IMG/VR virus record: IMGVR_UViG_3300032330_001609
Span: 197,975-214,776 of that record
Direction: 5' to 3' (one strand)
Length of the DNA: 16,802 nucleotides
Origin: a virus
Lineage: Duplodnaviria > Heunggongvirae > Uroviricota > Caudoviricetes
How positions within the stretch are numbered: position 1 is the stretch's first letter; each line of letters starts with the position of its first letter. The notes under the pieces are model-generated. The model did no database searches. It had not been told where the DNA came from and worked only from the letters and a program-made list of their open reading frames with translations. This document shows positions 1 to 16,802 of the stretch, in pieces. The translations under genes were made by a program, and so were the position numbers.

Positions 1-150
1 TTTGGATTTGGTGGAAAATCAGCCAAAGGAAAACGAATGGTGATAAAGAAAAATAATCCGGCTAGAAGAAAATCTTTTAGAGCGAGAATGAATTGTGATA
101 GTCCGGGACCAAGATGGAAAGCGAGATATTGGGCTTGTAGAACTTGGTAA
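1..150 (+). CDS. 3' end of a conserved phage hypothetical protein (partial, start outside window)
   Basis: Frame 1 reads FGFGGKSAKGKRMVIKKNNPARRKSFRARMNCDSPGPRWKARYWACRTW* with TAA at 148-150. The NPARRKSFRAR-C---ARYW-C-W motif is one I recognise from large phage genomes. Not in the ORF track. Confidence 0.75.
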   Translation, partial: FGFGGKSAKGKRMVIKKNNPARRKSFRARMNCDSPGPRWKARYWACRTW

Positions 151-151
151 T

Positions 152-520
152 ATGAATCTCAATATTAAATACGATAAATTATATTCCATCTTTGAAAAAA
201 TGATGGAACCTTATTCTGATTTAGAAAGAGGTACTAGGTCTTATGATTATTGGGTTCAAGAAAATAATCGTTATGTTGATTTAGATGTCTTAAATTTTTA
301 TGAAGATATTGATGAAGATTGGGAAAATGATAATTGGATTCTACAATATCAAGATACTCCGGGAGATGAAGGAAAAGATGAGGATTTACCAATATTAAGA
401 TATGGTGAGTATTGGATTAAGAACATCCAATCTATATTTGGTAAGCATTTTGAGGGTTTACTTAAAGATTGGTTTGAAAAAACATACAACCGCAAAGTTA
501 AAACTGTTGAAAAATACTAA
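152..520 (+). CDS. Hypothetical protein, member of a local paralog family with C-terminal FG--W(F/V)E--Y---V-T motif
   Basis: Start moved from 95 to ATG 152, 1 nt after the upstream stop. Ends IQSIFGKHFEGLLKDWFEKTYNRKVKTVEKY, similar to 4646-5032. Confidence 0.75.
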   Translation: MNLNIKYDKLYSIFEKMMEPYSDLERGTRSYDYWVQENNRYVDLDVLNFYEDIDEDWENDNWILQYQDTPGDEGKDEDLPILRYGEYWIKNIQSIFGKHFEGLLKDWFEKTYNRKVKTVEKY

Positions 521-1107
521 TGGAGGATAATGAAATAACCCCAAAATTAAAGGAAATTATTGAAAGATACCTCGGGAAACACCTTCCTGAGGGTATTAGT
601 GCAACTTTAAGAAACACCGGGTATTCAGATAGGATTGATTTTAAGGTAAATATGACTGATTTGGTTGAAAATAGGTTCAATAATATCAATTCTAATATAA
701 AAATGACCCAATTTGTTCAAGATTTGGTTCATATTTTGAATTCATTATTCCAAGTTAATATAATGTCTTATGGGTTTAATATCAGTATAATTGGTGAAAA
801 AGAGTGGATTAACGGGGTTTTTAACAAAGAAATCAAGCAAGCGTTCAAAAAAACACCTGGTTCTGAGTGTATTGCGTCAATGAAAGTGATTAGAGATATC
901 ACAAGTTTTGAATATGATATTGTAATTGGTCTTAAAAAGGGTTGTAAACCTGAATGGTGTTCTTGGTATGAACATAATGAGAGAATAAAATGTTTGGGTG
1001 AATTGGGTCAAAAATTAAGAGAGACTTTAGATACGTTTAATTTACCGGATGGAATGTTTACCATAAAATTAGGTGGTCGTAATGTGTCACCTCGTTACGA
1101 ATTTTAA
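520..1107 (+). CDS. Hypothetical protein, 195 aa
   Basis: TAATG stop/start overlap with the upstream gene; long ORF; no recognised motif. Confidence 0.75.
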   Translation: MEDNEITPKLKEIIERYLGKHLPEGISATLRNTGYSDRIDFKVNMTDLVENRFNNINSNIKMTQFVQDLVHILNSLFQVNIMSYGFNISIIGEKEWINGVFNKEIKQAFKKTPGSECIASMKVIRDITSFEYDIVIGLKKGCKPEWCSWYEHNERIKCLGELGQKLRETLDTFNLPDGMFTIKLGGRNVSPRYEF

Positions 1108-1137
1108 TTAATGAATACTTATCAATAAAACATTATT

Positions 1138-1254
1138 ATGTCAAAATCAAAAAAAATAGGGAAACCTAAAAAAAACAGAGTAAATGTTGTTAAGAAATTA
1201 AAGTTAATGAATAAAAACAACGAAATCCTTTCAAGATTAAAATCTGAAATGTAA
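1138..1254 (+). CDS. Small basic protein, 38 aa
   Basis: MSKSKKIGKPKKNRVNVVKKLKLMNKNNEILSRLKSEM*; A-rich upstream, ends just before a terminator. Below the ORF track cutoff. Confidence 0.6.
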   Translation: MSKSKKIGKPKKNRVNVVKKLKLMNKNNEILSRLKSEM

Positions 1255-1287
1255 AAAATAACCCCATCCTAAACGGTGGGGTTTTTT
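1253..1287. terminator. Bidirectional intrinsic terminator
   Basis: A-tract, ACCCCATC-ctaaac-GGTGGGGT stem (one G-U pair), then T-tract, between convergent genes. Confidence 0.75.
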
Positions 1288-3041
1288 GTTCCATAACCTA
1301 TTACGGATTCAATATTTTCTTTTTGTCTTTTTCCTCCGACAAATGTTCCATTAACTTTTTCACCATTGTCAATAACATCATCAACTTCATCAGTGTAGTT
1401 TCCCTTGGCATTTTTTGTTACTTTAACACCATTTTTAATAACCTTATTAATCATTTTGGAACCATTATAATCATCTTGGTAATTATTTTTATACATCCAT
1501 TCTAATGTTGATTTAATATCACCATCCTTGTTAGGTGTTTTTATTTCCTTAACACCATTTTTAACAACATCATCAACTTCTTCTTGAATCCGATAATTGA
1601 AAATACCGGTCTTTTTGTCAACACATCCGGATGGTCTAATTTCCTTAACACCATTCTCAATGACATTTTCACATTGACCATCAAACCCAATAGAAGTGAA
1701 TGTTCCGTTTTCCACTTTTAGTGTTTTTTTAATACCATTCTCAATAACATCATCAATCATTTTTGGGTAACTAGTTGAGTTATTTTCTTTCATCCATTCA
1801 GCGGTTGACGCAATATCACCATTACCGGGTGTCTTTGTTTCTTTAACACCATCTCTAATGACAAGATGTGATTCTAAAATAAGTTCTCTACCACTATTAT
1901 CTAAAATCAGAAGTGCATTCTTTTTTTGTTTTGTTTCTTTTATGCCATTTTCAAGAATATCATCTATGGTACCGGAAAGATGTTCTTCAAATTGTTTTGT
2001 TTCTCTCACATTATTTTTAATATGGTTTGTTTCTTTAATACCATTATCCAAAACTCTATCAATTAGATATTGGTCGGTGATAAAATATTCAGCATTGTTA
2101 CCACAATAATCACTAACTTTTGTTTCTTTAACACCATTTTGTAATGTGTCTTCCATTTTATTATCAAAAAATTTCATTACATCAACGTGGTTGGTTTCCT
2201 TCACACCATTTTCAATTGCGTCATCAACTATCCATTTCTTTGTAACTGTTCTTTCTTGTGTGTGTTTTACACCACTATCAATGATGTCTTCAATTTCACC
2301 TCTTTTCAATAAAGATTTATAATCGGTTTCTTTTATCCCCTTTTCAATTGTATCATCAACATTATTGCATTGGTGCCAACCAATATCGGTGTGTCTCACC
2401 CCATTTTGAATGGTGTTTTCAACATTGGTTATCATTGAAAATGGGTTATCTTGAGTGCGTTTCACACCATTTTGAATAGTATCTTCAACCGACCAAACCG
2501 TTTTCATATGTGCCCCTTTAGTTTTTTTAACACCCTTGTCAATTATTTCTTCAACTTGCCAATCAGTATATTGTGTCATTGGGGAAATATCTCTCACCCC
2601 ATTTTCAATAATATTTTCCGCAGTTAATTTACTACGCAGTTCGGAGGTAATAGTTGCCTTCACACCCTTGTCAATTACTTCTTCACATAAAAATTGGGAT
2701 ATATTAAAATCATCTGATTTTATTTCTTTCACCCCATTTTCAAGAACTTCTACCAAATTATATGATGGTGTTTGAGCGGGAGATGGTATATTTTTAGAAC
2801 CATTGATAATATTATCTTCCACCCATTTGGTGATGTATGATTGATTCTCCACAACATCCAACGAAGTGAACTCAAATATTTGTTTGAAGAAGTTGTAGTT
2901 ATACCACAGGGTTTTTTGTTCGGTTAACTCAATAACCCATTTTTTTGATTCCGTGAATATTAACCAAGTTGAACCATTGTGGGTATAGGTATCCACACCT
3001 TTTATCCAATTGTTAATTAGTGAATGTATTATTTTTTCCAT
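1269..3041 (-). CDS. 590-aa repeat protein: ~73-aa paralog-family N-domain plus ~20 units of (V/I)(E/D)xxIxNG(V/I)KxT with unique linkers
   Basis: Long ORF with a consensus promoter directly upstream. The motif recurs, e.g. VEDTIQNGVKRT, VENTIQNGVRHT, VDDAIENGVKET. Confidence 0.88.
   Translation of the reverse strand: MEKIIHSLINNWIKGVDTYTHNGSTWLIFTESKKWVIELTEQKTLWYNYNFFKQIFEFTSLDVVENQSYITKWVEDNIINGSKNIPSPAQTPSYNLVEVLENGVKEIKSDDFNISQFLCEEVIDKGVKATITSELRSKLTAENIIENGVRDISPMTQYTDWQVEEIIDKGVKKTKGAHMKTVWSVEDTIQNGVKRTQDNPFSMITNVENTIQNGVRHTDIGWHQCNNVDDTIEKGIKETDYKSLLKRGEIEDIIDSGVKHTQERTVTKKWIVDDAIENGVKETNHVDVMKFFDNKMEDTLQNGVKETKVSDYCGNNAEYFITDQYLIDRVLDNGIKETNHIKNNVRETKQFEEHLSGTIDDILENGIKETKQKKNALLILDNSGRELILESHLVIRDGVKETKTPGNGDIASTAEWMKENNSTSYPKMIDDVIENGIKKTLKVENGTFTSIGFDGQCENVIENGVKEIRPSGCVDKKTGIFNYRIQEEVDDVVKNGVKEIKTPNKDGDIKSTLEWMYKNNYQDDYNGSKMINKVIKNGVKVTKNAKGNYTDEVDDVIDNGEKVNGTFVGGKRQKENIESVIGYGTKNPTV
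1272..2822 (-). repeat. Degenerate coding tandem repeat, ~20 units; period about 66 nt in the N-proximal half, longer and irregular distally
   Basis: Linkers after units 1-10 are 10,11,10,10,10,10,9,10,10,12 aa. Later linkers are mostly 16-30 aa. Confidence 0.85.
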
Positions 3042-3045
3042 AGGA

Positions 3046-3077
3046 CAAATATAACAAACGTATTTGACAATCTCAAA
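3046..3077 (-). promoter_or_regulatory. Bacteroidota-type primary sigma promoter for the repeat protein
   Basis: Minus strand TTTG (3077-3074), 20-nt spacer, TATATTTG (3053-3046), matching TTTG-N19-21-TAnnTTTG. Only 4 nt separate it from the ATG at 3041. Confidence 0.7.
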
Positions 3078-3092
3078 TAGTTAACCTATAAT
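3064..3092 (+). promoter_or_regulatory. Canonical sigma70-like promoter
   Basis: TTGACA (3064-3069), 17 nt, TATAAT (3087-3092), upstream of ORF 3121. Confidence 0.55.
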
Positions 3093-3120
3093 TTTATTCC
3101 ATAGTACAAACAATTTTATT

Positions 3121-3531
3121 ATGGTAAAAACAAAAACAATGTCCTTTCTCAAATACAATAAATTTGAGTTCGGAAAACAAGTCGTGAGTCAATTCGTGGT
3201 CTTCGAGTGTAAGTGGCTCTTCTCAATTATCTTTTTCTATTTCCACAAATCAACGGAACCTCAGGACAGATTTCACACCCACGCATTTAATGCTTGGTCG
3301 GTCAAATTATTCGGAGAGTATGACGAACATATTTTGGATGATGAGACTACCGGTGAATATCACATCGTCAGACGTGAAAAAACTTTAATGTATTTTCCCC
3401 GGGATTCCTATCATCGAATTGCGAACAGCAACGGGTGTATGACAATTCTATTTTCCGGACCGTGGAAAAAATATTGGAAGGAATTTGTCAATGGTGAAAT
3501 AATTCACTATACTTGGGGTAGAGAAAAATAA
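3121..3531 (+). CDS. Cupin-fold protein
   Basis: FHTHAF...GEYDE...YHRI metal-binding pattern typical of cupins. Confidence 0.65.
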   Translation: MVKTKTMSFLKYNKFEFGKQVVSQFVVFECKWLFSIIFFYFHKSTEPQDRFHTHAFNAWSVKLFGEYDEHILDDETTGEYHIVRREKTLMYFPRDSYHRIANSNGCMTILFSGPWKKYWKEFVNGEIIHYTWGREK

Positions 3532-3532
3532 A

Positions 3533-3829
3533 ATGGATAAGGTAAAAATATTACGAAGTGTTGTTAAAAAGATTTATCCTGACGCATCATTTGTTGTAAG
3601 AGTTAATAAATTAGGAAAGTTTCAAATAATTCTCAAAGGAGTTAAAACAACTTATTATGAGGTTGAAACTTTTGAGAGAAAGTTGGTTCTAAAAAATGAT
3701 AAGGTAATTGTGATGGATAATTTCCAACCAAACCTTGAGGCGTTCTATCCATTCTTCACTAAAGAAAATTGTGACATAAAATACATTCTGTGGAATGGTA
3801 AGGTCAAAAATTGGTACGGTAATAATTAA
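3533..3829 (+). CDS. Hypothetical protein, 98 aa
   Basis: ORF begins 1 nt after the upstream stop. Confidence 0.7.
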   Translation: MDKVKILRSVVKKIYPDASFVVRVNKLGKFQIILKGVKTTYYEVETFERKLVLKNDKVIVMDNFQPNLEAFYPFFTKENCDIKYILWNGKVKNWYGNN

Positions 3830-3835
3830 TAAAAC

Positions 3836-3847
3836 TATTTATAAATA
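3836..3847. promoter_or_regulatory. TATTTATAAATA palindromic motif, putative phage (late) promoter
   Basis: 12-bp palindrome 8 nt upstream of the tail collar gene; contains the T4-late-like TATAAATA. Confidence 0.45.
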
Positions 3848-3855
3848 AAAAACAT

Positions 3856-4140
3856 ATGGAATACGAGATTGGAACAATAATGCAATTTGCACATAATTGG
3901 GAAACCCGAGGTTGGAAATATTGTGACGGTAGAACATTAATGATTAGTGAATATCCTGAACTTTATGAAGTTATCGGATGTGGGTTTGGTGGTGACTTTA
4001 GAAAAACATTTAACCTACCGGATTTAAGACCAAGAGATACAGATGGGAATTTATTAAGAACTCCTTACGCGGAAAAAATAAATGGGGTACACTATGTACC
4101 ATATCAAATTTGTACCGTTGGAAGAACACCCTTAAAATAA
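3856..4140 (+). CDS. Stand-alone phage tail collar domain protein
   Basis: IGTIMQFA...GWKYCDGRTL.ISEYPELYEVIG..FGGD...FNLPDLR is the tail collar (Collar) signature. Confidence 0.85.
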   Translation: MEYEIGTIMQFAHNWETRGWKYCDGRTLMISEYPELYEVIGCGFGGDFRKTFNLPDLRPRDTDGNLLRTPYAEKINGVHYVPYQICTVGRTPLK

Positions 4141-4643
4141 TGAGATTTCTTTTTTTTATTATATTACTACTTTCATCATTGGGATATGGTCAAACATATC
4201 CCAATATTATTATTGGGGATTCTCAAACTCCATATATTGATTTACATTCACAAAAAATAAAAAAATGTGTTGGACTATGGGAAGGCGGAATAAATGTACC
4301 AGTGTTAATAAAAATGGTTCAAAAACACCCAATTTCACCTGAAGTTAAGAACCTTGTGATATGTATTGGAACTAATGACCGTTATAATGATTTGGGTGTT
4401 GAACGACTTATTAATTTAATTTGTGTTAAGTTTCCCAACTCTAAATTATATGTGGTTCAGGGTTCTTGGGGTTGGGGTGGTATAAAAAAAATAACCTACC
4501 CTAAAGTAAAAAAATACTATCAAAAATTTGAGCGACTTGGGGTTACCGTGATTAAGACACCTATTGGAAAACGAGAACCTCATCAGGATTGTCCGGTCTA
4601 TAAACAGATTGGTAAAGAAATTGATTCGTTGTTATATTTATAG
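4140..4643 (+). CDS. Secreted SGNH/GDSL-like hydrolase
   Basis: Start moved to ATG 4140 (TAATG overlap). Signal peptide MRFLFFIILLLSSLGYG, block I IIGDS, block III IGTND, C-terminal His (EPH). Confidence 0.7.
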   Translation: MRFLFFIILLLSSLGYGQTYPNIIIGDSQTPYIDLHSQKIKKCVGLWEGGINVPVLIKMVQKHPISPEVKNLVICIGTNDRYNDLGVERLINLICVKFPNSKLYVVQGSWGWGGIKKITYPKVKKYYQKFERLGVTVIKTPIGKREPHQDCPVYKQIGKEIDSLLYL

Positions 4644-4645
4644 AT

Positions 4646-5032
4646 ATGAAATTTATAATATCAGAAGATAGAATCTACGATTTAGTGATGAAACATATTA
4701 ACAGTATGTTTGATATTGATAATATTCATTGGTTATACGGTACTGATGATTTTGGTAATGAAGTGGATTATGGAATATCATTCTATGAAGGTGATTATGA
4801 CGATGATGACAATCTATTTAGATGGTATGGTAAAGATTATTTTTATAGTGAAGAAATGTCTCATCATAATCAAAAAATAATTGATGAATGGGCTGAAAAA
4901 TCACCAATGTTGGAATTTGATAATAACGGTAAAAAAGAACAATTAGATGCTCTTTTTGGTGATAAATGGCATCAACCATTTAAGGATTGGTTCCAAAAGA
5001 ATTTTGATTTACCAATTAAAACAATAGAATAG
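4646..5032 (+). CDS. Hypothetical protein, paralog family member
   Basis: Preceded by TATTTATA. N-terminus MKFIISE; ends LFGDKWHQPFKDWFQKNFDLPIKTIE, like 152-520. Confidence 0.78.
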   Translation: MKFIISEDRIYDLVMKHINSMFDIDNIHWLYGTDDFGNEVDYGISFYEGDYDDDDNLFRWYGKDYFYSEEMSHHNQKIIDEWAEKSPMLEFDNNGKKEQLDALFGDKWHQPFKDWFQKNFDLPIKTIE

Positions 5033-5066
5033 TGGAAAATATTTGTCAAAATACCACTTTTAGTGG

Positions 5067-5096
5067 AAAATAATCACCTTAATTGGTGATTTTTTG
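5067..5096. terminator. Bidirectional intrinsic terminator
   Basis: AATCACC-ttaatt-GGTGATT stem with an A-run before and a T-run after, between convergent genes. Confidence 0.7.
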
Positions 5097-5098
5097 TT

Positions 5099-5443
5099 TT
5101 ATAATGGAAAATTATCGTCTTTTTTGGTGTGGACTATCATAACATTAACACCATTGGAGAACCCGAATACCGGTAACCATTTTTTTAATTCACGTCTCAT
5201 ATCCATATGTGATGGTACATTTTTCCAACTTATCATAACTTCAGATGATTTATTGTGTATTATGTCTACCATAACCCAATAATTACCTCTTTGTTTTCTA
5301 ATTGACTCCGGATTCAAATGTTGAATCGGGTTTAATCTAAAAACAATATCATCAGAAAATTGATGTGCAAGTTCCACACCTTGTTTAGATGATAAGAATT
5401 TACCAAACATTTTTAATGATAAGTCAATTTCTTGTTGTGTCAT
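5099..5443 (-). CDS. Hypothetical protein
   Basis: Start moved to ATG 5443 (MTQQEIDL), which removes the overlap with divergent ORF 5472. TATTTAT lies just upstream. Confidence 0.7.
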   Translation of the reverse strand: MTQQEIDLSLKMFGKFLSSKQGVELAHQFSDDIVFRLNPIQHLNPESIRKQRGNYWVMVDIIHNKSSEVMISWKNVPSHMDMRRELKKWLPVFGFSNGVNVMIVHTKKDDNFPL

Positions 5444-5459
5444 AAAGATAAATATTAAG

Positions 5460-5473
5460 ATATTTATAAATAT
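5460..5473. promoter_or_regulatory. 14-bp palindrome ATATTTATAAATAT between divergent genes
   Basis: Perfect palindrome overlapping ATG 5472; identical copy at 15758-15771. Confidence 0.5.
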
Positions 5474-5762
5474 GAGAATATTAATAGTTGAGAGTAGATT
5501 AGTTAACATTGTGTCTAAGTTTATTGGTGAACTTTATGAGTTAAGTATGCCGGGAGGAAATGATACTTATTTTTTAGACAATAATGAAACTGTGGTTTTT
5601 GTTTATGACAATTACTATGAGGAGTTAACGGTTAACACCGAAGTCATCCATAATGTTTCATCTCAATTAGGAATCCCGTATAAAGATTTGAAACCTATTC
5701 TAAAGGAAGTGGGTAAGATTCTTACCGGAAAAAACACTTCTGAACTTGGATTTTTTAATTAA
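5472..5762 (+). CDS. Hypothetical protein, possible distant paralog family member
   Basis: N-terminus MRILIVES; 96-aa ORF directly after the motif. Confidence 0.72.
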   Translation: MRILIVESRLVNIVSKFIGELYELSMPGGNDTYFLDNNETVVFVYDNYYEELTVNTEVIHNVSSQLGIPYKDLKPILKEVGKILTGKNTSELGFFN

Positions 5763-5768
5763 CTTATT

Positions 5769-5996
5769 ATGAAAAAATTTTTATTACTTTTAATGTTGGT
5801 CTTATTAACTTCTTGTGAAGGTTATCAAGCTGTTGTATATTCTTACGGTATTCGTCAACGTCCTGAACCAAGACCAAAACCAAGACGTGTGTATCATTAT
5901 TATACACCGTACACTTATAATCCGGTTGTAACACCGGTATATGTTTACCCATCAAATCATCATCATCATTTTAATCACGGAGGTGGTAGAAGATAA
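5769..5996 (+). CDS. Small putative lipoprotein, Pro/Tyr/His-rich
   Basis: MKK, hydrophobic stretch, LTSC lipobox. Confidence 0.65.
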   Translation: MKKFLLLLMLVLLTSCEGYQAVVYSYGIRQRPEPRPKPRRVYHYYTPYTYNPVVTPVYVYPSNHHHHFNHGGGRR

Positions 5997-6030
5997 TTTG
6001 AATTTTGCATTTTTATAGATATTTATAATT

Positions 6031-6056
6031 ACTAGAGCCTAGTTTACTAGTCTAGT
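6031..6056. other. CTAG-rich imperfect palindrome in intergenic DNA
   Basis: ACTAGA-gc-CTAGT-tt-ACTAG-TCTAGT; a fifth CTAG at 6079. Confidence 0.6.
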
Positions 6057-6117
6057 TTTTATATATTATTTATTATTACTAGAATTATTTTATTTATAAA
6101 ATATCAAGACCCAAATT

Positions 6118-6140
6118 CCCTCTAATTCAGAGGGTTTTTT
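6118..6140 (+). terminator. Intrinsic terminator
   Basis: CCCTCT-aattc-AGAGGG followed by TTTTTT. Confidence 0.7.
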
Positions 6141-6744
6141 ATTTGAACAAAATTCCACCTTCAAATAAATCTTGAAAACAATATCTGATAATATTAGAGT
6201 TATTTTGGTACAACGGTTTTAATTGGTTGAACTCATCAATAATATTAGGTTTTACTCGGGACCATATATCGAAGTAGATAAAATCAAAATTTTCATTTGT
6301 AATTTTTTCGTGGTAAGTGAAAGCATCTCCAATAACAATGTTAACCTTGTTATTAATATCGTATTTTTTAATGTATGGTGATATGTTATTATATATCTCA
6401 ATATTATTTTCTACAATCGTTATTGATGTTATTGAATCATCATCTAATAATGGAAAGATTATATAACCAATACCCAATCCAAAAGTAAGTATTTTACCCG
6501 ACACATTTTCTAAAAAGAATTGATTAGTGTGTTCTACTAAAATACCACTGTCCATAACACATAATCTCTCATTAAACTTATACAAAGATACTGATGGGTA
6601 TTCGTAGTCATCTGAAAGATTTAATCCGTAGAAATTCATTATTTCGGGTGTTAAATCGTTTTGTTTTATATCGTGTACTAAAGTGTAATCTCCGAATAAA
6701 AGTTTTTCCGGATAAATTGTTTCAAGTCTTATGTAGTTTCTCAT
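6139..6744 (-). CDS. Class I SAM-dependent methyltransferase-like protein (spermidine-synthase-like Rossmann motifs)
   Basis: KILTFGLGIGY (motif I), ITIVEN, IVIGDAF, FDFIYFDIW. Confidence 0.75.
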   Translation of the reverse strand: MRNYIRLETIYPEKLLFGDYTLVHDIKQNDLTPEIMNFYGLNLSDDYEYPSVSLYKFNERLCVMDSGILVEHTNQFFLENVSGKILTFGLGIGYIIFPLLDDDSITSITIVENNIEIYNNISPYIKKYDINNKVNIVIGDAFTYHEKITNENFDFIYFDIWSRVKPNIIDEFNQLKPLYQNNSNIIRYCFQDLFEGGILFK

Positions 6745-6758
6745 AATATTAAATAGAT

Positions 6759-6792
6759 AAAACCCCCAAGATTAGTTGGGGGTTTATTTTTT
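6759..6792. terminator. Bidirectional intrinsic terminator
   Basis: AAACCCCCAA-gattag-TTGGGGGTTT stem with flanking A and T runs. Confidence 0.75.
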
Positions 6793-6859
6793 ACATCAAG
6801 ATGTTGTCAGAGTTGTTAGCCGGTAAGTAACCAAATAGCCAATTTAAGATTTTCTTCAT
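6791..6859 (-). CDS. Possible 22-aa micro-protein
   Basis: MKKILNWLFGYLPANNSDNILM* exactly fills the gap between ORF 6864 and the terminator. Confidence 0.4.
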   Translation of the reverse strand: MKKILNWLFGYLPANNSDNILM

Positions 6860-6863
6860 AATT

Positions 6864-7196
6864 TTATTTTTTGAATTTTTCACCATTAACCTTCACCCAT
6901 TCCAAATCACCACTTAAAATTAACACATCACTATATGATGGTATATCATTTGTGTTTTCTTCCGTGTGTTTATCATCATACTCATCACCAATAGCTGAAA
7001 TTACTCTAACAAAATCTGAACCTTCTTCAGTAATTGTAATTTTCCATTCACCATTATATAAAATAGTTCCTTTGGTACCCAATGAAGTTTTGAACTTGAT
7101 AGGTTTTCTTTCGGATGAATAAGCCTCAACCTCATCACTAATTTGTCCGTCAATTTCTATTAAATCATCGGACGCTCCGTAAATTCTTGTAAACAT
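6864..7196 (-). CDS. Conserved phage hypothetical protein
   Basis: N-terminal IYGASDDLIEIDG motif seen in many phage hypothetical proteins; 2-nt gap to clpP. Confidence 0.75.
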   Translation of the reverse strand: MFTRIYGASDDLIEIDGQISDEVEAYSSERKPIKFKTSLGTKGTILYNGEWKITITEEGSDFVRVISAIGDEYDDKHTEENTNDIPSYSDVLILSGDLEWVKVNGEKFKK

Positions 7197-7198
7197 AG

Positions 7199-7933
7199 TT
7201 ATCGTTTTAATATTTCTTTAGCGTAAAACTCATCAAACCCAACCATCATTTCTGTCATAGATTTGTTTGTCTCTAATCCAACGATGTTATCAATTAACCC
7301 AAACGCTTTTGCCTCGTCCGAGTTAAACCATTTATCATTTCTTGACGACTCATACATCTCGTCAAATGATTTTCCACAATTCTCAGCCAAGATTTTAAAT
7401 AACATATAGTTATATTTTTCAGCTTCCAATTGATTGATACGAGTGTCTTGAACGTTTCCTTGTGTTCCGTGAGACACCATATGTGTCATAATCTTTGAAA
7501 AGATTAACGAACTTCTTTTTCCTTTGGCTCCTGAAGATACCAACACTGAACCCATTGATGCACACATTCCAACATTTAATGTTGCAACATCCGGTTTGAT
7601 GTAGTTCATTGTATCTCGGATTCCAAGTCCTGATAAAACACTTCCACCCGGAGTGTCAAGATACATACTGATGTCTTTTTTATCGGTGGTTTCCAAGAAG
7701 ATAAGTTGAGCTTGGATGATTGATGCCATCTGACTCTCAACCGGTCCGGAAACCCAAATAATTCTATCCATCATAAGTCGGGAGAAAATATCAATTTGAG
7801 TTGCTCTCATTTCTCTTTCTTCCAAGATGTATGGTGTCACACCTTCAATATGTTTTTCAAAATAATCTAAGTTAAGTCCGGACACACCTTTCTCACTCAT
7901 TGCGAATTTTCTAAACTCTTTTCCGTAGTTCAT
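7199..7933 (-). CDS. clpP: ATP-dependent Clp protease proteolytic subunit
   Basis: TPYILEE...DIFSRLMMDRII, TPGGSV, CASMG (catalytic Ser), IMTH (His), RND (Asp). N-terminus is Bacteroidota-like. Confidence 0.95.
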   Translation of the reverse strand: MNYGKEFRKFAMSEKGVSGLNLDYFEKHIEGVTPYILEEREMRATQIDIFSRLMMDRIIWVSGPVESQMASIIQAQLIFLETTDKKDISMYLDTPGGSVLSGLGIRDTMNYIKPDVATLNVGMCASMGSVLVSSGAKGKRSSLIFSKIMTHMVSHGTQGNVQDTRINQLEAEKYNYMLFKILAENCGKSFDEMYESSRNDKWFNSDEAKAFGLIDNIVGLETNKSMTEMMVGFDEFYAKEILKR

Positions 7934-7934
7934 A

Positions 7935-8162
7935 TTATTTTTTTTTATTTTTCTTTCTTTTTTTTGATTTCAAAGTTGCGATAGCATCTGAGGTTATATT
8001 AACTAAACCTTCTTCCATACCATATACGTCAACATTGATTTTCACATTAAGGTTTTTATTTTTAAGTTGTTTAACTATTTTACGTTTTAGTTTTGATTTG
8101 ACTTTACTCAAATCTAAATCGACTAATACGTCAAACCCGGTGTTTTGCACATTTTCACTCAT
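7935..8162 (-). CDS. Hypothetical Lys-rich protein
   Basis: Tightly packed operon ORF. Confidence 0.65.
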   Translation of the reverse strand: MSENVQNTGFDVLVDLDLSKVKSKLKRKIVKQLKNKNLNVKINVDVYGMEEGLVNITSDAIATLKSKKRKKNKKK

Positions 8163-8386
8163 TACGCTTTTTGTTTAGATGGAACAATAGTTGATGCTTT
8201 TGCCACGGCAACGTCTTTGGATTTTAATCCTTTCTCAACAAGTTTACCTGATTTATAGATTCGGTAATCAAATGTCATTGAATATCCGTGTTTTTTTGTT
8301 GTGTCAGGTTTTTTTGTTGCTAACACATAAATGTCGTGGTTGTTAACTTTAACGACGTACTTTCCTTTTGAACTTGCTTTTCCCAT
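8162..8386 (-). CDS. Hypothetical basic protein
   Basis: First gene after the promoter; TAATG overlap with the next gene. Confidence 0.72.
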   Translation of the reverse strand: MGKASSKGKYVVKVNNHDIYVLATKKPDTTKKHGYSMTFDYRIYKSGKLVEKGLKSKDVAVAKASTIVPSKQKA

Positions 8387-8420
8387 TTTAATTATTTAAG
8401 GTTATTTTACTTTGATGGTA

Positions 8421-8451
8421 CAAAGATAAATTAAATAATTTAATCTGACAA
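8421..8451 (-). promoter_or_regulatory. Bacteroidota-type promoter of the clpP operon
   Basis: Minus strand TTG (8451-8449), 20 nt, TATCTTTG (8428-8421). Confidence 0.7.
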
Positions 8452-8488
8452 CTTTTAATTAAAAAAAATTTTGTTTATATTTGATTTT

Positions 8489-8779
8489 ATGAGACGAGAA
8501 ATGTTTGAGAAGGTTTTACAGATTATGTTACCCGGTAGTGAAATACTAACATATGAGATATTACCAAGAAACCAATTGAATGAAAATAATGAATGGATAC
8601 CTGATAGTCCTGCAATATTTGTTTCTATCAAATATGTGTCGGATGATAATAATGATATTCGTAGTGGAAGACTTGGTGAAAGATTAAGTGATATGACAGG
8701 TATGGAGGTAATTATTGACGGATGGTTGAATATGAGAAATTATAATAGTAAAATTAAAGTAGATAGTGAAGAAACCTGA
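8489..8779 (+). CDS. Hypothetical protein
   Basis: First ATG at 8489, just after a TATATTTG element (8476-8483). Confidence 0.68.
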   Translation: MRREMFEKVLQIMLPGSEILTYEILPRNQLNENNEWIPDSPAIFVSIKYVSDDNNDIRSGRLGERLSDMTGMEVIIDGWLNMRNYNSKIKVDSEET

Positions 8780-9158
8780 TTTAGTTGTTTGGAATGAAAA
8801 GGATGGTTACGATGCAAAATCAAAGTCGTATCCAACAAGTGCTGGGAGTCAAGGTTTTGATTTACCGAATGTTCCGTTGTTTAGGACTCAATCATCAAAA
8901 AAAATGATGAATGTGTTTAACAGAGAACGACAAGAGATTGTAGAACGGATTGAAAAAATGTATGATGAGTACAACACTTCTATTATGGTGTGGGAATCTA
9001 AAATTTCTTTTGAGCCAATAGTTGGAAAGTCATATTTTTTATATAACTTTGCCGGAGAATTAACATTATCGTTAATAGCGCCCAATGAATGGAAACGAGG
9101 TGATGATTTTGTTGGTGAGTATTTATTAAATTCTGATAACAAATGGATAAAACAGTAA
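8766..9158 (+). CDS. DUF2452-like protein
   Basis: SYPTSAG...SKISFEPIVGKSYFLY...LSLIAPNEW...F.GEY.LNSDNKW resembles the Flavobacteriia DUF2452 pattern (recalled). GTG start. Confidence 0.65.
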   Translation: MKKPDLVVWNEKDGYDAKSKSYPTSAGSQGFDLPNVPLFRTQSSKKMMNVFNRERQEIVERIEKMYDEYNTSIMVWESKISFEPIVGKSYFLYNFAGELTLSLIAPNEWKRGDDFVGEYLLNSDNKWIKQ

Positions 9159-9475
9159 AAGAGTACATATTATGTGCTGCGATTTGGTATAAAGATATAC
9201 CATTAAAAAAAGTAATTGAAGGTGTCCTTCCAAAGAATTGTGATAGAGGATTGGTAGTGTTGGGGCATAGACACGGACAAGCTTTATGGACGATGGGTAG
9301 TTTAACCGGACTACGAAGTGTGACAAATGCTGAAGATGGTGTTGGAGAACACGAACAAGGATTTTTAACAAACACAAATAGATTTGTGGATAGGGAAGAA
9401 GGTGGACGAATTGCATTTGAGGCCGGTCAAACAAAAGATTTAAGAACAACATTATTCTCAGAAGATTTATATTAA
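9143..9475 (+). CDS. Conserved phage hypothetical protein
   Basis: ILCAAIW...GHRH...EQGFLTN.NRFVDREE...GQ...LFSEDLY, a widespread phage family pattern. Confidence 0.8.
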   Translation: MDKTVKEYILCAAIWYKDIPLKKVIEGVLPKNCDRGLVVLGHRHGQALWTMGSLTGLRSVTNAEDGVGEHEQGFLTNTNRFVDREEGGRIAFEAGQTKDLRTTLFSEDLY

Positions 9476-9479
9476 GAGT

Positions 9480-9698
9480 ATGTGTAAGAAACCTTGTAAA
9501 GAATGTCCCTGGATAGTTAGGAATCATTTTAATGATATGATTATCGGACATTCGATGAAACACGACAAGTCCCACAATTGTCATATGATACCTCCGGAGA
9601 AAAGAGGTGGTCTGTGGGAAACAAAAGAAGAAACAAAATGTATTGGTAGACAACAATTTGAAAAACAAAAAGAATATGAAAGCAACATTATCGTATAA
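9480..9698 (+). CDS. Small Cys/His-rich putative zinc-binding protein
   Basis: PCKECPW...NCH...KCIG spacing. Confidence 0.65.
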   Translation: MCKKPCKECPWIVRNHFNDMIIGHSMKHDKSHNCHMIPPEKRGGLWETKEETKCIGRQQFEKQKEYESNIIV

Positions 9699-9927
9699 CT
9701 TAAACGACCCGGATGACAGAATGGCTCACTTGAGAGCGGTTAAATCTTTGGATATGGCATCGGCCTTATTTGAAATTACAAGAAATTTGAAAAGACGAAT
9801 TGAAAACCGATTTGAAAACGTTGATAACTCAAATAATGATGTGTTTGACGGAATTCAAGAAGTTTTTGAAGGGATTTACGAGATATTGCAAGATAATAGT
9901 ATAGACATTGACGAATTAATTAATTAA
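9676..9927 (+). CDS. Conserved phage hypothetical protein
   Basis: Start moved to ATG 9676 (MKATLSYNLNDPDD...). Confidence 0.75.
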   Translation: MKATLSYNLNDPDDRMAHLRAVKSLDMASALFEITRNLKRRIENRFENVDNSNNDVFDGIQEVFEGIYEILQDNSIDIDELIN

Positions 9928-9930
9928 GAA

Positions 9931-10134
9931 ATGGAACAAGCAGAATTAGAATTTATGTTCTTTATGAGAGGAACATCCGGGTCGTTTATGACAAACTTAT
10001 TTAAGACCATTATGAGTGCTGATATACAAAATCAGATGAAATTATCATTAGGTTTTCCTAATGAGGTAGAAGTGGTTCGTAGATATAGAAATGAAGATGG
10101 GTATTGGCAAAAATTACAAGAAAAAATAAAATGA
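9931..10134 (+). CDS. Hypothetical protein
   Basis: Operon-packed ORF; GSFMTNLFKTI..AD..N..KL..GFP.EV pattern. Confidence 0.72.
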   Translation: MEQAELEFMFFMRGTSGSFMTNLFKTIMSADIQNQMKLSLGFPNEVEVVRRYRNEDGYWQKLQEKIK

Positions 10135-10580
10135 AAAAGTTAATTTTATTATTATGTTTCGTGTTAACATCGTGTTATGTTCCGGAACTACGTGAAGGTC
10201 CTATTAGTAATACGGACCCTATTATTGTTACACCACCCGGGAATGGGGGTACAATTACAACCCCAACATTAGTTGGTCAAACTTGGCGTATATTTTATTA
10301 CCGAGTTGGGTCAACTAGTCAGGTAATGATGACCAACGATACATTAGTATTCTTAACCTCATCAACATATAAATTTAATGGTTATCAATCAACATATCAC
10401 TTAACACCAACCGGTTCCGGATATAATTTAAGTTTATATGAAACACCTTGGGGTAATTTAAGTGGTTCAATATTATCAAACAATTTAACTCAAGGTCAGA
10501 TATTGGGAACCAAGTTTGTGGACATCTCAACCGGGTCATCAAATACCACTGAGTATTACTTGTGGATGAATAAAATATAA
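10131..10580 (+). CDS. Putative lipoprotein, beta-rich (lipocalin-like possible)
   Basis: Start moved to ATG 10131; MKKLILLLCFVLTSC lipobox. Confidence 0.72.
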   Translation: MKKLILLLCFVLTSCYVPELREGPISNTDPIIVTPPGNGGTITTPTLVGQTWRIFYYRVGSTSQVMMTNDTLVFLTSSTYKFNGYQSTYHLTPTGSGYNLSLYETPWGNLSGSILSNNLTQGQILGTKFVDISTGSSNTTEYYLWMNKI

Positions 10581-10585
10581 TTAAG

Positions 10586-11266
10586 ATGATAGATAAATTA
10601 TTTGAAAAGTTTATGACCACCTCAGAAGGTGACCCCGATTTAATTTGGAACAAAGAACAATTTGTTAATATGTTATTGACTGACGATGAGTTCTATCAAA
10701 AGTGGGGTGAAGATTCTTGTGTGGAATTGACTTATGAAGAAAGATATAAATATTGGTTTTCGCATAACTATGAAACAGGAATGGAGTATTATCCTGATAA
10801 TGTTCCCGATTTTGATAATGATTATTATGAACCAACACCAAAAAGAAAAATAAAAGAAATGGAATTAAGTGTAATGGAAAGGTATGTTGCATTCATATGT
10901 AGTGAACTACCAAAAACGAGAAGAGTATTATTAAATCCCCCACCTCCGATGGAAAACGGAGAGTATGGGTATAAGAGATTGAGTAAAATCGGCCCTCACG
11001 TTTATATGATGGTTGATATTGAGATTGTTGAAACATATACTCGTTCGGCTAAGTTGTGTATCAAATTTGAAGATTATCAAATAAACGATATATTTTATAT
11101 GTCCCGTCATAAAGGGCCGGATAAACTATTGGAGGAAATTGATAAGAAAATTGATAAGATTGTTAATAAAACCTTAATTGAGGATGGAAGACAAGAATGG
11201 GTTAGAGAACAATATAAAATCAAGAGTGATAATTTCCCAATTTTCAAAATAAAAACTGAGGAGTAA
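10586..11266 (+). CDS. Hypothetical protein whose N-terminal ~90 aa resembles the inserts of the nearby thymidylate synthase
   Basis: FVNMLLTDDEFYQKWGE and ELTYEER...W...PTPKRKI match thyA inserts 1 and 2. Confidence 0.75.
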   Translation: MIDKLFEKFMTTSEGDPDLIWNKEQFVNMLLTDDEFYQKWGEDSCVELTYEERYKYWFSHNYETGMEYYPDNVPDFDNDYYEPTPKRKIKEMELSVMERYVAFICSELPKTRRVLLNPPPPMENGEYGYKRLSKIGPHVYMMVDIEIVETYTRSAKLCIKFEDYQINDIFYMSRHKGPDKLLEEIDKKIDKIVNKTLIEDGRQEWVREQYKIKSDNFPIFKIKTEE

Positions 11267-11457
11267 TGTATATCATAGTTTGGAGAAATAGTCACCGGGA
11301 ACCATTTATTGATGTGGATTCTCGTCAATTTATGGAATCGTATTATAGTTACGAGGAGGCTAAGGTGGCGGCCGAAGAAATTGTTAAAAACGAAAACGAG
11401 GGTGAACCAAGTCCTTGGTATTTTGATTATAAAATTTATGAAGAGTGTAATGAATAA
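11266..11457 (+). CDS. Small hypothetical protein (Y.SYEEAK motif)
   Basis: TAATG overlap upstream; ATGAATAA overlap downstream. Confidence 0.7.
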   Translation: MYIIVWRNSHREPFIDVDSRQFMESYYSYEEAKVAAEEIVKNENEGEPSPWYFDYKIYEECNE

Positions 11458-11468
11458 ATTAGATAAAC
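11450..11468 (+). repeat. 19-bp direct repeat ATGAATAAATTAGATAAAC, copy 1 (copy 2 at 12766-12784)
   Basis: Exact match at the start codons of the array gene and thyA. Confidence 0.8.
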
Positions 11469-12058
11469 TTTGTATTAAATGGTTGAATGATAATTACAAC
11501 CATATGGAACCATTTATTATAAAAACATACCCTGATTATATTTTTCATATGAAAGATGGGAAATGTATTTTACAATACAATAAAAAAAATGGGTATGTTT
11601 ATGTGAGTTATAGAGAAATTTGGAAGTTTTTTGAATCCTATTTTAGTATGGATAACCAACAAATTAAGGACATCACAAAGATATGGGTGGAGGAACACTA
11701 CAAAATGGGGGTGACAACAACTCTAATTGAATTTCGTCAGATTGTAAATTTGGTGGAGGAACACTACAAAATGGGGGTAACAACAACTTCCTTCAGCACA
11801 ATTAATCTTGCTATACCGGTGGAGGAACACTACAAAATGGGGGTAACAACAACCAGAAGCATCAGCCGAACCATTATAGACCGGGTGGAGGAACACTACA
11901 AAATGGGGGTAACAACAACTGTTGTAAAAGATACCTTTGATGGTATTAAGATAGAGGAACAATACAAAGAAATTCAAACAATCAACAACCAATTAGAATT
12001 TTATTCTGAAAGGGATGTTGAAGAGTTATACAAACAAAACAAATGGATAAAAAATTAG
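11450..12058 (+). CDS. Paralog-family protein with in-frame repeat-spacer array (VEEHYKMGVTTT x4 plus variable decapeptides), 202 aa
   Basis: Start moved to ATG 11450, overlapping the upstream stop. The frame stays open through the whole array. Confidence 0.8.
   Translation: MNKLDKLCIKWLNDNYNHMEPFIIKTYPDYIFHMKDGKCILQYNKKNGYVYVSYREIWKFFESYFSMDNQQIKDITKIWVEEHYKMGVTTTLIEFRQIVNLVEEHYKMGVTTTSFSTINLAIPVEEHYKMGVTTTRSISRTIIDRVEEHYKMGVTTTVVKDTFDGIKIEEQYKEIQTINNQLEFYSERDVEELYKQNKWIKN
11686..11985. CRISPR. Cas-less CRISPR-like mini-array embedded in a CDS: 36-nt repeats, 30-nt spacers
   Basis: GGTGGAGGAACACTACAAAATGGGGGTAACAACAAC at 11686 (one A>G), 11752, 11818 and 11884. A degenerate copy at 11950 matches 16 of its first 19 nt. 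The four spacers are unrelated and exactly 30 nt. The structure is certain; CRISPR function is inferred. Confidence 0.65.
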
Positions 12059-12219
12059 ATATTAGTTGGAAATCTTATTCAAAAACCTTACCTTTGTCCA
12101 AAGAAATCTATTTGGATGTGTTTGGTGAGCCAAAGACCCACGCAGAATGGGCGGATAGTTTCAATAAAATAGGAAGAATAAACAGGTTAATAATAAAACA
12201 CGCAGATGACATACGATGA
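12043..12219 (+). CDS. Small hypothetical protein, 58 aa
   Basis: MDKKLDISWKSYSKTLPLSKEIYLDVFGEPKTHAEWADSFNKIGRINRLIIKHADDIR* fills the apparent gap and overlaps both neighbours. Confidence 0.6.
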   Translation: MDKKLDISWKSYSKTLPLSKEIYLDVFGEPKTHAEWADSFNKIGRINRLIIKHADDIR

Positions 12220-12436
12220 TTTAGAAAAATGGGAAAGTGTCCAATATAGAATGGATGAAGAAGGATTTGATTATTGTTTTGAAAGTTATAGTCGTTGGGA
12301 TGAAATCAAAGATGAAGAGTTCCACCGATTAAGATTGGGTTTCTTACAATCTATGGAAGACCTTAGAAATTATATTGATAAAAAAGTTGATGAAGGTAGA
12401 GGTCAAGAATTAGATGGTGAATTGGATGATGAGTAA
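12206..12436 (+). CDS. Acidic hypothetical protein
   Basis: Operon-packed ORF, 76 aa. Confidence 0.72.
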   Translation: MTYDDLEKWESVQYRMDEEGFDYCFESYSRWDEIKDEEFHRLRLGFLQSMEDLRNYIDKKVDEGRGQELDGELDDE

Positions 12437-12575
12437 TACACAATCAACCGACGATGAATTATGGGACTATTATAGTGGGTTACCAAATCCAATGTGGTAT
12501 CAACGTAATAAAGAATTAGAGGATGAGGAAGAAGATACAAGTGATAGTGATGATACTAAAGTTACTACTGAATAA
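12429..12575 (+). CDS. Small acidic protein, 48 aa
   Basis: MSNTQSTDDELWDYYSGLPNPMWY...; ATGAGTAA overlap with the upstream gene. Confidence 0.6.
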   Translation: MSNTQSTDDELWDYYSGLPNPMWYQRNKELEDEEEDTSDSDDTKVTTE

Positions 12576-12599
12576 AATAAAACGAAAAAGAAAAAGTAT

Positions 12600-12773
12600 A
12601 TGGGACTTATAAATAATCTTTATGCTGTGTATGAAAAATCACCGGCACACGGGAGCAAAGAACATAATGTAATCTTGGCTCCTTTCAAAACTAAAGAAGA
12701 AGCAGAACAAAGCAGAATTAAATATGGTTATAACACCGATAATTATTACGTAGATATTTTGAAATATGAATAA
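12600..12773 (+). CDS. Small hypothetical protein, 57 aa (FKTKEEAE motif)
   Basis: MGLINNLYAVYEK...YVDILKYE*; ATGAATAA overlap with thyA. Confidence 0.62.
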   Translation: MGLINNLYAVYEKSPAHGSKEHNVILAPFKTKEEAEQSRIKYGYNTDNYYVDILKYE

Positions 12774-12784
12774 ATTAGATAAAC
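12766..12784 (+). repeat. 19-bp direct repeat, copy 2
   Basis: Identical to 11450-11468. Confidence 0.8.
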
Positions 12785-14004
12785 AATACACAGACTTGCT
12801 CCAAGACATCTTAGATAACGGAGTAACAAAGCAAGACAGAACAGGTACAGGAACAATTTCAGTATTCGGAAGACAAATACGTCACGATATGAAAGATGGC
12901 TTTCCATTACTCACAACTAAGAAGATGCCATTTAAAACAATCGTAACAGAACTACTTTGGTTCTTACGAGGTGACACCAACATTAAGTTTTTGGTTGATA
13001 ATAATTGTCACATTTGGGATGGTGATGCTTATAAGAGATATGAGAATAGTTATGCCGCTTGGGTTGGAAATTCTTCGTGGTCAAATAATGCTGAGCCTTG
13101 GGATATGGAAAACTTTATTCGACTAATAAAAGAAGACGAGAGGTTTTGTTCCATATTTGGTGAGTTAGGTCCAATTTACGGTAAGCAATGGAGAAGTTGG
13201 GATGGTTATCATAATGCAATTGGTGAAGATAATAGATTCATAAAAAATATGAATGGTATAGACCAAATCCAAAATCTAATCAACGACCTTAAAACAAATC
13301 CAGACTCAAGACGATTAATGGTTAATGCTTGGAATGTTGGAGAGCTGGATTCTATGGTCTTGCCACCTTGCCATTATGGATTTCAAGTTTATACAAGAGA
13401 GTTGAGTGATGAGGAAAGATTATCTTGGATGAAACAAAATAAAAGTAATGTTGTTTTACCAATGAGAGACCCTAGTGTTGAGTTTTCTATGGATGAGTTT
13501 TTTAGACCTTATGGTGTACCTAAACGAGCAATCTCTTTAATGTGGAATCAAAGAAGTGTTGATACATTCTTAGGTTTACCATTCAACATCGCATCTTATG
13601 GATTATTATTAGAAATAATTGCAAAAGAAGTTAATATGGTTCCTGAAGAGTTGATTGGAAATTTAGGTGATGTTCATTTATACTCAAACCATATTGAACA
13701 AGCAAAAGAACAGATTGGAAGAGAATATACTCACCAAGAAAGAACAGAATTGTTAAAACAAGCGATGGGTAAAGAAAGATATGATAAAGCAGTTGATGAA
13801 TTGATGCCGTTCGGTGGTGGGTTAAGTAGTGAATATGAATGGTATAAAATACCTCATCATTCAAGAGAACCTTATAAGTTACCAAGATTGAAATTCTCAC
13901 CTTGCCCAATAACCGGAATTGATATTGAGTATCAATCAATAGCTCAATTCCAAATTGAGAATTACGAATCACATCCAACAATTAAAGCACCTTTAAGCAA
14001 TTAA
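12766..14004 (+). CDS. thyA: Thymidylate synthase with three large inserts
   Basis: DRTGTGT, ELLWFL, LGPIYGKQWR, SRR, LPPCH (catalytic Cys), QRSVD, PFNIASY (Asn, dUMP-specific), GDVHLY, HPTIKAPLS. Confidence 0.97.
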   Translation: MNKLDKQYTDLLQDILDNGVTKQDRTGTGTISVFGRQIRHDMKDGFPLLTTKKMPFKTIVTELLWFLRGDTNIKFLVDNNCHIWDGDAYKRYENSYAAWVGNSSWSNNAEPWDMENFIRLIKEDERFCSIFGELGPIYGKQWRSWDGYHNAIGEDNRFIKNMNGIDQIQNLINDLKTNPDSRRLMVNAWNVGELDSMVLPPCHYGFQVYTRELSDEERLSWMKQNKSNVVLPMRDPSVEFSMDEFFRPYGVPKRAISLMWNQRSVDTFLGLPFNIASYGLLLEIIAKEVNMVPEELIGNLGDVHLYSNHIEQAKEQIGREYTHQERTELLKQAMGKERYDKAVDELMPFGGGLSSEYEWYKIPHHSREPYKLPRLKFSPCPITGIDIEYQSIAQFQIENYESHPTIKAPLSN

Positions 14005-14006
14005 AA

Positions 14007-14243
14007 ATGTTAATACATATTCAGACACAGGAATTGGAAAAAGAGTTCATAAATCCGGTTAAAAATGGGTTTGTGTCTCATCCGGCAATTGATTATCAAA
14101 CAAATGCCGTCCACGCACAATACGAAGGAAAAGATGTGATAATCTTTAACTTCAAAAAGTATGGGTGGTTAAACGATAACAGATATAACACCTACAACCT
14201 ATCATTAGGACCTGCAGGTATAACAATTGAAATAATAATATGA
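14007..14243 (+). CDS. Hypothetical protein
   Basis: Operon-packed ORF, 78 aa. Confidence 0.68.
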   Translation: MLIHIQTQELEKEFINPVKNGFVSHPAIDYQTNAVHAQYEGKDVIIFNFKKYGWLNDNRYNTYNLSLGPAGITIEIII

Positions 14244-14443
14244 AAAGTCCATTAACCGGAAAAGAAATGAAACTAATGTCGGAACCATCCACATTAACTT
14301 ACAGAGGAAAACAATATAATGTGAATCACCACTTCTACCTATGTGAATTATCAAACGAACAATTTACGACAACAGAATTAGATGAACAAAATTTAGACGA
14401 ATTATATAAACAAGTAGAAAATGAACGAAGCATCAGAATTTGA
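14240..14443 (+). CDS. Stand-alone N-terminal domain resembling Bacteroidota MqsA-like (YgiT-type) antitoxins
   Basis: MKSPLTGKEMKL...R...H.Y.CE.S.EQFTTT.LDE.N...Y.Q matches the recalled N-terminus of Bacteroidota MqsA-like/DUF4065 antitoxins. It stops before any HTH. Confidence 0.6.
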   Translation: MKSPLTGKEMKLMSEPSTLTYRGKQYNVNHHFYLCELSNEQFTTTELDEQNLDELYKQVENERSIRI

Positions 14444-14612
14444 GATTTTAAGAAGCTTACATACCTTATGGTTAAGAGGTGGTATTACATCCGAAACAGT
14501 TTCAATATTATTAAAAAATCAATGTGGGATTATTTTAACCTCATTAACACAAGACGAAATCAATGGAGAAACAACAGACGGAACAACAAAATACCGAATC
14601 GGTAGAGAATAA
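14421..14612 (+). CDS. Hypothetical protein
   Basis: 63-aa ORF overlapping both neighbours. Confidence 0.55.
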   Translation: MNEASEFEILRSLHTLWLRGGITSETVSILLKNQCGIILTSLTQDEINGETTDGTTKYRIGRE

Positions 14613-14931
14613 TTACTTTAAGAAAAATAAAGTAAAAATTAAGAAAATTGTAAAGGAGTATGAAACCGCCTCAAACAAAGAAGTTTGGGAAGGCGTAAGA
14701 GACAATTTTACCTTTGGGTTCTTAGGTGCTACATTAGTAGTTTTTATTGCTACACGGACAGATGTTGCAGTTTTATTGGGTTATTTAATATATTACTTCT
14801 TTATGGGTAAAATTGTAAACCGACCAAAATATGTAACAGACTTGGGTAAATTAATTGTGTTCCCTATACCATCTGCTTTGGGTGCATTTACCGGATATAA
14901 ATTAAGTTATATTTTATTACATTTGATATAA
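14563..14931 (+). CDS. Putative membrane protein
   Basis: Several hydrophobic segments in the C-terminal half; last gene before a terminator. Confidence 0.7.
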   Translation: MEKQQTEQQNTESVENNYFKKNKVKIKKIVKEYETASNKEVWEGVRDNFTFGFLGATLVVFIATRTDVAVLLGYLIYYFFMGKIVNRPKYVTDLGKLIVFPIPSALGAFTGYKLSYILLHLI

Positions 14932-14955
14932 AAAAAACCGACTGATGTCGGTTTT
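14931..14955. terminator. Bidirectional intrinsic terminator
   Basis: AAAACCGAC-tgat-GTCGGTTTT between convergent genes. Confidence 0.78.
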
Positions 14956-14961
14956 GTTGTT

Positions 14962-15720
14962 TTATGCTAAATTCAAATTAGTACTTGTCATAACTGAGGC
15001 GACTTTATCTTGATTTACTAATGAGGTGTTTTTTCTATCAGCAATTGCTTGGTTAATTAATTCACTATCTGATTTACCTGACTTAACACCGTCCTCTAAA
15101 CTTTTTGCAAATTTCTTAAAAAATCCGGGACCATTCCAACTAGCATACGAGAAGTGCATTAATAATCTATCATTAGCCTCAACACGTTTTTTAAGTTCGG
15201 GTGAGAAATAATTCTGTGAATTAGTGTCATATTGATGTTTCATTATTTTAGCAGCTAAAGTTTTCAAGGTGTCCTCAAGTTGACCCCCCTTGTAATTCCA
15301 TTTCCAAGTATTACAAAACTGTTGCATACCTAAATCATTTTTTTCTTTATCAATAAGTCTAAAAAATTCTTTACCCTCAGGAGTGCTTTCAATATTACCG
15401 TTATATCTATCGAGACCAAACATAGTTTCAGTTGATTTACCCATTCCTTTAGTTTGATGTCCACATTTAGGATTCCAATAACCACCTTCAAAGTTATCAA
15501 TAACTTTTTTGGTAACGTTTATCCATTTAGAATCTACAGACCCGGTACTTGTATCATCTAAATATGAATCACCTTTTGAATTTTCAGTTGACCCGGTACT
15601 TGGAGTCATAAATTTTTCAAACGCTTTAATTAAAAAATCATCATCGTCTTGTTCATTAATATTATATAACCCTTTAATTTGGATTTTTTCTTCTTCAGTT
15701 AAAATAAATTTTTTACTCAT
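14962..15720 (-). CDS. Putative GH108-like/lysozyme-fold peptidoglycan hydrolase with N-terminal extension
   Basis: VIDNFEGGY followed by ETMFGLDR resembles the GH108 EGGY...T.YGI signature. Confidence 0.55.
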   Translation of the reverse strand: MSKKFILTEEEKIQIKGLYNINEQDDDDFLIKAFEKFMTPSTGSTENSKGDSYLDDTSTGSVDSKWINVTKKVIDNFEGGYWNPKCGHQTKGMGKSTETMFGLDRYNGNIESTPEGKEFFRLIDKEKNDLGMQQFCNTWKWNYKGGQLEDTLKTLAAKIMKHQYDTNSQNYFSPELKKRVEANDRLLMHFSYASWNGPGFFKKFAKSLEDGVKSGKSDSELINQAIADRKNTSLVNQDKVASVMTSTNLNLA

Positions 15721-15757
15721 AGTAATATTTTATATATAAATAGTAAGTAAGTTTGAT

Positions 15758-15771
15758 ATATTTATAAATAT
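15758..15771. promoter_or_regulatory. 14-bp palindrome ATATTTATAAATAT in a divergent intergenic region
   Basis: Identical to 5460-5473 and in the same position relative to the ATG. Confidence 0.5.
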
Positions 15772-16159
15772 GAAAGTAACGATTAAACATAACGATTCTG
15801 ATGTTCCAAAAGAAAATTATTCATTTTTTGATGATTTTATTAAATACTTACAAAAAAAGTACCCATTAAAAAATGATTTAACAATAATTTTTGTTGGTGA
15901 AAGAAAAGGGTCAATGACATCCGGTCAACGTAATGACAAAGATGAATTATTGATATTATCTAAAGGAAGAATGAATCGTGACATTTTAAGAACACTTGCT
16001 CACGAATGGTATCACGAATATGATAGAACTGTATTAGGTAGTCCTAAAGGTCCGGATATTGGAGGACATAGTGAAGATGATGCTAATGCTGAGGCGGGAA
16101 AAGTTCTTAAACAATATGAAAAATCAAATCCTAAAAATGAAAAAAAGATGTATAAATAA
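15770..16159 (+). CDS. HExxH zinc metallopeptidase-like protein (ImmA/IrrE- or SprT-like)
   Basis: TLAHEWYH followed by SEDDANAEAG (downstream Glu ligand pattern). Confidence 0.65.
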   Translation: MKVTIKHNDSDVPKENYSFFDDFIKYLQKKYPLKNDLTIIFVGERKGSMTSGQRNDKDELLILSKGRMNRDILRTLAHEWYHEYDRTVLGSPKGPDIGGHSEDDANAEAGKVLKQYEKSNPKNEKKMYK

Positions 16160-16720
16160 TTATACATCTTTTATATACACCCAATTTTTCTGATAGTTTT
16201 TATTGTTAACACAGAACGATGCGTATCCATTAACGATTGGTCTCCCGGTATTATAGTAACCACAAACTAATTTCCAATTACCATACCTATTATGTAACTG
16301 ATGGAGTAATTTCATACTAGTTCTAATATTGAGGTCAATATTATTTTTCAGGTTCTTTTTTGAAATTTTTTGATTATGAACATCATTTGCTGTTGCCGGC
16401 ATAATTTGCATTGGGCCGACAGCACCAACACAGGAAGTTTGACCCGGTTTATATTTCCAATCAAACGGACCTTTGTATCTTGTTTCTAAATAAGCAACGT
16501 TAAATGCTATATGTTTTGGTATTTCATAGATATCTGAGTAATGGTCGATTAACTCATACATCTTTAACGGAGTTGGGGAACTCAAATCTGAGTCCCCCAA
16601 TTTAGAAAGTTCAATACTTGGATTTTTCTCCACTTTATTGTTCATAATTTTGAACGAAGTTGTTAACACAATCATCGACAGAATTAATGTTGTAAATAAG
16701 ATAATTCCACGTAATTTCAT
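16160..16720 (-). CDS. Lytic transglycosylase (SLT domain) with N-terminal hydrophobic anchor
   Basis: AYLET (catalytic Glu), GAVGPMQIMPATA, YYNTG. Start moved to ATG 16720 (MKLRGIILFTTLILSMIVL). Confidence 0.85.
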   Translation of the reverse strand: MKLRGIILFTTLILSMIVLTTSFKIMNNKVEKNPSIELSKLGDSDLSSPTPLKMYELIDHYSDIYEIPKHIAFNVAYLETRYKGPFDWKYKPGQTSCVGAVGPMQIMPATANDVHNQKISKKNLKNNIDLNIRTSMKLLHQLHNRYGNWKLVCGYYNTGRPIVNGYASFCVNNKNYQKNWVYIKDV

Positions 16721-16802
16721 AGTTTTTATTTTATAGTTGATGTCGCAACAGTATTGTTTTGACCCCATACGTTTTTGGCGTATAGCTTAAAAATAGTTTT
16801 CC

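Follow-up and report, generated by a model that had tools for sequence, protein, structure and literature searches.

How does the 3' half of a phage protein gene come to consist of a CRISPR-style repeat-spacer array, and is that array still growing? The question is raised by gene B, a small gene of a giant lake phage whose end is formed by such an array. It lies in a 16,802-nt window (the whole stretch of DNA that was analysed) together with gene A, a longer gene of the same architecture. To our knowledge, CRISPR adaptation is known only for storing guide sequences in non-coding arrays. A preliminary description of the window had proposed that an integrase, possibly the host adaptation complex, builds both genes by inserting foreign fragments. 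We examined this proposal by comparing alleles, host genomes and predicted structures.

Anatomy of Gene B

The gene B ORF (11450–12058, plus strand) encodes 202 aa and comprises a conserved head domain (11450–11686), the array and a C-terminal tail. A start at TTG 11309 was rejected, and the true start is ATG 11450 (MNKLDK). The 3' end of the head occupies the position of a CRISPR leader. The array then runs through repeat 1 (11686–11721, 36 nt, with a single synonymous A>G), spacer 1 (11722–11751), repeat 2 (11752–11787), spacer 2 (11788–11817), repeat 3 (11818–11853), spacer 3 (11854–11883), repeat 4 (11884–11919), spacer 4 (11920–11949) and a degenerate terminal repeat 5 (11950–11985), all on the plus strand. 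Repeats 2, 3 and 4 are exact copies, so the first four repeats show one base difference in total. The four spacers are exactly 30 nt each and unrelated to each other, and the period is 66, in agreement with the pristine DNA-level array first described. The tail (11986–12058) reads as a further decayed unit (NQLEFYSERD, then VEELYK...). The repeat does not occur again in the 214-kb record, and its motif is absent from the adjoining thymidylate synthase. One small ORF (11266–11457, plus strand) overlaps the start of gene B and another (12043–12219, plus strand) overlaps its end with its own ATG; translational coupling of gene B to the downstream ORF is possible.

More than 260 gene B homologs were found in metagenomes, with protein lengths that step by 22 aa. 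The head is under purifying selection (dN/dS 0.06–0.43 between alleles) and was modelled by AlphaFold as a helix, three strands and two helices (pLDDT 54–75); a fold search gave no match (best Z 4.8, not informative). For the array, which was suggested to form a displayed peptide library, AlphaFold predicted no structure (pLDDT about 30). Searches of genes A and B against Pfam and PHROGs returned nothing, and the ESM Atlas gave no usable match. The repeat RNA folds weakly and matches no Rfam family, CRISPR-DR included.

Spacers Are Copies of Host Chromosomal Genes

Three of the four gene B spacers (1, 2 and 4) are near-exact copies of Flavobacterium chromosomal DNA, and the alignments end on the spacer borders. 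Spacer 1 is a dnaN copy, antisense to dnaN, that matches at 28/30 in three genomes (G375, G156, G262) and at 90–93% in ∼30 more. Spacer 2 was copied from a 332-aa gene of unknown family, on the sense strand and in another frame (29/30 in G316 (L046) and in metagenome contig L036). Spacer 4, an old unit (VVKDTFDGIK) common to many alleles, copies an altronate dehydratase gene without a shift of the host reading frame; G150, G367 and G344 match it at 27/30, with borders that coincide exactly. Spacer 3 was unmatched in 401 Flavobacterium genomes and IMG/VR; variants of its peptide (RSISR...) are present in many alleles.

Other alleles gave still closer matches. Spacers 1 (31/31) and 3 (30/30) of allele L005 are exact in many genomes, and spacer 2 of allele L011 is matched at 30/30 in three lake Flavobacterium MAGs. 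The exact copies in sister alleles (30/30 and 31/31) come from glnA, rpsA and a peptidase gene. Across alleles the source genes were dnaN, murB, glnA, rpsA, an S9 peptidase gene and altronate dehydratase. Of nine mapped spacers, three keep the host frame, four lie on the sense strand in a different frame and two are antisense; the in-frame share (3/9) compares with an expectation of about 0.29 after a stop filter. No protospacer was found in the phage's own genome, the other phage loci examined or GenBank phages, and an IMG/VR search with three spacers lacking a host match returned the arrays themselves as sole matches. The old arrays L014 and L015 had no matches in the five best protospacer-bearing genomes. 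In gene B, the variable blocks derive from genes of the host chromosome, copied irrespective of strand or frame.

Alleles Indicate Polarised Gain of Units

If units are added beside the head, as the preliminary description expected, distal units should be shared among alleles. Comparison of 112 allelic gene B arrays bore this out. Alleles differ by whole 66-nt units, the head-proximal ones mostly unique and the distal ones shared and collinear. Counted from the head, units 1 to 5 were unique in 48, 39, 16, 11, and 8% of cases, respectively. Shared units were collinear in 223 of 236 allele pairs, and common suffixes held 245 units vs. 93 in common prefixes, a polarity read from populations and not watched directly. 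The repeat match to the consensus drops tailward from 10.9/12 to 6.3/12. Gene B of the window and allele L005 have heads at dS 0.157 and share none of four spacers. Growth of gene B by spacer-type integration is well supported. Recombination also acts, since some alleles differ at internal positions and the order of units is at times shuffled. Diverged sister blocks (e.g., wlkwitlmer and skkwkeilmer) and duplicated units also occur among the alleles.

The Reading Frame Is Open and the Borders Are Set on DNA

The survival of stop-free units, assumed at the outset, was confirmed in a sample of 33 spacers picked by DNA pattern: all 33 are stop-free, against a probability of 0.579 per random host 30-mer (P = 1.5e-8). 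Among all frames of these spacers, the coding frame alone is open. Thirty of the 33 are 30 nt long and lengths are limited to 27, 30, and 33 nt; spacers of 29 or 31 nt, which make up 18% in host arrays, numbered zero. Judged by these counts, the frame is open far more often than chance would allow, which is atypical of a CRISPR array. The unit borders are fixed on DNA and lie out of phase with codons. The last residue of the variable block was one without an NNG codon in 6/208 cases vs. 67 expected (P = 6e-27). Old units have lost DNA identity and retained the amino-acid motif. The open frame could have been retained for coupling to the overlapping downstream ORF and not for the peptides.

Host CRISPR Systems and the Candidate Writer

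Cas1 was detected in 34/121 Flavobacterium genomes (∼28%). The type II-C arrays of the genus, located beside cas9-cas1-cas2, combine a 36-nt repeat with a period of 66 or 65; their decayed end is the GTTGT side and the leader adjoins base 36, a polarity identical to that of the phage array. Of the first 9 bases, 8 agree between the phage and host II-C repeats (GTTGTnGTT), and overall identity is 12/36. The phage repeat was absent from 401 Flavobacterium genomes at ≤3 mismatches, and its core was absent from 185,579 species genomes. Only a weak similarity to host leaders was seen. A set of 11 protospacers showed only T at protospacer position 1 (9/11) and C at +6 (7/11, uncorrected P 0.001), and the F. 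columnare PAM was not seen.

No Cas1, Cas2 or reverse transcriptase (RVT_1) was found in the phage record (73% complete), Cas1 was absent from three CheckV-complete relatives, and no integrase or nuclease was found among the neighbours of gene A or gene B. Among the five best protospacer-bearing genomes one encodes Cas1, and it has no array within 18 kb of the cas genes. None of 171 host II-C spacers targets this phage. The F. columnare VI-B array, which lacks cas1, is filled in trans by the II-C Cas1-Cas2, and such filling is documented between unlike repeats that share GTTGT (PMC8092290). The interpretation in the preliminary description is supported in part. In favour of its possible writer, the host adaptation complex, are the II-C arrays of matching geometry and polarity in the host genus; against it stand the lack of Cas1 in the phage, the agreement of the repeats at only 12/36 positions and the absence of a clear PAM.

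We consider the 3' half of gene B to be probably a genuine, still-growing CRISPR-type array within a phage protein gene, with the host II-C Cas1-Cas2 as the likeliest writer. In the mechanism we propose, a unit made of a 30-nt spacer and a duplicated 36-nt repeat would be inserted beside the head domain, which would replace the leader. The spacers are pieces of the Flavobacterium host chromosome from either strand and in any frame. Since the unit is 66 nt, the frame would be kept automatically; selection would purge spacers that contain a stop or whose length is not divisible by three, so that no stop interrupts the ORF between head and tail. The most likely writer, type II-C Cas1-Cas2 of the host, would act in trans on a leader/repeat look-alike in the phage. 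Older units would drift, and recombination between repeats would shuffle them. The data show the anatomy, the host origin of the spacers, the polarity, the setting of borders on DNA and the openness of the frame; the enzyme, translation of the array and any benefit to the phage are what we infer from them.

Gene A, a Probable Decayed Relative

Gene A (1269–3041, minus strand, 590 aa) has the architecture of gene B in an old, decayed form, as had been noted. Its head (2823–3041) ends with ...ITKW/VED and was modelled at pLDDT 64–80; its array (1350–2822) holds 19 VEDTIQNGVKET-type constant blocks. Unit length is 63–72 nt, mostly 66, in the first ten units and 84–117 nt in later ones. Together with the degenerate fifth repeat of gene B, these longer later units confirm that irregularity rises toward the C-terminus in both genes. 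DNA identity among the blocks is 62% (0.62, 0.76, and 0.49 by codon position), a pattern that indicates protein-level selection. More than 849 A-type proteins were found.

The junction TGG GTG GA(A/G) is present in both genes. A common N-terminal domain family had been claimed; the AlphaFold heads do have the same order of elements (helix, 3–4 strands, helix, junction helix), but homology in sequence was not detected (BLASTP E 0.95; hhalign probability 2%, with the junction alone aligned). No gene A protospacer aligned to block borders in 201 Flavobacterium genomes, which gave scattered single-genome matches, and several gene A blocks are diverged homologs of one another (ktpg... modules). The view that variable blocks are not duplicates accordingly holds for gene B and fails for several blocks of gene A, and an origin of gene A in the same way as gene B is only a possibility. 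Gene A most plausibly represents an old relative of the gene B design, now maintained by protein-level selection. It suggests that arrays like that of gene B can mature into long modular proteins.

Alternative Explanations

Could the units have arisen as in an ordinary tandem-repeat protein, by duplication, unequal crossing-over and gene conversion of the constant blocks with fast divergence of the linkers and no insertion of foreign DNA? The shuffled and duplicated units, the diverged sister blocks and the lack of protospacers in gene A fit such a history. We regard it as very improbable, given that gene B alleles carry spacers identical to 30- and 31-nt stretches of host genes, that the unit borders are set on DNA out of codon phase, and that window and L005 heads so close share no spacer. 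Homology of whole units, linkers included, is absent in gene B and partly present in gene A (some diverged homologous blocks); duplication alone is already contradicted for gene B and stands for gene A. A different reading takes the array as an ordinary cas-less CRISPR array of a phage and as a source of guide RNAs directed at host genes; the frame would then be incidental, or kept open only for translational coupling or for the avoidance of polarity, and the peptides would have no role. Compact arrays without cas1/cas2 are indeed frequent in huge phages, and some have spacers that target the host (PMC7162821). Mistranslation of CRISPR arrays into spurious repeat proteins is also on record (PMC7673337), essential host genes including dnaN, murB and rpsA are matched by the spacers, and small ORFs overlap both ends of gene B. 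This account is nevertheless unlikely: the frame of the head, which is under purifying selection, is the very one in which all 33 spacers lack stops, none of them is 29 or 31 nt, old units keep the amino-acid motif despite a loss of DNA identity, and the codon pattern of gene A is that of a translated protein. The phage repeat also matches no host repeat, which makes processing by a host tracrRNA or effector doubtful; its weak RNA fold, the missing CRISPR-DR match and the origin of spacers from both strands, a poor fit to RNA targeting, point the same way.

Alternatively, the phage itself could encode the writer, an integrase or recombinase from a family not yet recognised. The absence of Cas1 from the phage, a repeat unlike the host's except for the end motif, the missing II-C-type PAM, the presence of Cas1 in just ∼28% of the sampled Flavobacterium genomes and the very wide spread of the B-type and A-type families would suit such an enzyme. 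However, no candidate gene lies beside gene A or gene B, and the 36+30 geometry, the GTTGT end and the polarity all equal those of host II-C arrays; an unrelated enzyme is not expected to copy all three. A phage-encoded writer is thus rather unlikely, and we prefer integration by the host II-C Cas1-Cas2.

Comparison With Known Systems

Gene B has the near-identical repeats (four 36-nt copies, within 23–55 nt), uniform unique spacers, protospacers and polarised growth with a degenerate terminal repeat that define CRISPR arrays; cas1/cas2 were not found in the genome of its phage. The compact arrays of huge phages, without cas1/cas2 and often without effectors (Al-Shayeb et al., 2020; PMC7162821), resemble it in jumbo setting, short array, lack of adaptation genes and host-matching spacers. 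Gene B differs from them in that its array is fused in frame to a conserved head and stop-free there, its repeat matches no host repeat, no effector is present, and a 590-aa paralog of the same design is under protein-level selection. The F. columnare VI-B array (Hoikkala et al., 2021; PMC8092290) likewise has a 36-nt repeat, 30-nt spacers, no cas1/cas2 of its own, II-C likeness limited to the leader-distal GTTGT, and growth beside base 36. The gene B array, in contrast, is phage-borne and protein-coding, has no cas13b, shows no shared PAM and takes its spacers from the host instead of from phage. The Flavobacterium II-C arrays have the same 36+30 geometry, GTTGTnGTT repeat start, degenerate GTTGT-side repeat and growth beside base 36, although the repeat is otherwise different (12/36); their spacers of 29, 30, and 31 nt are closed in all frames only by chance, whereas those of the phage array (27, 30, and 33 nt) are open.

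Like gene B, the spurious proteins of mistranslated CRISPR arrays have spaced repeats derived from a repeat-spacer array (PMC7673337), but the gene B frame is open beyond chance and has a purifying-selected head and a conserved end. Diversity-generating retroelements (DGRs) also produce phage-borne local hypervariation, by mutated template copies; the gene B phage has no reverse transcriptase and its variable parts are host copies. RNA anti-CRISPRs (Racrs; PMC10651486) mimic CRISPR repeats, while the gene B repeat mimics no known host repeat. A phage gene ending in an array with host-chromosome spacers that remains open to reading as protein was not found in the literature searched.

A reaction like CRISPR adaptation appears to write host DNA into a viral ORF whose readability is preserved by selection. 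Translation of the array would make this a natural means of extending a protein by random decapeptide cassettes. We propose only tentatively, as a reading that is possible but doubtful, that spacer acquisition is used, or tolerated, for writing peptide cassettes into phage proteins and that the arrays mature into large modular proteins like gene A; proteins would then be invented and diversified by a route other than duplication, DGRs or recombination. An untranslated array would still be an unusual gene-fused, cas-less array that captures host DNA, and could divert host adaptation as a decoy or supply guides directed at the host. The single defined head-repeat junction offers a direct experimental handle on array growth, and the spacers link uncultured jumbo phages to Flavobacterium hosts with base-exact evidence.

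Spacer-Repeat Structure of Gene B

The open reading frame of gene B (plus strand, to 12058) is listed from 11309; its true start is the ATG at 11450 (MNKLDK), as in homologs. The head comprises 78 codons and ends in TGG, the third base of which is base 1 of the 36-nt repeat GGTGGAGGAACACTACAAAATGGGGGTAACAACAAC. Four copies of the repeat, at 11686, 11752, 11818, and 11884, show one synonymous difference overall, and the four 30-nt spacers between repeats are mutually unrelated. The array ends in a degenerate fifth repeat and a short tail, which can be read as one further decayed unit. Neither the repeat nor a second pristine array was found elsewhere in the record. A fold search with the gene B head gave no match, and AlphaFold returned no structure for the array of gene A or gene B (pLDDT ∼30).

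The 36-nt unit is made up of one base, eleven codons, and two bases, so that every spacer contributes the wobble position of the final Thr codon, and the G of each variable block's last codon comes from the repeat. Among variable blocks that precede an intact repeat, 6 of 208 end in a residue that has no NNG codon vs. 67 expected (P = 6e-27). Such a bias would not be imposed by a protein-level repeat, and the unit borders are defined on DNA.

Origin of the Spacers

The window array was searched against 401 Flavobacterium genomes. Spacer 1 was found at 28/30 in three genomes and at 90–93% in about thirty others, spacer 2 at 29/30 (likewise in a metagenome contig), and spacer 4 at 27/30; the alignment ends of all three coincide with the spacer borders. 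Spacer 3 was unmatched in this set. In the allele L005, spacer 1 was exact over 31 nt, spacer 2 matched at 93%, and at least 18 genomes contained spacer 3 with all 30 nt identical. The 24-nt core of L011 spacer 2 matched 17 bacterial genomes, all Flavobacterium or Chitinophagaceae, and three Flavobacterium MAGs, including two from Lake Mendota, carry all 30 nt without a mismatch; spacers 5 and 4 of the same allele matched at 90–93% and 88%, respectively. L009 gave two weaker protospacer matches; L014 and L015, which are old and decayed arrays, had no match. No match was obtained for the spacers in the phage itself or in GenBank phages, nor for three spacers in IMG/VR.

The source genes are all ordinary chromosomal ones (dnaN, murB, type III glutamine synthetase, ribosomal protein S1, S9 peptidase, and altronate dehydratase). 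Nine spacers were mapped: three keep the host frame, four lie on the sense strand in a different frame, and two are antisense. If fragments were captured at random and those with stops then removed, an in-frame share of ∼0.29 would be expected. The spacers are captured DNA and not a product of domain shuffling.

Allele Comparison and Polarity of Growth

More than 260 metagenomic proteins, all unnamed, belong to the gene B family, and their lengths rise in steps of 22 aa. Parsing the homologs into constant and variable blocks gave 112 distinct arrays, in which 330 of 385 variable blocks are 10 aa long. Units found in a single allele made up 48, 39, 16, 11, and 8% at positions 1–5 from the head. 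The order of shared blocks is conserved in 223/236 allele pairs, and common-suffix units outnumber common-prefix units (245 vs. 93). Of the 12 positions of the constant block, 10.9 agree with the consensus in units 1–2, and this number falls to 6.3–6.9 in units 6–7. Several alleles are nested: the metagenomic homolog P0003 is P0007 with two units added on the head side, P0046 and P0065 each extend P0048 by a single head-proximal unit (a different one in each), and L014 is L016 with one unit added. The window allele and L005 have no spacer in common out of four, yet their heads differ by a dS of 0.157. Internal differences, occasional reversed unit order, and duplicates were also observed, so growth is not the sole process. 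In lineages with a mutated first repeat, unit 1 is fixed and the variation lies at unit 2, which resembles what ectopic integration at the first intact repeat would produce.

Maintenance of the Open Reading Frame

A DNA-pattern scan of IMG/VR, independent of gene calling, recovered eight distinct arrays with 33 spacers, 30 of them 30 nt in length, two 33 nt, and one 27 nt. For comparison, among 171 spacers of host type II-C CRISPR arrays, 30 were 29 nt and one was 31 nt. All 33 phage spacers are stop-free in the coding frame, and stops occur in all five remaining frames. Random Flavobacterium 30-mers are stop-free in the coding frame with p = 0.579, giving a joint probability of 1.5e-8 for 33. 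The head is under purifying selection (dN/dS 0.06–0.43). As judged from the sequences, the open frame shows selection for read-through, from which the importance of the peptides does not follow. Alternatively, the frame could be kept open by translational coupling and not by the peptides: small plus-strand ORFs overlap gene B at both ends, one (11266–11457) at its start (ATGAATAA) and the other (12043–12219) at its stop, with its ATG inside ...AAATGGATAAAAAATTAG, and the three genes may be translationally coupled.

Comparison With Gene A

Gene A (1269–3041, minus strand) encodes 590 aa, and its head ends in ITKW/VED. Its constant blocks, 19 in number, are of the type VEDTIQNGVKET; unit length is 63–72 nt for the first ten units and 84–117 nt after that. 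The preliminary description had assigned genes A and B one architecture headed by a family N-domain. The shared design was borne out, as was the TGG GTG GA junction common to the two genes. The family N-domain was not, as the two heads cannot be shown to be homologous in sequence; AlphaFold gives the same element order in both heads with moderate confidence.

The blocks of gene A are 62% identical at the DNA level (0.62, 0.76, and 0.49 at the three codon positions), a pattern that marks a translated motif maintained by purifying selection. Constraint on the base preceding each block has been lost. The gene A family numbers more than 849 proteins, with variable blocks of 9–26 aa from a common repertoire shuffled among alleles; several variable blocks of gene A are diverged homologs of one another. 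No protospacers aligned to its block borders were found. In architecture only, gene A fits the picture of an ancient array turned ordinary modular protein.

Candidate Writing Enzyme

Cas1 is absent from the window record and from three CheckV-complete relatives (308–322 kb), and Cas2 and reverse transcriptase are absent from the window record. Of the 121 Flavobacterium genomes sampled, 34 encode Cas1. Six cas1-positive genomes have an array beside cas2 in which the 36-nt repeat GTTGTGGTTTGATTAAAGATTAGAAAACACGATATT recurs every 66 or 65 nt. In these host II-C arrays, the degenerate terminal repeat is at the GTTGT side, and a conserved leader adjoins base 36. The phage repeat, read on the opposite strand, begins with GTTGTTGTT (8/9 identical to the host II-C repeat); the phage array is decayed on the GTTGTTGTT side, and its growing end lies beside the head, where base 36 is located. 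With this shared start and with decayed and growing ends placed alike, the phage and host II-C arrays agree in geometry, end motif, and polarity. The II-C Cas1-Cas2 of F. columnare adds spacers to a VI-B array whose own repeat is similar to that of II-C mainly at the same GTTGT end (PMC8092290). Host Cas1-Cas2 is the most likely candidate for the writer of the units. Several results weigh against a host enzyme: phage and host II-C repeats are identical at 12/36 positions overall, none of the bacterial genomes searched was found to contain the phage repeat, leader similarity is weak (40–50% vs. a null of 38%, with 0.004–0.17 of shuffles reaching 40–50%), and a convincing PAM was not seen among 11 protospacers.

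The 36-nt II-C repeat is nearly identical across Flavobacterium species (loci L090–L096; genomes G110, G039, G081, G122, G115, and G015), and in L090–L096 a conserved leader of ∼100 nt separates the array from cas2. A further Flavobacterium locus, L066 (G375:C60:40000–58000), has a cas9-cas1-cas2 operon, lacks a CRISPR array within 18 kb, and shows long ORFs on both strands at 11011–12309.

Possible Roles and Genomic Setting

The array could be a tolerated by-product of a decoy for host adaptation; it is also possible that it is a source of host-directed guides, or that it serves real peptide diversification. Compact arrays without cas genes, some of them host-targeting, are known from huge phages (PMC7162821), and mistranslated CRISPR arrays are a recognized artifact (PMC7673337). 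Our literature search found no account of an array whose reading frame continues that of a protein gene and is kept free of stops. For boreal Flavobacterium jumbophages, a 2026 survey that used a standard finder reported zero CRISPR arrays (PMC13573597).

The IMG/VR record is 214,776 bp long, the window being its final 16.8 kb, and the same gene was found in the protein database on a 332-kb contig. DNA similarity to cultured phages is confined to a thymidylate synthase fragment of Flavobacterium phages, and no tRNA or Rfam family was detected within the window. Genes A and B are neighbored by genes for a ClpP-like protease, a methyltransferase, a cupin, and thymidylate synthase. The ClpP-family protease (7199–7933, minus strand) matches phage head maturation protease families. 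A 20-nt direct repeat occurs twice at 3090–3133, in the intergenic region from which gene A and the cupin-like gene (at 3121) diverge; outside the window, at G000:C1:15121, a 14-mer occurs three times at a spacing of 63 nt. The thymidylate synthase (12766–14004, plus strand, 412 aa) has long insertions relative to the Pfam model (residues 6–330 matched against 235 profile positions) and shares the MNKLDK start with gene B.

Follow-up and report, generated by a model that had tools for sequence, protein, structure and literature searches.

Gene P0001 encodes a protein that is under selection and probably translated, and whose repeat units, in our best explanation, belong to a family in which new units do not come from whole-unit copying. 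Judging from sequence comparisons, a new unit would pair a second exact copy of a 36-nt core with exactly 30 nt of unrelated DNA, added beside a canonical core, and P0001 would be the product of the ageing of such units, with every linker taken from a shared cassette pool. We place the probability of this explanation as a whole, from the translation and selection of P0001 to the birth and ageing of its units, at roughly 0.6. The birth signature is observed in relatives of P0001, and we infer the same birth for the units of P0001 itself. No description of growth by a core copy plus 30 nt of unrelated DNA was found in the literature searched.

The window is the whole 16,802-nt stretch of phage DNA analyzed here (positions 197,975 to 214,776 of IMG/VR record IMGVR_UViG_3300032330_001609), and its features are listed in Table 1. 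P0001 comprises an N-domain, then 20 units, each made up of a 12-residue core and a linker, and then a conserved cap. The 3′ end of the putative promoter lies 4 nt short of the ATG, and the call is based on the Bacteroidota promoter consensus; the terminator-like hairpin has a 7-bp G+C stem, a 10-nt loop, and a T-run. With this predicted promoter and terminator, P0001 is likely its own transcription unit. A check for conserved enzymes among the neighbors found small variable genes, with HNH or GIY-YIG genes nearby in some loci only. The window also contains a thyA gene that is 90% identical to those of Flavobacterium phages.

Table 1. Positions of P0001, its parts and flanking signals, and the comparator array within the window
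Feature	Position	Strand	Basis or remark
P0001, whole gene, 590 aa	1269..3041	-	TAG stop at 1269-1271; ORF list and translation
Likely host-type (Bacteroidota) promoter of P0001	3042..3085	-	TTTG, 20 nt, TAtaTTTG; read from sequence
Terminator-like hairpin overlapping the P0001 stop codon	1236..1283	-	Read from sequence
N-domain, residues 1-73 (about 80 residues)	2823..3041	-	pLDDT 84-96
Units 1-10, residues 74-295	2157..2822	-	Regular part; 21-24 aa period; linkers 9-12 aa
Units 6 and 7, near-canonical cores	2388..2489	-	Cores at 2454-2489 and 2388-2423
Units 11-19, residues 296-576	1314..2156	-	Aged part; AT-rich core codons; linkers 10-30 aa
Unit 14 long cassette (KTPGNGD... type)	1758..1835	-	pLDDT 67-87
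Unit 17 long cassette (KTPNKDGD... type), paralogue of unit 14	1452..1541	-	99% DNA-identical in L004
Conserved cap at the C-terminus (core of unit 19, linker GTFVGGKRQKEN, core of unit 20, stop)	1269..1385	-	Family comparison
Comparator: tail of a second gene (11450-12058), not P0001	11686..11985	+	Four DNA-identical 36-nt repeats

The core type (V/I)(E/D)xx(I/L)xNG(V/I)Kx(T/I) occurs in 20 copies in P0001, with cores 1–10 starting at residues 74, 96, 119, 141, 163, 185, 207, 228, 250, and 272, and cores 11–20 at residues 296, 327, 359, 391, 429, 457, 489, 531, 553, and 577. An earlier inspection of the DNA, here called the sequence-only reading, had counted about 20 constant-plus-variable units, and the span that it gave (1272–2822) is the repeat part of the ORF. 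Its description of the linkers also proved accurate: the first ten are 10, 11, 10, 10, 10, 10, 9, 10, 10, and 12 aa long, seven of them being exactly 10 aa (30 nt), and the distal ones are mostly 16–30 aa, together with two of 10–12 aa (30–90 nt overall). The linkers are mutually unrelated within P0001, as it had stated for the first ten, except in units 14 and 17, where KTPG.../KTPN... cassettes occur; that reading had noticed one real duplication. Nor does P0001 belong to a named repeat family, which that reading had suspected; when P0001 and ten neighbor proteins were searched with Pfam and PHROG profiles, P0001 had no match (best E-values: Pfam-A 0.0086, an unrelated family short of the cut-off; PHROGs 0.082).

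The cores of P0001 have a pairwise DNA identity of 63%, unlike CRISPR repeats, which are near-identical and 23–50 nt long; the cores of younger relatives are identical at 36/36 positions. The repeat in P0001 is far above chance. Identity to the canonical core, for which L026:4250–4285 served as the reference, averaged 26.2/36 in units 1–10 versus 21.0/36 in units 11–19, where the core GC3 is mostly 1/12, and it reached 31/36 and 34/36 in units 6 and 7, respectively. Core variability at codon positions 1, 2, and 3 was 0.84, 0.62, and 1.22 bits; it thus tracks codon position, indicating that the constraint acts at the protein level.

The family comprises at least 849 homologous clusters at 90% identity, with 477 representatives at 50% identity, and is a large, uncharacterized family from uncultured jumbo phages that probably infect freshwater Bacteroidota. 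Its members form a continuum: at one end, DNA-identical 36-nt cores alternate with unrelated 30-nt linkers, and at the other are long arrays that have diverged, such as P0001. The gap between two canonical cores was 30 nt in all 18 of the 18 IMG/VR matches in a search that allowed 15–45 nt. Between perfect cores, 90% of the linkers were exactly 10 aa long and none had 9, 11, or 12 aa, and the share of exactly 10-aa linkers dropped to 24% between diverged cores. Within family proteins, the cores were 55–100% identical and the linkers were at chance (about 5%); for core pairs with at least 90% DNA identity, the linkers were 27% identical. The information content was about 2 bits at positions 1–30, including third codon positions, and about 0 at positions 37–66. 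When the best match elsewhere was recorded for 55 canonical-flanked linkers, it was 13–18/30 for 32 and 26–30/30 for 23 of them, with none at 19–25. Random codons at a G+C of 0.40 fitted the 85 private young linkers better than the phage proteome did, and the G+C of private young linkers was 0.408, whereas phage 30-mers without stop codons had 0.331 (z = 6.1). Private linkers accounted for 45% beside canonical cores versus about 10% beside diverged cores, and their share dropped along the array (unit 1, 29%; units 9–10, 3%). The canonical core itself was identical at 35/36 or more positions across arrays whose N-domains were 49–56% identical, and was conserved at synonymous sites across these phages. 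The arrays stayed open through up to 29 linkers, and close strains differed in unit number, internally too, beyond the N-proximal end. We propose that unit birth would be a ruler-type insertion with target duplication, as in CRISPR spacer integration, in which the inserted 30 nt would be random-looking and have a G+C above that of the phage.

All 19 linkers of P0001 recur in other family proteins and hence are not private to it. The shared linkers had a pN/pS of about 0.37, and those of P0001 are conserved and under purifying selection, not decayed. The sequence-only reading had called P0001 a possible fossil array, an idea that survives in part: the family continuum and the proximal cores of P0001, which are nearer the canonical sequence, speak for it, but the shared cassettes, the purifying selection, and the predicted promoter and terminator speak against a decayed relic. 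Shared cassettes were 90–100% DNA-identical where the N-domains were 75–78% identical, and both ends of the identity blocks fell mid-core. For example, the unit 14 cassette, which is common to 45 proteins, was 97–99% DNA-identical in two relatives with N-domains in that range (L006 and L013), and the unit 17 cassette is common to 19 proteins. Two paralogues in one phage had a 30/30 cassette in common. A candidate self-protospacer in L018/L019 was rejected because it was a second paralogous array. Other true duplications were an HDDVYHHKGR pair in L010 and EIGWHQCNN, which occurs twice in P0002. The traded cassette consists of the second half of a core, the linker, and the first half of the next core, and is exchanged between phages and paralogues via recombination at the core center, around CAAAATGGGGT. 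During ageing, the core codons would drift towards the AT-rich synonymous codons of the phage, whereas the linkers would acquire insertions and deletions and then come under purifying selection.

The N-domain was modeled as a helix, four strands, and two helices; it has nearly invariant columns across 120 homologues and a pN/pS of 0.32. It had no Pfam or PHROG family and no clear PDB fold (the best Z among solved structures, 5.4, was uninformative), and a fold search of BFVD returned uncharacterized phage proteins only. Its tail (ITKW-VED...) continues straight into the first core. The N-domain family natively carries the core motif as its C-terminal element, and therefore the core is not a CRISPR repeat in origin. 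At the other end of the gene, the cap, found in 30 proteins, ends most long family members. The sequence-only reading had suggested structure prediction as a way to see whether the constant blocks form a solenoid, and no confident solenoid was obtained: AlphaFold2 gave the P0001 repeats a pLDDT below 50 and modeled those of a younger relative (L024) as a beta-hairpin ladder with a pLDDT of 50–68. The two repeat models, both low-confidence, conflict, with helices in one and strands in the other. Foldseek found no match for the ladder model at an E-value of 0.001 or better, and the ESM Atlas gave no usable match. The Asn-Gly of each core is probably a beta-hairpin turn, and the unit 14 cassette, as modeled, is probably a small folded insert.

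The comparator array in the window contains three unrelated 30-nt inserts, and its last repeat copy is degenerate. As the earlier reading had pointed out, a DNA core is shared with P0001, in which units 2, 4, and 7 carry (G/C)AAAATGGGGTGA. The 10-mer CAAAATGGGG occurs five times in the window, against 0.13 expected, once in P0001 and four times at positions 11686–11920; it is read as Q-N-G in P0001 and as K-M-G in the array, the difference in register that had been noted before. The link between P0001 and this array holds for the 10-mer and the 36 + 30 geometry only, the cores being just 18/36 identical.

We searched for an inserting enzyme, a host repeat, and a source of the inserts. There was no match to Cas1 (PF01867) in the record of the window and four relatives (91–100% complete), and five phage records contained no match to reverse transcriptase (PF00078) and none above the cut-off to Nop/Tas (PF01798). 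Across 185,579 species genomes, an exact search with a 21-mer of the core yielded a single chance match, in a membrane-protein gene, and no array, and the 36-mer core was present in 0 of 401 Bacteroidia genomes at up to 3 mismatches. CRISPR arrays are often absent from assembled genomes. Three young arrays had no CRISPR-DR family in Rfam at a permissive threshold, and the core, folded as RNA on either strand, gave nothing beyond shuffles (z about 0) and no terminal stem; the antisense core has a CAAC end and AUUUUG, a central U-run, but it starts with GGUG. The phage's own genome contained no linker source and no second linker copies. One linker with 60% G+C, searched against 241 million metagenome records, was found in family genes only, as were three young linkers in IMG/VR; the 29 linkers of L020 had no match among cultured phages, and re-use of linkers in inverted or frame-shifted form gave chance-level matches only.

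Several known systems resemble the family in part. Type VI-B arrays have a 36-nt repeat, a 30-nt spacer, and a 66-nt crRNA, and their repeat ends, 5′-GUUG and CAAC-3′, are complementary and pair as a stem around a poly-U loop (Smargon et al. 2016, 10.1101/092577). The II-C and VI-B arrays of Flavobacterium columnare both have 36-bp repeats, are filled by one ruler-type complex, and contain many self-derived spacers (Hoikkala et al. 2021, PMC8092290). The canonical units of the family have the type VI-B geometry, and young relatives of P0001 resemble these Bacteroidota arrays in their 36-nt constant block, 30-nt unique block, and 66-nt period, in the exact length control, in the mutually unrelated inserts, and in having a variable end beside one flank, opposite an end that is conserved and degenerate. 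Unlike them, the family arrays are read and selected as protein, their constant block natively forms the C-terminal motif of a protein domain, and they lack cas genes (in five records), a leader, and a terminal GUUG/CAAC stem. Virus-borne mini-arrays carry one or two spacers against related viruses and host-identical repeats (PMC11656645), and huge phages have incomplete CRISPR loci (Al-Shayeb et al. 2020, PMC7162821). The family likewise has a phage-carried repeat-spacer structure without an adaptation module; however, unlike mini-arrays, its arrays extend to 29 units and are read as protein, the searches gave no host repeat, and none of the linkers tested matches another virus. False CRISPRs, namely tandem repeats in protein genes such as SdrC, which are without spacer diversity (Zhang and Ye 2017, PMC5294841), share the repeat-spacer look within a coding gene and the absence of cas genes, whereas the family inserts are mutually unrelated, with chance identity within genes, and vary between strains. 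Off-target spacer integration founds neo-CRISPR arrays in E. coli (Nivala et al. 2018, cited in 10.1101/148544), similarly at a repeat-like site outside the CRISPR locus; as the citing text presents it, that case concerns the E. coli chromosome, over-expressed Cas1–Cas2, and non-coding sequence, not phage genes and not in-frame insertion. As in antigenic-variation loci and modular phage fibers, conserved joints are crossover points and variable segments are traded, and as in LRR proteins, variable loops are interspersed with a constant structural motif. In contrast to such cassette-shuffled or LRR proteins, there are no silent donor cassettes in the genome and no Pfam repeat match, and the new segments resemble random DNA, not diverged copies.

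Other explanations compete with ours. P0001 could be an ordinary tandem-repeat protein, growing by whole-unit duplication and unequal crossing-over, in which linkers look unrelated since they are old and free to vary, gene conversion keeps young cores identical, and a large cassette pool in the phage population, as yet unsampled, supplies the new linkers. The wide sharing and shuffling of cassettes with recombination breakpoints within cores, the true duplications (units 14 and 17 of P0001, the L010 pair, and EIGWHQCNN in P0002), the partly internal strain differences, and the lack of cas genes and of an external linker source in the searches run all fit this account. We nonetheless regard it as rather improbable: the divergence of canonical-unit linkers is bimodal, with no continuum; the exact 30 nt occurs only beside canonical cores, though old units tolerate other lengths; young private linkers are random-codon, have a G+C above that of the phage, and lack the AT-rich third positions of old linkers; and the first origin of new cassettes is left unexplained. 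In-place targeted hypermutation of the linkers with protected cores, as in diversity-generating retroelements, would hold the length at 30 nt and yield private linkers without an external source, but it is very improbable, given that five phage records lack a reverse transcriptase, the genome holds no second linker copy, linkers are identical or unrelated and none is partly mutated, and close strains differ in unit number, not in sequence alone. The chance that P0001 is a non-coding CRISPR or tandem array miscalled as a gene is negligible. Its repeat-spacer geometry and a period divisible by three suggest such an array, but the cores preserve their amino acid motif despite variable third codon positions, pN/pS lies well under 1, and the N-domain and cap are conserved. 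Furthermore, by our own estimate a random 30-mer at 40% G+C has roughly an even chance of lacking stops in a given frame, so by chance alone frames would almost never stay open over 19–29 linkers; this reading is refuted by the codon-position pattern and by the open frames.

Literal CRISPR adaptation is a special case, as it names the enzyme within our best explanation: host Cas1–Cas2, with Flavobacteriia type II-C and VI-B systems (36-nt repeat, 30-nt spacer) as candidates, would integrate prespacers at canonical cores because the core resembles the host repeat, and in-frame, stop-free products would survive. The sum of 36 + 30 = 66 nt matches type VI-B and F. columnare arrays, the antisense core has its central U-run and CAAC end, the thyA gene of the window has its 90% match in Flavobacterium phages, and the founding of arrays by off-target integration is known in E. 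coli, to the extent reported in 10.1101/148544. We consider it unlikely, if less so than ordinary tandem repetition. The repeat was absent from the bacterial genomes searched and had no Rfam CRISPR-DR match, the GUUG/CAAC signature is present at one end only, with no predicted terminal stem, the linkers tested had no protospacer, and internal cores also receive insertions. Against CRISPR-like birth in general, the core motif is native to the N-domain family, and the five phage records contain no inserting enzyme. Our best explanation also has against it that the bacterial genomes searched hold no array with this repeat, that the linkers tested gave no source, that close strains differ internally as well, and that the two low-confidence repeat models disagree.

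Birth of units by core duplication and 30-nt insertion, our preferred reading, leads to a broader proposal that we hold only tentatively: family genes may grow when 30-nt pieces of foreign (host) DNA are captured, in ruler-type fashion, beside a duplicated core, most likely via a CRISPR integrase acting on phage DNA, and the pieces, translated and filtered for frame, would become selected, tradable cassettes, with P0001 as a long-term product. If the capture of foreign DNA is true, it would provide a route by which random DNA turns into new protein sequence, and the captured pieces might record past hosts. If the birth mode is true, protein sequence would arise from DNA that was non-coding or out of frame, through steps datable along one gene, with random-looking 10-residue inserts turning into conserved cassettes under purifying selection, and the de novo birth of peptide segments would be directly testable in hundreds of natural replicates. 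Phage genomes would then be substrates of a spacer-integration-type reaction, which would bear on target choice in CRISPR adaptation and on array calling in viral metagenomes. Should the tandem-repeat account hold instead, the family would still be a large and as yet unnamed group of repeat proteins in freshwater jumbo phages, evolving fast and in an unusual mode of concerted evolution.

P0001 is a 590-residue protein encoded on a contig listed at 332 kb, which belongs to an uncultured jumbo phage. Residues 1–73 were modeled by AlphaFold2 as a compact N-terminal domain of one helix, four strands, and two helices (pLDDT 84–96), and 20 units follow, each opening with a 12-residue core, (V/I)(E/D)xx(I/L)xNG(V/I)Kx(T/I). 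The layout proposed in the sequence-only reading, a constant core with variable linkers in about 20 units, was borne out: there are 20 cores, and linkers 1–10 are 9–12 residues long, with exactly 10 residues in seven of them, while the later ones are mostly 16–30 residues. The shared DNA word CAAAATGGGG to which it drew attention occurs five times in the window, against 0.13 occurrences expected. Units 19–20 form a C-terminal cap, which is seen again in most long relatives. In some relatives (L044 and P0192), the cap pair (GT(F/Y)VGGKRQKEN plus a ...YG(T/V)K... core) lies mid-array, suggesting that arrays can be extended or fused past a former end. The motif upstream of the gene is presumably a host-type (Bacteroidota) promoter, and because it ends so near the ATG, the mRNA may be almost leaderless.

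Positions of features in the window (plain numbers) and at loci of P0001 relatives in other phage records (L numbers)
Feature	Position	Strand	Remark
P0001 ORF	1269-3041	minus	590 residues
Promoter-like motif TTTG, 20 nt, TAtaTTTG	3042-3085	minus	ends 4 nt 5' of P0001 ATG; read from sequence
Terminator-like hairpin with T-run	1236-1283	minus	overlaps P0001 TAG stop
20-nt tandem repeat, 2.1 copies	3090-3133		divergent intergenic region, P0001 gene/cupin-like gene
Cupin-like gene	3121-3531
Non-repeat N-domain paralogues	152-520, 4646-5032, 11450-11722
Small tail-collar-domain protein	3856-4140
Prohead-protease-like gene	7199-7933
thyA	12766-14004		90% identity with Flavobacterium phage vB_FspM_immuto over 164 nt
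Family array	L018:936-1997	minus	about 2 kb from the next
Family array	L018:4001-5080	plus
Array with mid-array cap pair	L044:215-1237	minus
Canonical core	L026:4250-4285

The P0001 gene is surrounded by small variable accessory genes and lies outside any structural module. Many of the small genes flanking a family gene (at L010, L011, L028, and others) start with an MKIIITE(S/E)Q-type N-terminal peptide. Pfam and PHROG searches with P0001 returned no matching family; a word-indexed search found at least 849 related clusters, and an exhaustive search yielded 477 representatives at 50% identity, 102 to 784 residues long. The architecture is constant, with the same N-domain and a varying number of units, and core-to-core spacing in 260 family proteins peaked sharply at 22 residues (819 cases; 23 residues in 213 and 24 in 143). 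The window's record and four relatives (91–100% complete) carry one family gene each; L018 carries two arrays. A W-(V/F)-E...K-T motif, corresponding to the repeat core, ends the non-repeat N-domain paralogues in the window, in keeping with a core that is native to the C-terminal end of this domain family. The structure models of the repeats disagree: short helices were predicted at the P0001 cores (pLDDT < 50), whereas a regular young relative, L024, was modeled as a beta-hairpin ladder with Asn-Gly at the turns (pLDDT 50–68), and structural neighbor searches with the two models gave nothing significant. We weakly prefer a hairpin ladder, in which one edge would carry the constant turns and the other the variable loops.

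The P0001 repeat array is a protein under selection. Variability among the 20 cores is lowest at the second codon position and highest at the third (0.84, 0.62, and 1.22 bits at positions 1, 2, and 3), and all four Gly codons are used at the invariant core glycine. In phage pairs whose N-domains are 60–90% identical in DNA, pN/pS was 0.32 for the N-domain (pS 0.676), 0.51 for the cores (pS 0.411), and 0.37 for shared linkers (pS 0.285), the linker pairs having been picked by amino-acid similarity, which biases their pN downward but affects their low pS less. This low pS indicates that the shared cassettes (linkers with their flanking half-cores) postdate the divergence of the phages carrying them.

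Each of the 19 P0001 linkers recurs elsewhere in the family, in between 1 and 97 further proteins, where the linker order is partly different. Shared cassettes are 90–100% identical in DNA, compared with 75–78% for the N-domains of the same phages, and the blocks of identity start mid-core, span the linker, and stop halfway through the following core. The tradable module is thus a half-core, a linker, and a half-core, and the crossover point is the core centre around CAAAATGGGGT. This trade is ordinary recombinational mosaicism, which accounts for the shuffled linker order and for strain differences at internal positions. The paralogous arrays of L018 share the cassette SSGPYLSSED (30/30 nt); we rejected this match as a self-protospacer, since the second copy belongs to the paralogous array. 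At some loci, HNH-type and GIY-YIG-type homing-endonuclease-like genes (L018:1-231, minus; L010:5734-6621, plus) lie 1–2 kb from the family gene; they are not conserved neighbors, but they may promote local cassette exchange.

The younger relatives indicate how units arise. The canonical 36-nt core, reading VEDTIQNGVKHT, is matched at 35 or more of 36 positions in arrays whose N-domains are only 49–56% identical, and its third positions are G+C-rich, although the phage has 32% G+C. Information in canonical units is about 2 bits at positions 1–30, third positions included, drops at codon 11, and is about 0 at positions 37–66. Codon 11 varies (0.46, 1.47, and 0.57 bits) in the canonical units of L020, L024, L026, and L033, standing out as an island amid codons that are conserved even at synonymous sites; most of its variants (Asp, Asn, Tyr, Arg, and Gln) are one step away from CAC. 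Where core pairs are at least 90% identical in DNA, the linkers are 27% identical, the level of chance. Linkers flanked by two perfect cores have exactly 10 residues in 90% of cases and never 9, 11, or 12, and this share drops steadily to about 24% with core divergence; when a gap of 15–45 nt was allowed between canonical half-cores in an IMG/VR scan, it was 30 nt in 18/18 matches. Because other lengths are tolerated in older units, the length ruler appears to act at birth and not via selection.

The best matches of 55 distinct canonical-flanked linkers in other arrays fell at 13–18/30 (32 linkers) or 26–30/30 (23 linkers), with none between, which speaks strongly against both duplication followed by gradual divergence and hypermutation of the linkers in place. 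The 85 private young linkers (those not shared with other family proteins) are fitted better by random codons at 40% G+C than by the phage proteome; arginine makes up 8.4% of their residues, against 3.0% in the proteome, and their G+C content is 0.408, against 0.331 in stop-free phage 30-mers (z = 6.1). Third positions are AT-rich in old linkers, which contain more Asp, Glu, His, Trp, and Tyr. Novelty is concentrated beside canonical cores and toward the N-domain: 45% of linkers adjoining canonical cores are private, compared with about 10% beside diverged cores, and along the array the private share declines, being 29% at unit 1 and 3% at units 9–10. Related strains keep their distal units and differ in proximal ones, with further differences internally, between canonical cores.

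A duplicated target with an insert of fixed length is the type of product made by CRISPR integrases, and a new unit would likewise consist of a duplicated 36-nt target and a fixed 30-nt insert. The host Cas1-Cas2 might be the agent, because the 36+30 geometry is shared with type VI-B CRISPR arrays (10.1101/092577) and with the two arrays of Flavobacterium columnare, which are filled by a single ruler-type complex that takes many self-derived spacers (PMC8092290); in E. coli, moreover, new arrays were founded by off-target integration, as cited in 10.1101/148544. However, the five phage records contained no cas1, reverse transcriptase, or Tas genes, Rfam gave no CRISPR-DR match for three young arrays, and RNA folding of the core gave no terminal stem on either strand. 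The repeat was also absent from bacterial arrays (exact 21-mer in 185,579 species genomes; up to three mismatches in 401 Bacteroidia genomes), and the tested linkers had no external source in their own phage genome, cultured phages, metagenome records (one linker), or IMG/VR (three linkers). Given the CRISPR-like geometry, and against it these negatives and a core motif that is probably native to the N-domain family, we consider host Cas1-Cas2 a possible agent, though less likely than not, and we assign a probability of about 0.6 to the birth of units by insertion, in which a second 36-nt core copy is gained with an unrelated 30-nt insert.

Judged from its cores and linkers, P0001 lies at the aged end of the family range. 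None of its 19 linkers is private, its cores match the canonical core at a mean of 26.2/36 positions in units 1–10 and 21.0/36 in units 11–20, with AT-rich codons in the distal cores, and units 6 and 7 still match at 31/36 and 34/36. The name "fossil array" given to these repeats on first reading therefore suits their probable origin but not their present state, in which P0001 is a maintained protein.

Follow-up and report, generated by a model that had tools for sequence, protein, structure and literature searches.

An In-Frame CRISPR-like Repeat-Spacer Array without Cas Genes at the 3′ End of a Conserved Phage Gene

Organization of the Locus

The DNA analyzed here (hereafter the window) is a stretch of 16,802 nt that forms the last 16.8 kb of a 214,776-base IMG/VR record of a Caudoviricetes virus (IMGVR_UViG_3300032330_001609), which comes from an uncultured jumbo phage and is 73% complete. 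Its closest cultured relatives are Flavobacterium myophages, which match through thyA only. The thymidylate synthase gene of the window (12766-14004, + strand) encodes 412 aa against a Pfam model of 266 positions, which implies large insertions. For comparison, three complete relatives (308-322 kb, 100% complete by CheckV) were used together with 61 DNA loci from viral and metagenome contigs that carry the same gene and repeat. Every array in these loci was parsed, which yielded 115 distinct spacers.

The array is comprised of four repeats of 36 nt, which show a single mismatch among them, four unrelated spacers of exactly 30 nt, and a decayed fifth repeat, at a period of exactly 66 nt (Table 1). 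In the best register, the repeat reads GGTGGAGGAACACTACAAAATGGGGGTAACAACAAC, and repeat 1 alone deviates from it (G for A at position 28). The degenerate fifth repeat matches at 22 of 36 bases by our own count. Four near-identical 36-mers cannot have arisen by chance, and the arrangement agrees with the generic description of a CRISPR array, namely, direct repeats of 23-55 nt that are nearly identical and alternate with unique, similarly sized spacers. A first-pass annotation, made from the sequence letters and a list of open reading frames, had already described this layout, as well as its in-frame position within an open reading frame that belongs to a packed operon. Both descriptions are borne out by the reanalysis, in which the ORF shares sequence with the stop of the preceding ORF and with the start of the following one. 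The G+C content of the repeat is 47%, in comparison with 32% for the genome, and several of its codons are rare in this genome (GTG, 10% of Val codons; GGG, 11% of Gly; TAC, 22% of Tyr; GAG, 26% of Glu). The unusual composition noted earlier (47% G+C, with GAG, TAC, and GGG) is thus real, the genomic shares of these three codons being 11-26%. A search of the whole 214,776-base record for additional copies of the repeat, which had also been proposed in that annotation, found none outside the array.

Table 1. Coordinates of the array-bearing gene, its parts, and the paralogous gene in the window.
Feature	Position	Strand	Remarks
Paralogous gene, 590 aa, same design	1269-3041	-	N-domain ending ITKWVED, then ~20 units of VE--I-NGVK-T plus variable blocks
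ORF, 202 aa: N-domain, in-frame array, C-terminal tail	11450-12058	+	271 homologs with 22-aa length steps
Conserved N-domain coding sequence, in place of a CRISPR leader	11450-11685	+	AlphaFold pLDDT 88; G+C 28%
Repeat 1	11686-11721	+	Also encodes the last 12 N-domain residues (VEEHYKMGVTTT): end of helix 3 and strand (predicted)
Spacer 1 (LIEFRQIVNL)	11722-11751	+	Private to this phage; no exact IMG/VR match
Repeat 2	11752-11787	+	From sequence comparison
Spacer 2 (SFSTINLAIP)	11788-11817	+	Private; no exact IMG/VR match
Repeat 3	11818-11853	+	From sequence comparison
Spacer 3 (RSISRTIIDR)	11854-11883	+	18/30 identical to a spacer of L025 (RSISRSLIYK)
Repeat 4	11884-11919	+	From sequence comparison
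Spacer 4 (VVKDTFDGIK)	11920-11949	+	Old far-end spacer; same DNA in L023 and L024
Degenerate terminal repeat (IEEQYKEIQTIN)	11950-11985	+	From the parsed array
C-terminal tail and stop	11986-12058	+	Overlaps the next ORF, which starts at 12043

The domain encoded by the first 79 codons together with repeat 1 is predicted by AlphaFold to fold with a pLDDT of 88, in the order helix, four strands, two helices, and strand, and repeat 1 would contribute the end of helix 3 and the last strand. A single-sequence AlphaFold model of the whole 202-aa protein reaches a pLDDT of only 36. No structural relatives of the N-domain were detected in the PDB (Foldseek E at least 0.13; best VIA-align Z 4.2), and its model had no usable match in the ESM Atlas. 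Pfam contains no family for it, and PHROGs gave a weak match to phrog_23906 only. The N-domain family is large: its profile retrieved 1,497 clusters at E ≤ 0.001 among 1.8 billion representatives, mostly proteins of 100-130 aa. The full-length homologs (n = 271) have lengths of 134, 156, 178, 200, 222, and 244 aa, i.e., they differ in 22-aa steps. Across clades, the repeat is conserved better than any other part of the gene (78-89% nucleotide identity versus 56-68% elsewhere).

A non-coding leader is absent, as the 236 nt upstream of the array are AT-rich (28% G+C) and encode the conserved domain, which is predicted to be folded. To our knowledge, a "leader" that is itself coding sequence is unlike any described CRISPR leader, which counts against a CRISPR-type reading. 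An A8 tract (11581-11590) and a T6 tract (11626-11631) are located ~100 and ~60 nt 5′ of repeat 1, within conserved codons (NKKNG and KFFE, respectively). According to PMC8092290, poly(A)/poly(T) tracts occur within 100 bp of the leader-repeat junctions of type II-C and VI-B arrays. A scan for sigma-70 promoters and terminators revealed no signal tied to the repeats. With regard to conserved neighbors as possible machinery, synteny was found within the window's clade only and involves only small genes without an assigned role.

Some variants of the N-domain gene were also observed. An N-terminal tag, MK-h-h-ITE, occurs in L050-L069, which are distant relatives, and in array-less N-domain paralogs of G000, G002, and G003 (e.g., G000:175228-175569), and the window's copy begins just past the point where this tag would stand. 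Tandem N-domain paralogs with small arrays of their own are present in L058 (1338-1438 and 1734-1901) and in G003 (3307-3636 beside 4087-4575). The array at G003:3307-3636 has one spacer, followed by a degenerate repeat after the stop codon.

Turnover and Polarity of Spacers among Relatives

The arrays of the relatives have 2-8 repeats and up to 7 spacers. Pairwise identity among the 115 spacers is bimodal: the bulk of the pairs agree at 7-8 of 30 positions, homologous ones at 27-29 of 30, and almost none lie between, which indicates that the units do not come from duplication followed by divergence. The arrays are also polarized. At the gene-proximal position, 4% of the spacers are common to another array, and the proportion then becomes 18%, 39%, and 36% further out, and the number of mismatches to the first repeat rises along the array, with values of 0, 2.4, 5.6, 7, and 8.6. 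In the parsed arrays, the terminal repeat is always half-degenerate and holds the stop codon.

Strains whose flanks are 96-100% identical differ in gene-proximal units only. For example, the array of L023 consists of the L024 array and two further proximal units (flanks 99.8% and 96.3% identical); likewise, one extra unit in L019 and in L037 distinguishes them from L020 and L039, respectively. In the pairs L032/L033 and L010/L059 (flanks 99.3-100% identical), the far-end spacers are common and the proximal ones differ. New units are thus found at one end of the array, and old shared spacers together with the degenerate repeat at the other. Relatives that carry the same spacers with no turnover, which the first-pass annotation had regarded as the mark of an ordinary protein repeat, were looked for, and turnover was found instead. 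Some arrays, such as P0002 and P0003, have the newest and the oldest cassette in common and not the middle ones. Recombination between arrays therefore rearranges units as well, and some of the turnover could be mimicked by it.

Three other origins of such a pattern were rejected. The spacer turnover and the recurrence of the array in many independent assemblies speak against both an iteron or replication origin and an assembly artifact. A diversity-generating retroelement was rejected as well, as no RVT_1 domain was detected in G000-G004 (the present record and complete relatives) and whole blocks are replaced rather than changed in an adenine-directed manner.

Sources of the Spacers

When the 115 spacers were compared with G000-G003 and ~1.8 Mb of phage loci, a source was found for one, which belongs to the relative L048 and not to the window. 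This spacer (spacer 0, the newest of its array) reproduces in full a site conserved among other jumbo phages in a gene encoding 2244 aa, with 28/30 identical positions in G003, 26/30 in G002, 25/30 in G000, and 29/30 in seven IMG/VR contigs. In the 2244-aa gene, the site is translated in a different frame. The similarity ends at the 5′ boundary of the spacer, and beyond its 3′ boundary the agreement extends by two bases (GG) only. In G000, the 2244-aa ORF lies at 65205-71939, has no Pfam or PHROG match, and contains the protospacer at 70428-70457. A degenerate pattern of the 30-nt site was found in at least 119 IMG/VR contigs.

Exact 26-28-nt cores of window spacers 1-3 had no match in IMG/VR, nor had those of two G+C-rich spacers from L042 and L048. 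No source for the private spacers of the window was found in cultured phages or in the four related genomes, so that a purely recombinational origin may apply to them. Comparison of the window array with the cultured-phage collection gave chance-level matches only, and a six-frame peptide search with 195 cassettes gave nothing above chance. None of ~19 spacers matched its own phage genome, as would be expected if self-derived spacers were counter-selected, although these numbers are small. The spacers located past a stop or frameshift in L038 (1868-2101) and L042 (1868-1933) have a G+C content of 47-57%, versus ~32% for these phages, and this composition suggests that they may come from a source other than the phage lineage itself.

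Translation of the Array

A stop codon in frame 0 occurs in only 3 of the 94 distinct spacers from the window's clade, in comparison with 32-53 in each of the other five frames and with 49 ± 4.6 expected from shuffles. None of the 33 newest spacers has such a stop, and the spacer length is divisible by three in 92 of the 94. For the four spacers of the window by themselves, the open frame is not significant (P ~0.05, shuffles); the family-wide evidence is overwhelming. Between homologous spacers, the ratio of synonymous to non-synonymous codon differences is 25:44 in frame 0, versus 5:61 and 5:58 in the other frames. In addition, private, newest cassettes have a hydropathy of +0.23, similar to that of random translation, whereas the value for old, hydrophilic cassettes common to at least three proteins is -0.61 (P = 4e-5). 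At the level of sequence comparison, these results demonstrate that selection holds the frame open in the window's clade and that the old cassettes are under protein-level constraint.

A distant clade, whose N-domain is 41-52% identical to that of the window and which includes TARA and GOS contigs, behaves differently. Its spacers are 29 nt (nine spacers), 30 nt (nine), and also 31 and 32 nt long, and frame-0 stops occur in 7 of 21 spacers, equal to the other frames. The repeats of this clade are perfect even though the ORF terminates within spacer 1 or shortly beyond it. The existence of the array is therefore independent of translation. Perfect repeats also carry on beyond a stop or frameshift in L038, L042, and L048.

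The window contains a paralogous gene of the same design (Table 1). Its first ten units hold the 22-aa period, and its DNA repeats have decayed to ~63% identity while the protein motif is retained, so that the repeat region is a genuine protein feature under selection. The family of this paralog (P0122), with at least 849 members, forms a mosaic in which shared cassettes appear in different orders. A profile comparison of the two N-domain types gave an E-value of 0.031 and a probability of 1.6%.

Cas Genes, Host Repeats, and RNA Features

Cas1, Cas2, a TnpB/Cas12f-type domain, and a reverse transcriptase were not detected in G000-G004, and none of the 32 largest ORFs of the record (at least 450 aa) had a strong match to a Cas effector in PADLOC or Pfam. 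The locus has no cas13b and no large gene near the array. The earlier statement that no cas gene is recognizable therefore holds for the window, for the full 214,776-base record, and for the three complete relatives.

The repeat was found in none of 185,579 prokaryotic species genomes, either as an exact-core pattern or as a degenerate pattern. CRISPR arrays are often missing from metagenome-assembled genomes, and the host is possibly unsampled. The comparison with a repeat collection suggested by the first-pass annotation came out negative: an Rfam search (E up to 10, positions 11300-12300) matched no CRISPR repeat family and no other credible RNA. A string search for published Cas13b repeat sequences gave no match. 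Folding of the repeat revealed no significant structure (z-scores of -1.6 and -0.06 relative to shuffles), and no anti-repeat (tracrRNA-like) sequence was detected above chance in four genomes.

Proposed Mechanism

We favor, with a probability of roughly 0.55, the explanation that the locus is a cas-less CRISPR-type array fused to the 3′ end of a conserved phage gene, which a host integrase probably extends in trans and which is translated in this phage. At the DNA level, the CRISPR-like reading of the first-pass annotation stands, given the perfect repeats, the unrelated spacers of fixed length, the polar turnover, the degenerate end, and the one foreign spacer in a relative. The protein alternative, which the annotation had set against it, is also partly true, because the frame is actively kept open and the old spacers are constrained as protein. 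The result is a hybrid, i.e., a translated CRISPR-type array.

Briefly, repeat 1 doubles as the last 12 codons of the domain predicted to be folded, and the gene and its first repeat may act as leader and repeat. Whole 66-nt units would be gained and lost at the gene-proximal end, each new unit consisting of a duplicated 36-nt repeat and ~30 nt of unrelated DNA. These insertions would be made by a CRISPR-type integrase. Since the phages encode none, the likeliest candidate is probably the type II-C-like Cas1-Cas2 of a Bacteroidota host, acting in trans. A cas1-less array of Flavobacterium columnare is filled in this way (PMC8092290), which makes a host enzyme in trans the best candidate by analogy. 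As 36 + 30 nt equals 22 codons, each insertion would keep the reading frame. In the window's clade, units with stops or off-size spacers would then be removed by selection, and the translation product would alternate constant 12-residue blocks with 10-residue cassettes.

A more specific form of this proposal, that spacer capture of the CRISPR type, probably by host Cas1-Cas2, writes random 30-nt foreign DNA into a phage gene and that selection then filters the resulting 10-residue cassettes, is tentative, with the odds slightly against it. If true, it would represent an undescribed route to new protein sequence, of which the decayed 590-aa paralog may be the long-term product.

Alternative Explanations

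Homologous recombination between co-infecting phages at the constant blocks, whose identity would be maintained by gene conversion, might also have shuffled 22-residue units into a mosaic repeat protein with no CRISPR enzyme involved, in which case the geometry would be a coincidence. This would account for the demonstrated open frame and protein-level constraint, and it has a precedent in the P0122 family, the at least 849 relatives of which form a cassette mosaic with differing orders. Arrays with common first and last cassettes and differing middles, as well as the failure to find either cas genes or a host repeat, also fit. However, it leaves the source of the unrelated 30-nt blocks unexplained, since adjacent units are never similar, and one spacer reproduces 30 nt of an unrelated gene, with exact boundaries and in a different frame. 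In the distant clade, the spacers measure 29-32 nt and include stops, and the repeats are still perfect. Moreover, strict polarity toward one end, together with a terminal repeat that is half degenerate, is characteristic of integration at a fixed junction. We therefore regard this explanation as unlikely.

Another possibility is a working viral mini-CRISPR array whose guides, processed from either strand, serve a host Cas effector against competing phages or host genes. Translation would then be a side effect, maintained solely to bring ribosomes to the tail and to the downstream gene with which the ORF overlaps. Known mini-arrays carry repeats identical to host ones (PMC11656645), whereas the repeat of the window was found in none of the species genomes searched. 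It has no stem, and it was accompanied by no detectable anti-repeat or tracrRNA-like sequence. Translational coupling alone is also insufficient to explain the amino acid constraint on old cassettes and the motif retained by the paralog. On the other hand, virus-borne cas-less arrays directed against related viruses are known (PMC11656645 and PMC7162821), and spacer 0 of L048 corresponds to a highly conserved site in a large gene of related jumbo phages. No self-matching spacer was seen among ~19, as expected of active guides; untranslated arrays of the distant clade persist with perfect repeats; the repeat is more conserved than the rest of the gene (78-89% versus 56-68% nucleotide identity); and the ORF overlaps the start of the next gene. 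Taken together, such a role appears rather improbable.

Integration of DNA by Cas1-Cas2 into non-CRISPR sites is an established phenomenon, and the 3′ end of the gene could mimic the leader-repeat junction of the host, either accidentally or as a decoy for adaptation, so that the units would be functionless, neutral scars. The short untranslated arrays of the distant clade and the resemblance of new cassettes to random translation are compatible with this idea. In an inert array, self-derived spacers should dominate, yet none of ~19 matches its own genome; the design persists over ~1,500 protein clusters and two deep clades, and old cassettes are under purifying selection. This alternative is accordingly quite doubtful.

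A multi-core precursor peptide of the cyanobactin type, in which recognition sequences that follow a conserved leader flank hypervariable excised cores, is formally similar in having a conserved N-terminal part and DNA-identical constant blocks around hypervariable 10-residue segments, but it is very improbable, as no maturation enzyme is conserved in the neighborhood across clades (synteny is confined to one), the arrays of distant relatives are untranslated, and new cassettes are random-like in composition.

Implications

CRISPR arrays are usually regarded as a memory store that does not code for protein. The present array, which bears the full DNA-level signature of spacer acquisition, does code for protein and is kept so by selection, as judged from codon patterns. 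If a CRISPR integrase is responsible, the adaptation machinery acts on phage genomes and makes new peptides from arbitrary DNA, which bears on the origins of arrays, on cross-talk between phages and host adaptation, and on the de novo birth of protein sequence. There is also a consequence for annotation, in that software for CRISPR detection would conceal a genuine gene, and gene prediction would conceal a genuine array. Because the family is large (~1,500 N-domain clusters and hundreds of array-bearing genes), these ideas are testable in existing lake and ocean metagenomes and in Flavobacterium models.

Comparison with Known Systems

The P0122 family, a set of mosaic repeat proteins represented in the window, is similar in design. 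It shares a constant block of ~12 residues (VE-x-hydrophobic-x-x-G-V-x-x-T) with variable blocks of ~10 residues, a 22-residue period that follows a small N-terminal domain, and the occurrence of cassettes in different combinations among relatives. Its DNA repeats are, however, at 63% identity, and no fresh units were found in the genomes examined, whereas the window array has DNA-identical repeats and unit turnover between near-identical strains.

Type VI-B arrays are defined by a 36-nt repeat with complementary GUUG/CAAC ends, a poly-U loop, and a stem, and by a 30-nt spacer (Smargon et al., bioRxiv 10.1101/092577). The window array has these sizes. Its repeat was rejected as a type VI-B repeat: the sense strand reads GGUG...CAAC with a poly-A center and the antisense strand GUUG...CACC with U4, and no stable fold is predicted. 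Of the paired 5′-GUUG...CAAC-3′ ends, only one is thus present per strand, and poly-U occurs in the antisense strand only. The type II and VI-B geometry proposed in the first-pass annotation is therefore right in its 36/30 sizes and fails with regard to the VI-B ends and stem, and none of the sampled bacterial genomes contains the repeat.

[quoted passage not shown] In F. columnare, according to the same paper (Hoikkala et al. 2021), the co-resident II-C Cas1-Cas2 supplies spacers in trans to a VI-B array that lacks cas1, although the leaders and repeats of the two loci differ. The window locus differs from these arrays in that cas13b and cas9 are not nearby and the leader is coding sequence.

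Virus-borne mini-CRISPR arrays contain 1-2 spacers, their repeats are the same as in the CRISPR arrays of the host, and they are linked to inter-virus conflicts (PMC11656645). The present arrays are likewise short, cas-less, and viral; their spacers vary among close relatives, and at least one corresponds to related viruses. In contrast to the mini-arrays as portrayed there, they have up to 7 spacers, are translated, and have no matching repeat in 185,579 species genomes. Neither PMC11656645 nor PMC7162821, in the parts available, describes an array that lies inside a gene and is translated with it. In none of the papers searched, to the extent of their accessible text, was strain turnover of the CRISPR type without cas genes found in combination with preserved protein readability.

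Another viral setting is that of the cas-less or incomplete arrays in huge phages (Al-Shayeb et al. 2020, PMC7162821). As reported in that study, they occur without Cas1, Cas2, and Cas4, and often without an effector; they are compact, with a median of six repeats, and some of their spacers match core genes of other phages. The present arrays agree with that account in being compact, in belonging to jumbo phages without Cas1 and Cas2, and in having one spacer that corresponds to a conserved gene of related phages. They differ in that no cas gene at all was detected in the complete relatives. The huge-phage arrays, as the same study presents them, are intergenic and serve as guide-RNA loci, whereas here repeat 1 is the end of a predicted protein domain, a gene takes the place of the leader, and the array is in frame and, as judged from sequence, under protein-level selection.

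What the first reader, a model, noticed from the sequence alone, without database searches (positions are those of the whole stretch)
11686..11919. Antisense repeat resembles a type VI-B (Cas13b) direct repeat but with a broken stem
The minus-strand repeat is GTTGTTGTTACCCCCATTTTGTAGTGTTCCTCCACC. Against the Bergeyella zoohelcum Cas13b repeat as I recall it (GTTGGAACTGCTCTCATTTTGGAGGGTAATCACAAC; verify), it matches 21 of 36 positions ungapped, including the 5' GTTG and the central CATTTTG at identical positions. Type VI-B occurs in Bacteroidota, and VI-B arrays in Flavobacterium columnare are reported to gain spacers in trans from II-C Cas1-Cas2. The arms around CATTTTG pair poorly here, so it may remain an integration substrate yet be a poor crRNA. 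Alternatively it could act as a decoy RNA anti-CRISPR, or as guides that hijack host Cas13b against competitors.
Basis: partly seen in the sequence, partly recalled or inferred. Interest (0 to 1): 0.7.

Follow-up and report, generated by a model that had tools for sequence, protein, structure and literature searches.

The report
CRISPR-type array read as phage protein
The repeat does resemble Cas13b-type CRISPR repeats, but it is the coding tail of a lake jumbo-phage gene that keeps gaining 30-base pieces of its host bacterium's chromosome and stays readable as protein, which I found in no paper searched.

Summary
Observation confirmed, interpretation only partly. The minus-strand 36-mer matches six real type VI-B repeats at 19.5/36 on average (shuffles 11.6, p≈0.0002). 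It has lost the GUUG/CAAC stem and barely folds (-0.9 kcal/mol, against -5 to -12.7 for real repeats).

Repeat 1 encodes the last helix and strand of a folded head domain. Orthologues gain 29-30-nt spacers at the 5' end, like a CRISPR array. Of 77 spacers, 21 match host-genus chromosomes (here dnaN at 28/30 and an AbiEii-adjacent gene at 29/30) and one matches a phage gene. Only 3 of 77 have an in-frame stop, against 38-50% expected.

These phages show no cas1, cas2 or cas13b. Cas13b was found in 0 of 251 host-genus genomes, whereas type II cas1 is common there. Best reading: a host Cas1-Cas2-type integrase (inferred) writes host DNA into a translated phage gene. Racr or competitor-targeting guides are unlikely. 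What the peptides do is unknown. This scan found the same family earlier in other genomes.

The parts
11450..12058 (+). 202-aa phage gene: folded head domain, then the translated repeat-spacer array and a conserved C-terminal unit
   Evidence: AlphaFold2
11450..11685 (+). Coding sequence of the head domain (residues 1-79). It sits where a CRISPR leader would be, at the growing end of the array
   Evidence: pLDDT>90; 422 family representatives; polarity
11686..11721 (+). Repeat 1 (35/36). Encodes VEEHYKMGVTTT, the last helix end and strand of the head fold
11722..11751 (+). Spacer 1 (newest): antisense fragment of host dnaN, 28/30
11752..11787 (+). Repeat 2 (consensus)
11788..11817 (+). Spacer 2: 29/30 to a 330-aa host gene just upstream of a weakly AbiEii-like gene; sense strand, out of frame
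11818..11853 (+). Repeat 3
11854..11883 (+). Spacer 3: no source found
11884..11919 (+). Repeat 4
11920..11949 (+). Spacer 4 (old, shared by many orthologues): 27/30 to a host altronate/galactarate dehydratase gene, in frame; the weakest of the three assignments
11950..11985 (+). Decayed trailer repeat (22/36), conserved across orthologues
1269..3041 (-). Second, older array gene (590 aa, family B). Its 36-nt repeat shares the DNA core at the same positions but is read in another frame
2388..2423 (+). Family-B repeat copy whose antisense is the best match to the VI-B repeat profile in the whole 215-kb contig (22.7 bits)

Best explanation
The 36-mer is the coding sequence of the last helix and strand of a small phage protein, and it also works as a CRISPR-type integration site. 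During infection of a Flavobacterium-like host, a Cas1-Cas2-type integrase inserts 29-30-bp double-stranded DNA fragments, almost all from the host chromosome, at the junction between head and repeat, duplicating the 36 bp each time. The integrase is most likely the host's type II-C enzyme acting in trans. Each 66-bp step adds 22 codons. Phage lineages whose new insert carries a stop or shifts the frame are mostly purged in this subfamily, so the product is a head domain plus a growing tail of constant 12-aa units and effectively random 10-aa peptides. The antisense VI-B likeness reflects what the integrase recognises (and possibly ancestry), not a working crRNA. SHOWN: geometry, polarity, host origin of spacers, both orientations, frame selection, no detected cas genes in the phage, broken stem. 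INFERRED: which enzyme integrates; that the protein is made; that the tail rather than translation itself is what selection keeps.
For: Polarity: spacers unique to one array are 49% in first, 36% in second, 12% in middle and 6% in last position; repeats decay toward the 3' end; only 7 spacer pairs occur in both orders against 139 ordered pairs seen at least twice. Lengths: 30 nt x75 and 29 nt x3, like real VI-B arrays (30 x59, 29 x4, 31 x2) and a host II-C array. Host origin: 21 spacers with <=3 mismatches, 4 of them exact, including 23S rRNA; one genome matches 4 of the 5 spacers of one array; reversed-spacer control gave 0 hits against 7. Strand 12 sense to 8 antisense (52% expected) and 3 of 20 in frame (26% expected), so sampling looks random. 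In-frame stops 3/77 against 25-41/77 in the other frames, p≈1e-12 versus host coding DNA. No cas1 or cas2 found in G000 or three complete relatives; cas1 in 5 of 10 host-genus genomes and a cas9-cas1-cas2 locus. The leader-distal GTTGT end agrees with the motif shared by II-C and VI-B repeats in PMC8092290. Family B keeps the same DNA core in another frame, 24/36 in DNA register against 19/35 in codon register. Distant subfamilies duplicate 36 nt from the same base.
Against: The one host-genus II-C repeat recovered is 46 nt, not 36; PMC8092290 leaves the same length gap unexplained for most species. No crisp PAM: nothing on the growing-end side (p=0.62) and only a weak A-rich bias on the far side (p≈0.002, 17 sites, mixed hosts), whereas F. 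columnare puts the PAM end toward the leader. The best-matching host genome G009 shows no cas1 (an incomplete MAG is possible). Frameshifted and truncated arrays exist here (3 spacers of 29 nt, 3 stops) and appear common in distant subfamilies. No expression data. A phage-encoded integrase unrelated to Cas1 was not excluded.
Confidence: 0.65

Rival explanations
1. Collateral insertion, tolerated: the helix-strand codons happen to resemble a repeat, the host integrase hits them by accident, and selection only keeps ribosomes running (avoiding polarity on downstream genes, or keeping the conserved C-terminal unit). The peptides do nothing. This shares the chemistry of the best explanation and differs in denying a role to the tail.
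For: Spacer peptides are random in frame and strand. The tail is predicted disordered. Most of the 422 head-family representatives have a single motif or a short frameshifted tail.
Against: A VI-B-like DNA core is kept at the same positions in two protein families read in different frames. Arrays persist in many lineages, and old units are retained.
Confidence: 0.3
2. Adaptation sink: many replicating phage copies of a repeat-like site soak up Cas1-Cas2-prespacer complexes, so the host array gains fewer anti-phage spacers. The frame is kept only because the site lies inside a needed gene.
For: DNA-level conservation of the core across frames. Type II adaptation genes are common in the host genus.
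Against: A sink need not be coding or polarised. Captured DNA is host rather than phage DNA. No direct test.
Confidence: 0.15
3. One reading: an antisense transcript acts as a decoy (Racr) for Cas13b, or as guides that use Cas13b against competitors or host mRNAs.
For: Antisense similarity to real VI-B repeats is above chance. 36+30 is the VI-B crRNA geometry (10.1101/092577). Phage arrays that target hosts are known (PMC7162821).
Against: The terminal GUUG/CAAC pairing and the fold are lost. Cas13b in 0/251 host-genus genomes. No strand bias toward mRNA targeting. Only 1 of 22 matched spacers is phage-derived. No TAnnTTTG on the minus strand near the array. Selection is visible on the plus-strand frame.
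Confidence: 0.1
4. A phage-encoded, non-Cas1 integrase or recombinase does the insertion.
For: The 36-nt duplication does not match the 46-nt host II-C repeat. No crisp PAM. G009 lacks a cas1 hit.
Against: 29-30-nt inserts, polarity, a GTTG-type end and VI-B likeness all match Bacteroidota CRISPR adaptation. No candidate enzyme was identified, and I did not search for one systematically.
Confidence: 0.15
5. An ordinary protein tandem repeat, or a spurious ORF called over a non-coding CRISPR array (the error described in PMC7673337).
For: The repeat is a native structural element of the protein family. Spurious translated arrays are a known database error.
Against: Spacers are near-exact host DNA, which slippage cannot make. 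The ORF has a conserved folded head and strong stop depletion, unlike real VI-B spacers, of which 16-34 of 59 have stops in each frame.
Confidence: 0.02

Closest known systems
Type VI-B (Cas13b) arrays of Bacteroidota (Smargon et al., 10.1101/092577)
   Same: 36-nt repeat, 30-nt spacer, poly-U loop on the antisense strand, no cas1/cas2 at the locus; mean 19.5/36 identity to six real repeats
   Different: No cas13b in the phage; GUUG/CAAC stem lost; array in frame in a gene; spacers are host DNA with no mRNA-targeting bias
In-trans filling of the F. columnare VI-B array by type II-C Cas1-Cas2 (Hoikkala et al., PMC8092290)
   Same: Cas-less 36-bp array, spacers mostly 30 bp, many from the host's own chromosome, leader-distal GTTGT
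   Different: Target is a phage coding sequence; the 'leader' is protein-coding; no TTTA-type motif at the growing end; host II-C repeat found here is 46 nt; cas1 dependence not tested
Cas-less CRISPR arrays of huge phages (Al-Shayeb et al., PMC7162821)
   Same: Compact phage array without acquisition or effector genes, with some spacers matching the host
   Different: Those are described as guide-producing arrays with host-like repeats; this one is under selection to be translated and its repeat folds poorly
RNA anti-CRISPRs, Racrs (PMC10651486)
   Same: Phage-borne mimic of a CRISPR repeat
   Different: Racrs are solitary non-coding repeat units; this is a growing multi-spacer array inside an ORF, with a rare cognate effector
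Diversity-generating retroelements (own knowledge)
   Same: Phage mechanism that varies the C-terminal part of a protein
   Different: No template/variable repeat pair or adenine mutagenesis seen; variation comes as whole 22-codon inserts of foreign DNA

Membership tests
Type VI-B CRISPR array | 36-nt repeat with about 30-nt spacers | tested here: met
Type VI-B CRISPR array | Sequence similarity to VI-B repeats with a poly-U loop | tested here: inconclusive
   Above chance on the minus strand (19.5/36, p=0.0002) but far below real members (27/36; 8.5 against 31-43 bits)
Type VI-B CRISPR array | Complementary 5'-GUUG and CAAC-3' ends forming a stem | tested here: not met
   3' end reads CACC; -0.9 kcal/mol against -5.0 to -12.7
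Type VI-B CRISPR array | Adjacent cas13b | tested here: not met
   model validated
Type VI-B CRISPR array | Processing and loading by Cas13b | not testable with these tools
   needs biochemistry
CRISPR array in general (acquisition substrate) | Polarised addition of unique spacers, with a decayed trailer repeat | tested here: met
CRISPR array in general (acquisition substrate) | Spacers copied from foreign DNA | tested here: met
   21 host matches and 1 phage match
CRISPR array in general (acquisition substrate) | PAM or acquisition motif beside protospacers | tested here: inconclusive
   Upstream p=0.62; weak downstream A-rich bias p≈0.002, n=17, proxy host genomes
CRISPR array in general (acquisition substrate) | Non-coding AT-rich leader | tested here: not met
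   Upstream DNA encodes the head domain
CRISPR array in general (acquisition substrate) | Cas1-Cas2 dependence | not testable with these tools
   None found in the phage; present in the host genus
Racr | Solitary repeat unit in non-coding viral DNA | tested here: not met
   4+1 repeats inside an ORF
Racr | Cognate Cas system in the host | tested here: inconclusive
   Cas13b in 0/251 sampled host-genus genomes; the exact host is unknown
Racr | Small RNA is expressed and inhibits Cas | not testable with these tools
   No promoter evidence
Diversity-generating retroelement | Template and variable repeats differing at adenines | tested here: not met
   Spacers are unrelated to each other and have no second copy in the genome
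Diversity-generating retroelement | Reverse transcriptase | not tested
   not searched

The most novel reading that the evidence does not exclude
A phage has adopted CRISPR spacer acquisition as a protein-diversifying device. A Cas13b-type repeat overprinted on a protein's last helix and strand, in at least two reading frames, recruits the host Cas1-Cas2 to write 10-residue cassettes from host DNA into phage proteins, and the variable tails are useful.
Probability: 0.35. Interest if true: 0.92.

Novelty: categorically new. Interest (0 to 1): 0.8.

Why it matters
CRISPR arrays are taken to be non-coding, and proteins translated from them are treated as annotation errors (PMC7673337). Here an array with real acquisition dynamics is under strong selection to stay in frame. 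If Cas1-Cas2 is the writer, it is a natural in-frame DNA recorder and peptide-library builder. It offers a direct test of how 36-bp VI-B-type arrays are filled in species whose II-C repeats are about 10 bp longer, an open point in PMC8092290. The spacers also name the hosts of uncultured jumbo phages: one array matched one genome at 4 of 5 spacers.

Tried and rejected
Rfam: no family at meaningful E-value. Pfam and PHROGs: nothing useful for the 202-aa protein. ESM Atlas features: no usable hit. Fold searches: no PDB match by Foldseek; best VIA Z 4.0, which is uninformative; only uncharacterised phage proteins in BFVD. None of this shows the fold is new. Spacer sources in cultured phages, in IMG/VR for spacer 1, and in the own genome and three complete relatives: none except one relative's spacer. 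The recalled B. zoohelcum repeat was not found in full text or supplements, so I used repeats from cas13b loci; three of nine loci gave no array with my simple scan. My early idea that the plus strand is the VI-B-like strand: weaker than the minus strand. Host-peptide mimicry and mRNA-targeting bias: not seen. Strictly 5'-only growth: too strong, because some arrays share the first spacer but differ inside, so loss and recombination also occur. Literature searches for coding or translated arrays found no description; the library lacks most subscription papers. G009 could be fetched only in part. No complex prediction was run, as no binding claim is made.

Full report
Setting. The window is the last 16.8 kb of a 214,776-nt virus contig, estimated 73% complete; complete relatives are 308-322 kb. 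It carries ThyA and ClpP. Spacer matches place the host in a large Bacteroidota genus.

The observation. Four 36-nt repeats with three 30-nt spacers lie at 11686-11919, followed by a fourth spacer and a decayed repeat ending at 11985. The minus strand matches the quoted B. zoohelcum repeat at 21/36, as stated, but the plus strand matches it at 20/36. I could not verify that repeat in papers, so I collected six VI-B repeats from cas13b loci. The minus strand averages 19.5/36 (dinucleotide shuffles 11.6, p=0.0002) and the plus strand 16.5 (p=0.015). Real repeats match each other at 27/36, and the profile score is 8.5 bits against 31-43. The GUUG/CAAC end pairing described for VI-B (10.1101/092577) is lost, and the RNA folds at -0.9 kcal/mol against -5.0 to -12.7. 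The likeness is real but distant, and the stem is broken.

The array is in frame in ORF 11450-12058; each repeat reads VEEHYKMGVTTT and each spacer adds ten residues. AlphaFold2 gives a confident head of about 93 residues in which repeat 1 supplies the end of the last helix and the last strand; the tail is low-confidence. The head belongs to a large unnamed family (422 representatives), most of whose members carry the motif once. 294 close homologues were found, and the listed ones step in length by about 22 residues.

It grows like a CRISPR array. In 114 distinct arrays, spacers unique to one array are 49% in first position and 6% in last, repeats decay toward the 3' end, and order is mostly conserved. 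At DNA level 75 of 86 spacers are 30 nt and 3 are 29 nt; the 27- and 33-nt ones are probably later indels (inference). Real VI-B arrays give the same 29-30-31 mix. Distant subfamilies with different repeat sequences duplicate 36 nt from the same base, with 29-30-nt spacers, and two of them match real VI-B repeats at up to 23-24/36.

The spacers are host DNA. One relative's spacer hit ftsI of a Bacteroidota MAG exactly over 29 nt. Among 401 genomes of that genus, the window's spacer 1 matches dnaN antisense (28/30), spacer 2 a 330-aa gene beside a weakly AbiEii-like gene (29/30), and spacer 4 an altronate dehydratase family gene (27/30); spacer 3 has no match. Overall, 21 of 77 spacers have a host match within three mismatches, 17 within two and four exactly, one of them in 23S rRNA, although only some arrays were searched widely. 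One genome matches four of five spacers of one array. Reversed spacers gave no hit in 1.17 Mb where real ones gave seven. One spacer matches a phage gene at 28/30. Strand (12 sense, 8 antisense) and frame (3 of 20 in frame) fit random sampling of double-stranded DNA followed by a no-stop filter. Flanks show nothing on the growing-end side and a weak A-rich bias on the other (p≈0.002), which is not a defined PAM.

Translation is under selection. Only 3 of 77 spacers have a stop in the gene's frame, against 25-41 in the other five frames. Expectation is 49-51% from phage DNA or shuffles and 38% from host coding DNA (p≈1e-12). Real VI-B spacers show no such gap. The loci were retrieved through head-domain or repeat patterns, so retrieval did not require an open tail. 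The filter is not absolute: 29-nt frameshifts and late stops occur, and many distant members end in WRNI-like tails, which is the repeat read out of frame (inference).

A DNA-level signal. The 590-aa gene at 1269-3041 is an older array of a second family. Its 36-nt repeat carries the same CAAAATGGGG at positions 16-25 but is read one base out of register. The two repeats match at 24/36 in DNA register and 19/35 in codon register, and an antisense copy at 2388 is the best VI-B-profile hit in the contig. I infer that the core is kept for the integrase rather than only for the peptide.

Who integrates. No cas1, cas2 or cas13b was found in this contig or in three complete relatives. In the host genus, cas1 was found in 5 of 10 genomes checked, including a cas9-cas1-cas2 locus, while Cas13b passed the cut-off in 0 of 251. 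PMC8092290 shows II-C Cas1 filling a cas-less 36-bp VI-B array with mostly 30-bp spacers, many self-derived, the two repeats sharing a leader-distal GTTGT; the phage repeat has GTTGT at that end. Against this, the host II-C repeat I recovered is 46 nt, and no PAM faces the growing end. The enzyme is therefore inferred, not shown.

Verdict. It works like a CRISPR acquisition substrate, but it fails membership of type VI-B (no stem, no cas13b) and of Racrs (not solitary, coding). Competitor-targeting is contradicted by spacer origin, and a decoy RNA is unlikely but untested. The best reading (0.65) is host Cas1-Cas2-type integration into a translated phage gene. Whether the variable tail is useful (about 0.35), merely tolerated (about 0.3) or a sink for the adaptation machinery (about 0.15) is open. 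Five literature searches found no description of such coding arrays; PMC7673337 treats translated arrays as errors. The scan reported this family earlier in other genomes; those notes were used as leads, not as evidence.

Noticed in passing
window 1269-3041 (-): Second, decayed array gene (family B); repeat shares the DNA core in a different frame, and orthologues hold fresher arrays
   Followed up: partly
L011:1352-1585 and 3231-3534: Two paralogous array genes 1.9 kb apart; the first has a 29-nt frameshifting spacer and a spacer identical to host 23S rRNA
   Followed up: partly
L033 first spacer; G003 near 180858-180883: The only phage-derived spacer: 28/30 to a gene conserved in G000-G003
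   Followed up: partly
L037:2007-2072 vs L213: A junction stop (TA+G) arises where the host has AA, so it may have appeared after acquisition or reflect a strain difference
   Followed up: no
P0003/P0004, P0020/P0045/P0063: Arrays that share the first spacer but differ inside, and seven spacer pairs seen in both orders: recombination or internal insertion
   Followed up: partly
L104:178-1928: The gene hit by window spacer 2 lies just upstream of a weakly AbiEii-like gene and may be a type IV toxin-antitoxin antitoxin (inference)
   Followed up: partly
window 95-520, 520-1107, 4646-5032, 10586-11266: Other small proteins end in a similar W-F/V-x-x-x-F/Y helix-strand motif without arrays; distant head-family paralogues are scattered in G000
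   Followed up: partly
window 12766-14004 (+): Thymidylate synthase of 412 aa with long inserts
   Followed up: no
window 7199-7933 (-): ClpP protease that looks Bacteroidota-like by its N-terminus (own knowledge)
   Followed up: no
window 3856-4140 (+) and 16160-16768 (-): Probable tail-collar domain protein and lytic transglycosylase, judged by eye
   Followed up: no
L340:3501-6962: A Flavobacterium cas13b sits among prophage-like genes (tape measure, HicA); my scan found no array there or at L338 and L339
   Followed up: no
L342:7046-8367: In this VI-B array the decayed repeat is next to cas13b, so it may grow at the same end relative to the poly-U strand as the phage array
   Followed up: no
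L097 (G006:C48 near 19400-19700): Non-coding tandem repeat with a period of about 119 nt in the host MAG
   Followed up: no
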